This document shows, one piece after another, positions 1 to 64,000 of a stretch of 64,000 nucleotides of DNA. How positions within the stretch are numbered: the stretch's first letter is position 1; the number at the start of each line of letters is the position of its first letter. Origin of the DNA: Alloascoidea hylecoeti (Eukaryota); NCBI GenBank assembly GCA_001600815.1, contig BCKZ01000002.1:1496294-1560293 (forward strand). The letters are read 5' to 3'. The notes beneath the pieces were generated by a model. The model had not been told where the DNA came from. It saw only the letters and a list, made by a program, of their open reading frames with translations, and ran no database searches. The position numbers and the translations under genes are program-made.

Positions 1-52
1 AGTGATTTTTGCGGAACTTTTTATTCTTTCCAACTTTTTTTTAATACTAAAT

Positions 53-2767
53 TTATTCAAAAACCTCAAACGTGTCCAAAGGAATATTATCTGAAATTTC
101 AACATTTGATTGATTTCTAATTTTACCATTCACTCTTTTTACAACATTATCATCATCTTCAAATGCACCAATACCACTAACAGAATCAAACTCACTAAAA
201 CTACTAATCCCAGTATTTGTTCTTGAGTTTGCAGTCGAATGGGAACTCAATGAACCATTTGTACCTGTTCGTACAGGTGCATTTGGTACTGCAATGTTAG
301 TTCTTTGCGATTCTTGAAGTTCTAGAACAATATCAGCTAATTTTTCTTTACCGATATCAATAGCAGTTCTAGCAGATTGTTCTGCAATTCGCATCATTGG
401 ACCCCATAAATGTAAAGTATAGGTGATATAACCGCCAGCGCCGATTAGTATCAAAAAGGTAAAATATAAAGGATTACGTAAAACAGACATGAATTCATTC
501 CAACCTAAGAAGACAATCAGTATATAGATCCAGTAAGGAATTTGTGAAATTGATTGAATTGTGGACCTCTTTGCTTCTATATAATTTGCATCTGATTGTT
601 TTTTAAAGCTTGCTTTAATTTTTGAAATTTGATAATCAGTCACTATATGAGAGAATGATTTTTCTTCTTCTTCCTCTTCATCGTCTGATTCAATAGCAGC
701 CTTCTTAGTATTTAATTCATTATCATCTTTAGCAAAAATATCAATAGTTGGTTCTAATTGATTACCATTCGATAATTTTGCAACTGACAAAATATCCAGA
801 ACTTTTAATGCTTCATCTTTTGCTTTACAGAATGGAGTATCTAAATCATCATTTTGTTTCCAAATTCGTGGTAAACCTTCTTCATCATATCTAAATAAAT
901 CTTCAAATTTATCCTTCATCAATGATAATATCGAATCTTCATTTAATGTTGTCCTTATAATATTATAAGATAATTTCCAAATCTGTTTTTGAATAGTTTC
1001 AATAGCCCGATCGGTTTCAACTGAATTTGCACCAACACCCAAATCATATTCTCCATCATCATTTAAGAATTTAGACAACAATCTTGTTAATGTTGTATTT
1101 ATGGATGCATTTACTTCATCCCAAGTTGCTGAAGATGGATTTGTTAAACTTCCTAAGATTTTATCCTTTAGCATTGATCTCACTGATTTAATTGATTTTG
1201 TAACAACCACTTCATTGATTTCCTTAACTCTTCTTTCATTTATATTATCTTCTAATAGTTTACTAAATTCTTGTAATTCTTCAATACAATTATAAACTTC
1301 ATCGTCAACGGATGCTTCATTTGCAGTAGATATGAAATAGTCTGAAGCTAAATGAGAAGCTTTAGTTAATCTATCCAGGAAACGAACACCTATATTTTCA
1401 ACAGAATCAATATGAGAATGAAATAAATCAATTGATGCTTTAATTAATAATGCCAACTGATTTTTATAAATTACTTTCAATTTATTATCAATTTTATTTA
1501 ATAACTCAGTTCTTTTATCATTATAAACTGATTTATTATAACGAGATGCTTCAATATCATAATCATTAAGAGCACCATCGCGTAAATTACGTAAAATATC
1601 ACCAAGATCTTGAATAATTAATGAATCTTTTGAATCCAATCCTTCATTTTTAAAATTAACTTCAAATTTACTAAAAGCATCATTTGAAATTTCATCACAT
1701 CTAAATCTTGCAACTAAAATTTGTTGGGTTGGTAAATCCAGATCTTTATTTAATTCGATTTGTTCCCAAACCTGTTCAGCATACATTCCCCAACCATCGA
1801 TTGGAACATTTCGATGATAATTTGGTTGGAAGACATAACCTTCATCTTCAACTTCAATAAATCTATCAGCTAATACATCAACAGAAGCATCAAATTCCTT
1901 AGGTTGTAAGATTTTATGGGGTAAAGTTTCAAATTGCAAGTCAAAAAAATCAGTTAATTGAACATTTTCAAGACCTTTTGGCTTATTTAATGTTTTCCAA
2001 ATTTCATTTAAGCCAGATTCCAAGTTTGCAGCCAAATTCTCTAACGGAGTCATGCCAATGAAATCTCTAATGACAAATAATAATAAACTTTTTGGACTAT
2101 TATCATTATGGAAAAGAGTTAAATTGACTTCAAAAACAGTTTTCAATAACCCCATATTAGCACCTTGATATAAACCAACTTGATTTTCCCAAACGTTGAC
2201 AATTAAAACCTCAGAGGTTGCCAAGGCGAATAAAGCAGCTTTTCTTTCAAAATCTTGATCTTCACCTCTTTCTCTGCCATCAGTACCTTCAACGTCCATA
2301 ACCATTATACGCTGTTGACCCAAAGAGTTTATCTTCGCTAGCCAAATACCCTTTGTTGTTTGGCTTCTACGTTTTTGGTCCATAACGGCAAATTTTGTAT
2401 TGAAAAGAGCGTTGAGCAAAGTAGATTTACCAGTTGATTGAGAGCCAAAAACGGAGATAACGTGATAATCTAAACCAACTTTACTGATGCTACCAGTACT
2501 TACAAATCTTGATAAAGCCGGGTTGAACCTTTTGTTCTCGTCAATTATTTGAATAGTAGAGGACATTTGCTTTTGAGGAAGATCAGCTGGATTTTGCTGA
2601 TATGAATCACGAAGGGATGACTGTAAAGAATGCTGGGGAGATAGGGGCTGAAGCTGGGACTGGTGTTGGAGAGACGGGGACTGGGGAGCCACGTAGGGAG
2701 AGGAAGATCTAGAGACAGCCTGCAGGGCATTGATGTCGTTTGCATTTAAGCCCATGGAGGTGAACAT
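53..2767 (-). CDS. SEY1: Atlastin-like ER fusion GTPase Sey1/RHD3
   Basis: P-loop GSQSTGKS, SQTTKGIW, DVEGTDGRERGEDQDFERK and a C-terminal hydrophobic hairpin. The ORF track starts at a GTG (2815); the first ATG is at 2767. Confidence 0.95.
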   Translation of the reverse strand: MFTSMGLNANDINALQAVSRSSSPYVAPQSPSLQHQSQLQPLSPQHSLQSSLRDSYQQNPADLPQKQMSSTIQIIDENKRFNPALSRFVSTGSISKVGLDYHVISVFGSQSTGKSTLLNALFNTKFAVMDQKRRSQTTKGIWLAKINSLGQQRIMVMDVEGTDGRERGEDQDFERKAALFALATSEVLIVNVWENQVGLYQGANMGLLKTVFEVNLTLFHNDNSPKSLLLFVIRDFIGMTPLENLAANLESGLNEIWKTLNKPKGLENVQLTDFFDLQFETLPHKILQPKEFDASVDVLADRFIEVEDEGYVFQPNYHRNVPIDGWGMYAEQVWEQIELNKDLDLPTQQILVARFRCDEISNDAFSKFEVNFKNEGLDSKDSLIIQDLGDILRNLRDGALNDYDIEASRYNKSVYNDKRTELLNKIDNKLKVIYKNQLALLIKASIDLFHSHIDSVENIGVRFLDRLTKASHLASDYFISTANEASVDDEVYNCIEELQEFSKLLEDNINERRVKEINEVVVTKSIKSVRSMLKDKILGSLTNPSSATWDEVNASINTTLTRLLSKFLNDDGEYDLGVGANSVETDRAIETIQKQIWKLSYNIIRTTLNEDSILSLMKDKFEDLFRYDEEGLPRIWKQNDDLDTPFCKAKDEALKVLDILSVAKLSNGNQLEPTIDIFAKDDNELNTKKAAIESDDEEEEEEKSFSHIVTDYQISKIKASFKKQSDANYIEAKRSTIQSISQIPYWIYILIVFLGWNEFMSVLRNPLYFTFLILIGAGGYITYTLHLWGPMMRIAEQSARTAIDIGKEKLADIVLELQESQRTNIAVPNAPVRTGTNGSLSSHSTANSRTNTGISSFSEFDSVSGIGAFEDDDNVVKRVNGKIRNQSNVEISDNIPLDTFEVFE

Positions 2768-2832
2768 GGTAAATGGTGAAGGAGTAGTATTAGGAGAAGA
2801 AGAAATAGAGACCACGTCCCAAGCCCGTGTGG

Positions 2833-2840
2833 CCGGGTAA
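2833..2840 (+). promoter_or_regulatory. Reb1-type site CCGGGTAA between DDP1 and SEY1
   Basis: Exact match to the Reb1 consensus in the 144-bp gap between the tandem genes. Confidence 0.45.
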
Positions 2841-2911
2841 ATCTCGATATAATATAATTATATAGAATACACCGTAAATCCGTATACCCGTATACCCGTT
2901 TAAATATTCGA

Positions 2912-3480
2912 CTACGTCTCCGGACGAACCCGAACCCGAACCGAGGAACGTTTGACAGCCTCCATCAACTCTTTCCGGCCGGCCCTCTCAAGTTCAAACA
3001 AGGCTTCGTTGTAATCGCTCCATTTCCGTTGGCGTTTGTAGCTTTCGGGCCATTCATCTGCAACCTCCTTAACCTCCATCTCAAAAAAGTGGAACTCTGT
3101 TCTTGGTGGCCATCCATCTTCCCCAACCGGCCATTTTTTGGGCGGTCTCATGTCTTCAATTATACCCAGACTTTTGGTAATATTCCCCACAACTCCTGCT
3201 TCTTCCCATGTTTCTCTTTTAGCTGCTTTTTGATAATCATCCGATTCATCGGTTTCAATTCCACCCTTCGGAATGACCCATTGTCCTGGATGTGATTCCG
3301 ATGAGATCATTAATAATTTGGTCCTATCGCCGTTTAAAGATACCGTGCCAGCAACAAGTCTTGCCCCCGATTCAGCATAGGCTAATATATTAATGAGTGA
3401 TCACTTGTAATAATATAATATAATACCGTACCTTGATTTTCTCTTCCTTCTCTGGCGATTTTGGTCTTTTCGAATGGCAT
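2912..3480 (-). CDS. DDP1: Nudix diphosphoinositol-polyphosphate/Ap6A hydrolase, 2 exons (3480-3432, 3381-2912)
   Basis: Spliced N-terminus MPFEKTKIAREGRENQAYAESGARLVAG; 50-nt GTACGG...TAG intron; Nudix box GGIETDE...AAKRETWEEAGV. Confidence 0.92.
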
Positions 3481-3864
3481 TGAGATCTGTATACGCAATC
3501 AATCAGTTTACACAACTACAGGTACCGAATAATTATTAATTATGAATCATGTGGTCACGTGAGATAGCAGAACAAAGCATGAATGTTATATTCTAGATCT
3601 TATAATGATAGAAGGATATATGATTAATTTATTTGTATAGAATATCTATGATTTATCTCCTAATCATTAATCAATTGAAAACTAGTTTGGGTATATAAAA
3701 CGATCGATATCATGATATCGTAACGCTGGCACAAACAATAACGAAGCTTACAAGTATCTCTTTAAATATTCCTCTTTTTCTTTTTTTAAAAAACCGATAC
3801 TATTCACGATCAATAGTTATACGCGACATTTGTTCATCTAGGGACTTAAACCTAATGATATATA

Positions 3865-4033
3865 TAGTGATTCTACTTAATTTCGTCCATACTGATTTCT
3901 AAAGTTCGGATATCACTATAACTAAGTTTCGGGCACGAAATCAACCCATACCGGTAATAATGCAGCCGAAAATTGGTTATGAGGCTGACCGATCATTATT
4001 AGTCAAGATGGTCTAAATTAAGTAGAATAACTG
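3865..4033. mobile_element. MITE-like element with about 26-bp terminal inverted repeats
   Basis: Left end TAGTGATTCTACTTAATTTCGTCCAT; reverse complement of right end CAGTTATTCTACTTAATTTAGACCAT; non-coding; ends related to 26720-26973. Confidence 0.65.
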
Positions 4034-5011
4034 TCTACCTTTTTAAATTCAGCTTATTATTATATGATGGTATACGTATCACGTATTCTATTTGTATACA
4101 CAAGCTCAGTTAAAATAGGGCAAGTGAGACATCATAATTATACTAATGAAGTAATTGTATTTAAATTTAAAGGTCATAATTGGAAATTTAAAATTTAAAG
4201 AGACCTTCAATCCCAATTCTCCGGTTGTGAACTGTCAAATTTAGGGAAACTAAATAGGTAGTAAGTACAGATATACGTGTAGCTATTAATCTGGTCTTCC
4301 GAAGGAATGAATTATCACAATTTCAGTTAGTTGACACCAATCAGTAGTAATGTTGTAATTTTCAAGCTATAACTTTTACCTATGACTTTGGACACACTGT
4401 ATATTTAGAATATATACCATACAGCTGTGAATAATCAATTGAAGTTGCAAAGATTACACGATTTATAATTAATTAACACAATCTTTCAAATCATGCTGGA
4501 TATTATCTAGAATGGAAGGCATAGTTATAGAAACAGTATATACAGTATATATATATATTAATAGTAACCTTTGAAGAGAAAATAAATAAACTAAATACAC
4601 TTCAAGAACTTCTATAATTATAGCTAGAAAATATAATACTAAATACATAACATTCATAATATTTGTTAAAAGAATTTCATGTATCAATGACATAATACTA
4701 AAACAGGTAATATTGCATTTTTACATACCCCCCATAATTTCCAAGTTTACCCTATGCATGACGTTAGGTACATACCTGCATATAATTTGGTTTGTGTTTG
4801 TGTCAAATTAAACACATGAATATATTTGGCTATAAATACACAAACACTCTTCTATTTTTTATTTATTTATTTATTTATTTAATTTGCAGACATCCCACAA
4901 ACTCGAGATCTATTATTAATAAATTTTATAACATATTATTATAACAAATTAAATTCAAAAAAGAAAAGATATATCATAATATATAATTGCAAGATATATC
5001 ATACAGCTGAA

Positions 5012-5876
5012 ATGATTGAAGTTAACTATAATGATATTAATTCCTCAAATTCAAAATTCAGTAAATCTATACAGATTCCTTCAATTATACAAAATGAAAC
5101 AGATCACGAAGAAATCAATCAATCAGATCTTAACATTAAGATGATTTGTAAAGATTGTAAAATATCTCCCCCTTGTTTCGTTGATAGATTTAGTGATGGC
5201 GATGTTGTATGCGCTTTTTGTGGGCTTGTTGTTTGCAATGGGGGAATTTATGGTTATTCTTATCAAAATGAATTTGAAGAACTTGAAAATAATCATCATA
5301 AAATTGATGAAGATTTTATTTCTAAATCTATTGATGGATCTATATTAGATGCTAGATCAAATTTTCTTGATCTATATGACAATTGTGGGATTACAAATGA
5401 TGGTGATGATGATGATAACAATGACGATGAGGATGAGATCCAGAAACTTAAAAGATACACAAATTCCTCGGGATCAGAGTCAATTTCAATTGTTAATGAT
5501 CATGATGATCAACTAAAAGTAAGAAATTGTCTTCTTTAAATTGTAGTCAGTGTTGAATATTAAGCGCTGTGACTATAGTCTATGTGTGATCCGCTTATTG
5601 CAGACCATGAAATTAAACATACTAACGCCAATATTTTTTTTCAAATAGGAACCTCAAAATGATAATGATATTGAACTTGAGGAACTTAATAAAACACAAA
5701 TAAAACCTGCTACAAACTTAGGCCTAAAATCAAAACTCCATGGGATATCAGCTTTATTGAGTAAGAAGTTTTTAATTCCTTCGAAGTCTAAAAGGAATAA
5801 AATCTCCAAAGAAGATGATGGTTATTTACATGGATTAAGACTTAAAAAATCTGGATTGGTAGGTGTTAATAGTTAG
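5012..5876 (+). CDS. TFIIB zinc-ribbon-only protein, about 244 aa, 2 exons (5012-5518, 5649-5876)
   Basis: [36 protein letters not shown] matches the Sua7/TFIIB ribbon. Intron GTAAGA...TACTAAC...TAG keeps the frame into a 75-residue exon 2. No cyclin repeats. Confidence 0.75.
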
Positions 5877-8789
5877 AGTTCGAGAAACTTTATATTGGAT
5901 AATGAGTTGGATGCTTGAATGAATTATGAGTTAGAATTATTTACTATGTTTAGAGAGCTTGGGCAACGTTGACACTCAATGGTTATATAATATATGGTAT
6001 AATATTGCTTAGCGCTTATGATCTTAGGCATTATTAGCCGATAAAAATTGTTTATTTTTATGTTATAATTAAAATTTCCCTATATAATTAGTTCCCAAAA
6101 TCATTGGAGTGTATTAGATATTCGTATACAAGCTGTAACTTCATGAGATGTTGTAAAATCTGTCTTGTAACTTGTATACACATTTTTTTTATATTCTTGA
6201 ATTTTTATTGTGCTTTATAGTGACATGATTTCAATTAACCTCGATCCAAACAAATGATATCAATATGGGGAAACCAAATAATGTGATTTTGTAAGATGAA
6301 TTCCCTGTTTCAATAATATATCTTCGCGTTTATAGATCTATAAGATATGATTGTCGTGATTTGAGTGCTTTTATTTCCCCAAATTGCATCATTATAAGGC
6401 TTAAAGTTTATTTTAAGATTTGATGAAAATATATAAGTTATTTTGATTACTGAAGGATTATGCTCTATCTAAATCTTGATCTTAGAAAATAGCATATAAT
6501 TGAAAGAAAAAGTAATTACAGCACATACTTTATGCATACAATTTATTACAATTATCTGGAAAGATGATGAATGAAGAGGATCAGATCCTAAAAGAATAAT
6601 TAAATAAGTAAATTTCCATGTGTAGCTACATAATTATAGAGAATTCATTCAATATTTTCACTTATAAATTCTACCTCTAAGCTCCCAATTTCAAATTTGA
6701 TTTTTCAAGATTTTCTTTATAGAAGGAGGACCTATTAGGGTTCTTTTAAAGAAATATCAACTAGTTATAAAACTAAAAACTTAAGAAAGAAAAACCATTT
6801 ATATAATCAAAAATGATTAACCCTGAATTCAGTTAGACTTGAGCTAAAATATCAAGGGATAACAGTTACTGTGAGGTAAGCAAACTTCCATATCCTCTGC
6901 TGAAATACTGTATGCATCGTATCAATGTTAGAGCTTAAATTTAAATTTACTTCCTATATTTGCTGAGATTTTAGTGGATCTGCAATTGAAGTATGCTTTA
7001 TTAGGTTTCGGAATATCCTGTATGCTTAAAATTACTTCTAGTTCAAATTGATAACCCAATGAAATAACTGGCTACGATAATTAAAGAAATAGATAAGAGT
7101 ACTATCAGAATGTTGTATGTAAGAAAAAAGGGATTTCTTGATTTTCAGTTTAGGGAGCTAATATGTATAACATATGCACGTTAAATAATCATTTCGAATA
7201 AACTTAAACAAAAATCATAATTATAAAAACAAATTCACGATTTCTTGTCGATTGCTTTTGAATATACATCCAACATAATATAAAGGATTTCATGAGATTT
7301 TGGTAATTCCTTATTCTTTCGTAGCCAAATTATAATTATAACCAGGTATTAAATACGAGGAGTGTTGAATTCAGGTTGGGAGGAGGGTAAGATGTCAGCG
7401 GAGAAGACAGGCTAGCTTGAAATTGGGAAGACACAGCTTGGGGAGTGGAAGGATGAAATGAGGAACTGGCGTACTTTTTGCAGGGGGGTTTGCTAAAGTT
7501 GTTACATGTAGATATTTGAGTGAGAATTTTGGAACAATAATCAAGTTTTTGGCAAAAAATGGTAAATAAATGAAGGAAATATGGAACACGAGATATTTAT
7601 ACATAATAAATAATTTTGCAATAGGGAAGCCCAATATTAATATGTTTTCAGAAGCATAATATACACAAAAACAACGCTAGTTCGAGAAAGTTCTAGATTT
7701 AATTCTAGTATTATAATGAAGAACTTCAACTTCAACTGTATAACCTTATAAGGCCTACTCATAATACATAAATACTGGTATTTATATTAATGGCATAATT
7801 TTATCAATAAAAGACAGATGGCAACTGAACAAGCTTTCCAAAATCAAAATAAATAAGTTGGAGATGATATGACATCTTGGAGTTCAGAGTATACCACATA
7901 TCCCATCAAACCTTAAATTAATGACTGTCGTTCATATTTTATATTTAATAAACGAGAATTCCCCTTTTTTTTCAAATCATTGTTCTTTTAACTTATTAAA
8001 AAAAATTACTATTACTATGTTACAGATTATTTTCAAAGCCAAATAATCCCCTGTGGCTGCATCTACATTTTATTCTAATATTAATTCTGATGAAGATGAT
8101 TCACAATCTCCTGTAACTCTGTCCATGCTGAGCTCAGCTCTAAAAGTATGTCCGAAAATATTTTGAAATCAATAAAATATATTGCAGCTGATGAGAAATT
8201 GCGCCATAGATGGTGTATCAAGAATATTCAAATTCCCCGCAAAAGAGTTATATTTTTTGATCAAATAAGTTTTATAGTTTTTGTTTATCTCTAATATATA
8301 TATTATACATCGAAATTGTTATTAATGTAATTCAAATACATATATGGTACGTAATGATCAACTTTACATCTTTAAGAATTGTATTTGACTCTCTCTCATT
8401 ATCTAAACTTAACAATTCGTATCAAGAGTGATACTCGGGAGAATACGAAACTAAACTATACTGATTAGTTTTTAGATTTACAATTATTTTCACAGTTGTA
8501 ATCTTAAACTCCAGAATCCAAAATTTGTGTTCTATAAGGTAGCTATAGTTATCGATATCTAATAACAAAGAAATTAGATAAATATAACTTCGAAAACCAA
8601 ATGTGATCCTTGGTTTACATATCAGAGTTATAATCCCATGAAACCATCTGGAGTAGGAACGTATAGTGATGACTTTTCAGCAAAGATGACAGTCTAATAT
8701 ATAATGTTACTTTTTTACCCAAATATTTTGTCGCGCGTTAGAATCGAACTCAGGTCAACTTTACATATAATTTCTAATAAAGATATTTA

Positions 8790-9160
8790 AATAATTTAAA
8801 TCTTCTAACTAAAAACTATTGAATTGAGGAAATCACTCAAAGAATATAAAACCCCACTTCTTCTTTATTTCTCTTTTGTTTTCTCTTTCTGTATTCTCAT
8901 ATTCATTGTATCTCTTTTTCTTATGATCATGTTATTTTATTTCTATTTTTATTTTTATTTATGGTGATCCTCCAAATTTGATGCTTCTTCTAACTTTCAG
9001 TACCTTTGAGATGAAGAGGCCTTTCTTTTTTATATTTTTTCCATCTCTATCTCTATTTATCATCAGATTTTTGATATCTATTGTTTCTAGTATTTTCTCT
9101 TTTAGTATTTTCACTGTATTACACTTTTCAAAAATATGATTAATATATTATTTTTCCCAA
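8790..9160 (-). mobile_element. Decayed 3' fragment of an L1-like non-LTR retrotransposon ORF2
   Basis: Minus strand reads YINHIFEKCNTVKILKEK...KVLKVRRSIKFGG, resembling the zf-RVT HxFxxC end and the IWxxRNxxxF motif. It then reads ...SDFLNSIVFS*, similar to the younger copies; stops and a frameshift are present. Confidence 0.55.
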
Positions 9161-9161
9161 A

Positions 9162-9317
9162 TTTTTTTTAACTTTTCATATATTTTCTAATTAGATTATA
9201 TAACTAGAAACTATGTAAATCCTGAGGAAATCTCCACTATATATAATGAAATAAAAACCTCTGTTTCTATTCTTCTTATTTTTGTGTGTTCTTGCCACTC
9301 TTCTTTCTTCTCTTATG
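9162..9317 (-). mobile_element. Poly(A)-tailed 5'-truncated retroposon fragment, copy 1, upstream of tRNA-Glu
   Basis: Near-identical to 48846-49007. Minus strand is open (IREERRVARTHKNKKNRNRGFYFIIYSGDFLRIYIVSSYII*), then a short UTR and an A-run. Confidence 0.7.
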
Positions 9318-9393
9318 AACCTAGACCACCAAAAGGTAGTAAGACAACATGAATATGTCCTATTTAATCACGTGAAGAGTCCTTCAGAAAATT

Positions 9394-9465
9394 TCCGATG
9401 TAGTGTAACGGCTAGCACGGTCCGCTTTCACCGGGCAGTTCGGGGTTCGATTCCCCGCATCGGAG
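9394..9465 (+). tRNA. tRNA-Glu (anticodon TTC)
   Basis: TCCGATGTAGTGTAACGG...CTTTCAC...GGTTCGATTCCCCGCATCGGAG; paired acceptor stem; T-rich terminator follows. Confidence 0.97.
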
Positions 9466-10136
9466 TTTCTTTTTGTTTTTTCCTGAACCCTTGAATGCCG
9501 AGTACGCCAAAAAGTGCTCTATTTTTTAATCTCCTATAAATTGATATAATTTATAATAAAATGACAAGGTATAAAAATAATGTGATGCTTAATAAGGCCT
9601 GGGAAGCTACTACACCAAGAAGTGTTTAAATTTCAAAACAAATTTTAAACGTTAACCATAGCTTGCACGCACTAACACACACGAAAGAAGAACTGAGTAC
9701 AGTGTAGCGGCTTATTTATATAGTAGATATAAATGTATAGGTAGATCAAGTGCTTGTAATAGGGTCAACTCCGGATATAGCTAGCGATCGGTAAAAGTGT
9801 GTCCAACAACAGGTGATCGATCAATTTACCAGCACTATTGGAAATTTATAATCAAATACAGCTAAGAGCCGACGTTCATATTAATTTTACATCTTAATAC
9901 TCACAGGATCCTGTTAGAAGTTAACAAATTATTACAAATTCTTTATAATTAATTAGTCAGATAACGTCCTACGTATCACGTGCATATTAGAATAAATGTG
10001 TTCTATTTTGTGAAGAAGTAACCTCCTGAATAACCCTCTTACTTATCAATTGCAATTGATCAATTGATTATTCCGTTCATATACTTCCATTTCAAGACTC
10101 AACTTAAAATTCTAATTGCAACTACTTTTAATTCTG

Positions 10137-11954
10137 ATGAGTAAATCATTTAACGTTCAAGATAATGTTATAAATGCCCTTCGTGGATTTGTTAAATTCA
10201 ATCCATCTGTTGAATTGCTTGAAGAAGAACGAGTGGTTTATCTTCCAACTAACAAATCTGGGAAATCAACTAGGAAGGTTGCGATATTATCTGGTGGTGG
10301 ATCTGGTCATGAACCAACACATGCCGGATTTGTTGGAATTGGTTGTCTAAATGCCGCGGTCTGTGGTGATATTTTCTCTTCTCCTTCAACAAAGCAAATA
10401 ATGGCAGGAATTGAATCAATTTATAATTATAATAATGAAAAAGAAGAAGGTAAAGGTGTTTTATTGATTGTTAAAAATTATACTGGTGATATTCTACATT
10501 TTGGTTTAGCTGCTGAAAGAGCGAGAGGTAAAGGCATCAATGTTGAAACTGTTGTTATTGGTGATGATGTTTCTGTTGGTAGGAAAAAGGGTGATTTAGT
10601 TGGTAGAAGAGGGTTAGCTGGTACGGTATTGGTGCATAAGATTGTGGGTGGGGCAATTTTAACAATTGATAATTTAAACTTAAAAGATACTGTTATAATT
10701 GCACGATCGGTTAATAATAATTTAATTACAATAGGAGCTTCCTTGAATCATTGTCATGTTCCTGGTCATAAGTTTGAGATTAATTTAAAAGATAACGAAA
10801 TTGAAATTGGTATGGGTATTCATAATGAATCTGGTGTTGAAAAATTATCGCCAATTCCAAATATTGGGGAATTAATTTCAAATCATTTATTACCAAAGTT
10901 ATTATCATCAAAGGATAAAGATAGATATTTTGTGCCGTTCGATGCTAAAGTTGATAAATTTGTCTTGTTGATCAATAATCTTGGAGGTATTTCAAACCTG
11001 GACGTTTTAGGGATTTCTGAGATAACAACAAAAATTTTAAAATTCGAATATAATATCATACCTGTTAAAACTATTGTTGGTACTTTTATGACAGCATTAG
11101 ATGGGCCAGGTTTTAGTATTACATTGTTGAATATAACAAGAGCAAATAATGATATTAATATTTCATTACAAAATCAAAATATTGATATTCTTAAATTTTT
11201 AGAAGCTCCAACAACTGCACCAGGTTGGATTAATATCTCAAAAGGTTTATCTCATGATGAAAGAAATCTCAATACTAAAGATTATAGTGCTAAACATGAT
11301 CTACCAAAAGCCGCAGGTAAATTTGATAAACTATTATTTATAAAACTTGTAAAAAGCGGGATAAACAAACTTATAATTGAAGAAAATATCTCAGAGATCA
11401 CTAAATACGATACAATCGCAGGTGATGGAGATTGTGGAGAAACGCTAAAGAATGGAGGCCAAGCCATTTTAAAAGCTTTTAAAGATGAGCAAATTCCTTT
11501 TGATTCGGCAACTTCAACGGTTTCCGCTATATCTGATATAATCGAAAGTTCAATGGGTGGGACATCAGGGGGACTTTACTCAATATTTTTAACTGGCTTA
11601 ATACAGGGTATTCAAAAAACAAATAAGGATCATGATCAAATTACAACAAGTGAATTATCAAAATCCCTAGAAATTGGACTTGAAACATTATATAAGTATA
11701 CATTAGCAAAGCCAGGGGATAGGACATTAATTGACTCTCTTGAACCTTTTGTTAAAGAATTTTCAAAGAGTAGGGATTTTTCAAAAGCCGTTTTAAAATC
11801 CGGAGAAGGAGTTGAAAAAACCAAACAACAAAAAGCCAAGTTTGGAAGAGCATCTTACGTGAATGATGATATCTTAACGGAGGAGGTCATACCAGATCCC
11901 GGAGCTTACGGACTGCACATATTCCTTGAAGGTGTGAAAGAAGGATTGGAGTAA
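10137..11954 (+). CDS. DAK1: Dihydroxyacetone kinase (Dak1 + Dak2 domains)
   Basis: SGGGSGHEPTHAGFVG, VKNYTGD, GRRGLAG, GMGIHNE, GDGDCG, MGGTSG, GRASY and DPGA motifs; first ATG at 10137. Confidence 0.95.
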   Translation: MSKSFNVQDNVINALRGFVKFNPSVELLEEERVVYLPTNKSGKSTRKVAILSGGGSGHEPTHAGFVGIGCLNAAVCGDIFSSPSTKQIMAGIESIYNYNNEKEEGKGVLLIVKNYTGDILHFGLAAERARGKGINVETVVIGDDVSVGRKKGDLVGRRGLAGTVLVHKIVGGAILTIDNLNLKDTVIIARSVNNNLITIGASLNHCHVPGHKFEINLKDNEIEIGMGIHNESGVEKLSPIPNIGELISNHLLPKLLSSKDKDRYFVPFDAKVDKFVLLINNLGGISNLDVLGISEITTKILKFEYNIIPVKTIVGTFMTALDGPGFSITLLNITRANNDINISLQNQNIDILKFLEAPTTAPGWINISKGLSHDERNLNTKDYSAKHDLPKAAGKFDKLLFIKLVKSGINKLIIEENISEITKYDTIAGDGDCGETLKNGGQAILKAFKDEQIPFDSATSTVSAISDIIESSMGGTSGGLYSIFLTGLIQGIQKTNKDHDQITTSELSKSLEIGLETLYKYTLAKPGDRTLIDSLEPFVKEFSKSRDFSKAVLKSGEGVEKTKQQKAKFGRASYVNDDILTEEVIPDPGAYGLHIFLEGVKEGLE

Positions 11955-12301
11955 TATATAAATTTTCATACATACATATATTTAGGACGTATTCATATTC
12001 ATGGATTTTTTGATATATAAAGCAAGGGTGTGGGTGTATCCGATTGCCCGACCATGTACTTGACCATTTCGGGTAATCTTGTGCGTCCACTCTGCATGCA
12101 TGATGCTAATTATAAAACTAGGAAGAGAGGAAGATGTGGGGAACAAATCTAAACGTTTAAAAAGATGCGAAGAAAGTCCCAGGACTAACGGAGTCTTTCA
12201 TATATCGCCAGGGATTAAATACACCTTATTTTGTCTTTCTTCTGTCCTGTTCTTTTTCTTTTTTTCTTTTTTTCTCATTCTTCATCTAATATCAATCAAA
12301 A

Positions 12302-14722
12302 ATGTCTGCTTCTAAAGTTACTTTTGCAAATCAGGGGAAATTAAAGAAACTTCCGATTCCTGACGTGAATGAAACCTGCGCTAGCTATTTAGAAGCGTTG
12401 AAACCACTCCAGGTAATTATTTTATTTACGTATTTCCTATATTATATATTTTTTGTCTCTTATTAATAAGCATAAAGCAATTCTAACGAACTGATTTCAT
12501 AGACACCTCAAGAGCACAATCAATCAAAAGCAGCAATTAAAGAATTTCTAGAAACCTCAGGACCTTTATTAAATGAAGAATTAATAAAATATTCAAAGCC
12601 TCGATCATCATATATTGAGCAATTCTGGTATGATTCATATCTTAATTATGATTCACCTGTGGTTTTAAATTTGAATCCCTTTTTCATGCTAGAGGATGAC
12701 CCAACTCCAGCTCAATCATCCCAAATTCACAGAGCAGCGTCATTAACAACATCTTCCTTACGATTTATTAGAGCCTTACGGAAGGAGGAATTGCCACCTG
12801 ATGCTATACGTGATAGACCATTATGTATGTATCAATACTCAAGATTATTTGGTAGTTCTAGAATTCCAACAAATAGTGGTTGTGTGATGCAATCTGATAC
12901 AACCTCAAGACATATTATCGTTATTTGTCGTTCACAGTTCTATTGGTTTGATGTATTAGATGAGAATAATGATTTAATTATGTCAGAAAAGGATCTAGCA
13001 ATTAATTTCCAAACAATTATTGATGATGCTTTAGAAACTCCAATCACTGAAGCAGCTAAAAATGCCTTTGGTGTTTTAACAACTGAGAATAGAAGAGTTT
13101 GGGCCAATATTCGAGATAATTTAACAAAAAATGAAGATTCTGTAAATCATGATAACTTACAAGTTATTGATAATGGATTATTTATCGTTTGTTTGGATCA
13201 TTTAGATGTTGAAGATTTAGCTGATCTTTCCAAAAATATGTTATGTGGTATATCACAATTAGATATGGGTGTTCAAGTTGGTACTTGTACAAATCGTTGG
13301 TATGATAAGATTCAAATTATTGTCACTAAAAATGCAAAAGCTGGTATTAATTTTGAACACACTGGTGTTGATGGTCATACAGTATTAAGATATGTCTCTG
13401 ATATTTATACCGATTCGATTTTAAGATTTGCAAAATCAATTAATTCTAGTGCACCAACTTTATGGGCAACAAATTCACCAGATCCATCAAAAAGAGATCC
13501 AGCTTCATTTGGTGATGTAGTAACAACACCAAGAAAATTAGAATGGGATATGTCCCCCGATTTATTATTATCTTTAAGATTTGCAGAGACTAGAATCTCA
13601 GATTTGATTGAACAGAATGAATTTGAATGTCTTGATTTCAATCAATATGGTATGAACTATATAAAGCGTATGGGATTCTCACCTGATGCTTTTGTTCAAA
13701 TGAGTTTTCAAGCTGCTTATTATGCTTTATATGGTAAAGTTGAATGTACTTATGAACCAGCAATGACAAAATTTTTTCTACATGGTAGAACAGATGCAAT
13801 TAGAACAGTATCTGATGAATCTGTTAATTTTGTTAGAAAATTTTGTGAAGATTGTTCTCCAATTGATAAAATTGATTCCTTAAGAAGAGCTTGTGAAAAA
13901 CATGTACAAAGAACTAGAAAATGTTCACAAGGTTTGGGACAAGATCGTCATTTATATGCCTTATTTTGTATTTGGAAACGATACGTTGAAGAAGCTGCTG
14001 CTTCTGATCCTGATTATTCTTCCTCAGATCATGACCATGATCATGGTCATGCATCAGATACCTCATCAACTGTTGGTAACAATGTACCTAATCTTAATAA
14101 AAAGATCTCAGCAAAGGTTATTCCAGCAATTTTCGCAGATCCAGGCTGGGATAAATTAAACAATACGATATTATCGACATCAAATTGTGGTAATCCGGCT
14201 TTAAGAATGTTTGGTTTTGGTCCTGTTTCACCTGATGGCTTTGGTCTTGGTTATATCATTAAAGAGGATTCAATTGTTATTTGTGCATCATCAAAGCATC
14301 GACAGACTCGAAGATTATTGGATACATTAAACTCATATTTTCTAGAGGTTAGGAATCTTTGGAAAGAATCAGTACCAAATAAACCAGCCGTTGGCACAAG
14401 GGCCCGTTCACATGAAAGAGAACGATCATTGGCACTTAGTGGAAAGAAGACATTACTTGTTAGTCGACGCGGTTCACCTGATCGTAGTCGATTAGGGAAA
14501 TCATTGGGAATATTATCGCCTCTACCATCTTCTGTTCAACAAGTAAGGCAAACTACAGAAGAAGAAACACTGAATTATTTGCTTGGTGGTTATGGGTATT
14601 TCGATGTTGGTGATGCTGAGATTATATCAAGAGGTCCATCACCAGAGCCTCCATATAGTAGACATTTAACTAAATTGTCAAGGAAACAAATCGGTAAGAA
14701 GTTAAGATTATCAGAATATTAA
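12302..14722 (+). CDS. YAT1: Carnitine O-acetyltransferase, Yat1/FacC type, 2 exons (12302-12412, 12503-14722)
   Basis: Exon 1 contains KLPIPDVNETC; intron GTAATT...TTCTAAC...TAG is in frame; NRWYDK, FEHTGVDG and LSTSN motifs. Confidence 0.92.
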
Positions 14723-15292
14723 TACAATTATATAAATGAAAATAAAAAATAGTATGTAGTAGGAAAGGCGGTCTTGTGGGTAAAGATTTATGACTTTTAC
14801 GGGTATATACTATAAGTTTGTATGCATCTGGGAGAATTTATGTTGTTTTGTTGTAATTACTAATAATTAGACGTGCTTATTTATACCGTAAATACCAAGT
14901 AGGTACGTAAGAAATCGCGATAAGAAAGTAAATAAATAATTATAATTATAGTTCTTATCCGATGTAATTATTTACAAAACTACCATACCTAATACGTATG
15001 CGATCGTGATCATACAAAGTTAGAGTAAGAGTTATAGTCATTATTTAAAAAAAAATGAATGCATTGTTTAATTTATAATTAGTTATCCGTAAAAAAAATA
15101 TATATAGCTAGGGAATTTTATCGTTTATCATGATAATATTAATACACCAACAAAAGACAGAGCTCGATGAAAATCCGCCAAAGAAACAGGCGAAAAAGGG
15201 CAGGCTTAATAATTAAGAGAAAACAACCGAGGACAAAGTTTTAATAAAGAGAAATAAAAAATAGAACCAATAATCATAAGATTCATAACCAT

Positions 15293-15919
15293 TTAGTTGA
15301 CAAATATATCAATCTTACTACGAGTTTCTCTAGGACAACATTTGTTTGGATACTTGTCTCTCACAAGAATCTTGAGGTCCTTACTATTAGAAGGTGTCAT
15401 ATCAAGGTATTTATCAATCTCCATATCAAGAGCAATACTATGTGGCGTTGGTCCTGTTTGGCGGCCAACTTCTGTGAATGCCCCAACCGAATCTAAGCGA
15501 TCTACCAGATCTCCATCTTCCTCCCATACCGAGCCAGCTTTCCAATCACAATCATTACCATTATCATCAAACATTATGAATTTGCTAGAGCCGGTTTTGA
15601 TTTTAATGGGGATATGTTTCGAGTTTGTGACCACGTTTGGAGATTGGGTTGGTGCCGTGATAGATAACCGAGCAACTTCGGCATAGGATAACCGGCGCAC
15701 TTGTACCTCGGTAAAATCATTTTCACCATCTTCAAGGGCAATAACATTTGATTGAAGATTAGAAACCGGAGTGGGGTGCTGTTGATCAACTATAACAGGT
15801 GTTGAAAGCGCGTTATTTGTATCCGCACTAGTCAAATCAACAACGGCTTGGTTAAGCGTAGCGTTATTAGTAGATGAGGATGCGTTACCGGAGAATAAGT
15901 TGTTAAAGTAGTTGAGCAT
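15293..15919 (-). CDS. Hypothetical 208-aa protein with an RRLSYAEVA motif
   Basis: Clean ORF from the ATG of MLNYFNN, coding-like composition, TATA-like sequence upstream; no recognised domain. Confidence 0.65.
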   Translation of the reverse strand: MLNYFNNLFSGNASSSTNNATLNQAVVDLTSADTNNALSTPVIVDQQHPTPVSNLQSNVIALEDGENDFTEVQVRRLSYAEVARLSITAPTQSPNVVTNSKHIPIKIKTGSSKFIMFDDNGNDCDWKAGSVWEEDGDLVDRLDSVGAFTEVGRQTGPTPHSIALDMEIDKYLDMTPSNSKDLKILVRDKYPNKCCPRETRSKIDIFVN

Positions 15920-18900
15920 GTTTAAAAGAGTTATGGGAAGCCAAAAAAAGGGAGTTAGGGAAGTAGGGAAGAAAAGAAGAAAAAGAGTTGTGGGGGGAAA
16001 CAATGTCTTTATATAGAAAATAACATTACAATCGCGATAAGAAGGCAAACCTTCCTAGAGCATAAAAATTGCCGTTAAGACAACATCGAAAGGAGGCGTC
16101 TGTGACTCATAACAAGTCACCGGCACTCCGTCAGTTGCAACACTTCCAGATGGTTCCGAGGATTTTTTTTTCCGACTACTTCGTCTGGAAACGTGTTTGG
16201 TGGTTCTTTGAGCCTGACCATCAAGGTTTGCAAGTGCCTGTAAAGATGTGCAAGCCTATCAGATCATCCGGCACGTGTTTTACTCATTTCTTATCATAAA
16301 CATCACCAAATATAATGTGTAATTAATTATGAATCATATATTTTAATATAGTTGCTCAAATGATCTTATTATTATTGATTTTTTTAATTAATTTCTTCTC
16401 AGGCTTATAATTACAAACCGTTCCAAAGTCATATTTAAAACATCTTCACTGCTTTGTAATTAACAGTACGAACAGGTAACAAATCGGTCTTTTAAAGTAT
16501 AATCACTCTCTATTCTCATGTCATGATCACTACGATTGGTAATTAAACTTTTTTAGTTCCTTTATGTGAGATTATCTTAACCTTGCGGTTAATAGGCTGT
16601 TCTTCTAAATTAATTTCTTTGTTAACTCGAAAAGTTTTTTGTTGTAAATTCAACTATTAATTATTCACTTGCCTTCAATAAATAGCGTTCAAAAGTCTAC
16701 ATTTCTATTAATATAATTCCAGCTTCCCTTACACACATATTCGTTACAGTTAGGTACGAATGGTTGTCGCTTTTAGGCGAAGTATGCTGCTTCACAGCTA
16801 CGAATATAATTTTTATATGTAGTTATTTTCCTTAATAGCTGGTCATTATAGAAAAAAATATCAATATACCCTAGATCTGATTACAATTTAAAATTATTAT
16901 TATCGATTATTGTTTGTAATTGTGACACAAGTTGATTATAGTCTCTACGGATTAATTTATATCACACCGCAATTGGTGACTCTAGTAATATTGATTACAA
17001 TTGTATTAATTATGTTATTATGTTATTATTAAAACCCTCCCTGCCTTTTGATTTTAAAATTTCCAATTTTTATATAGTGCGCGTGTTTGTCGGGAAATCA
17101 CTAAACAAATATATCACTGTAAGTAATAATCCCATCATATTGGTGCTGTAAATTCTAAATCCCACACTAAATCCGGTTTCCTTACATATAAATTAATTAA
17201 GTTGTATGGTAAAAATTTCATGTGAACTAAATCTAGCAATTGGGCTATGTCTTGATAAAATCTTGATCTTCAATTACATGTGTGATTTCTCAAGTCATGC
17301 CCTATTATTTACATCATGAACCAACTGATTAAACTTATCTGGGTATCCTCATTCAAATCCCGTCTATAACTCCTAATGTAAATATCTATAGAGCTATTGG
17401 AGCCCTCTTCTGATACAAAAACCTTTCCAGAAAAGTTTTTAAGAATGAAGTCTTCCTCAAGATACTCGAGCTCACATCTAATTATTGACCCCACATTTAA
17501 AATCATCGAACACTTCTACACCATTAATATCGAATTTCAGTGATAAAACAAGAAAAAATATTGATCAGTTTCTCTCAATTTATTGTATAATAGTCATAGA
17601 AATATTAATGGAACTAGATTCATTACAATTGTTTTGATATTCTATTTTAAATTTAAAGTGGAGTTATTAGTGTTCAGCGGTTTCGATTAAACTAGAGTTT
17701 TACTTTTGTGTCACTGCTTTCACATAAAAATGGCAGATTATAACCAGTTACTGAATAATTCACAAGATCTTAAGATATTCTTAAAATGGTTTATATTGTT
17801 CTGTAAATTCAAAGATTCTATCTATTACTTTATAACTATAAATTTGGTATTTAATGTTAACTCCCTTAAAGCCATAAACGGCTGCTACTCTACAAACAAG
17901 GAGGATCGATAACTAGCACTCTTTCCCATGATACCATGTAGCACAACCACTTTTACAAATTCCAATCTACACCATAAGACACAGGCTCATACTTCCTTAA
18001 ATATATCGATGTTCAAAGGTCTTACTTTCATAGAACACATATTTACCAGGGTCTAGATCTTGTATAGACAGAACGTTAACATTTGTTACTGAATACAACA
18101 CCATCCCAAACATCATGAAACCACTTCAGTCTAACTTTAAGTCATATCATTCTGTTCATTTGGTTCTTTGCATTCAGAAAAGTTTTTTCAGGTGCTGAGA
18201 ATATTCTATATTCATGCTTTTCTAGAGAGTCTTAGGGTGGGTCTTTGGAGTGTAATACCTGAGAGAAGCTCTGGTATGGATAATCATAGGAAGAACAAAA
18301 CCATAACAAAATATGAAAGCAAGGGTTCTCTCGTTAATTCAGAACAGGTGTTGTTTTTCTTTACTATCAGTAAACCATATATATATATTTATATATACTG
18401 TAAAATCCCTTTTCCTCCGTTGGCATTGGTTTGTTCAACAACACAATAGAAAGAGTTACCCATACCTGATAGGTGCTTGTTTATTGACTGACTGCAATTG
18501 GAATATTAAATCTGACTTAATCACTATTTTGGGGTCAACCATTTCGTATAGAGGTTTTATGTCTATTTGAAGTATTCCAAGATAATCCATTTTGTTTTAA
18601 CGATTAACTATACGTACTTGTCTCTGGTAGTGGTAGAAATAACGGCTTTTAACCTATTAGATATGTTATCTTTATTAATGTTCTTATGTGGATATATGTA
18701 TCTATTTATAATGTAGAATATATGTTTATAGTTTATGTTGTATGATTTGAGGTTGAAGTATAGTAGTCACAGTTGGAAAAATCTGAAAAGTTTACCATAG
18801 TTAAGGATTTCAAATGATTTTTAATGCAAATTTATCATGTATGCAATTTGCAACTTATACCTAATTAGGGGAAATTGACATTAATTATTAATATTCTTTC

Positions 18901-19479
18901 GCAATCAATCGATTTTTATTTCCTCCCCATAGTTAAGGATAATTGAAATCTGAAAACACCTTAATTCAACCAAAATCAAGAAATTACACTTTATTTTAAT
19001 TTAGGTGAAGATGTTTTTTTAACATTTAAATTTTCATTTCGATATTATTTTTCAATCCTATTGATATGTATGAATACATGGTAGTGATAGAAGTCAAGTT
19101 ACTATATCCAGCTTCTGACTGCATGAAGGAATATCTTTGAATCTAAAGATAAGAATAATAAAGAGATTGATTTTTTTTGATTTTTTTTGCGCGAGATTTC
19201 CGGGTACTGATCCTTGTATCTTAAACAGGGGCACTACACCAAAGCTAGCATTTGAAACATATCACTATATATATCCCTTGAATTAGATTTTCAATACAAT
19301 CAGATTCATCATGTGCAGATTTGTTTAATTGTTATGGGCCTTTATATTTCCGCTCTTACCATAAATATAACATGCATTTCAATTATAGAGTAAATTTTAT
19401 ATGGAACATTAATAAAAAAAGTAAACATGATAACATATCTTAATATAATATACTATCCTTTCAAATGATTTTATTATTA

Positions 19480-21773
19480 TTAATTTCCTTTCTTCTCAGC
19501 TTCAAGTACTTTAATCAATTCCTCACCATCCTTACCTGTTTTAACCCTAATAACATAGGTATCAATTCCATCTTTTGTAAAACAGGGTATACGAACCATT
19601 TCATTCTTACCTTTCTGAACAGGTCCATAATTAATTTTATCATTTAAAGAAAAGTTAATTAAAACTCTACCTGCTCCATCACTCCTTACTAAAACTCTTG
19701 TTTTTTTAGTTTCTTTATGTTTTAAAACTTTTAACATCCCTACTCCTAAAACAGTATATGGCGACTTTTTATCTTCTGCGTTAAAATTGTAAATCTTGGC
19801 TTTTTTCTCATATTTGATTTCTTCATTTTCTTCTCCTGGTCCTTGTTCGGTTGAAAAGTCTTTTTGTTGCGAATCAGTATGAGTAGTAATTGATTCAGTC
19901 TTGTTATTATTGTCTTCAGGTTTTGTGGCAGGTGTTCCGTTTGTAGGATTGGGTTTGAACGTATTAATAGAAAAAGCAGTTTTGGAAGAATTGGAAGAAA
20001 ATGGAGAATTTGAGTTTGAATTAAAAGAAAAAGGTTTATTAACATTATTAGTTGAATCAGGGGATTTAGTAGCATTTGAAAAACTGAAACCTGAAGATGA
20101 TCCTGAAGTACCAAACGATTTATTCCCACCAAAATTAAACACTGATGATGGTTTAGTGGTAGTGGTATTAGCCGCTGTTGCTGTTGCCAAAGCACTGTCA
20201 TTACTGGAATCCTTTTGTTCTGTTGTAGCTGGTTTTCCAAAAGATATTTTTTGACTAGGATTCCATGTAAAATCCTTTGCACCAAATGAAGATGACTTAT
20301 CATCATCATTTGTATCTGTTATTTTTGAGTCGTCAGTTGTTGATGTAGTAGCGGCTGAATTGAATGAGAATACAGATTTTGGTTTGGTATTATCATCAAC
20401 AGTAGTTGCTGTAGAAGAAGTAAATGAAAATGCAGGTTTCTGCGACGACAGCCCATTGAAAGAAAAGTTTGGTTTATTGTTACTGACAGAGTCATCTTTA
20501 GTAGATTTTTCAGGTCCAGTAGGCAAAGAAAATGCTGGTTTTGAAGAATCATTATTTTTTTCTGTATCATTCTTATTAGCATTAAAACTAAATGATTTTG
20601 GTCCTTCAGTTGTATCTTTTTTAACTACTTCTTCAGTTTTAAATTTAAATGGACTTTTGAAATTCTTTGGTTTATCTTCTACTTTAAAAACAAAACCTGG
20701 ACCGGAACCTGTAGTGGTATTTGAATTATCAGCTTTAGTAGATTTATTGAACACAAATGGAGAGTTTGTGGTTGTGGGAGGTTTATCAAGTGTAAATTGA
20801 GGACCTTTAACTTCAACTTCATCATCGCTTTCACTATCACTATCACTATCAACCTTAGCAACTGGTTTATTTTCCAATTTTGCAGGTTTAGTAACCTCAG
20901 GATTCTTTGGTTTTGTAACTGAACTAAAATTAAAAGTATTTGAATTTGAATTTGAACTCAAATTAGGTGTTAAGCTTTTAGAACTAAATATCGGCTTTTC
21001 TTTTTCTAACTTTTCTTTATGCTCAGAAGCTAAAGGTTTGAAATTAAAGGTGCTTGAAGAATGTGGTGGAGTAGATTGTTTTGATTCTTTTGCACCAAAA
21101 TTGAAAGTAGAAGTTGAAGTTGAAGTCGAAGCTGAAGTCGAAGTTGAAGTCGAAGTTGAAATTGGAGTTGTTGAACTTGGAAAACTTCCAACAATTGATT
21201 TTCGATAATTAATATATTTTTCACAAATTTTCAGCAAATCAACATCTTTATGTTTGTTAATAGCAGATATAATAGAATCTTTAAACTGTTCATTTAAAGC
21301 AACAAATTTAAGACCTTTTTCATTTTCTTTCTTCTCTTTATCATTGTTAGAGATAGCAAAATTTTTTGCTTTTGATGGTGATGGTGATGACGATGAAAAT
21401 GAATTCAAAGCTGGGTATAGAGGAGCTGATGATAAATTTGGTTTTGTTGTAGCAATAGGTTTCAATGATGAAAAACTTGAAGCAAAACTAAAACCTTTTT
21501 CTTTTGTTTTATCATCCGAGTCTGAAGACCCAGCACTATTTGATTTTTGTAATCTAGATCTTGGCATAATGATCCTTTTTGTTTTTGCATTTGATGGTTA
21601 GTACTAGTGGACAAATATATAGTTACATAAGAAACTTACTTTCTTTTAGCTAAGACAGAAGCATCAGCTTTTACAGGAATATCAGGAACGTCATCGTCAT
21701 TCGAATTTTCGTCAGCAAATGGCTGTTGATTGCTAATTTGGGAAGTAGCTCTTCTTTTAGCAGAAAATCCCAT
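19480..21773 (-). CDS. NUP2: Nucleoporin Nup2/Nup50, 2 exons (21773-21640, 21574-19480)
   Basis: Spliced N-terminus MGFSAKRRATSQI...VLAKRKIIMPR (NUP50 domain), FxF repeats and a C-terminal Ran-binding domain; intron GTAAGT...TACTAAC...AAG. Confidence 0.92.
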
Positions 21774-21879
21774 GATTTATATATTTGTGTATGAATCTAT
21801 GTGTTTATTTACTTTTTCGCGTTGTCTCAGAAGTTTTGTGACGCAAAAATTCAAATCTGGGGTTTATGGGTGTTTTATG

Positions 21880-21911
21880 CACGTGCTTATAGTGTTTTGA
21901 TTGAGCCCTAA
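21880..21911. promoter_or_regulatory. Cbf1-type E-box plus Tbf1-type site in the NUP2/RPS25 divergent promoter
   Basis: CACGTG at 21880-21885 and AGCCCTAA at 21904-21911. Confidence 0.55.
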
Positions 21912-22052
21912 ATATTTATGGGGACTGCTATTTCTCAATTGGGTTGCGTGATGTGTGTTACATTATGCAGAGTATATCTGATACCTCATAGATTCCATCT
22001 TTATTTGAAGCTGTTGATTATTTGAAAACAAGTACATCACACATAAAGTCAA

Positions 22053-22278
22053 GTAAGTCAAAAATAAAAAGTGATATGATCAAAACTGTTGAGGAGCTAT
22101 TCATGATAATCTTAAATACCATCGTTAATACATCAGTGTCGAAAACCATCAAACATTAATGAACTACAAACAAGGGGGTTGATAACTATGCAAGATCGTT
22201 TGAAAATAGCTTTAACAACATTTTTGCATCTTCTCAATGGTCGATAGCTTGAATTTATAACTAACATCTGTTTTCCAG
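22053..22278 (+). other. 5'-UTR intron of RPS25
   Basis: GTAAGT donor, ACTAAC branch at about 22260, CAG acceptor one base before the ATG. Confidence 0.8.
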
Positions 22279-22279
22279 C

Positions 22280-22603
22280 ATGCCACCAAAGATTCAACAG
22301 TCCAAGGCCGCTAAGGCAGCTGCCGCCGCCGCTGGTGGAAAAAAAAGTAAGAAGAAGTGGTCCAAGGGAAAGGTTAAGGATAAGGCTCAACACCTTGTCG
22401 TCCTCGACCAAGAAAAATACGACAGAATTGTCAAAGAGACCCCCACCTACAGATTTATCTCAGTTTCTGTCCTTGTCGATAGATTAAAGATTGGTGGTTC
22501 CGTTGCCCGTTCTGCTATCAAGAAATTAGAAGAAGATGGCCTTATTAAACGTGTTTCCAGAAGTAGTTCACAATTGATTTACACTCGTGCAACAACTGCT
22601 TAA
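22280..22603 (+). CDS. RPS25: 40S ribosomal protein eS25
   Basis: MPPK...[15 protein letters not shown]...[18 protein letters not shown]...IYTRA. Confidence 0.98.
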
Positions 22604-22884
22604 ATTTAAATGAAATCAAATGAAACAAATTTTAATTATTATGGGGGGGTAAAAAATAGGGAAAGTGCAATATATGCATCTAATTTTTACATTCTTATGT
22701 ACCTTTATATGATTATCATTATTTTTTAGTATTAATGTACATTTTAACTTCAAATCTTATGATATATATCAGTGTTAGTATTTTTGTAAACAATAATCAT
22801 TTACAATAGGCCTATATTAGAACCTATATTCGCTTTGAAAAGTCTTAATATATGACCGTTTTAATAGCTAATATTAAATTCTTA

Positions 22885-22919
22885 TTAGGGCTTTTTAAAT
22901 TGAAGAAAGTATCACGTGA
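22885..22919. promoter_or_regulatory. Tbf1-type plus Cbf1-type sites upstream of the snoRNA host
   Basis: TTAGGGCT (reverse complement AGCCCTAA) at 22885-22892 and TCACGTGA at 22912-22919. Confidence 0.55.
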
Positions 22920-23126
22920 TCCAGAATTCATTTAAAACGCAGAAAATTTTTCCTTTATTCTTCTCCTTAATCAAATACTTGGTTTCAAAAATGTTTTTTT
23001 GAACAATTTATACAGTGAGTCTTTGCATTGCTATTTTTAAAGAAAAGGTTCAAATTGAATCAATTAAAGCTGATATATTATTTATGTCTTTGTTGCTTTG
23101 AATGGCATATTCTATTCTATAAGGAT

Positions 23127-23210
23127 AAGGGTGATTAAATAAATAATTTTTTAAAACTGAGGAAGTAAATGCAGGACAAAAAAACAATAGGAATTCTTCG
23201 TTTATGACTA
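23127..23210 (+). ncRNA. snR57: Box C/D snoRNA snR57-like
   Basis: C-like GTGATTA, CTGAGGAAGTAAATGCAGGAC and TAGGAATTCTTCGTTTATGA match recalled yeast snR57. Confidence 0.75.
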
Positions 23211-23363
23211 TTTCTTATATGCCTGAGGATATGCTTTTTTTATGGATTTGATTTAAACTAATTCTATTGATATAATATATTGTGATTGAAAGAACAGTAA
23301 ACTAACCGTTTTTACAGTGGTATGTTTTGGAACAAAGAATATAATTTATCATAATTTAATAAT

Positions 23364-23445
23364 TGTTATGAAGAATGTTTTTCACAAACTTTTTTCCGGC
23401 GATTTATAATGAGCCAAGGATAAACATGCATCACCATCTGAACTT
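23364..23445 (+). ncRNA. snR55: Box C/D snoRNA snR55-like
   Basis: C-like ATGAAGA, TTTTTCCGGCGAT and guide plus D box ACATGCATCACCATCTGA. Confidence 0.8.
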
Positions 23446-23600
23446 TTATATTATGATTTATTAAGATTTTTACTTTGTGAAATTTTTAATTCTAACATCT
23501 TTAAAAGTTTTATCAGCTTTAAGTATATTTGGTTTTTTAATCATATATGTAAATGGTATGTCTTTTTAATCATTATTGGTTGCTTATTATTGTGTCTATG

Positions 23601-23699
23601 GGATCACTATGATGATAAAAAATACTATTCAGTTCTGCTTCTGAACCAAAAATTCATGAAGAAAACTATATACCAAGCTCATTTTGCTGATCTTGATCC
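23601..23699 (+). ncRNA. snR61: Box C/D snoRNA snR61-like
   Basis: C box ATGATGA, TACTATTCAGTTCTGCTTCTGAACCAAAA, D box CTGA, terminal stem GGATCA/TGATCC. Confidence 0.85.
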
Positions 23700-24059
23700 T
23701 CTTTCACTTTAATTGGTTTAACAATCTCAATTTTATTTTTGTTTATTTTGCTAACAATTATTAGAATTTTTAGAAATCTTTGAATAAGTTTATATAGTTT
23801 TGGGTCAATCAATCAATCTTGTGTCTCGTAATTGAATGACTTCGTCAATTAATATAATTTTATTGCTCATAATGAATATAATTTTGATAGTTATTTTTAC
23901 TTGTAGAATTGTTTGTACATTTTATATAAAGGTGAGGAAAGTCCCATTTTTCTTAGCTAAAAATTTCGTGAAGCCTGCTGATACTATACTCCAGATCGTT
24001 CCTCTTTATAATTATAATTTTATAAATTATGATAAATTATGGATGCTAACGTTGCTAAG

Positions 24060-24878
24060 TCACTTATGACTTTCATCGTCAGTTGAAGCAGCTGTTTTTA
24101 ATCTCAGTGGAATATATTTTGTAATGTCATCCAAACAAACCGCAGTAATTTCAGGAGTAACATCATTTGCATTTAAAGCTGGTGTAGCTACAGCACAAAT
24201 CAATTCTTTATCGGTATTTATATTTATTGGAATTAACATAAATCTTACATCTTCACCATTTAATTTCTCAATGAAATTCTCATTCTTATTCATGCTTATA
24301 CTTATATTTTTTAAATTAATTGTTATTTTTGTAAGATCAATACCATCAATCAAACCTTTCCCAATAAATTTTAAATATGATTCCTTTAATGCCCAAAAAT
24401 ACCCAATTGATCTTTTATTTTTATTTATCATTGAAATTTCATCTTTTGAGAAAATTAATGAATAAATGTCTTCTGAATTTAAAATTTTCATCGATTCTTT
24501 AATATTACATAAATCAATACCGATGTCTTTATTATCATTTAATCTTATTGCAATAGCTACTGTCTCATCTTGGTGACTAACATTATAATTACAAGTAGTA
24601 GTTTTCAATTGATCACCATTGTTGTCATTATAATATGGTTTCCCATTAATTCCTCTTTTTATCGAAACATTATCCCAAGAAATCCCAATATATTTACAGG
24701 CAATATAATGCTGTAATAAATATGACCCTAATGCTTCCTTTTTGTCTTGTAATCGAATGAATTTATCAATTCGTTCTCTACTTGAAATATCGGAAACAAA
24801 TATATTAAGTGCATCTGATATTTCATTTCTTGAACTCCAAAGTCGTGAAACATCTAGTTTGTAGACTATTATTGTCAT
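24060..24878 (-). CDS. LYS5: Sfp-type 4'-phosphopantetheinyl transferase
   Basis: NGKPY, YNVSHQ, IGIDL and WALKESYLKFIGKGL motifs. Confidence 0.88.
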   Translation of the reverse strand: MTIIVYKLDVSRLWSSRNEISDALNIFVSDISSRERIDKFIRLQDKKEALGSYLLQHYIACKYIGISWDNVSIKRGINGKPYYNDNNGDQLKTTTCNYNVSHQDETVAIAIRLNDNKDIGIDLCNIKESMKILNSEDIYSLIFSKDEISMINKNKRSIGYFWALKESYLKFIGKGLIDGIDLTKITINLKNISISMNKNENFIEKLNGEDVRFMLIPININTDKELICAVATPALNANDVTPEITAVCLDDITKYIPLRLKTAASTDDESHK

Positions 24879-25637
24879 ATCATAAATATTTCTTTGCTGA
24901 AGAGCTTAAAGAACTAAAGTTTGGATCAAATCTCACTACATAATTGCCAGAGTGTGATCAACATCCTAACACACACAAATCCCATAGTCACGTTAGACCC
25001 GATACTGATGCACAACCCCTTTCTGTAGGGTTGTGGATCCTGTTTGAATTCATAGAGATATCAGTCAATTTAAAGATGTTTTAAAATGCATTATAATGAA
25101 TATAACTTATATCCACTCCATATACACCTTATTATATATTATCTAACTGGTCATAAGTTAAGGTCATTATTAATTCCAAATGCTAAAGTTGTAATTTAGC
25201 CAACATTGATACTAGCATTGATAAATAAGGAAACTATAACGATAGTTATAACAATTTATTATAATCATATTTATCAATACTGTTATAATTTAGAGCAAAT
25301 TAACCCTTGGTCCAGGCTTCAATTCAAGCAGCTTACGTTAACGTTGGTCGAACCTTTCACAAATGTCACTTATAATATTATTATAATGATTATAAGTCAC
25401 AACCACAATATACGATAATAAACCATAAGGAGAGTTCTGATCAGATTCTGAACAAGGATGGAACATTACATTTACTGGATTTTCAGATTATATCGGGCTA
25501 GTATTGGGTGTACTCCTTATAATTATCATAAATTCGGCACACAATTTCCTCTGGCACGGATGTTAAAATTGCCTTAAAATCTAACATAGTTTCCAGTAAT
25601 AATTTTCAATCCATTGAAATTACTGTGTCCATCAGCA

Positions 25638-26489
25638 ATGGAAAGTGAAAATAATCTTCCACTGGAGCTCTTGCTGGTAATAGTTGAACATCTGGAGCCA
25701 AAGGATATAATCAGTTTCGGTTCTATATCTACATATTACAGACAAATTATCCTTCCAATTGCTTTTGATACAATTAAAGTAAATGATTCAAACTCAAATT
25801 CTACACTATCAAGGCTCTCGCAAGAATCAGAAGGCAATTTTTTGAATAATATTGGAAGTGGAGTACACAATTTTGAATACTTTGTGGAAAGCCCTTATTT
25901 ACCTGAAATTTTGAAAAAATTAGATTCTTTATTGAAGTTATGCCCAAATTTAAAGAAAATTTCGTTTTTAGGTACTAGATTTGCTAATTTCAATGATTTT
26001 TATTGTCCCTCTTGGCCTACTTATACAAAGAATCATTTATTTCGCACTGAAATCCCTAATTATTCATTTGGTCAAATAAACGAGCTCGTGTGTGTCTCAA
26101 AAGCCGGGTTGATTGGTAACTATAGAGTTGGAATGAGTGAATCGCCACATTTTCTTTTGTGTTTTCCGAATCTCAAAGTCCTATCCTTAACGGGATTTAA
26201 ATTGCATAATAATTTTTTAGAAACAATACTGCTGCTACCCAAATTCACTACATTTATTTCAAAAAATTGTAGTATTAAGAATCAATGCCAGTATACTGAT
26301 GCTGAATTTGATCTACAATTTCGAAAAAAAAAAAAGAAGATTCCAGAGGCTTCAATAAGTTATTCCAATGATAGATACTTCAAAGGGTTTGAGTTGCAGT
26401 ATTTTGATAAGAAGTATGTCTTTGAAAATGTTTTTGAAAACATAACAGATTCCTCATCATATAAATTTGTTGTTGAAGAAAATAGATAA
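25638..26489 (+). CDS. F-box/LRR-like protein, paralog A
   Basis: F-box-like LPLELLLVIVEHLEPKDIISFGSISTYYR; LRR-like CPNLKKISF and FPNLKVLSLTG; ATG at 25638. Confidence 0.78.
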   Translation: MESENNLPLELLLVIVEHLEPKDIISFGSISTYYRQIILPIAFDTIKVNDSNSNSTLSRLSQESEGNFLNNIGSGVHNFEYFVESPYLPEILKKLDSLLKLCPNLKKISFLGTRFANFNDFYCPSWPTYTKNHLFRTEIPNYSFGQINELVCVSKAGLIGNYRVGMSESPHFLLCFPNLKVLSLTGFKLHNNFLETILLLPKFTTFISKNCSIKNQCQYTDAEFDLQFRKKKKKIPEASISYSNDRYFKGFELQYFDKKYVFENVFENITDSSSYKFVVEENR

Positions 26490-26719
26490 TAATATTTATT
26501 AATCATGACTAGATTCTTTTTATTACGTCTTTATTTTTACATCTAAAATGGCAGCTGAGGTAGATAATAAATATTTAATATTGAATATATAGTAATTTTA
26601 GTTACCTGTAGATACGCTTACATGTCTACATAAATCCTATGTTATTAATATTAATATTAATCTTGTTTATGATGAAAGGTTGACGCTGACCGTGAAATAT
26701 TGTTGAGTATACTAGTATA

Positions 26720-26973
26720 TAGTGATTCCACCTAATTAAGGCCACAATTTAGCTGAATAATCGGCCATTGGGTGTAATAAATATTCGTCTATCCCACAAA
26801 TAAGTTTCGGGTAAATATCACCCATTTATTTTAATATGTGGGGATATGAAACAACTTAGGATGGAAGCAAAAAATTAGCTATGGAGATAGTAAATAAGCT
26901 TTAAATAGCAAGGAATAATATTGTGTGGCCGAAAATTCAGCCAAATTGTGGCCTAAATTAAGTGTAATCACTG
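26720..26973. mobile_element. MITE with about 48-bp terminal inverted repeats (pogo/Tc1-mariner-like ends)
   Basis: Left TAGTGATTCCACCTAATTAAGGCCACAATTTAGCTGAATAATCGGCCA; reverse complement of right end CAGTGATTACACTTAATTTAGGCCACAATTTGGCTGAATTTTCGGCCA; TA on the left flank. Confidence 0.8.
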
Positions 26974-27108
26974 TGATTACATGTTGAACATTATTATATG
27001 ATTAGTTAAAAATGCGATAGTATATGCCATATATTAGTTATATGTGTACACGTATATAAAAAAATATCTCTAAATAATATAAATATGTGATTTTATATAA
27101 TTCATTAA

Positions 27109-29946
27109 TTAAGATCGGCAATTGCTTTTAGAAGCTTCACCTATTTCATAATTTTTTTTAAACCCTTTAATATTATTATTAGTATGGATTGATTCCATTG
27201 ATTGTTTTGGGTAATTAAGTATCCCAGGTTGTTGCGATTGTTGTTGTTGTCTAATTTTTTTGCTATTTTTCTTTAAAAATTTCTTTGAATTCTTTTTTGA
27301 AGATTTCTTGGAACTCTTTTTTGAACTTATTGAATATCGCTTCTGTAGATCTTGTAACTGTGAACCTTTTTCTAAATCCATTTCAAAACTTTTATATTTT
27401 TTGTTTCTATTATTATTATTGCCGCTGCTGCTACCATTACTGCTATTATTCCGATTATTATTCCACCATCTTGAAATAGCAAAAATGCCTAGTTTTCTTT
27501 TCCATCTAATTGAAGTAAAACTCCTGAATATTCTATTCCAATCTCTACCAAGATGTAATAAGAAATTTTGAAAATTGTCTTTTGAAAAAAACGAGGAGAG
27601 TTTTGATCTATTATTTGAAGTCGAAGAATTAATTGATATTTCAGAAACTGATCGTCGTGATCTTTGATCAAACGATGATCTTGATAAATCTTCAGGATTG
27701 AAATCAGTCTGTTGTTGTGATTGTTGTTCATCGGTGAATAATAAATACTTCGTTAATAAACCAAAAACCAAACATAAACCAACTAAACATCCTAAAATTC
27801 CAAAGAACCAATGCAAATTTGATACATCCTGGCCTGGTACGCGAACATTCATACCAAATAGACCACTGATTAGAGTTAATGGAACAAACATCGTACCAAT
27901 TAATGTTACTTTTGATAAGGCATCCTGGATTTTAGCATTACTTTGAAATGAGTCGACTTGTAATTGGGCCAGGTAATTACCATGAGCACGACTTAAAACC
28001 TTTTCACAAGAAGATAAAGATTGGAACATTGTTATTATATGATCTTGAATATCACTAAGATAAAGTATAATTTCTTCTTTACCATTTGTTTTGAAAATAT
28101 CGTTATTTTCAACGACTGTTGTTGAGCTATTAGTCGTTGATTTATGGTGGTCATTACTATCAGTATCACTTGCTGTATTAACTTTGTTAAGGTTGTTGTT
28201 ATTGTTAATATTCAAATAATTTAAATTCATTTGAGAATTAACCTGTGATAATAAGCCATTACCATTATTAATGTTGTTGCTTCCAATATCATATCGTTCA
28301 ACAAATCTTTTTGTAAACATTTTTAAAACATCGGCCTTTCCAGAAATTAATCGTAACAAAGACATTACTCTTTTTCTTGATTCCCCAATTCTAACAAGTA
28401 CAGAACTATAATCAACGGCACCGGCAATAACAACCATATCATCAATTGAATCAGTTTCCCTTTCAATTTCTTTAATAACCGGACCAAATTCATCCACAAT
28501 ATTATCAATTATTGCATAACAAATCCAATCAGAAGAAGCTTTTACATAACCTTTTAATTGTCTTATCCTTTTCCTAACATTTGAACAATGTTTTATTTGA
28601 TCAAAATGAAATGAAATTATACCAGTTTCAAAAACAACAAGATACATATTAACAGGTTCCAAAAATTCATCCATAATTTCATCATTTGATTCAAATGTAT
28701 GAAAACAAACAAAATAATAATTTTTAAAAAGTTCTACTTTTTCTCTTGATTCTTGAGTTTTAATATCTTCAGCTGTTAATGGATGTATACCAAATGCTTT
28801 TACAAACATTCTAATTTCTGAATCTGTTGGATTTAAAACATCAAGCCACCAAGTTCCTGATGTGAATAAAGTTTTAAACTTAGCATCTGTAACATTACCT
28901 CCATTTTCCTTGAATAGGGTTGGGAAATCAGGCGTATGAATGGTTACATCAGGCTCATCAGAGTTGAAAAGACTAAATCTATCAATTACTTCATTTGAAT
29001 CTGTATCATAATCTCTACTATTGTTAGGTATATCATTATTAGTATGGTGATCTCTTGGAAATGGTGTTGAATTTTCAATAGAACTTGATTCAGAACTTGT
29101 ATCCTGTGCAAAAGTATTTGAAATAAAATTGGATATCTTATGAACAGCATCTTTAAAATCATTATCACTATCACCTGATGATGAACTTTCATTATCATTA
29201 TCATTAATATTAGCCTTTTCTTTCCTTTTATTATTGTTATTGCTATTTTCCCTTTTCTTTTTATTTTTACTATATTTATTATTAGTATTATTAGCACTTT
29301 TAAATGATTCAGATGATGATATAGTATTTGTACTTAATCTTCTTAGTTTTTTGAGGTTTACAGTAGCAAAGGATTCATCATCACCTTTGACATTAGCATT
29401 ATCATTTTCCACCCGATTTGATTCAATAAATTCATCGATTTCACTAAAATCAATATCACTATCTTGTACAGAACGTATAGCATGTAATGGTAACCAAACC
29501 TCTTCGTCATCTATTTCTGCATCGGTACTAATCATTGAGTCATTACTACTGCTACTACCATCACTATCATTGCTATCATTGTTATCGGATTGGATGGCAT
29601 TTTCTCTATTTTTGTTTAGATGATTATTTTTTCTCTGTTTTCTTTTTAATCGAGGTTTGATGTTATTGATATTGTTGCTTATTATTGATGATGATGCCGA
29701 AGATTTTCTTCTTAATTTTTGTAAGAAACCGGTGGAATTTGTTCTAGGGCGTGGTTGCTGCCTCTTACTCTTTGATGATGACGATGATTTTAAATTTGGT
29801 CGTGATTTTTTATGAGACCCCTCCTGTTGCTGTTGTTGTTTAGATGATGATGTTGGTTCAAAACTTAATGGCTCATCATCTGACACATTATTATTATCCT
29901 TGTAGTTGTCTAACGAAGGTTTGAATGAGGTTGATTGATCAGCCAT
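27109..29946 (-). CDS. ALR1: CorA-family Mg2+ transporter, Alr1/Alr2 type
   Basis: WWLDVLNPT, FGIHPLTAEDI, REKVELFKNYYFVCFHTF, NYLAQL and the GMN signature GLFGMNVRVPG with two TM helices. Confidence 0.88.
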   Translation of the reverse strand: MADQSTSFKPSLDNYKDNNNVSDDEPLSFEPTSSSKQQQQQEGSHKKSRPNLKSSSSSKSKRQQPRPRTNSTGFLQKLRRKSSASSSIISNNINNIKPRLKRKQRKNNHLNKNRENAIQSDNNDSNDSDGSSSSNDSMISTDAEIDDEEVWLPLHAIRSVQDSDIDFSEIDEFIESNRVENDNANVKGDDESFATVNLKKLRRLSTNTISSSESFKSANNTNNKYSKNKKKRENSNNNNKRKEKANINDNDNESSSSGDSDNDFKDAVHKISNFISNTFAQDTSSESSSIENSTPFPRDHHTNNDIPNNSRDYDTDSNEVIDRFSLFNSDEPDVTIHTPDFPTLFKENGGNVTDAKFKTLFTSGTWWLDVLNPTDSEIRMFVKAFGIHPLTAEDIKTQESREKVELFKNYYFVCFHTFESNDEIMDEFLEPVNMYLVVFETGIISFHFDQIKHCSNVRKRIRQLKGYVKASSDWICYAIIDNIVDEFGPVIKEIERETDSIDDMVVIAGAVDYSSVLVRIGESRKRVMSLLRLISGKADVLKMFTKRFVERYDIGSNNINNGNGLLSQVNSQMNLNYLNINNNNNLNKVNTASDTDSNDHHKSTTNSSTTVVENNDIFKTNGKEEIILYLSDIQDHIITMFQSLSSCEKVLSRAHGNYLAQLQVDSFQSNAKIQDALSKVTLIGTMFVPLTLISGLFGMNVRVPGQDVSNLHWFFGILGCLVGLCLVFGLLTKYLLFTDEQQSQQQTDFNPEDLSRSSFDQRSRRSVSEISINSSTSNNRSKLSSFFSKDNFQNFLLHLGRDWNRIFRSFTSIRWKRKLGIFAISRWWNNNRNNSSNGSSSGNNNNRNKKYKSFEMDLEKGSQLQDLQKRYSISSKKSSKKSSKKNSKKFLKKNSKKIRQQQQSQQPGILNYPKQSMESIHTNNNIKGFKKNYEIGEASKSNCRS

Positions 29947-30208
29947 TATTTATATTCGGATATATAGAGATTTTACACATGTAAAATCTTGTATTTTAGA
30001 AATTAAAAGAAGTGATGAAGAAGAAGTAAATGAGCAAATATTTTATTTTTGCGTCTAATTTATGAGCTTGTTGCGACATATGCATCTATCATCAAATAAT
30101 ATTTATTTCATTTATTCATTTCATTTGTTTATTTAACTTATAAATGATACTTATTTATACACTTTTTATTCATATATTTTTATTTACATCAGTATAATTA
30201 TATGATAA

Positions 30209-30961
30209 CTAATGAGTAATGTCAAATGATTGACCAGGCTCCCAATTTTTTAATCCATTTCTAATATTTACCCAATATCTTAACTGAATGGCAATCCTGG
30301 CAGCTTCATCATAATCTTCATCTTTAAATAATTCATTTAATTTCTCTTCACATTTTTTAATACGTTCATTATTTTCGGATTTAATGGATTTAACATCATC
30401 TTCCGTTTCTGCTTCATCGATTAATTCATGAATTTCCATGATTGTTAATAAAACATTATTATTATCAATATCATTAGTAGAATATTTCTTTGCCTCGTCA
30501 TCATTTAAAAGATCAATATTTTTATTGAGTTTTAGCAAATGTTGAGCTCTTAGTAATGGTTTGGATAATGTTTCATATGCTTTGTTTAATAATGATGATT
30601 GATGTTCATATTTTTGTCTATCTTCTTCATTTGATGCATAATCGGGATGAGTTTTCGATTGTAAGGTTAAAAACTCCTTGCGTAGCTGTTTTAAATTGAA
30701 GATAAAGGGGCCAGTTGGTGGTGGACCATTAGGGAATGTCTTTGGGAATAGATTATAATATGAAATACTCGAATCTTTGGCAGTAGAACTATCCTTCGTA
30801 TCAGTGTGGTTATAACAAGGACTAAATACTGAAAAGGATGAAGAAGAAAGAAAAAATGGTGACGAATGACTTAAGGTCGGTGCAATGCATGTTTTAGGAA
30901 CATTCTCAAGTATTCCACGAAATGTTAATTGGTATGATTTTCTTTGGAAGATGTTTAGCAT
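30209..30961 (-). CDS. JAC1: Mitochondrial Fe-S co-chaperone Jac1/HscB
   Basis: J domain with HPD, SSLLNKAYETLSKPLLRAQHLL and LRYWVNI; presequence-like N-terminus. Confidence 0.93.
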   Translation of the reverse strand: MLNIFQRKSYQLTFRGILENVPKTCIAPTLSHSSPFFLSSSSFSVFSPCYNHTDTKDSSTAKDSSISYYNLFPKTFPNGPPPTGPFIFNLKQLRKEFLTLQSKTHPDYASNEEDRQKYEHQSSLLNKAYETLSKPLLRAQHLLKLNKNIDLLNDDEAKKYSTNDIDNNNVLLTIMEIHELIDEAETEDDVKSIKSENNERIKKCEEKLNELFKDEDYDEAARIAIQLRYWVNIRNGLKNWEPGQSFDITH

Positions 30962-32974
30962 TGCTAACCTATTCTTTCATTCACTTCTGGTGATTAATTT
31001 AATGCGGAAAGCCGGGGGTTGATCACGTGATAGTTTTGAGTTGGTACAGTTGCGATCGGGTTCGTTCCGAGGGCCCGGGTTACAATTTTCTTTTTGTTTT
31101 TTAAGCTACAGTGGATTTCCAGGACCACTTATGACAGATGACTGGAGCTCATGTGAAACCAGTTGTTGAAACCGATATGAATTTCACGAAACAAAAACAA
31201 AAGTACTGCTTTGTGGGCCGTAGAGTTTGAATAAACAATTGATGAAGGAATTAAATCAATCATTAAGGATATGGTAATAACAAAGTAAACAAGTTTTTTA
31301 TTTAGATCCGGTTGATGAGTTCCCTCCCATGATGCCCCAAATGAGTCAATCAAAATATGAATGATTTCTTTAACGGCAAACTTGCTTTTTCATCTGGCTC
31401 AGTACCATTGTTATATGAACTGATGGAGATAATTAATATGAAGATTCCCACACTGCAGAGAAACTTCAACAATTGTTGGTCGTAGATGCGATTGGCCATC
31501 GTCGGCGCTTAAATATATTTGTGTTTGTGTACCAATTTATTGCTGTGATGGGCCGAGACAGGGATGATATCTTAAGGATGGGCATTCTATATTATTTCAC
31601 TGGTTGGTCTTAATAGTCTCCCACAACTAATCTGCGTAGTTGAGTAAACATTAGGCCATATTTTAAATTATAACGCGGTCACAGGATGTAATAATATTCG
31701 TCCTATTATTCGACCACCCTTTGAATTAAATTCAAATCCATATGATTCCATACACAAATGCCCGAGCTGGTAAACATGGATGTAAACTTGGTAATCAAAA
31801 TATCTGGAGTCAATAGACGCTACGATATGATCTGGAAGGTCAAGAGACCAAATATGAACGAACTATAAGTATTAAAGTACCTTCAATCACTTCTAATTTA
31901 GTTCCAAATTTTCAAAACTGCTACTTTTCATAATTTTACGAATTGAATTGAGATTTAAAACTCCAGTCCCCATCTAAGCTTCATTGAAAAATCTTTAACA
32001 TCAAAAACACCAAAATATTTTCTGGATCATAGTATTTACGATAATAATCGTAATACTACTTCAGCTGGACCACATATAAATTATAATTCTTTTTCTTCGA
32101 ATAAGTCAGAGCCCAATAGTTATCGGTTCTCTATAAGTGTCCCTCTTGATATTATATTAAAATCGAAAGTTAATTCTATGAATTCACCATATGTATATGC
32201 TTCAACAGTGATAATCTACACACTACACTATTAATCTTTAATTACTTTATTTTATGTTAGTTGGCTTCCTCTTATATAAAACTGATAGAGCATAACGGGT
32301 AATATGTGGGAAGTGTCACGGGAAAAACTAGAGCAAAGCTATCAACAAGAGCGGTCAGACAATGATCACACGAGAGGAATAGGGACAGAAACTATGGATA
32401 TTTTATACAACTGAGAATAGGCGTAGATTATATCACACATCTCACTCTAACAAAACCCTTCTTCCTTGACCAAAAGGGTTGTGCAATTAAGCTCATTTCG
32501 GGAAAGGCGGCTGTACCAGGTTTATCCTCTATACTTGTAAGAATGGGAAGAAATTATTTAGGGCTCAAACTTTAGGCTGAAGATATATGCATTCCGATAT
32601 TAGGAGTATACCCAGATCACAACAAATAGCGTGAACTTTGATAACAATTTGTAAACTATATTTGAATACACAAACACGCTCAGCAGTAAAATCGTTTGCA
32701 AAATACCTCGGAAGATAATAAATCACATAATAATTAAAAAGTATAGGTAGCTATGCTATAGGAAGAAAATAGTAGCAGAAGAGCAAAAGATAAGAAGACA
32801 GTTAGATAAATGGAAAAGGAAGATTTAGCTGCTTTACATACACACTAAGTGTAATGTGACAGTTTCTAGTTATGATTACAATTGGAAATTTTGTAGCTAA
32901 AGATAAAAACATCATTATAGTTTGTTATAATTATAAGTTATTGTATATGTCAATTAATTGTTTATCCCTTTTCA

Positions 32975-33790
32975 TTAATTTGATTCCTTTACAACCCCAT
33001 TTGTATTCAATACATCTTTTTCATCCTTAACTGTTTCAATTTTCTTTTCAACTTTTTGAACTTCCTTTGAATTATTTGCCAAATCCCGTAATGGATCAAA
33101 TCTTTTCTTTTCCTCTTTATAATCTAAAAAATTTGAATATAGTTTTTTAACTTGAACTGGAGTTTTTGAATTGTTTACAAGTATATCAATTTTCTGGCCA
33201 ATAAGATGATTCGTTTGTCTAGTTTGGGGTGAAAGGTCAATTCTCAATCGATAAAATGATAAATAAATGACTAGTACATAGCCAGCTGTACCACGTAATA
33301 ATAATGTATTAAATAACAATTTAAAAATTAATAGAATTTCAACATATGATATAAGTTGAAGTAGATTATTCTCATATTTAGAAATTATTGATAAAGATTT
33401 TGCTTTTGAATAATTTACGTGTAATAAAGAATAAACAAAATAAGGAAAGATCTTCAAACTTGATTGTCGAGTAAATAACCAAATCAACGATAATAACAAA
33501 TATTGAAAATTTTCAGTTGAAACAAGATAATAAAAGCTCGGTGAAGCGATATTTTTATATTTCTTATAAATACTTAATGAATATGTCAAGACTATTGATA
33601 TAATTGATATTCTATAAATCAATTTGATTATAAATAAATTAGTTAGGAATACTAATGTACTTAAAAGATAGACAGTTGATGTTGCCAAGATAATAAGATG
33701 ACCATATCCCCATGCCTTTCTTAAGGTTTCATCGGCTAGTAAGGAAGATACACCACCATTTGCTTTGGGAGATTTTGAAGTTTGTGACAT
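32975..33790 (-). CDS. TMEM33/Pom33/Per33 family membrane protein
   Basis: AWGYGH, ENFQYLLLSLIWL, PYFVYSLLHV and FYRLR motifs; several TM segments. Confidence 0.8.
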   Translation of the reverse strand: MSQTSKSPKANGGVSSLLADETLRKAWGYGHLIILATSTVYLLSTLVFLTNLFIIKLIYRISIISIVLTYSLSIYKKYKNIASPSFYYLVSTENFQYLLLSLIWLFTRQSSLKIFPYFVYSLLHVNYSKAKSLSIISKYENNLLQLISYVEILLIFKLLFNTLLLRGTAGYVLVIYLSFYRLRIDLSPQTRQTNHLIGQKIDILVNNSKTPVQVKKLYSNFLDYKEEKKRFDPLRDLANNSKEVQKVEKKIETVKDEKDVLNTNGVVKESN

Positions 33791-35180
33791 TTATGGACAA
33801 GAAAAGGAGAATGAATAACTGACGTGTAACAGTTAAGCACCACGTGACAATGCAAACCTGCAGTTTGATATAATTAAACTACGAAAGTGTGGCTTTTCAT
33901 TTTCCTTTATTTCCATTTGGGAGACAGTCTCTCAATTTGTTACTTTACACAAGCAAAAAATTGGAACAAATTCTTATAAACTTGGATCTTTTCAACAGAT
34001 TTACGTACTATCCATGCTTTGTTTGCGCATTATACTTTAAGCTTTGTATAGGGTGTCTTCCCTTAAGAACAGCCCCTATATTATTGCACGTGGTTCATTG
34101 TCTTCAATGTTTATAAACCTTAAATATCAATCCTTCTTTTTTCTCTACAATAATAGTAAAATCTGTCACACAAAAAAAAACTTCTTGTTTGAGTATGGAG
34201 GCTTCCTAATAGGAGCAGGTGCGATATTCAAATAAATTACTTTGAATGTATAGCTGGGCTTAACCGCCAGCTAAAAACAAATAGTTTTAGGATATCTTTA
34301 TATCGCTTATATTAGCAGTACTTCCCGTTTAGTTATCCAGGTTGAATATAGATTCTTATTACATGTATTGGACTTTAGAGCATGCATTTCCAACTTTTAC
34401 TGAACGAGTATAATGGAAAAAATCTACCCTAAAATTTTTGCCAAATAGCTGTTGCTAAATTCTTGAAACTATATGAGAAGGGTCTAGGCATTCACCTACA
34501 AAAAATACTCTCTCGTTTCAAAAATATCACCATTCAAACTAGAAGTAGTTTTGAGGAAGTGCAGTGAAGAAACACAACTAAACCAATTTAAAATACGTCT
34601 GCTTCATAAGAAGAGCTCACTAAGGAGGCTGATAAACAAAATATGAATTTTTTAGCCGCTTTTGTGGACGAATATTAGATTTCTGATATATGAGAAGGCT
34701 GCTTATCGGCTGCGTATGTCTGAGTTCTATCGGCACTACTTCATCGTCATGCAATGAACTCATTCCACTGGAAACCCTTGAATGGTCCATCTTCTAGATT
34801 TAAAGTACGTGTGAGGATCATTTCAAGATTGTACCTATTCTTAAAATTAATGAATCGTGGACATGGTGAATTATGCGAAGAACAAGTATATGCCTCCATG
34901 CTTATGATATATGCATATTCCACCTGAGCGACACCATCTAAAAAACAATAACTATAAAAATATTTCCTTTTTATACAGACTTTAATAATCTTGTTAAATT
35001 TTAGAGAATGGTTTAGATTTTGTGTTTTTTATTGTGCATAACAGTGTCCCTTGTCTGGTTGTTACACAACTCATCTATATGTTAAAAGTAAAATCAAAGT
35101 CATAAGTATACTACAGGTTCTTATCATGCTTAATAGGTATTATTATTCAAATTATTATCTATTTTATTTGCAATAACAAA

Positions 35181-36011
35181 TTATTCGGACTCTGTTATGT
35201 GCTCAAAAACTTCTTCGAAGAAATGCTTCTTATCAAAATACTGCCACTCAAACGCTCTGACGTATCTATCATTGGAATAACTTATTGAAGCCTCTGGAAT
35301 CTTCTTTTTTTTTTCTCGAAATTGTAGATTAAATTCATATTTAGTATACCGGCGTTGATTCTTAAGACCACAATTTTTTGAAATAAATGTAGTGAATTTG
35401 GGTAGCAACTGTATTGTTTTTAAAAAATTATTATGCAAGATAAATCCCGTTAAGGATAGGACTTTGAGATTCGGAAAACACAAAAGAAATCGTGGCGATT
35501 TCTCCATTCCATATCTATAGTCATCAATCAACCCGGCTTTTGAGACACACACGAGCTCGTTTATTTGACCAAATGAATAATTAGTGGTAAGGCAGGTGCG
35601 TGAATGGAAAAGGCTAAGGTACCCCCTACCAAAAGAACAAATGGAACAATTTAAATCATAAAATCCAAAACGAGTACCTAAAAACGAAATTCTCCTCAAA
35701 TTAGGGCATACTTTTAATAACGACTTCAAATCTTTGAATATATTTCTTACACCATTTATGTTCATAAAGAATTCCAAATCGTGTACTCCACTTCTAATAT
35801 GATTCAAAAATTTGCCATCTGATTCTTCTAAAAGGTCTGATACTGTGAACTTTGAGTATGATCTGTTTACTTTAATTTTCTTAAAACAAATTGGGATGAG
35901 AATTTGTCTGTAATAGGTTGATACAGAGCTGAAACTAATTATATCGTTTTGTTCCAGATGTTCAACTATTATCAACAGGAGTTCCAGGGGAAGATTATTT
36001 TCAGTTTCCAT
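35181..36011 (-). CDS. F-box/LRR-like protein, paralog B
   Basis: Aligns end to end with 25638-26489 in inverted orientation. Confidence 0.78.
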   Translation of the reverse strand: METENNLPLELLLIIVEHLEQNDIISFSSVSTYYRQILIPICFKKIKVNRSYSKFTVSDLLEESDGKFLNHIRSGVHDLEFFMNINGVRNIFKDLKSLLKVCPNLRRISFLGTRFGFYDLNCSICSFGRGYLSLFHSRTCLTTNYSFGQINELVCVSKAGLIDDYRYGMEKSPRFLLCFPNLKVLSLTGFILHNNFLKTIQLLPKFTTFISKNCGLKNQRRYTKYEFNLQFREKKKKIPEASISYSNDRYVRAFEWQYFDKKHFFEEVFEHITESE

Positions 36012-36470
36012 TGGTTGGTGATATAGCTATAGTAATTTCGATTAATTGGAGACTATTACTAGAAAATATGATTGTAAGGAGATACAACTGTGTACCATAT
36101 ATATAGCAAGATATAATCTTAAAATCCGATATACTATGTGGTATATATGTTCTTATGGTTTATTATCGTATATTGTAACTTGTTTTCATCGTAAAAGACA
36201 TATTTGTGGGAGTCAGGAGCTAATTAGCTGAAAACTGACATCGCCTAGGGCCTAGGGACAATTTGTTTTCAATTATAAGCTATTATAACTATCGTTCTAT
36301 TATAGTTTCCTTATTCATCAAAGACAGATCATCGTTAATTCGAAAACATAAAAATATATTAACTATAACCTATATTAACACCCCACGCTCATAAATGGTA
36401 CCCAAATCAAATGTTTTAAACATACACTTATATATAGATCTTGTATATAACGTAACAGAGTAAGTTTAAA

Positions 36471-37370
36471 TTATTTTTTGAAATCTCCATTACACATATA
36501 CTCTTCATATTGAAAATCAGGTTGAAATTCACTATACATTGAAACAGGATCCGCAACCATATGGAAAGTGTATTGTGCATCAGTATCTGAAATATAGAAC
36601 TTTTTCAATGACTTGTTTGAGACAGCAGCAGCATCAACTAATAATTGAGCTTTACAAGTATTTTCCAATAAAGTAAATAAATAAGCAGCTTCATCAACTG
36701 TTTCACCAGTAGTTAATAAGCCATGATTTTGCATAATGAGAACTTTATTTTTAGGTCCCAATGCTTTTGCAATTTTTTCACCTTCTTCTGATTCTAAAAC
36801 GACACCTCCGAAGTCTTGATAAACACTTTGAACATTAAAGAAAGAACAAGCGTCTTGATTGATCATTTCAATAGGTTTACCAAAAGCTGAATAAGCCTTG
36901 CCATATAATGAATGAGTATGACATGCAGCATTAACATCAGGACGTGCTTTATGAAGAGCAGAATGAATTCTAAACCCTGCAGCATTGATTGGAACGACAT
37001 TACCACCAATTATATTACCGTCTTCATCGACATGAACCATATCAGAAGCTTTCATCATGGAGAAATGTTTACCCAATGGGTTAATCCAAAAAGTATCAGG
37101 ACGAACAGGATCACGAATGGAGATATGACCAGCACTACCTTCGGCATATCCTTTTCTACCAAAAACACGAAATGCACCGGCCATGTGCTCAAGCATCCAT
37201 TGTCTTTTTTTATAAGGGTCATCGAACGTTGGTAGAGGATTGGCAATCCCTGCCATTGATAGATTTTGAGGACCAACCTCGGCTAGTTTATAACCACGTT
37301 TGTTGTGATCGTCTTCCGCTTTGGAAGGAATAGAATTGTTTATAGAGGTATTGTTTACTGTTGGAGCCAT
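36471..37370 (-). CDS. Class II aldolase/adducin-head protein (Mug14-like)
   Basis: GHISIRDP, FWINPLG, GFRIHSALHKARPDVNAACHTHS and QNHGLLT. Confidence 0.9.
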   Translation of the reverse strand: MAPTVNNTSINNSIPSKAEDDHNKRGYKLAEVGPQNLSMAGIANPLPTFDDPYKKRQWMLEHMAGAFRVFGRKGYAEGSAGHISIRDPVRPDTFWINPLGKHFSMMKASDMVHVDEDGNIIGGNVVPINAAGFRIHSALHKARPDVNAACHTHSLYGKAYSAFGKPIEMINQDACSFFNVQSVYQDFGGVVLESEEGEKIAKALGPKNKVLIMQNHGLLTTGETVDEAAYLFTLLENTCKAQLLVDAAAVSNKSLKKFYISDTDAQYTFHMVADPVSMYSEFQPDFQYEEYMCNGDFKK

Positions 37371-37540
37371 GATGATGATGATGATGATGATGAAAAGCTC
37401 AGGAAGAAAGTGTTATATATATAATAGAGACTAAAGGACGTTGATAAGAGACATCGCTGCTAGTTTCCCTCCCTGTCAGATCGGGGTGCGTTTCCGGATC
37501 CGCTCACGGTTCGCGATCGGGTTCCCTTTCCAATTCGGTG

Positions 37541-38899
37541 TCACGCGCGGGGAGTCTTAGTCAGCAACAGACCGGAAAAATTGACCGGAACACGTGTTGT
37601 AGGTTCAACCCGATACCCGACTTCTGCATCGGTCAGCATGGACACGGACTCGACCTGATCGTCATCGAGGAAAGAAAAGTCGGCGCTGACTTCTAAGTCG
37701 TACTCTAAAGAAACATGATTCCACCCGAAACTTGGCATGTATTTCTCCGGATAGGTCAGACCTGAAAAATACGAATGTAAGGAATTGGTGATTTCCACCT
37801 CATATAATGGGATCCCTGTCTCATTCCACTGGAAATCAACAGGACGTGACCTACTCAAATCAACTATTCCCATGGTCCCATCTCCACTGCCTAAAACCAT
37901 AGGGAACTTACCCTTTTTTCCAAATTCATGTATCTTAATCGTCAATTTGTGGTACATTGTTAATTGAATCTTTTGTACTAGAATTCTCAAATCTTTACAA
38001 TTCAATCCACTTTGTTGTTGCAATTGAATAAAAAACTCGGGTGGTTTAGTCGTTACTAAAAAGAGTCCAAATGGAGGCAGTTTCCCATTAATCGTAAATA
38101 TTTTATCATGATAGAATCTTGCTTCAAAAACCAATGTTAACTTTAAATCTGTTTCTCCTAATTTCATTATAAACGGCTTTTGAAAAATTGATGAATTATA
38201 ATCACTATCATCATCATAATTATAAAATTTTTTACCAGGTACTGCAATATTAACATTCTTTTCTAATTTGATGGTTTTCTCTTTTATGAAATTCTTGATT
38301 GTTAATAATTCAACATTTAATTTATATTCTGTATTCATACCAAATTGTTTATAATCTACTGATGGTAAAATATATCGTTTCTCGGGGATCTCAATTATAA
38401 ATGGATATTCATATAATCCTTTTTTAAAAACTGTTGATATTGAACCAATGGAATATCTATTTGCTTTTGCATTTGATGATTCAGATTGTGTTATTCCTGC
38501 TTGATATAAATATCCTTCAATTTCAAAAAAAATAATATTTGAGGAAATCATTTTTACATTTGATTTCGAGTTGTTTGTATTCGAAGGAACATCGATTCCA
38601 AATCCCGCTGGCTTTGGCGCATATTGATTTTTATTAAGATTGGTGCTTGAATGTCCCAGCAAATATTCAGTACCCTTATCATCTATAAAATACCCACCTT
38701 CTCCTTTCACAGGCTTTGCATCCGTCGGCATATTTAATTCGAAATGATGTGTCCCAGTCAGATGTACTCTTATTGTTCGTATTTGAGTTGATCTTCTAAT
38801 ATCTAGTAATACAACGCCTCTTATATAGTCCCCAGGCACATAAAATCCATTATACGTCTGTTTTGGGAATAAATTCACCCGAGCTTCAAAATTTGGCAT
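37541..38899 (-). CDS. Arrestin-fold protein (ART10-like)
   Basis: YVPGDYIRGVVLL...IRVHLTG and GLYEYPFIIEIP...LPS...EYKLNV arrestin-N pattern. Confidence 0.7.
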   Translation of the reverse strand: MPNFEARVNLFPKQTYNGFYVPGDYIRGVVLLDIRRSTQIRTIRVHLTGTHHFELNMPTDAKPVKGEGGYFIDDKGTEYLLGHSSTNLNKNQYAPKPAGFGIDVPSNTNNSKSNVKMISSNIIFFEIEGYLYQAGITQSESSNAKANRYSIGSISTVFKKGLYEYPFIIEIPEKRYILPSVDYKQFGMNTEYKLNVELLTIKNFIKEKTIKLEKNVNIAVPGKKFYNYDDDSDYNSSIFQKPFIMKLGETDLKLTLVFEARFYHDKIFTINGKLPPFGLFLVTTKPPEFFIQLQQQSGLNCKDLRILVQKIQLTMYHKLTIKIHEFGKKGKFPMVLGSGDGTMGIVDLSRSRPVDFQWNETGIPLYEVEITNSLHSYFSGLTYPEKYMPSFGWNHVSLEYDLEVSADFSFLDDDQVESVSMLTDAEVGYRVEPTTRVPVNFSGLLLTKTPRA

Positions 38900-39111
38900 A
38901 TTAATATTATCGAGAATGAGAATGAAGAGAAAAAATGAAACATAACTTTTTTTTAATTATATAAAAAAATATAAATGGGGGGCTGGAATTCTAGGTTATC
39001 TAGTCAGACCTCAAATGTAACAGACAAAGATGATGTGTTGTTCTATAGCTAAATTTGTTTGCTCAACCTCTCAACCTCACAACCATAGATTTATACAAGT
39101 CCACGATCGTC

Positions 39112-39837
39112 ATGGTTCAATCAACTCTGATATACAGAACAGACGGTATGCAGAGAACTAGATGTTTATACTTGCCAACTATTTTTTATAATTAACTTTC
39201 AAATCTATGTATAGGACTCCCTCTTTCAGGTTCAGTTGATGATGACAATGAAGCAAATTCATCTTCATTAGCAGAAATCAAGAAACAAGCTAAACTTCTA
39301 ACAAGAAAAATAACTCCGAATAGTGAACCAAGGGCAAGTATAACAACAGGAAATTTTACAATCCATTATTTATTATCAAATTCAATCATTTATATTTGTA
39401 TAACTGATAAATCATATCCAGGAAAATTAGCATTTTCATTCTTGGAAGAAATTCAAAATGAATTTCAAACTTCATATCCCGAATCGAAAGTTTTATTACA
39501 ATCTTTAAGACCTTATGCATTTATTGAATTTGATAATTTTATATCAAAAACAAAAAGATTGTATCAAGATTCAAGAGCAACTTCAAATTTAGATCGGTTA
39601 AATTCAGATTTACAAGATGTTACAAAAGTAATGACAAAAAATATTGAAGATTTATTATATCGTGGAGATTCTTTAGATAAAATGTCAGATATATCTTCAA
39701 ATTTAAAAATGGAATCAAAAAGATATAAAAGAGCAGCCGTTAGAATTAATTTTGAAGCTTTGATTAGACAATATATTCCAATTGTTGGTGTTTCTTTAGT
39801 CTTTTTACTCTTAATTTACTTGATGTTTATTAGGTGA
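39112..39837 (+). CDS. SEC22: Longin R-SNARE Sec22, 2 exons (39112-39145, 39215-39837)
   Basis: Spliced MVQSTLIYRTDGLPLSGSVDD, RPYAFIEFDNFI, MTKNIEDLLYRGDSLD and a C-terminal TM helix. Confidence 0.95.
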
Positions 39838-40335
39838 TTGGTTTATTTCTGTTAATATTTTGAATATTTTATACCTATCTATTCATTTGCTACAAGTGAG
39901 TGCGATTGGGATTGAAAATTATAAAAAATAATAAAAATGCATCTATTATAAATTCTCCATTAATATTCAAACCCAGAATTGTTGTCCCATATAAATGTTC
40001 ATATATAATATATTTATTTTTGTTCTCTTTTGTTATTTGTAGTGTTTCCACTGACTATAGTTATTAGTTAAATTGCACATAAGCAACGCTCATTTTTTCG
40101 GAAGAACTACGAACAATAATAATCCATGTTGTGGAAAATATTGACCCATTAAATGCAATTGGGATTCACTGAAAATATTATACAAATGTACCAAATGTTT
40201 TGTTGCTTAACGAAATGCCCGATAAAGCAATGGTATATATGAGACCGGTACACAAGTTACTTAATCTCTACTTACATAATTTTGAAGTTCCTCTCAACTC
40301 AGAATTTCAGCATTTGAGTATTGTTTAATTTAACT

Positions 40336-43211
40336 ATGGAACATAGCTATGAAGACGATGAGGAGGAGGAAGTTGTTTCTCACACCCATCCAGGATATGA
40401 TGATGAAGATGATGACGGAGAAGAATTAACCGATGATGAAGACGTTGGTTCAAGAGTATGTTTATACAATGATAAAAACAAGCCATCTGAGGGGTACTAA
40501 TCATTTTTCCAATTAATTAGAGAAGAAAAAAACAAAGAAAAGAACGAAGAAATCAATTTTTGGATGTTGAAGCTGAAGTAGATGAAGATGAAGAGGATTT
40601 TGAAGAGGATGAAGAAGAATTAGGAAAAATTGATGGTTTTATTCAAGACCAAAATTATGAAGACTCTGGTGCTCATGATGATCGATTGCATAGAGAAGTT
40701 GATCGAAGAAGGGATGCAATTCATGAAGAAGATGCTGAACGATTGGCAGATGAATATCGCGAAAAATATGGTCGTTCAGCCGTTTCTAAATATCGTGGGG
40801 ATTCAAATGTGGTATCCCAAAGATTATTACTACCTTCCGTTAATGACCCAAATATTTGGGGTGTCCGTTGCAAATATGGAAAGGAAAAGGAACTTGTCAG
40901 AGCCATTTTGAAAAAGAAAATTAGTTTACAGCATTCTGCAAAGCCTTTGGAAATATACTCATGTTTTCAAAGAGATGGTTTCAATGGATATATCTATATC
41001 GAAGCCAGGAGACCGGATGCTGTTGAATATGCTGTTAGAGGCTTAGTTAATGTCTACATTCAGAACAAAATCATGGTCCCGGTTAAAGAATATACCGATT
41101 TACTTCGGGCTGTGAAAAGAAATGATGTGGAGCTTGTCCCTGGAACTTACGTTAGAGTTAAACGTGGTAAATATACAGGTGATTTAGCAGTTGTTGAAAA
41201 CTTATCTGAAAATGGTCTAGAGGCACAATTACGATTAATGCCACGTTTAGATTATGGTAAATTTAATAACGATGAAAATGGAATCGATGGTGAGAAAAGA
41301 AAAAGACCAACACATAATGCAAAAGTTCGTCCACAACAAAGGCTATTTTCTGAACAAGAAGCTTCACAATATGATTTAAAAAATTTACAACGACGTGGCC
41401 GAAATTCTTTTTATTATAAATCTGATCTATATGAAAATGGATATCTAATTAAAGATTTTAAAATAACCTTTTTAGAAACAAAAGATGTTAATCCACGGTT
41501 AGAAGAACTGACAAAAATAAATTCTACTACAGATGAAGGTATTGATCTACAATCATTAGCACACTCTTTGAAACAATCTTCAAGTGCTGTTACTTTCCAG
41601 CCAGGTGAAAAAGTTTCGGTCGTAAGTGGTGAACAGAATGGTCTACATGGTCGTGTTTATTCATCCCAGGCTGATATCGTTACAATAATTGTTGACTCTC
41701 CAGAATTGAAAGGTAAAAAAATTGATATACCAATGGTTAATTTACGGAAAATGTTCAGAGTTGGTGATCACGTTAGAGTTATTAGTGGTAAACATAAAGA
41801 TGATACTGGTCTTGTTCTTGAAATTGCTAACGATCAAATCATATTTGTTAGTGATCTATCACAGAATGAAATCACAGTATTTTCCAATTATTTGGTTGAA
41901 GCTTCTGATTCAGGTGGTATCAATTCCGTAGGTCAATACGAACTTCATGATTTGGTACAACTTAGTTCCCAGTTAGTCGGATGTATCGTTAAAGCAGAAC
42001 GAGAGGCATTCACAGTCTTATGCCAAGATGGAGCTTTGAAAACGGTTGCTCCAACATCAATCTCTTTCAAAATCGATAAAAACAAAGAATCGTTTGCAAC
42101 TGATAGAAGTGGATCAGATATTCGAGTGGGTGACACAGTCAAAGAGATTTCTGGAGAACGAAGACAGGGCGTTATTTTACATATCTACCGATCTTCATTA
42201 TTTCTTCATTCCCGAACAATCACAGAAAACTTAGGTGTATTTGTCACAGATACATCCAAAGTTAATACGATAGCAGCAAAAGGTGCCCGTATTGCCAGTT
42301 CTGGACCCGATTTAAATAAAATGAATCCTAAACTTCAAATTAATCAGGGTAATATGGGAGCACCAATGAATATTCCTAGACAGGGTGGCAGGGATCGTAC
42401 ATTGAATCAGCATGTTGTTGTTCGTTTAGGTCCTTATAAAGGTATGAAAGGCATTGTTAAAGACGCTTCTGATGCAGTTGCAAGAGTCGAATTGCATTCC
42501 AAAAACAGAATCATCAGCATCAACAAAGAAAAACTGTCATTTTTGGATCCTAATGGTAAATTATTAAGTTATGAAGAATTTGTTGTTCCAAGAAGGGGAA
42601 TGAGAGACACTAGTGTTGCTTTAACTCAATTCAATGGAAGTGCGACACCTTCTTGGGGTGGATTCGGTGGTAATGGAGGAGGTAAAACTCCAGCTTGGGC
42701 TACGAGTGGTGGTAAAACTCCGGCTTGGGCATCTGGTGGCAGGACCCCAGCTTTTGGCTCTGGAGGGAGAACCCCAGCTTTCAACGCTGGAGGTCGCACT
42801 CCTGCTTTCAACTCTGGTAGTCGTACTCCTGCTTTTGGGAATGATGGGAGAACTCCTGCTTGGTCTTCTGGAGGTGGGAAAACACCTGTATGGTCATCAG
42901 GTGCTACTGGTCGTTCTTCGGCCTGGGAGCCTAACGTTAACTCAAGCTGGGATGCTGCTCCTAGCTCGCGATCAGGTGGTTCTTGGTATGACGCTAAAAC
43001 ACCGGGCTTTAATGAGGCTACTACACCAGGTATTCCCACACCTGGGATACCCACTCTTAGTGCGCCAACACCAGGTGCTTCCACATCTCCTGAATGGAGC
43101 GCTGCAACACCTGGAGTATTTGATGCAAAAACACCTGGTATTGCTCCTACACCGGCTGCTTGGAACCCTGATGATGACGATGATGTTCATTATGTCCCAG
43201 ATACCCCTTAA
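40336..43211 (+). CDS. SPT5: Transcription elongation factor Spt5, 2 exons (40336-40455, 40521-43211)
   Basis: Acidic N-terminus, FLDVEAEVD, NGN domain LLLPSVNDPNIWGVRC, KOW motifs and GGRTPAW repeats; in-frame GTATGT...TACTAAT...TAG intron. Confidence 0.95.
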
Positions 43212-43579
43212 TATTCCAAAATTTTCTTTCAGTTATTTTAGTAAAAAAGACTTATTTCGCTTTTATTAATATTGTTGTGGTAAAAAAGTCGTTTTCTTGT
43301 TTTACCCTCATGACATTTATTGAACAATTGAAAAAAGTCTAAAAACAATATGATAGAATACTGTTAATTAAGACAGTATTAATATTAAATCGGAATCCAA
43401 AATTATATTATGTAAGTTTAAGAATACTTTTTTTTAGGGTAACTTTCTTTATTTCACTTCTCATATAATTTAACTTGTAGCTGGTAATTGCCACCCATGT
43501 AGGTATGTTGTACGTGTATACACTTACACGGTATATTGATTATAAATTTACTATTAAAAAGTGTATTAAAGAAATTCTA

Positions 43580-44188
43580 TTAATCTAAATTAAATGTGCA
43601 TTCTAAGTCGATGGATTCATCGATCTGATCTGAAGATGAATGTGAAATTATTCCATTTGAAAATGGAAATATTTTCAAAATAATATTTATTGAACCTTTA
43701 AAACCATTAGGATAGAATCTTTCAAATACTTTTTGAAAATCTTTGGTTGTAATTTTACCCTCGAAAGCTGATTTTTCTAATACTGATTCAAGTTCCTTGA
43801 ACTTGGAATCACTCTCATTATTGGCATCTCGAGGAACGACTCTCCGAGAAAGTACCGTATTTCCATCGTCTATAGTGTATGTATACGTAACTGCTATTCG
43901 ATGATTGTTGGTGGAAACAGGAATATCAGGATGAACGTCGACATCGACAGGATTATCTGAAGGAGTTGAATTAATAACTGAAGTATCTGAAGTATAATTA
44001 AAAAGATATCCAATATAGTCGTTCTCATTTTCATCATCCTGATAGTCATTAACATCATCATCATACTGATAGTCAATATCACAGTTCTCGTCTTCTTCCT
44101 CTCCATAGTAGTCAACATAATAATTATGGTTATGACGAATCCTATCATCATCATAATTATCAGAATCATTATCAAAATCATGATTCAC
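43580..44188 (-). CDS. Hypothetical acidic protein; start unresolved, possibly a pseudogene
   Basis: About 200 open codons, rich in D/Y/N, with no in-frame ATG before the upstream stop. Confidence 0.35.
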   Translation of the reverse strand: MNHDFDNDSDNYDDDRIRHNHNYYVDYYGEEEDENCDIDYQYDDDVNDYQDDENENDYIGYLFNYTSDTSVINSTPSDNPVDVDVHPDIPVSTNNHRIAVTYTYTIDDGNTVLSRRVVPRDANNESDSKFKELESVLEKSAFEGKITTKDFQKVFERFYPNGFKGSINIILKIFPFSNGIISHSSSDQIDESIDLECTFNLD

Positions 44189-44392
44189 ATGAATCTGGTT
44201 CAGTTGAACCTTTCTTTGGAGAAGGAAGTCGGTAAAACATGATGATTAATAATACTATATCCAATATCAAGTGATGATGAAGAGTTAAACATTCTAAAAT
44301 TTGATAGAATTGCTGTTGTATTTATTTGTTTTCCAAGCTGTACTATCCACAAACGGTATATGCAAATGGAATATTTAAGCACGTGATTGATA

Positions 44393-44539
44393 CATATGAT
44401 TCTACTTATAATCGGCCAAATGATGTACTAAGATTACGAATATTTTTGGCACCAACTGTTCAGACATTTAATTAACGTAATAAGAAGGCCAAGTATTTAC
44501 TACACATCGGATGGCCGAAGGTAAGTAGTAGAATTATAG
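44393..44539. mobile_element. Degenerate MITE-like element
   Basis: Left CATATGATTCTACTTATAATCGGCCA; reverse complement of right end CTATAATTCTACTACTTACCTTCGGCCA; TA on both flanks. Confidence 0.55.
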
Positions 44540-45415
44540 TATGTCATCAGGTGCACTAACTATTAAGTTTCAATTTCAATATTCTAGAATTACAAAAATT
44601 TGAATATCTTAAAACCCAAATCAAAAAACACGAAGTACCGATAAACGTTACAATAATCAATTTTATATGGATTAATTTGCAAAATATTGAAATGGACTTG
44701 AAATTAAAATCGACTCCTTTAAGTCTCCTTATATGAATTCATTATCTATTGGATTGTTAGTTAGTGGAGTGATTAGTTTATTAAATAAGCTATATATGTT
44801 TTTTGTTATATGATATGATCATGAGTTTTAATTGTTTAGTTATATATGGTTAAGGTCATTCTTTGATTACACCATTGATTTACATAGTTATATATAGGAT
44901 ACATCTTTCCTACGTAGAAAGGGGGATAATGGAATATGTCGTTGAGTGAAGACTCAAATACCTTATTAAATCTACTTCAGCAGCTCCAATATTATCTAAT
45001 AACTATAAGACGTATGACCTCCATATGAACGGATATTTAATAAAAACCAGTCTGCTTCTAGATATGATCTTCATGATCTATTGAAACTGAAAAATAAACA
45101 TAAATTCAAAACTCCATTTGATATTACTTTTATATATATATAGGAAATTTTGTAGAAGGAACCATATATGGAATTATATAGTACTCATATAAGTAATACC
45201 AACTAGAGTTTTGAATTTATATTTATAAAAACATTCAAAATATGACAATAATATATCAATATAACAGCGATATAGATATCATAACAACGTATAAGGTCCT
45301 CGAAATGGATGTAAATTGGTTGATATGTAACATAAAAAGGCATTCTGAAATAAAGTATACCTTTACGGTGAGATAATAATATTATATAGCTAAAGTATAA
45401 GAGATAACTTGGTAT

Positions 45416-47533
45416 TTAAAGAGAAACAGTCAACACGTCACTATAATCAGAAATCTTCTCAAAATCATAAACATATGCCACTCGAGCATAAAATCTATTT
45501 TCATCATTTAATCCCATGTTATTTGCCCAATTATTTAATGAGAAATTGGTATCTGCCCCTCTATAAACCTCAAAATCATTAATTAGTAAGCTATATCCAT
45601 GAATTGTATTCCATACGGTAGAGTGTTCTACACTTGTTATATTATGTTCGGGGTTAGATTTCCATTTTATTTGATTATCTTCATAACCAACAATTGATGG
45701 AACTATTCCATTACCACTTGGCCCACCTCTTTGTAAAGATGAAATAGTTTCAAAAATAGAATCCATACCCCAACGAGCAGACCCACTAATATATAAACCT
45801 AATAAAAGCCCCTGGAAAACAAATCCTGGTGTTGTTCTAAAGGCTGTTCCTGGTAATAATATCAATCCTGCTATATAATGATGTATCCTCAATGACATTG
45901 GAAATTCAGAGTCGATAATATTTGCAAAAATTGTAATCATTATAATGACTAGAATATAAAATGATAAATATTTTTTAAATTTACCAGCTTTCCAGATAAT
46001 TGTTGCTTGTAAAATGATACCAGCTGATAATACCAAAATCAATGTCAGCAAAGCAATCCAAGAACCTGCCTGAGCCTTTATATCTTTAACAGTCAACCGA
46101 TCAATAGGTGCATTATCTAAAGTGTAATTATTTAATATTCCAACCCAAAAGGGTCCCAACCAGAACACAGTTTTCGTTAAAGAAGCCTTATTATTATATA
46201 ATTGAGGTCGGGATATAAACCTCCAAATCACATAGAGAACAAACGAAGCAGGTAAAAAGCGTTTGAAGCCCAATGAAACTAATTCTGCATTCATTTCAAG
46301 AGAGCCTAATGATGTTATTGGAGGATCGGAGCATAATATGATAGTCCAGAACCCCATGATTGTTAGTACCCAATAAAAAATTCCTGCATTTACAGTAAAG
46401 TATGAAAACACTACTGAAGTGATTATTTGAACCCATATGATAAAGTTTCTATAATCATAACAATTACTAAACTTTATCTGATCTGTATTTGCAAAAATAT
46501 ATGAGAATGGGAAGTATGAGTCAAATCCAATCGAACTTATACCACCTTTCCCTTCACTTTCTTTAAATGAATCATAAGCCCCATTATATTGAATCCTACC
46601 GCACCCACCAAAATAGGTTGATATTATTCCACTATGAAGTCCTGCTCCACAAACATATGAATCACCTCTATAGACACCTTCGATTTTTGAAGCCGTTTCA
46701 GAAATGATATTCGCTCCGCCAATAACATAGGACCGATACATGACTTCTTGATTTCCAACGGTTTTCTCAGTAAATGTCCAACTTTCTCTCCAACATCTTG
46801 CGGGACATCTAAAATTCAATGTTTTATTTTCGAATGGTTTGCAACTTTCAGCATTTAAACCACATGCTTCATTGGACCCTTTCCATATTAACTCATTAGC
46901 TCCACATGATAGTAATAGGATATTTTCATATTCCTCTGTTTGTTGATTGTAGGCCTTTGGTTCCGCAAATGTTATGGTTTTAGTTAGCCTTAAGAATATG
47001 AATATCCAAATAGATACAACGACAAATGTAGATATAGTTAGTATCCGATTATATCGAGAGTTTTCGTATAGTTTCACGGGGAATAGCTGAACCTTCTCAA
47101 ATAACATCAATGGCTGATATTCTGTCATATTAATTGGATCCTTTGGTCCATTCCATAGTAATTTTAAAAACGTTGAAAATCGATGCTGCTTAGAGGGCTC
47201 AATAGAAGGAAACCCCAATTCAACCTCAGGTTCTCTATTACCTATATCACCTCCCACAGTCAAATAGTCGTCATAGCCATCCATAAAGTGAGCTGAATTT
47301 GATTCGTGTGATCTTATTGCGGTGGTTCCGGTGTGCTCTGTATCTTCTCCGTCACCGATCTCAGGATTAAGGTTTTCGTTATAAATGAACTGTGTGCTTT
47401 CCATACTTTGAGTTCCCGATAAACTCTCCAGACTCTCTAGCCGAATGCTGCTACCACTATCAACTACCTCCGGACTCAACAGATTGCTATCAATTTCTTG
47501 TTCATTTGGAAAAAGATGCCTTCCAGATGACAT
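45416..47533 (-). CDS. LCCL-domain multi-pass membrane protein
   Basis: CGLNAESC, FRCPARC, YRGDSYVCGAGLHSGII and LRIHHYIAGLILLPGT; first ATG at 47533. Confidence 0.88.
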   Translation of the reverse strand: MSSGRHLFPNEQEIDSNLLSPEVVDSGSSIRLESLESLSGTQSMESTQFIYNENLNPEIGDGEDTEHTGTTAIRSHESNSAHFMDGYDDYLTVGGDIGNREPEVELGFPSIEPSKQHRFSTFLKLLWNGPKDPINMTEYQPLMLFEKVQLFPVKLYENSRYNRILTISTFVVVSIWIFIFLRLTKTITFAEPKAYNQQTEEYENILLLSCGANELIWKGSNEACGLNAESCKPFENKTLNFRCPARCWRESWTFTEKTVGNQEVMYRSYVIGGANIISETASKIEGVYRGDSYVCGAGLHSGIISTYFGGCGRIQYNGAYDSFKESEGKGGISSIGFDSYFPFSYIFANTDQIKFSNCYDYRNFIIWVQIITSVVFSYFTVNAGIFYWVLTIMGFWTIILCSDPPITSLGSLEMNAELVSLGFKRFLPASFVLYVIWRFISRPQLYNNKASLTKTVFWLGPFWVGILNNYTLDNAPIDRLTVKDIKAQAGSWIALLTLILVLSAGIILQATIIWKAGKFKKYLSFYILVIIMITIFANIIDSEFPMSLRIHHYIAGLILLPGTAFRTTPGFVFQGLLLGLYISGSARWGMDSIFETISSLQRGGPSGNGIVPSIVGYEDNQIKWKSNPEHNITSVEHSTVWNTIHGYSLLINDFEVYRGADTNFSLNNWANNMGLNDENRFYARVAYVYDFEKISDYSDVLTVSL

Positions 47534-47919
47534 AGTTAGAAATATAGTGGTAAGGATCAATTAGAATTTCGAATTACATAATATCACAAATCTACCATCA
47601 CGTGATGATATACTTTTTCCCACAATTAAAAATCAATTTCTCAACTATTTCCATAGAAGCATCAGCTAATGGGTCTCCAGCGGGAATGAAAGGAATACCA
47701 ATTAACGAAGTGATCCTAAATGACCAAAATTCATCACTATTTTATTTTTTAAACGAAACGTATCATGAAATTTCCAATCAAAACTTCAAACTTCAAAATA
47801 CCTATTTCATTTAAATTTTGTGATGATGTGTCCCTGCAACTTTTGATTCTAATGCCTTTTCTATAAATTGACTCCCCTTCCTAGAACTCCAGTCTTGGTG
47901 TGATCTCTAATTACTTCTG

Positions 47920-48558
47920 TCACTTTGATCCCAACGTGGAATAACTTTTTGACGAGTTTGGGTATAGAATACCATCGACATTGATGGCTTTTATAAATGC
48001 TTTGTTAAGTGTACCTGGTCCGTGAAGTTGGACTTGCAATTTAATTTCGTCTTTAAGACCATTAATGAAACAGTCTATGAAAGCCTTTTCAGATATGAAG
48101 TTGTTCTCTAGCTTTGCTGTCAATTCTTGGAATTTGAGAACATATGCTCTGACGGAGTATCGTTATCTTAGATTGAGGAATTCACGGGATAGTTCCTCGT
48201 GATAATGTGGCGGATAAAACGTTGCTTTTAGCTCCTGTTCGAAATCTGCAAAGGCTCCAAAAGATCTAGCAATATAACAATTCAAAGCCCTACCTGAAAG
48301 AAAAAGGCCTGCATACCCAATTTTATCACTTTCTTGTTCCACTCTGCTTAGTCGGAATCGAAGTTCAATTCCATTGAGCCACGCTTCCATGTCTTCAGCT
48401 ACTCGGGACTCTTCAGAGGGTTTCAGTTCTGGGATCCTTAAAGTGAAACTGGGCATTCTTGGTGATTCTTCGCCGTTCATGGAATGCTGAGGTCCGAGGG
48501 AGCTGTCACTACTAATGTCGTCTTCTGGAGGAATACCAATTACTCCTGATCTAATCAT
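47920..48558 (-). pseudogene. Ty3/gypsy gag relic
   Basis: The two ORFs are one frame split by a single TAA: LSGRALN...FLNLR*RYSVRAYVLKFQEL...FINGLKDEIKLQV (Retrotrans_gag pattern; the stop sits at the conserved Q). No pol follows. Confidence 0.85.
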
Positions 48559-48583
48559 TCAAGGTGTTGTCTTCGAGTCTTAA

Positions 48584-48596
48584 CGCGCCGCTACCA
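48584..48596 (-). promoter_or_regulatory. Primer-binding site TGGTAGCG(GCGCG), tRNA-iMet type
   Basis: Lies 2 nt after ...TTTACA (LTR 3' end) and just before gag. Confidence 0.8.
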
Positions 48597-48598
48597 AA

Positions 48599-49073
48599 TG
48601 TAAAGTAACTGGCAGAATCAGTTACAATGGCTTATTAAGACGAAGCTGATATGTATTAGATCTCGTGAATTAAGTTATCTATTAAAGGAGGGACTTATCT
48701 TAGCTTTATATAAATAAATCCAAAATATATTTATAGAATAGTCAAAAGAAGTATTAAATGTAAAAAAGAACTAATAATGTCCTTTTCGAAGTTTCAAATG
48801 TAAACAAGAAATTTAAGAATATAATAAGGACTAATAATGCAATAATTTTTTTTTTTAACTTTTCATATATTTTCCAATTAAATTATATAACTAGAAACTA
48901 TGTAAATTCTGAGGAAATCTCTACTATATATAGTGAAGTAAAAACCTCTCTTTCTATTCTTCTTATTTTTGTGTATTCTTGACACTCTTCTTTCTTCCCT
49001 TCTTATGTATATATATGTTTTTTCTAGCTAAAGAACTCATAACCAAGAATAGTCAACAATGAGTTCCCCTACA
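48599..49073 (-). mobile_element. Probable 5' LTR of the gypsy relic, interrupted by a retroposon fragment
   Basis: Minus strand TGTAGGGGAAC...GTTACTTTACA (TG..CA, imperfect inverted ends); TATATAAA at about 48705-48712. The outer boundary is inferred because there is no second LTR. Confidence 0.55.
48846..49007 (-). mobile_element. Poly(A)-tailed 5'-truncated retroposon fragment, copy 2, upstream of tRNA-Phe
   Basis: By hand alignment, 9 substitutions and one 3-nt indel versus 9162-9317; same open frame ending DFLRIYIVSSYII*; 11-nt A tail. Confidence 0.7.
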
Positions 49074-49085
49074 CGGCTCATACCA

Positions 49086-49092
49086 GCGGACT

Positions 49093-49134
<42 letters not shown>

Positions 49135-49158
49135 TGTGTTCGATCCACAGAGTTCGCA
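49086..49158 (+). tRNA. tRNA-Phe (anticodon GAA), intronless
   Basis: GCGGACTTAGCTCAGTTGGGAGAGCGTCAGACTGAAGATCTGAAGGTCCTGTGTTCGATCCACAGAGTTCGCA; T5 terminator follows. Confidence 0.98.
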
Positions 49159-49602
49159 TACTTTTTGAAATAGGAGATTCTGTTTGTGTTTTTTAAAAAA
49201 ACTCCGTGGCGCGAACTAAAAAAAATAATAGATAATTTAAAATCAAATTGCCAAATTATGTATACGATGAGTCTAGCCATCTTCATTTTTACCTAGGTGA
49301 CGCTAATTAATTGTCATAATTATCAAATAATTCTCACCGTTTTATTTTCACAAAACATTGCAATTGTTAGCTATTACAGCAATTACGCACTGCTATATAA
49401 TATGTATCAATGAAGGAAAAAGTAGAAGTTAAAAAACTACAGTTTTACAATTTTTATGTTTTTTGTATTTATAGTATAATATCATCAAGCATTCATGTTC
49501 ATATATAAGGTTTTATATTTATATTTAATTGGTAGATAGATATTTTAAAATTGCAACTTCTAAATTTAAACAAGTGAGATATTTAATTGATTTTGAAACA
49601 AT

Positions 49603-50653
49603 CTAGTTACGAGAATTAATAATATCAATAAATTCAGGTTTTAATGAAGCACCACCAACCAAGAATCCATCAATATCAGCTTTATCTTTGAATGAAGTAG
49701 CATTCTTTCCATTAACAGAACCACCGTATAAAATTCTTGTACTATCTGCAACACCATCACCTAATTTTTCTTTAAGAAAAGCTCTAATATCAGCATGAGT
49801 TTGTTGAGCATCTTCAGGAGTTGCGGCCAAACCAGTGCCAATAGCCCAAACGGGTTCATAAGCAATAACAACATTAGACCAATCCTTAACGACGTCAATG
49901 ACAGCATTTAATTGTCTCTTGACAACTTCTAAAGTTTGACCTGCTTGTCTTTCATCATAGGTTTCACCAATACAGAGAATGACTTTAACACCATTATCTA
50001 AAGCGAATTTTGTCTTTGATGCAATAAATTCATCAGATTCCTTGATGATTGTACGACGTTCAGAATGACCAAGAATAACCCAATTGATACCGATATCTTT
50101 TAAAGAATCAACACTGATCTCACCAGTGTAAGCACCAGAGGATTTATCAAAGGAATTTTGAGCAGAAACATCAACGGTGCTAGCAGTTACTAAGCTCTTT
50201 GCATATGCAAGATATGGAGCAGGAGGAGAAATAACAACCTCAACGTTTGATGGTAATGGGGTTTCATTAAGACGAGTGACAATTGTCTTAATTGATTCTA
50301 AAGAACCATTCATTTTAAAATTTCCGCCAACGAAGAATTGTCTTGCCTATTAAATGATCGATAAGTTAGATCTCAACATCAACAAATAAATAAATGAAAG
50401 AAAGTTTTAAATAAAACATTTTTATTGGCTTTCAATGGAGTTAAACGATCGTCGATCCGTCCATTGAAAACGGATGAATTTAAAAAGTTGATCGAAAAGA
50501 GAGAATCAGATGATGTAATTCCCAACTAGCAAACAAGAACAAGAACAAGAACAAGAACAACCAAAACCACTCAATTATCCCACGACAATCGCTTTTCAGA
50601 ATGGCTACAGGAAGCATATGTTGATAGAAGCAATAAGACCAAGGACTTACCAT
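49603..50653 (-). CDS. TPI1: Triosephosphate isomerase, 2 exons (ATG only 50653-50651; 50346-49603)
   Basis: [36 protein letters not shown] and LVGGASL; 304-nt intron directly after the ATG. Confidence 0.97.
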
Positions 50654-51248
50654 TTTTAATAAGTAATATTGAAGATCTTGGTATAAAGGTGTAAGTGAGG
50701 AGTTTAGAAGAAATGGAGAGAGATCGGCTCTTAAATAGCGGAATCCATCACGTGGGTCCACTTACGCAACACCCAACAGCATCACCTTATGGTTTCCTGA
50801 AAAGCATTCTGTATGTCTCATGTATGGTGGTTTGGTAGTAACCATCTGCAAACGCTCATCCGGGGTTGGTTTGGCCCAACCGTCATATGATAATCCAAGT
50901 GAATATTCGCATCTGTCGAGTAAGGTTGCTTGGCATGCTGTGAGAGAAACTCAGACCGGGTAACAACAGGTCGCGTGCACAATTTGGTTAAAAACCTAAA
51001 GCTTTTTTTTATGTTATATTCTCACAGCTCCACAGCTATTTTGAGATTTCAGACACATCTTTTTCATTTCCCTAATACATGGAAATTTTCACAGTCCGCT
51101 GCTTCCTGTTTTTTCTCTTTATGATTCCAGAAGCCCGGCTATTTTCAAACATCCAAGATTTGTAAACTTCACTGTGCTCAACTCCCATTTTTATCCTAGT
51201 TTCACCTATATATAACCACATAGGTATATATTCCTAAACAGTTATCCA

Positions 51249-54200
51249 ATGGCCCCCCAGTCTGCTATTAAAATCTCTCCAAAAACTTCAAACATCAACA
51301 TGATTTTATCATCTCCTGATTCTGCCTCTCGTCGTAAAAGACCTCAATCTATGGAGTCTTTGCTTCCTGCAAAAAGATCAGCCAATAATGTGTCATGGTC
51401 ATCCTCAAAAGATGGTAACAATGGTCGTCAATCCTCCTCAGATCTCCCACCACCAACACATGAGAGAAAGAATTCTTCGAACGTTTACAACCCATCATCC
51501 TCATCCAATAATACGGCTGCTAATTCTTCTGGGTCTCACATTCAAAGGGCAGCTGGTCATCGACCAGTAACCTCATGTACTCACTGCAGGCAACATAAAA
51601 TTAAGTGTGATGCTTCTGATAATATGCCTCGGCCTTGTTCCCGGTGCCAGAAAATTGGTTTAAAATGTGAAATAGATCCTTCATTTAAACCTCAGAAGGG
51701 CGGTCAGATTCAAACCTTGAGGAATGATATCGAGGAACTTCGGGCTACAGTTCAAAATTTACAACGAAATGAACAGGTTTGGCTACAAAGAATTCATCAT
51801 TCTCAAAGTCCTGTAGGTTTTTCGGGTGCATCTCCTTCAAACTCAAATATTGAATCTTCACCTCGACTTGTATCAAATTCTCTTCAACCGACTATTTCTT
51901 CTCCTAATTCTTTAGCCGCAGTGAAACAAGAAGGAGATTCTAATATATATACTGCTAGTAATATATCTCAACATTCAAGATTCCCACTACTTTCGAATTC
52001 TAATGCTCAACAAACTATACCAGATGCAAAGATTGCTTCAATCGCTCCAGGTGCTCCCTTGACAAAACTAGTTTCCAGTACTTCTTACGCATCAATCACC
52101 ATAGCAGCAGATGATCCTCCTCTTAATGACCAACCTCATTTAACACTTTCACGGCATAGTACACTTACAAGCGGTCAAAGCCCAGACAATAATGCCGGTA
52201 ATGCTGAAACCCCCCATAGAAACGATAATACCAATGATTCTATACATAGTGAACAATTAGGTCCACATATTCAGGTTCCACAAACAGAATTTATACTTGG
52301 TGATGCCCGTTTATCACTTGAAAAAGCAAGACAACTTCATAAAAGATTTATTAATGATTATTTACCATATCTTCCTATTTTAGTGTCACATAGTCCAACT
52401 GAATTATATTCTCAATCACAATTACTTTTTTGGACAGTAATGTTAACCGCTTGTTTATCCGATCCAGATCCGACTCTTTATACATCATTAGCATCTTTAA
52501 TTAAACAATTGGCCATTGAGACATGTTGGATTCGTACCCCGCGCTCTACGCATATTGTTCAGGCATTGTTAATTTTAGGTACGTGGCCATTACCCAATCA
52601 AAAAGTTTTAGATGACTGTTCTTATAGATTCATCGGGTTAGCTAAAAATCTTGGTTTACAATTAGGCCTTCATCGGGGAAAATTTATTGATGAATTTTCA
52701 AGAACTCAAGTTTCATTGGATGATGCTGAAAAATGGAGGACGAGAACTTGGCATGCTGTATTTTTTTGTGATCAATTTTGGAGTGCGAATTTAGGTTTAC
52801 CCCACTCATTACAAACTGATTATTTAATTGAAAGAGCTCGGACTGATGGTGAATTACCACATTATTTTAGGTCTTTAATATCTCTTGCTGTTTTTCAATG
52901 TAAATTGACAAATGCTATTGGGTCTTCGGTTTCAAGTCCTGATGGATTGTTAAGTGCTTATGATAGAGCTGGATCTTTGGCAATTTTAGAACGACAATTA
53001 GATCGTTTAAAAATGCATTTGGACATGGATAATCGTAAGTAATATTTTATTTGCTTTGAAATTTTATTTTAATCAACTATATTAACAAAAATTATTATAA
53101 TTATAGCTTGTATTGAAATTTATTATTTATATGTGAAATTAATGGTATGCTGTTTCTCATTTCTCCCAGAAACACCTATCGAAGATCAAACGAAATATGT
53201 TGGACAAGCATATCAAGCAGGTACACGAATAGTTACATTAATGTCTCATCTTTCAGAAGATCGACAATTAATTGAATATCCTATTTATGTTCGACAATCT
53301 GTTTCCTATGCAGCTTTTGTTTTATTCAGATTACATTTAACTCCATATTTATTACCACAACAAGTAGAATCATGTCGTCAATCAATTGTTACAGTTCATC
53401 GACTTTTCAGAAATATGTTAACTGCATGGAAAGATGTTGAAAATGATATTAGCAGAACTGCAAAAGTTCTTGAGAAATTAAATTTTGTAATTGTTACATA
53501 TCCTGAACTTTTCACAAAAACAAGTTCAATTATTGAAAGAATGAGAAGTCATTTAGCTGGTTCATTATTTTATGAATTAGTTTATTGTGTACATGAAGCA
53601 AGAAGACGATATAATGAAGAAAATAAACCTGATGAAAATGGCAATATTTCTCATACTTTTAACCTTTCTGAAAGATTTAATAATAATAAATATCCAAATG
53701 ATATGATAACTTCAGTGAATCCACAATTGTTTAATCCTCTTCCTTTACCTTTTTATAATCAAATTTCAAAAGAGGATTTTACCGCCGAGTTAACAACAAC
53801 TCCAAATGGAACTACAATTACTTCGTTGGTTCCAACCACTGCGGCTATGTCTGCTGCTACTAAATCAGCTAATGCTGCTGGATTATCTGAACCTACACAA
53901 ATCAATGGTATCCCAATATCAATGTTGGAAGGTAGAGGTGTTGGTGGTGGTGCTGTTTATAGTCTTAAACGGCCTCAACCCGAAAACAATACCAATAACA
54001 GTAATTATAATAATAATACCAATGATAATAATACTAATAATAGTAATGATAATGTCAATACAAATGAAAATAATGAAGAAAATACAAATGGTCTTTTAGG
54101 AACCCTTGATCGACAAAAGAATATACTTCCTTCAGGTTTACAAACCCCAACATCAGGCGTTGCAATTGAAAACTGGGCACCACAAGTTCCTAATATTCAA

Positions 54201-54416
54201 GATGGTAGAAATAGTGTATTTAACGTGACTTCTAATGATTTTAGAACAACAGCAAATACTCCAGGAATCACACCAGGACAAACGCCGGGTTCTATGCTTG
54301 GTATACAAGGACAAGATTTCCAAAGCCATTTTGATTATCTTATGCAAGGAATTGATTTGATGGATGGTAAAGGTGATGATTTCCTTGGTTGGATGAACGT
54401 TTCACCTGAGTTTTAA
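51249..54416 (+). CDS. SEF1: Zn2Cys6 transcription factor Sef1, 2 exons (51249-53034, 53107-54416)
   Basis: GHRPVTSCTHCRQHKIKC cluster and ETCWIRTPRSTH; a 72-nt GTAAGT...TAG intron joins the two ORFs in frame. Confidence 0.92.
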
Positions 54417-55187
54417 AAGAAACTAAACTTATTTATTTATATATATACTTGATTTAAAGATATTTGATGGCTGATAAAATTAAATATTCAAAAGAATGAA
54501 AATGAAAAAAGATGATAAAAGTGTTTTTTTTTTTATCTTCTTTTCCAATAATAAAACAATTTTTATTAATTAATTTCATCATTTTTTAATGATGCTGTTC
54601 ATATTATTATTAATATTTGTATTTTTTAATTTTGTATTGATGGTATTTTAATTGATACTAGCTTACACTTTTTATTTATTATATTTGATGATATTGAGCT
54701 TATAACTGCTACTAGCAATTGTGTTAACCTTTTCAAAATTAAGCACATTTTGTTCAAAATATATTTTGTCTTTGATTTTTATTCTTGTGGAAACATATTT
54801 ATTTACTGATATTTAAAAAATTAAATATAGCTCTTTTAATGATATAACGTGTACACCATTGATATCTTATTAAATCATATATTGTCAATTTGGCATACTA
54901 TTATTCAGTGGACCGTATATTTATATTTCTTGTTCCTATATTACTTGTAGAGATTTTCGTGAAATCTTAGACTGATTATTCACCGTGGTCGACTCAGTGT
55001 TGGGGTATTTAAAACCATGTTAACGTTATCTATGCACCGGGAAAAGGAAAAATAGGAGTTACACCCTTGCGCATTTTAAAGAAAGTTTGTGCATTTTATT
55101 TATTTGATTTTCCTTTTTTTTGTTTGTTACTTCTCGGATTCCTCAAAATATACTACACTATCTCATTTACACGTAGATCATCAGAAA

Positions 55188-56688
55188 ATGGACTTCCAAC
55201 AGTTTGACACATCTGGCTATGACTACCGGGATCTCCCGGACCCTTCAAATAAGAATGCTACTATTAGTTTAAACGATCATGATAATGACGAGTCACAAAT
55301 AGTTGAAGAAACGAATATAAACATAAACGATGACCATTCGAAAAATGGTAACGATGATAATGGTACCTATAATGAATTTTCGATCAAAATGTCAATACCA
55401 CCTCTTTCGGAATTAACATCTTTATATACTGATCATTCCGATACCACTAATAATAGCGATATGATAAATTCAAACCCAGTAACAAACATAAAACCAACAT
55501 CAAAAAGGAAGTTCCGTTTTAAACCTGAATTTGATAAAATGTTTCTGTCAAAAATATTAGAATTAGAACCTTTTTCAGCACGGTATGGAGAAACCAATAA
55601 AATGTGGGAATATTTTTCAAATGAATTTTATAAAAGTTTAATTGAGGAATTTGAAAATAATAGCAATAATAATAGTAATGATAACCTGCAAAATATCGTT
55701 AAACCCTATTATAGATTATGTCAAGATCATTTTAATGAATTATTAAGCCAAGTTCATAGTCATAATGAAAAGAAATTAAATAATAGTAGTAATAATAATG
55801 GTAATATTATCAACTATAAAGGGAAAGGGTCAAAAAGTTCAAAGATGGAGCAATTATTTAACGACCCTGAGATCGTCCAATTAGTTGCACAGATTGATGA
55901 AGTTGTAAGTATAATAATTTAATCAACTTTTCAAAAAAAAAAAAAAAAAAAAATAAGTATAAAACTAATCTTTTTTTTAGAGGAAACAACGGAAAGTTGA
56001 ATCTGAAAGAGCTAAAGAAGAACAAAAGTCAAAATTTTCAAAATACTCAAATTCAAAATCGAAACCTGTTCAAATACCGAGTTATTTACTTCATACTCAA
56101 AGTCAAGCACAATTACAATCAAGTATTAATGTAACTGATTCTAATACTAATAGTATTATTAGTGATATTGCTTATCCAGTATCTAAAAAGCAAAAGTTAT
56201 ATGATCCTAATTTAAATATTCATAAAACAAATACAATACCATCCTCATTTCAAAATATCGATTTTGATACTAATTTAGTATCACCAAATATAAACTCATC
56301 ACCAAGTTTAAAAACTAATTCTATTAATAATGATTCTAGTATTATCAATAATAAAATCAATGATTTTATATCGCAACAAAATAATCCATCTCCGATCATT
56401 GTTGATAAACTAAATGAAATTCTAAAAAATCAAACAAGTTTATTAACCAATTTATCAAGGATAAATGATGAAATATTTGAAAAACAAAATGAAAAATTCA
56501 TCAAAACGATTAATATTATAACACAGAATTTTAACACAACTTTAAGGGAATTTAGTGAATTTCAAGAAGAACGATTACAGAGGCAAAGTGAGATTATAAA
56601 AGAATCGGTTTCTTTGATTATTGATAATAAATTAAAAGAATATAGTATAGAAAAACACAATATAGATCATGATGATTTTAGTCCTTAA
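55188..56688 (+). CDS. Myb/SANT-like (trihelix) domain protein with a coiled-coil C-terminus, 2 exons (55188-55904, 55981-56688)
   Basis: RFKPEFDKMFLSKILELEPFSARYGETNKMWEYFS...CQDHFNELL; intron GTAAGT...ACTAAT...TAG; exon 2 is open for 235 residues. Confidence 0.7.
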
Positions 56689-56951
56689 AATTTATAGGAC
56701 GTGCGTTAAAAGAAAAGAAAGTAAAAATGAAGATAGTTTATACTAAAGAAAGAAATGACGACAGTTTCGATCAAAACACCCATTGAATCAAAAATCTATT
56801 CATCATATTATTGGTTACATCTTAACTGGCCCGATGTGGACATTTAATAATAATTATTCTCCCCATTATTAAATTTATGATATATCATATGTTTCATATG
56901 AACTTAACACCAACATGTATATATTTATAATTATATGTTTATTTATTAATT

Positions 56952-56955
<4 letters not shown>

Positions 56956-56982
<27 letters not shown>
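56956..56982. repeat. (TA)n microsatellite
   Basis: About 13 TA units. Confidence 0.9.
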
Positions 56983-56986
<4 letters not shown>

Positions 56987-57040
56987 TAAAGATTCCAACT
57001 GCATTCCTTCTCTATACCAGATAAAGAATTGATTTTTACA

Positions 57041-58909
57041 ATGGGCTCAGATAGATTAATAGGCACATTATCCCGAATACAAGAAGGAGATGACAATGTT
57101 TCGGACTATCCAATAGCTGAATCAACTTTGCAATTGAATCATATGAATTCAAATGAAGTCTCAATAGACGAATGCCTTCTTAGTAATCTAAGGCAGCTAA
57201 ATTTGGTATCTAGATACGAAAATTCAGCACTTGAAAGTTATGATGAACGGCCTTCATCTTCTTTCTTAAGATTTGAAAAGAAACCTCAAAATAACCTAAT
57301 AAGTAAACATTTAACTGAAATATCCAGAAATTCTAGTGGATCTAGATCAAGTACCCCGGCCAAAGCTCTAAATTTAGAAGAGTTGCTTCTAAAACTTGTA
57401 TCATCTAGTGATATTGAATTACATAGTAATTCTATCGATGCAATTCAATCTTCAACAATTGATAATCAAAATTGGAAGAGTAGAAATTTGCCTACAGCCG
57501 AGAAGAGATATGGAATTTATAGTGGAAGAACACCAAGCTTAAACTCTTTTAAAGATGAAGAGGCCTCTCGCAACCATATTCTTACAAATTACGAACATCA
57601 CAAGAAGTTATATACGCTTCTATCAGAAACGATCAAAAATGAGATATACCCAGAACTAATCAACCTTCAAAGAAAGGTCGATGAGCTAAATAAATCGAGT
57701 TCAAGCGATGAATATGATTCAAGTAATAGTTATGAAAACGACGGTTCATTTGGTTCAACTTCCGACATGACTGTTCAAAGTACCTTGAATTCAACCCTCG
57801 ATTCAGAGATTTTACCTTTAGAAAGTGCCCAACCCCAAACAAATCTTAAATCAAATGATATAAACTTGAGATCAAATTCTTTTTGGGAGGGAAATAAGTC
57901 CGCTATGTATGAGATAGATCCTAATGAATGTAAAGATGATAATAATGATAAGTCATTAAATGATGGAGAGATCTCCAATAGCGGAATCGAACTAGATCTT
58001 CTTTCTCATAATCAAAAAGTTATTAAAGCGTTAATTGAAACTGAAGCGAATCGCGGCGAAACAGAACTTTACTCAACTGATATCGCAATTGATGATACAA
58101 TGGATGAGGTGAGGGACTCTGTGAAGAATCTATCAACCGAAGTGAATACAATATTCAAAAGGGTAAGTTTTAACTAATCAAAAATAAAATGTAAGTAGAA
58201 TTAAACTAACTACCTCATAATTATATAGTTGAGTCTTATTCGGTCTTTGGTGGAAGAAGACAATACTATTGTTTTACAGAAACTTAATCAACTATCTCCA
58301 CAGGTATTAAATGATGTACAACACCCAAGTATGAATATCACTCATAAAAATCAGACTTTAAGTGATCATGGCGATATGGATGGGACACATTTGCAAAATG
58401 AGTGAGTCAAATCTATTTTGTTTAATTGATTGCATAAATGAACTAATTTGATATTTAGGCCTCCAATCCCTCCCCCACATTTAGAGAAGTTTATAAATAA
58501 TCAAGATCGACACTTATTCTATGATAGTAGTACTTATAGCAGTGAACCTACTATTATTTCTCACGATATCATCAGATTACTCCCGAAACTTGACAAGTCC
58601 TTGCAATTGAAACCTCAATGTAATTCTATTGAATATGATCATTCTAGTTTCACTGATTTAAACACTGCCCCCAGAGCGTCTATAGCTAAAATAGATAAAA
58701 AGGTACAATTCCATGATCAACTCAAAACTTATCATGAGTATGTAAATGGAGTTTCTATGATCACACATGATAAACAGCCACAAAAGAAAAAGCCTATCAA
58801 GAAATTCTTTGGATTATTTAAGCATACACGAGAGATAACGCCAGTTATTGGCATTTCTAACAAGCAAGGTGATCTTCCTTTCATGGAATACAGTAATCAA
58901 AATAGATAA
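57041..58909 (+). CDS. Hypothetical Ser/acid-rich coiled-coil protein, 3 exons (57041-58162, 58229-58401, 58459-58909)
   Basis: Two introns (GTAAGT/ACTAAC/TAG and GTGAGT/ACTAAT/TAG) join the ORFs in frame. Confidence 0.72.
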
Positions 58910-59525
58910 TGTCATTGATAACTATACCCCCGAGAAGCATTTAAATAATGAAAAATTATTTATTTGTAAAAATTATTTCACTAACTATAGGCCACTTATG
59001 GCTGATATTCGCCTTAGAATTCGTTGAGATGTTTGGATGTGTGACTTCGGTGTCATGTCGTGACTCTTGTTTTTGCTTTATATGGATTTAAAGTTATTGT
59101 ATTTATATGATTTTTATTTATTTATTGATCTATTTGTTGATGAATTAATAACATCATGATCCTCTTATCAGTACATTCTGGAAATATTATTATAATTTAA
59201 TTAAGATTTATTTAAAATTAGTTCCAGAACTAATAAAGATGATTATTGTGACTATCAATAAATAGTTATATATATAGAATCACTTTCTGATCTTTTACAA
59301 GTTCAAGTGATTTGCAGTGAATGGTTTGTTTAATATAATATTTATCAGCTATAGGTATGTAAAATAAAACATTGTACTTTGGTAATGCTCTACTTGAACA
59401 TTGATGATCATATTAGTACTTATATCTAAAATGAGAGGTATTATATTTCATTGAAAATCCTATCCTCAAATGGCGTTATAAATGATCAATAAGAAATAAA
59501 GCTCTTCTCTGAAAAATACCAATTT

Positions 59526-62500
59526 TTATTTCGGTACCAAGGTGTGGGCCCGAGTGATACCAGGTAACTCAATTGAAGTTCTTAATCTATCCAAAGAAGT
59601 TCGCTCCTCATATGGTGATTTAGAAGTGCTTTTCTCTGGCAAAGGAGAAAGAACTGATGTTTCACGATGTCTTACGGAAACCAATTTTTGCATCAACGAT
59701 ATTCTTCTAATCTTGCTGTATCTTTTAGGAACCATTAATTTGTTATCTTCCTTTGTTAAGAGAGAATTTTGTTCAGTGTTGGTTTCATTATAGTTATTAT
59801 TATTATTATTATTGTATTCCAAATCTTTAGCAAAGGGATCATAACCAGCAATAGGCTTTTTAGAAAATTTTCCTAACTTCACCTGTTCCCTTATAATATC
59901 TATATCTTTAGGGAAATATATTGTTCTTATAGAATCAAATACAAATCTCGGTAAAATATTTACCACTATTCCCAAAAACAGGATACACCAGAAAGACATC
60001 GAACTGAATGTCTCGCTTGCTGCAGAGTAAAACTCTCCAGCATTTGTTCCTACTGTCCAAACTCCTGTCCAAAAGAAAATAACCAGAATACTGAGGAAGA
60101 TAATAAGTAAGCTTAACCAATCCCAACGATTTTGATGAAGAAGCACATAGATGTTACAAGAGGTTGAAGCTATTACACCAACCATGATACCGATCCAATA
60201 TCTATGATCTAATGATAATCCATCTCCCCTAACAAATCTTCCACTTGTATACATAAGGTAAGGGAAAAAGAAAGAAATAACCGATTGATACAAACCATCA
60301 AGCATATAACACCAAAATTTTGGCTGTGTCCATTCCTTTCTTAATATACCTGTCTTGTATAATTGTGGAACAAGTAAAGACACTGAATCTGAAACATCTT
60401 GATCCAAAACTCCAAGAAATATAACTGGAAGAGAAGTGAAAAATAAATTATAAAGCATTAAATAAGTATATTCAAAAAGATATGATCCATCAAAATCGTT
60501 ATAAACTGAATACCAAAATAATGATATAGTGAAAACAAAATTTTTATAAAAAAATAAAGGAATCATTTCTGCTAATCTTTTATATGACCATCTTCCATGA
60601 ACTAGAACCAATCTAGTTAAAAATTTAAATTGAGCAATTGCAAAATCAGAAGACATAACGGCTTGTCTGCCTTCTTCACCTGCAATACCAACACCAACAT
60701 CTGCAGCTTGAATCATTGCAACATCATTTGCTCCGTCTCCAATAGCCAAAGTCATAGCATCCAAAGTAGACTGAACCATCTTTACTACCTCAGCTTTTTG
60801 TGCAGGACTAACTCGACAACACAGAACAGATCGACATTGTTTACAAAGTAAGACAAATTTTTCCTGTAATCCAAATGATATGACAGATTGAAGGTCATCG
60901 CCATCTATTATAACTGCATGCTTTGGATGAGAAGTAGTATGATCCTTCCTTGCTCGCTTTAAATCTTCTTTACTACAAGTTAAATTTCCATCAAGCTCTT
61001 TTAAATATTTTGTTAGAAGATTATCTATTTCTTGTCTTGAATTACTATCTTGTGTTTTAATAACAAAAAGTTCCATTTCATTCTCCAGTAAATTACAAGA
61101 AAATCCAATATTCATTGCCGTTTCAAGCTTATCGCCAGTTAAAACCCATAATTTTATACCAGCTTCTCCAAACAATTCAATTGCTCTTGGAACACCATCT
61201 TGAAGTCTATCTTCAATTGCGGTTCCACCTAATAGCAAAAGATCTTTTTCAATTAATGATGAAGCCTTTTCAACAAGTTCCTCTCTATTTTCGATTGATG
61301 TAATCGCGGAATCATAGATTTGTTTCCAATCATTATACTCTTCAATAGATAGAGTCTTTTCGGCAATACATAAGGTTCTTAGACCTTCACTTGCAAATCC
61401 TTCTAATTGCATTGCAGTTTCAGCAAGAAATTCTGTTGAATTATTTATAGATAACCTTTCAAAAATAACGTTATCAGCACCTTTTGTTATTACTTTTATA
61501 ATTTTTTCATTGGATTTTAAAACATCATTGTTATCAGTTGGAATTTCAACTATAACACTCATTCTTTTTCTTGTTGAATTAAATTGAAGGGTTTCGAGGA
61601 TTTTAAATGATTTTTTTTCACCTTGAATACTAAGCTGTATTATATCACGAGTTTTTCCAAGATAACTTATACCAACATTTTTTGCTGTTGTTACCAATGC
61701 TTCTTCATCTGGTGATTGAGCTTTATATATTAAATTTTCCGGATTTTTAGGATCTGATGCAGTAACTACTGAATGGCACAATGCTAAAGATATCATAAAC
61801 TTCAAAACATCTTTCTGCTTTATTAAACCTTTATCACCGCTTAAAGCTCTTGTAAAATCAGATGAAACAAATGTTAAATTTGATTCAAAAGATGAGTTAT
61901 TAACATATTGATCAGGGTTCATTTCTCTTAATATATTTATCATTTCTTTTTTATCTGTTTCAATTGCAATTTTCATTTCATTTGATTCATTAATAATATC
62001 AATACCTTTTCTTTTACGTAATCCAGCAGTTGCATCAGAATAAGCTAAACCATATGGTGTCCCATTAATTGTACATTTTTTGAACTCCATTATATTCTGT
62101 GTTAATGTTCCAGTTTTATCTGAAAAAATATATTCAATTTGTCCTAAATCATCAGAAATATTCCATGTTTTTGGCGTACATGGATAATCTAGATTTTTAT
62201 AATACATTAAGACATCAGAATAAATTAACCAGGCTTGAAAAGTTTTAATAATTTCAATCGAAATATAAAGTGATATTGGTACTAACGTTTGATATAAATT
62301 GATTCCCACAAAGAAAGCAATTACACCATTTTTAATTGGAGTCCCACCATACGATTTAGAATCAAAATAAATACCAGAAGTATCAGTTCTTGCATAGTAT
62401 TTCCCATTTACAATTCCAGATACTAAACATAATATGAATAAGACAAAAAAATTGGTAATAATACTGAAATTTAATTCTCTTGTTATTCGACTTCTTTTTG

Positions 62501-64000
62501 AAGGAGTTATACCTGAATTTAACATTATTTTTGTTTCTGAACCAGTAAAAAGAACAACTCCAATAACCCATTTTGTATTTCTTAAAGTTGATCCACGTAA
62601 TAACAAATTATCAATTCCAATTGGTTCGGCAGAAACCTTCTCAGCATTAATATCGTTAGAATTCAAATTTCCATTAATATTATTAACCCATTTAAGAACA
62701 CCTTTAAAAGAGTACAAATCAGGTTTGGCACCTTCACATTCAATCCAAAACTTTAAATATTTAATACCTTGTATATGATTAATTTTTTTTTCAAAACATT
62801 TCATTGATTGTCTTGGTTTTAAGTTTGATTCTCCATCTAGATTTTTAGTTTCGGTATAACAAGTACCTTCAGTGTCATTACATGATAATATAAGTAAATC
62901 AGCGGGTATCTCATTATTGTTATTAATCAATAATATATCACCAACTTTTATATTTTTCCAATAATCTCTTTTAAACTTTATTTCTGCAGCTGCAGCTGGG
63001 GTTGTGGTAGTTTTCGATTTTGATTTTGATTTTGATCTTTTTAACTGTATTCTATTTACATCATCCATATTATAGTCATCAGGGGGTTGAAATTGATCAT
63101 ATGCATATGCATGTGGTACCATGAGTGTTTGTGATGAATTTAATTCAGAATCTATTCCTTTTAAAGACGTAATTGTATTCATTCTCATTAATTCAATGCC
63201 ATTTTCCTTTTCATTAATAATAGATCCAGGTGCCCTTCTATATTTTGTGCTTTTATTTGGATATGAACTCTTTTTAAATATTGAAGTAGATAGTCTTAGT
63301 AATTTAATCATAAATCTAGTAGTTGCCTTTTTGAACTTTCTCCATAATGAAACTTTATCTTCCTCAACATTTTGATTTAAGATGCCTTGCAATATATACA
63401 CAGAGGTATTATTCACTTCTGTATCACTTATTGTTCTCCTTGAGTCTTCAAGGGCATCTTTGATTCCTGTTATTGCTACAATGACGATTAGAGGAACAGC
63501 TGCTAGTACAGGTCCATCTACACCAAATAAAGCGAAAAACTAAATAATATCATCATATAAGTTTAAGTTAGTAAATGTATATATCATATTAATATCAGAT
63601 TTAAAGCATACCCCAAGAATTATACCAAATAGGAAATAAAGATTTGCAACATTATGAAACTGATAAATGAGATTTTTTGGGATAAATGATAAAGGAGTAT
63701 ATTTTGTAGTTCTTATTTTATTTCTTGGATATTCAACGTGTTTATAATCATTTTTTGGTAGTTCAGAGTTGATATAAATAGAACGATTTTGAGTGTTTAT
63801 GATATCAATAGGTCTTGAGATCCCAGGGAATTGTATATCATATAAGAAATATTGTAACTTCCATTTCCAATCTTTTTCATGAGAGAGAGGTTTCGGCTTA
63901 TTTTCTCTCTCTTGATCATGATTTTTGTTGTTAATTGTATTGATATGTGGCTGAATTAGAGAATCATGAGACCTGGTTCTATCTAGTCGGGAGAAAGTAC
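59526..64000 (-). CDS. DNF1: P4-ATPase lipid flippase Dnf1/Dnf2; 5' end outside the window; intron 63611-63540
   Basis: [30 protein letters not shown] and [15 protein letters not shown]...TACTAAC...TAG intron is in frame. Confidence 0.92.

Follow-up and report, generated by a model that had tools for sequence, protein, structure and literature searches.

A coding-like gene model for a ribbon-only TFIIB-related protein in the budding-yeast-like fungus Alloascoidea hylecoeti

We have analyzed a 64-kb stretch of the Alloascoidea hylecoeti genome (hereafter the window, to which all positions refer). A. hylecoeti is a budding-yeast-like fungus, and the window is AT-rich (~30% G+C). Its long ORFs encode domains of Sey1, dihydroxyacetone kinase, carnitine acyltransferase, Spt5, triosephosphate isomerase, a Zn2Cys6 factor and a P4-ATPase, among others. 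Near one end lies a two-exon gene model whose predicted product carries a zinc ribbon of the TFIIB (Sua7) type and lacks the other parts of TFIIB. In yeasts, TFIIB is a single-copy, essential factor that recruits Pol II by means of its ribbon, which acts as a handle. An intact, coding-like paralogue that retains the ribbon alone of TFIIB is an unusual find in a yeast.

The locus and its gene model

The ribbon gene is located between a minus-strand Nudix-hydrolase gene and a 3.5-kb ORF-poor stretch that ends at a tRNA-Glu gene (9393-9466). The Nudix gene (2912-3400, with a small upstream exon near 3437-3490 and the box GGIETDES...RETWEEAGV) is divergent from the ribbon gene, and its intron apparently lacks a TACTAAC branch point. 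Within the 1.5-kb intergenic region separating the two genes is an imperfect inverted repeat (3861-3932 and 3966-4037), with 72-nt arms that are 72% complementary and 33 nt apart. The same region contains a candidate TATA box, TATAAATA (4831-4838, plus strand), which is situated 181 bp upstream of the ATG and would serve the ribbon gene; it includes the only TATAAA within positions 4501-5012. A scan for bacterial-type promoters and terminators, which is not meaningful for a yeast, gave 15 sites against 15.9 expected. Downstream of the gene, positions 5877-9390 (~3.5 kb) contain no ORF longer than 93 aa and no Pfam match, and have codon scores of the noncoding type; this gap is unusually long given the compactness of the rest of the window. 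A 153-bp repeat occurs in two copies that are 93% identical (9162-9314 and 48849-49001), one directly upstream of tRNA-Glu and the other directly upstream of tRNA-Phe (49086-49158), the two tRNA genes that the window has. It could be a solo LTR or some other element associated with tRNA genes. A repeat search near the ribbon gene found no flanking duplication around it. One wood-decay metagenome run contains 0.88 of the sampled words of the stretch.

Exon 1 (5012-5518, plus strand) translates to 169 residues, and exon 2 (5649-5876, plus strand) to 75 residues followed by a TAG stop. The predicted spliced product thus has 244 residues, which bears out the two-exon product proposed in the first-pass annotation. 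The start at 5012 is the first in-frame ATG past a stop codon at 4880-4882. Without splicing, the frame stops at 5539 and yields a product of 175 aa, the form present in the public protein collection. The two exons were searched and folded as separate chains. Residues 1-38 (5012-5125, plus strand) form an Ile/Ser/Asn-rich leader with a net charge of -4 and a codon score of 0.358, for which a phmmer search of 1.84 billion protein representatives found no matching homologue.

The predicted intron (5519-5648, plus strand; 130 nt, phase 0) was recognized by its sequence signals: GTAAGA at 5519-5524, a TACTAAC branch point at 5620-5626, a T-run, and a closing TAG with its AG at 5647-5648. TACTAAC occurs seven times on the two strands of the window and three times near a GTA.G. 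site, namely in the target intron and in the introns of the RanBP1-domain gene (21575-21639) and the P4-ATPase gene (about 63540-63611, with the 5' site GTATGC at 63611), the latter two having been checked by eye. A script requiring coding-like ORFs on either side proposed three more short introns, one upstream of SPT5 (40456-40520) and one in each of two genes without a Pfam match (55905-55980 and 58163-58228). These five short introns join ORFs, so several ATG-to-stop ORFs of the window are incomplete gene models. Their lengths are 65-76 nt; three have GTAAGT as the 5' site and the others GTATGT or GTATGC, and the branch points are ACTAAC or ACTAAT. The target intron shares their layout, in which the branch point precedes the AG by 16-25 nt, but differs from them in the A at position 6 of its 5' site and in its length, which is about twice theirs. 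It had been described as canonical; judged by these signals, the intron is plausible, yet atypical for its surroundings. A further GTATGC, the hexamer of the P4-ATPase intron, is found at 5207-5212 inside ribbon codons (V-V-C-A) as an in-frame alternative 5' site. Splicing from 5207 to 5648 would remain in frame and give a 140-aa product with half a ribbon; no weight was given to this site, which may well be a coincidence.

To assess codon usage, a codon table was trained on 16 ORFs of the window that have Pfam support, and scores were taken relative to base composition. The per-codon score was 0.356 for exon 1 and 0.341 for exon 2, and windows of equal length from known genes averaged 0.338 (sd 0.121; 47 windows of 169 codons) and 0.334 (115 windows of 75 codons). 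Thirty-two stop-free stretches of 40 or more codons, taken from both flanks, ranged from -0.279 to 0.109. The remaining five frames of either exon scored 0.04 or less, and the other two frames of exon 2 scored -0.94 and -1.44. The acidic tail encoded by exon 1 scored 0.476 by itself, a value somewhat inflated because the tail is rich in Asp, Asn and Glu, whose codons are common in this AT-rich genome. There are zero CTG codons in the gene, so CUG reassignment is not an issue. Three features support the earlier claim that the locus is an intact, coding-like gene model and not debris: an open frame, typical codon usage in each of the two exons, and in-phase splice signals.

A competing account, which we consider somewhat unlikely, holds that the locus is a young, unselected copy of part of SUA7, its 5' end, that came to lie in a gene-poor region bearing repeats. 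Its frame would be open by chance, and it would have hardly any expression or function, if any at all (a proto-gene or incipient pseudogene). Its setting would suit this account, since the 3.5 kb without an ORF longer than 93 aa, the tRNA-Glu gene and the tRNA-associated 153-bp repeat all lie close by, as would the non-consensus 5' splice site. The length of the frame argues against it: at the stop frequency of the flanks (0.0755; 732 of 9692 codons), the chance of 168 open codons past the ribbon is 1.9e-6 and that of 75 open codons in exon 2 is 2.8e-3, and no flank frame is as long as 169 codons. The gene-like codon usage, found in both exons and in the correct frame only, is also difficult to reconcile with a frame left open by chance.

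The zinc ribbon and the parts behind it

Residues 39-76 (5126-5239, plus strand) constitute a TFIIB (Sua7)-type zinc ribbon, as identified by phmmer, alignment, AF2 and Foldseek. In a phmmer search of 177,635 PDB sequences, this segment aligned with residues 17-54 of yeast TFIIB/Sua7 at 45.6 bits (E 7.6e-11). With yeast TFIIB (PDB 3k7a_M, 3k1f_M, 7ui9_M and others), it shares 22 of 38 residues, the four Cys, the PP and GD motifs and a three-stranded fold. The presumed zinc ligands C46, C49, C67 and C70 all fall in invariant Cys columns of an alignment with 25 TFIIBs. Compared by eye with the same 25 proteins, all seven invariant ribbon columns are kept (C46, C49, G63, C67, C70, G71 and V73), as are three of the four nearly invariant ones (P53, P54 and D64), with Glu replaced by Asp at position 58. 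Two additional Cys, C55 and C75, are present. The sole Pfam family match was to PF08271 (Zn_Ribbon_TF), at 18.8 bits (E 0.0012) over model positions 1-29 of 43. This is under the gathering threshold of 29 bits, a shortfall that would fit an unselected duplicate, and the ribbon homology rests on the phmmer and Foldseek matches. When folded by AF2 with a TFIIB alignment, the ribbon had block pLDDT values of 75-87 and strands at residues 56-59, 64-67 and 73-75. The first 11 Foldseek matches in the PDB were all yeast TFIIB chains; the best E was only 2.6e-3, a value to be expected of a domain this small, and the match ranked eighth, 7ui9_M, superposed with an rmsd of 1.3 A over 34 columns. For the whole protein, ESM Atlas pointed to Zn_Ribbon_TF clusters (0.95).

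Unlike yeast TFIIB, the protein is without a B-reader, a B-linker and cyclin repeats, and carries a 38-residue leader, a 93-residue acidic tail and a 75-residue basic exon, all without relatives. It is not a TFIIB, as three of the four defining parts are missing. The acidic tail (residues 77-169; 5240-5518, plus strand) sits where the B-reader and B-linker would be, and has a net charge of -18 with 17 Asp. It is predicted by AF2 to be mostly disordered (block pLDDT 47-58 over residues 81-169), with short helices at 85-93, 119-125 and 140-150. An ESM Atlas search with the tail alone reached at most 0.82, which is to be read as a lead only. The protein encoded by exon 2 is basic (net charge +5) and includes a KSKRNK stretch. 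Single-sequence AF2 placed a helix at its residues 24-40 with a pLDDT of about 80, and exon 2 had no Pfam or PDB match. The helices that AF2 proposed in the separately folded exons span 7-17 residues at pLDDT 50-82.

The DTRSEWRTF B-reader is absent after GLVV, both by phmmer and in the alignment with 25 TFIIBs. A reader/linker profile built from these 25 proteins scored 0.2 bits against residues 75-169, and 266 of 1000 shuffles scored as high or higher; by eye, three of ten nearly invariant reader/linker columns are kept. A vestigial B-reader had been entertained, as BLAST alignments seemed colinear as far as TFIIB residue 102, and was ruled out by the comparison of the profile with shuffles. 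The sequence behind the ribbon was thus as the first-pass annotation had described it: a close Sua7-type ribbon with all four Cys, no B-reader past GLVV, then an acidic linker and a basic second exon.

That annotation had also found the cyclin core lacking, a view that downstream exons with cyclin repeats would have contradicted. No such exon was found in the 64 kb. When five TFIIBs were compared with the entire window by tblastn, only 5087-5371 matched; the next match, in acidic low-complexity sequence of the same gene, had an E of 0.022, and the others had an E of 0.066 or worse. No TFIIB-family match, including to the cyclin repeats (PF00382), was obtained in 19 ORFs of at least 45 aa between 5877 and 9494, and neither exon had a Pfam match to PF00382. 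Conceivably, the model was wrongly delimited and covers just the start of a complete TFIIB gene, or else one half of a split gene, the reader and cyclin repeats being encoded by other exons or another gene. TFIIB fragments of other fungi that end right past CGLV(V) do suggest that an intron lies near this point in those fungi. The tblastn result and the 19 flank ORFs largely refute such an arrangement within the window, and the frame itself continues through a coding-like tail to a stop, so we regard it as highly improbable.

Relatives and retention of the ribbon

Searches for a protein of the same architecture returned only the gene itself. A word-indexed search among proteins of 92-296 aa gave, from 16 candidates, just the 175-aa ORF of the window, and among longer proteins it gave 438 candidates with none at E <= 0.01. 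By phmmer against the 1.84 billion representatives, 63 proteins were recovered at E <= 1e-3, one of them the protein itself. The other 62 scored no higher than 45.7 bits and were matched essentially over the ribbon only; 61 were TFIIBs or TFIIB fragments, and one was a low-complexity match in a 1312-aa protein. The reader motif was present in 49 of the 61 TFIIB-type matches, two more were full-length with a variant reader, and the remaining ten were fragments, short or C-terminally cut, that end within ~30 residues of the ribbon. No match among the 62 combined a ribbon with a long non-TFIIB tail. In JGI metagenome contigs, 586 pattern matches led to no confirmed relative or related locus.

An orthologue was therefore found in none of the protein or metagenome searches, and the tail matched nothing in Pfam, phmmer, the reader/linker profile or the PDB. 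Both results would fit a young partial copy of SUA7. The weight of the first is reduced by a control: the Jac1-like co-chaperone encoded in the window (250 aa) retrieved itself and then six proteins that are 38-46% identical, some of them from filamentous fungi. The absence of an orthologue is weak evidence because this control shows that the searched collection holds no close relative of the yeast; even a housekeeping protein finds nothing above 46% identity.

The ribbon (residues 39-74) is identical to those of 25 TFIIBs at a mean fraction of 0.51 (0.44-0.58), and the corresponding mean for 300 TFIIB-TFIIB pairs is 0.58 (0.36-0.78). Over columns 75-120, the protein has a mean identity of 0.17 (0.09-0.22) to the 25 TFIIBs, against 0.52 among the 300 pairs. 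The ribbon is thus inside the conservation range of true TFIIBs, and the reader, normally equally conserved, is gone. Taken from these comparisons, the contrast could reflect purifying selection on the ribbon with the rest set free, or a recent copy broken directly behind the ribbon. A very young copy would have an intact ribbon without any selection. Neutral decay fits a ribbon kept at the level of orthologues beside an erased reader only if the breakpoint fell exactly behind the ribbon, and the recent-copy option needs an unrelated 168-codon tail that is coding-like for some other reason.

Many short 'proteins' in the database (P0004, P0006, P0027, P0029, P0035, P0051 and P0063) are TFIIB fragments that diverge right past CGLV(V/L). 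They likely result from gene callers that, in other fungi, read on past the ribbon exon into the intron behind it. Such an exon, carrying the ribbon by itself, would be easily copied as a module.

Possible roles and precedents

We give about even odds to the reading in which a TFIIB paralogue with only the ribbon, probably functional and confined to this lineage, is encoded here; it would be a copy of the SUA7 ribbon that docks on Pol II and is unable to initiate. According to this proposal, the 5' ribbon-coding part of the SUA7 gene of the yeast would have been copied and joined to an acidic tail, either unrelated to TFIIB or diverged beyond recognition, and to a basic C-terminal exon. The first-pass annotation had pictured a duplicated ribbon repurposed as a Pol II-binding adaptor or competitive inhibitor of initiation. 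The intact ribbon-only gene model in that picture holds up; the duplication, with SUA7 as the donor, is something we infer from similarity.

TFIIB-like factors in general contact the polymerase dock with the ribbon, and TBP and DNA with the cyclin folds (PMC7865254). In the initiation complex as described, Pol II is recruited through binding of the TFIIB ribbon near the RPB1 dock, the B-ribbon is in contact with Med18, and the opened strands are dealt with by the reader and linker (PMC7111264). The ribbon keeps every invariant TFIIB residue, and hence most likely still folds around zinc and binds the site of the TFIIB ribbon, which would be the dock domain of the largest Pol II subunit, adjoining the Med18 contact. 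Binding to the dock would then be an ancestral activity that has been retained. Having no B-reader, B-linker or cyclin core, the protein should neither bind TBP and DNA nor open promoters or set start sites. Since ribbons dock and cyclin folds bind TBP and DNA, a ribbon-only protein is expected at the dock and not at the promoter. On Pol II, it would either compete with TFIIB by occupying its site, thereby braking initiation, or serve as a tether or modulator through its charged tail; in the second case, the acidic tail (-18) and the basic exon-2 helix (+5) would be delivered to the polymerase. Nuclear import may be a function of the KSKRNK stretch. That the protein binds zinc, docks on Pol II and resides in the nucleus is presumed, as is the direction of any effect it has.

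The closest architectural precedents are AtBRP6 of Arabidopsis and the crenarchaeal factor TFB3, and these, the first uncharacterized and the second archaeal, are the only ribbon-only or ribbon-plus-linker relatives on record. Open-access full text yielded no fungal ribbon-only TFIIB paralogue. AtBRP6 (AT5G39230) is described as TFIIB-related, with a zinc ribbon and linker only, and its function is listed as unknown (PMC7865254). Like the A. hylecoeti protein, it is a eukaryotic TFIIB-like protein without the entire cyclin core; going by its description, the two are set apart by the linker, which is reported for AtBRP6 and is undetectable here (PMC7865254). The plant protein and the yeast protein presumably have independent origins. 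TFB3 is described as a truncated TFB, composed of a ribbon and a coiled coil, that is a working activator with an essential ribbon (PMC6101594). It shares with the target a four-Cys ribbon and a missing DNA-binding core, and cannot replace the general factor (PMC6101594). Its C-terminal coiled coil is essential for activation (PMC6101594); the helices that AF2 predicts here are short and of low confidence. An origin independent of TFB3 seems likely for the target because the best matches of its ribbon are fungal TFIIBs. As a precedent, TFB3 indicates that a truncated factor of this type can function (PMC6101594).

The ribbon might instead have been re-used for a partner other than the Pol II dock, such as the Mediator head (Med18/20), TFIIF, the TFIIB core or nucleic acid, with the acidic, hydrophobic-studded tail acting as an activation or competitor domain. 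We think this unlikely, as the conservation of all invariant ribbon columns makes the ancestral contact the simplest explanation. Departures from a typical ribbon are nevertheless present, in the two additional Cys (C55 and C75), the change of a conserved Glu to Asp at 58 and the unmatched positions 30-43 of the Pfam model, and they would be compatible with a new partner. So would the Med18 contact with the B-ribbon in the PIC (PMC7111264), and so would the account of TFB3 as an archaeal, DNA-damage-induced factor that activates together with TFB1/TBP complexes and is not a simple competitor (PMC6101594).

For a protein docking on Pol II, the effect could by analogy be of either sign, as TFB3 is described as activating (PMC6101594) and GDOWN1 as repressing (PMC13443923). 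More specifically, and as a tentative possibility, the protein may be a dedicated TFIIB decoy with the ribbon as its sole TFIIB part. It would be expressed and reside in the nucleus, its ribbon sitting on the Rpb1 dock or at the ribbon/Med18 interface and its acidic tail and basic helix blocking TFIIB or parking or tethering Pol II. If so, it would represent a global, tunable brake or switch on initiation and the first characterized eukaryotic counterpart of the archaeal TFB3-type truncated factors. A natural handle-only protein would provide a ready-made in vivo probe of ribbon-dock binding. It might also represent a new layer of control over initiation, and would show neatly how a new gene can arise from a single module of a general transcription factor. 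If it proved to be unexpressed, or private to the species and neutral, it would be an ordinary partial duplicate.

Other factors serve as analogies for the possible workings of a ribbon-only protein. GDOWN1 is described as blocking initiation through a clash with TFIIB and TFIIF on Pol II (PMC13443923); it is an analogy only, and is unrelated in sequence and not ribbon-only. Sulfolobus TFS4, a basal-factor paralogue turned inhibitor, is likewise only an analogy and not ribbon-only (PMC5715097). In Tetrahymena, Emit3 is described as a TFIIB paralogue in which most of the B-reader is missing and the cyclin core is kept (PMC12082453); with that core it is not ribbon-only, unlike the A. hylecoeti protein, which is without one.

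Follow-up and report, generated by a model that had tools for sequence, protein, structure and literature searches.

The L1-type retrotransposon TRE5-A of the amoeba Dictyostelium discoideum inserts upstream of tRNA genes with its 5′ end facing the gene. The available part of PMC5911963 describes it as an element with an oligo(A) tail that enters 40–54 bp upstream of the mature tRNA, and that of PMC3159450 gives an integration distance of about 50 bp on the same side of the tRNA gene; the non-LTR element NLTR-B of Polysphondylium pallidum is placed 39–64 bp upstream of tRNA genes in the portions available of PMC5911963 and PMC5006619. The elements known to target tRNA genes in yeasts are of another type. 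Gypsy-type yeast elements lie at most 30 bp from the tRNA start, Ty3 inserts in both orientations, and Ty1, Ty2 and Ty4 have broad insertion windows at tRNA genes, according to the accessible text of PMC5911963; the tips of yeast LTR families are TG...CA in the excerpts available of bioRxiv 10.1101/2025.04.25.647736 and PMC5014426. In the one review table at hand, all yeast elements that target tRNA genes are LTR elements and all non-LTR examples come from dictyostelids (PMC5911963 Table 1). Two poly(A)-tailed elements of Saccharomycotina are relevant here. Ylli of Yarrowia lipolytica is represented by 104 fragments between 30 bp and 1 kb long and has no clear target-site duplication (PMC5014426, in part), and Zorro3 of Candida albicans uses poly(A) tracts as integration sites, no regional preference being known for it (PMC7175516, in part). 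Within the literature covered, much of it in excerpt (PMC5006619, PMC5911963, PMC7175516, PMC5014426, PMC13148404 and bioRxiv 10.1101/2025.04.25.647736 among it), we found no budding-yeast non-LTR or SINE-like element tied to tRNA genes; a prior description is possible.

We analysed a window of 64,000 nt from Alloascoidea hylecoeti (assembly GCA_001600815.1, contig BCKZ01000002.1, positions 1,496,294–1,560,293, forward strand), an AT-rich stretch (G+C about 31%) with dense, intron-poor genes. Both ARAGORN and Rfam report exactly two tRNA genes in it, tRNA-Glu (anticodon ttc) at 9393–9466 and tRNA-Phe (anticodon gaa) at 49086–49158, each on the plus strand. The dihydroxyacetone kinase encoded in the window is 53% identical to its best non-self homologue, with named matches that span many Saccharomycotina genera, and its gene contains two CTG codons, both in Leu/Phe alignment columns. 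By these matches the host is a budding yeast with no close sequenced relative in the collection searched; a protein atlas placed it no more narrowly than Ascomycota. Three box C/D snoRNA genes of budding-yeast type (snR57, snR55 and snR61) are clustered at 23124–23693 on the plus strand, downstream of the gene for ribosomal protein S25 (22265–22600). A pair of paralogous genes of 283 and 276 aa (25638–26489, plus strand; 35181–36011, minus strand) forms an inverted repeat with a 405-nt arm, 90% complementary, and about 8.7 kb between. Two long frames follow one another on the plus strand at 51249–53042 and 53142–54416, the first with a zinc-cluster-like cysteine motif; the pair may be a single transcription-factor gene that an intron or a frameshift interrupts.

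The initial annotation held that the same element lies upstream of both tRNA genes, and pairwise alignment bears this out: 9162–9314 and 48849–49001 match over 153 nt with 93% identity and no gap. A 19-mer common to the two copies of this repeat, here called A, is present at exactly two places in the window, where 0.07 would be expected, and a profile of the A family recovers them with E values of 1e-47 and 3e-49. Copy A1 (9162–9328, minus strand, the sense strand being the one that ends in A8 at 9162–9169) turns its 5′ tip to tRNA-Glu at a distance of 64 nt, while copy A2 (48846–49030, minus strand, its end at about 49030) has an A11 tail at 48846–48856, an AT-rich insertion in its 5′ part near the tip, and about 55 nt between that tip and tRNA-Phe. 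In both copies the A-run end, on the minus strand, points away from the tRNA gene, in agreement with the head-to-head orientation reported earlier. The distance of 76 and 78 bp that had been given for the end of homology describes the pairwise comparison well (76–79 nt), but not the unit itself: other genomic copies of A, seen as loose contig ends among those listed, share about 15 nt beyond the pairwise limit, so that the unit ends near 9328–9330 and about 49030, 64 and 55 nt short of the mature tRNAs. The flanks of A1 and A2 are unrelated on either side, and the spacers between the copies and tRNA-Glu or tRNA-Phe are not alike (z 0.3, with 396 of 1000 shuffles reaching the score). With different tRNAs as well, the earlier argument against a segmental duplication holds. 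The dissimilarity of the spacers also rules out that A runs on to the CAACA found near each tRNA gene, which would have given it a canonical LTR tip.

Read along the minus strand, the unit consists of a purine-rich start, a TATA-like box in the middle, a 10-bp hairpin, a conserved terminal motif and the A-run. Just ahead of the tail lie TATATA and A-rich motifs, which we take to be yeast mRNA 3′-end signals, followed by a GTT/A(n) end. The unit also contains a T5 run; an internal run of this kind would hinder Pol III. The A-run stands exactly at the homology edge, in line with the poly(A) noted earlier, and varies in length: it is A8 in A1 and A11 in A2, while two further copies have at least 15 A and about 12 A continued by a broken A-rich stretch. 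Runs of eight or more A are common in the window (28 in 64 kb), and the length of homopolymers varies through slippage. The far end of A begins with TG on the minus strand (...CA on the plus strand), and at the opposite end A1 and A2 carry an A/T run; no TG...CA pair of tips and no terminal inverted repeat was found in A. The motif CCAAA flanks A1 on both sides (9157–9161 and 9329–9333, five of five positions), the corresponding flanks of A2 matching at four of five, and this pair is a possible 5-nt target-site duplication of A1. Five nucleotides is the duplication length produced by Ty integrases. The reading is ambiguous because other copies of A carry CC after the tip, so the CC may belong to the element. 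Just past the tail, CCCAAA (TTTGGG on the minus strand) is seen in A1 (9154–9161) and in one other copy in the runs; with two cases in all, it is a possible target motif.

To gauge the size of the family we used contigs of four public runs placed on 8600–9600; the four runs stem from three studies, two of them from one sample, and one is a metagenome containing 0.67 of the words. Runs X5–X10 contain next to none of the words, and nothing was inferred from them. Against a summed depth of the single-copy flank of 61 in run X1 and of 23.5, 10.3 and 8.6 in the other three, A reaches 33848, 9152, 3597 and 3431 at 9178–9211 and 6612, 3537, 797 and 867 at 9280–9313. This is some 80–550 times single copy, where summed contig depths are not copy numbers, and contig assembly merges repeats and loses rare variants. 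The body of tRNA-Glu serves as an internal control: it stands at 12–22 times single-copy depth in the single-organism runs, which is plausible for its gene number. A is a large dispersed family with hundreds of copies, and the many copies in contigs with unrelated flanks bear out the earlier view of it as mobile. Two scans of metagenome_contigs and scans of genome_contigs and viral_contigs with a conserved 22-mer or a degenerate A/B pattern gave no match.

The contigs also define the limits of the unit; for loose ends, pieces and joints, only those listed were counted, out of a set that includes 229 more loose ends and 711 more pieces. At the A-run edge, 16 contigs of X1 among those listed (ten at 9162, three at 9161 and three at 9164) continue into unrelated DNA with an agreement of 0.46–0.56, and the other three runs have loose ends of the same kind there. 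At the far edge the depth drops from about 100-fold to about 4-fold, and the loose ends of three to five contigs per run, among those listed, agree with one another and with A1 over about 15 nt before they diverge. A sharp edge at the A-run together with a far end that most copies have in common makes A a discrete unit of about 167–185 nt. Its terminal 50 nt are 3–5 times more abundant than the rest, and some short fragments occur at joints. The depth falls towards the 5′ end without being monotone (31497, 14337, 5378, 5126, 7589 and 9064 at 9194, 9221, 9235, 9246, 9263 and 9288, respectively), so frequent 5′ truncation of A is not established. No strand change was seen in any of the nine types of element-to-element joint among those listed. 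The bin 9348–9381 has no contig cover in three runs, from which nothing was inferred.

Upstream of tRNA-Glu, A1 is part of a stack in which A1, C and B follow one another in one polarity. Element B (8757–8930, minus strand) is an older relative, about 66% identical to A, with the same polarity and terminal motif, an enlarged hairpin and no A-tail; it ends in GTTGA where A1 and A2 have the A/T run, and its far end is common to A1 and A2. Between A1 and B lies element C (8932–9161, minus strand), a repeat unrelated to A, whose body (8974–9140) stands at 5–20 times single-copy depth and whose A-rich tail (8932–8960, 23 A of 29) has the polarity of A1; only three such stretches occur in 64 kb. All four elements near the tRNA genes, A1, A2, B and C, have their 5′ end toward the gene. 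A comparison of A and B with C, with the LTR candidate described below and with the DNA downstream of the tRNA genes gave a single weak match, downstream of tRNA-Phe (z 4.0), which we do not trust. C and the DNA to the left of B have no significant similarity to the Ty3-type relic or its LTR.

Two further stretches at this locus are worth recording. Directly after the end of B, 8732–8765 resembles, on the minus strand, the T-arm and the acceptor 3′ strand of a tRNA, while its plus strand agrees at 15 of 17 bases with the extended primer-binding region of the Ty3-type relic (z 4.0 when the search was small, without significance in larger searches); in X1 and in X4, one contig each joins this stretch straight to the tail of an A copy. 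It may be the remnant of a primer-binding site, a piece of a tRNA gene or flanking DNA that was carried along. On the other side of the tRNA gene, about 50 nt downstream of tRNA-Glu, a short repeat at 9518–9585 stands at 5–8 times single-copy depth, its A6 end (minus strand) pointing to the tRNA gene; a further retroposon family, sited downstream of tRNA genes, could have left it as a fragment.

The fourth family member of the window, D (32788–32892, plus strand), is diverged, with a profile E value of 4e-6 and a high composition bias, and has kept the hairpin. No tRNA or other Rfam RNA was found near it. One of the four family members of the window is thus near no detectable Pol III gene, which counts against a strict link with such genes, unless a gene was lost there.

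The hairpin (9177–9215, minus strand; inner stem 9210–9201 with 9193–9184) lies 8–15 nt before the tail and is kept in all four members, A1, A2, B and D. Together with the terminal motif it is the best conserved part of the family, and by contig depth it is the most abundant stretch of the family in the runs. Across the four members, 92.9% of 56 cells are paired, as opposed to 38–50% with slid partners. Covariation in the stem is not significant (132 of 500 shuffles reach the observed score), and folds of the whole unit are unremarkable, with z values of −1.2 and −0.6.

The initial annotation had also read an open frame, a stop and a short UTR into both copies. Such frames do exist, with 58 and 50 codons on the minus strand, a stop and about 27 nt before the tail, but evidence for coding does not follow. 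The plus strand of A is open over comparable lengths and the relative B is closed in all frames, so the open frame is no more than chance would give. Both frames are closed 7–13 codons past the tip of the unit. Searched against a protein collection, the peptide yielded one candidate and nothing significant among proteins of 87–2000 aa and no candidate among those of 26–86 aa, and Pfam gave no match on the frame. We treat A as non-coding, given the frames on the other strand, the closed frames of B, the peptide without a homologue and the empty Pfam result. No reverse transcriptase or endonuclease was found in the 97 intergenic frames of at least 55 aa in the window, nor one joined to the A frame in the protein collection. 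With permissive filters, Rfam found no tRNA-, 7SL- or 5S-like head on A in 8500–9500, the best hit being a snoRNA model with 15.5 bits and an E value of 7.1; without a Pol III-type head, A does not fit a classical SINE.

Adjoining A2 is the relic of a Ty3/gypsy-type LTR retrotransposon (47923–48841, minus strand), which has the polarity of A2 and lies 4 nt past its tail. It consists of a candidate 5′ LTR of 243 nt with TG...CA tips (48599–48841, minus strand), a putative primer-binding site TGGTAGCGGCGC 2 nt after it (48585–48596, minus strand), which we read from the general layout of LTR elements, and a Ty3-type gag pseudogene with one in-frame TAA (47923–48558, minus strand; Ty3_capsid, E 6e-15; Retrotrans_gag, E 6e-12). 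Neither pol nor a second LTR was found in the window, and the relic ends before the host gene at 45416–47533. Sequence comparison connects the LTR candidate with none of A, B and C. Neither the A-run of A1 nor that of A2 is followed by a primer-binding site in the window; the site at this locus comes after the separate 243-nt unit. A Ty3-type element this close to A2 keeps an LTR-related origin of A under consideration.

The placement of A is the feature that any explanation has to accommodate. Both tRNA genes of the window have a copy upstream, in one orientation and at 64 nt (Glu) and 55 nt (Phe), so that the position and orientation claimed earlier are confirmed for two of two genes. By our own arithmetic, the chance that two random insertions would both fall within 100 nt upstream of the two tRNA genes is about 1e-5. 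The placement at 55–64 nt matches that of the dictyostelid non-LTR types TRE5 and NLTR-B. With A2 taken out, about 60 nt would separate tRNA-Phe from the start of the LTR of the Ty3-type relic, a position like that of A. This would agree with a steric limit, common to both elements, where the initiation complex ends on its upstream side, and equally well with shared insertion machinery.

The reading that we prefer, with moderate confidence, is that A is a short non-autonomous poly(A) retroposon whose insertions lie upstream of Pol III genes and all face one way, as those of TRE5 do. For a yeast, an LTR origin is the default, and the relic beside A2 makes it a serious competitor: A could be the solo LTR of a Ty3/gypsy-type element that targets tRNA genes, or a piece derived from such an LTR (U3-R up to the polyadenylation site, for instance), inserted by integrase or with its help. 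We rank this second to the poly(A) retroposon and think it possible but rather doubtful. In its favour are the review table, as far as that source goes, in which only LTR elements are described as targeting tRNA genes in yeasts (PMC5911963 Table 1), the relic with its primer-binding site and gag pseudogene at the tail of A2 in the same polarity, and the distance from tRNA-Phe that its LTR would have once A2 is taken out. The discrete far end that begins with TG, the 5-nt direct repeat at A1 and the TATA-like box point the same way, as does a copy number on the order of that of solo LTRs in baker's yeast. The missing tail of B and the abundance of slip-prone A-runs count against the retroposon. 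What does not suit an LTR is that one end of A is an A-run of variable length instead of CA, with no terminal inverted repeat, that the DNA past this run differs between copies, that the primer-binding site at the second locus belongs to a unit unrelated to A, B and C, and that the neighbouring repeat C also has an A-rich tail. The joints listed are all same-strand, whereas Ty3 inserts in both orientations, and 55–64 nt exceeds the limit of 30 bp listed for gypsy-type yeast elements, both points as given in the available parts of PMC5911963. If A is LTR-derived after all, it would still be unusual in the A-run at one tip, the strict orientation and the distance of about 60 nt.

The origin proposed in the initial annotation, in which the copies are 5′-truncated 3′ ends (the end of ORF2, a stop, the 3′ UTR and poly(A)) of an autonomous L1-like element that targets tRNA genes, appears unlikely to us. 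The order of open frame, stop, short stretch and tail and the excess of the terminal 50 nt would suit it, and yeast L1-type elements do leave many short truncated copies, as described for Ylli (PMC5014426, in the portion available). Random truncation of a long element, however, does not fit a far end that is common to A1, A2 and B and at which the contig depth collapses. The frames close soon after the tip and are equalled on the other strand, the peptide has neither a significant match in the protein collection nor a Pfam match, and the window holds no fragment of a reverse transcriptase or endonuclease, so this part of the annotation was not upheld. That A is not mobile at all, but arose by local duplication or is a conserved module that tRNA genes have upstream, is very improbable. 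Both copies do lie upstream of tRNA genes, but the tRNAs differ, spacers and flanks are unrelated and D lies away from any tRNA gene; the contigs, with hundreds of copies that have unrelated flanks and are stacked on one another, contradict it.

Under the poly(A) retroposon reading, a non-coding RNA of A (about 167–185 nt) with a poly(A) tail would be copied into DNA at the chromosome by target-primed reverse transcription, with enzymes supplied by a hypothetical autonomous partner that is absent from the window. Insertion would be steered to the Pol III initiation complex on tRNA genes, at its upstream edge, probably through tethering to Pol III factors, about 55–65 nt before the mature tRNA and with the 5′ end of A toward the tRNA gene. 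Repeated insertion at one tRNA gene would shift older copies outward and so build up stacks of one polarity like the one at tRNA-Glu. The conserved 3′ hairpin may be the site that the reverse transcriptase recognises. We put forward tentatively the wider proposal that a budding yeast has a poly(A)-type target-primed system that reads the Pol III complex in the manner of TRE5, at about 60 nt and in a fixed orientation, and that has a SINE-like passenger of about 170 nt in hundreds of copies. If true, both a tRNA-targeting non-LTR system and a SINE-like family would be new to Saccharomycotina, at sites shared with a Ty3-type element, and the case would represent an independent convergence, in a third lineage, on the Pol III complex as a place where insertion is safe. 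Pol III factors have their best genetic system in a relative of this host, so the tethering mechanism would be directly testable.

Each of the known systems resembles A in part. Like the solo LTRs of Ty3/gypsy-type elements in yeasts (sigma of Ty3, beta of Tca8, and those of Tyl3, Ylt1, Tyl6 and Tj1), A is short, dispersed and situated upstream of tRNA genes; unlike them, it has an A-run at one end, lies 55–64 nt away and was seen in one orientation. With SINEs it has in common that it is short, discrete, A-tailed, non-coding and present in high copy number, and presumably that it depends on the reverse transcriptase of a partner, but it differs from them in having no tRNA-, 7SL- or 5S-like head by Rfam. 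Zorro3 and Ylli provide the precedent for poly(A)-tailed retroposition in Saccharomycotina; unlike A, they are long coding elements, and in the portions of the literature available we found no tRNA association reported for either. The range of NLTR-B, compared by description only, contains both distances of A, although NLTR-B, unlike A, is an autonomous dictyostelid element. TRE5-A is autonomous, has two ORFs and lives in an amoeba, whereas A is a non-coding unit of about 170 nt in a budding yeast for which no ORF1/ORF2 partner was identified; A is nevertheless like TRE5-A in its position 55 and 64 nt upstream of the tRNA, in the 5′ end turned toward the tRNA gene and in its A-tail.
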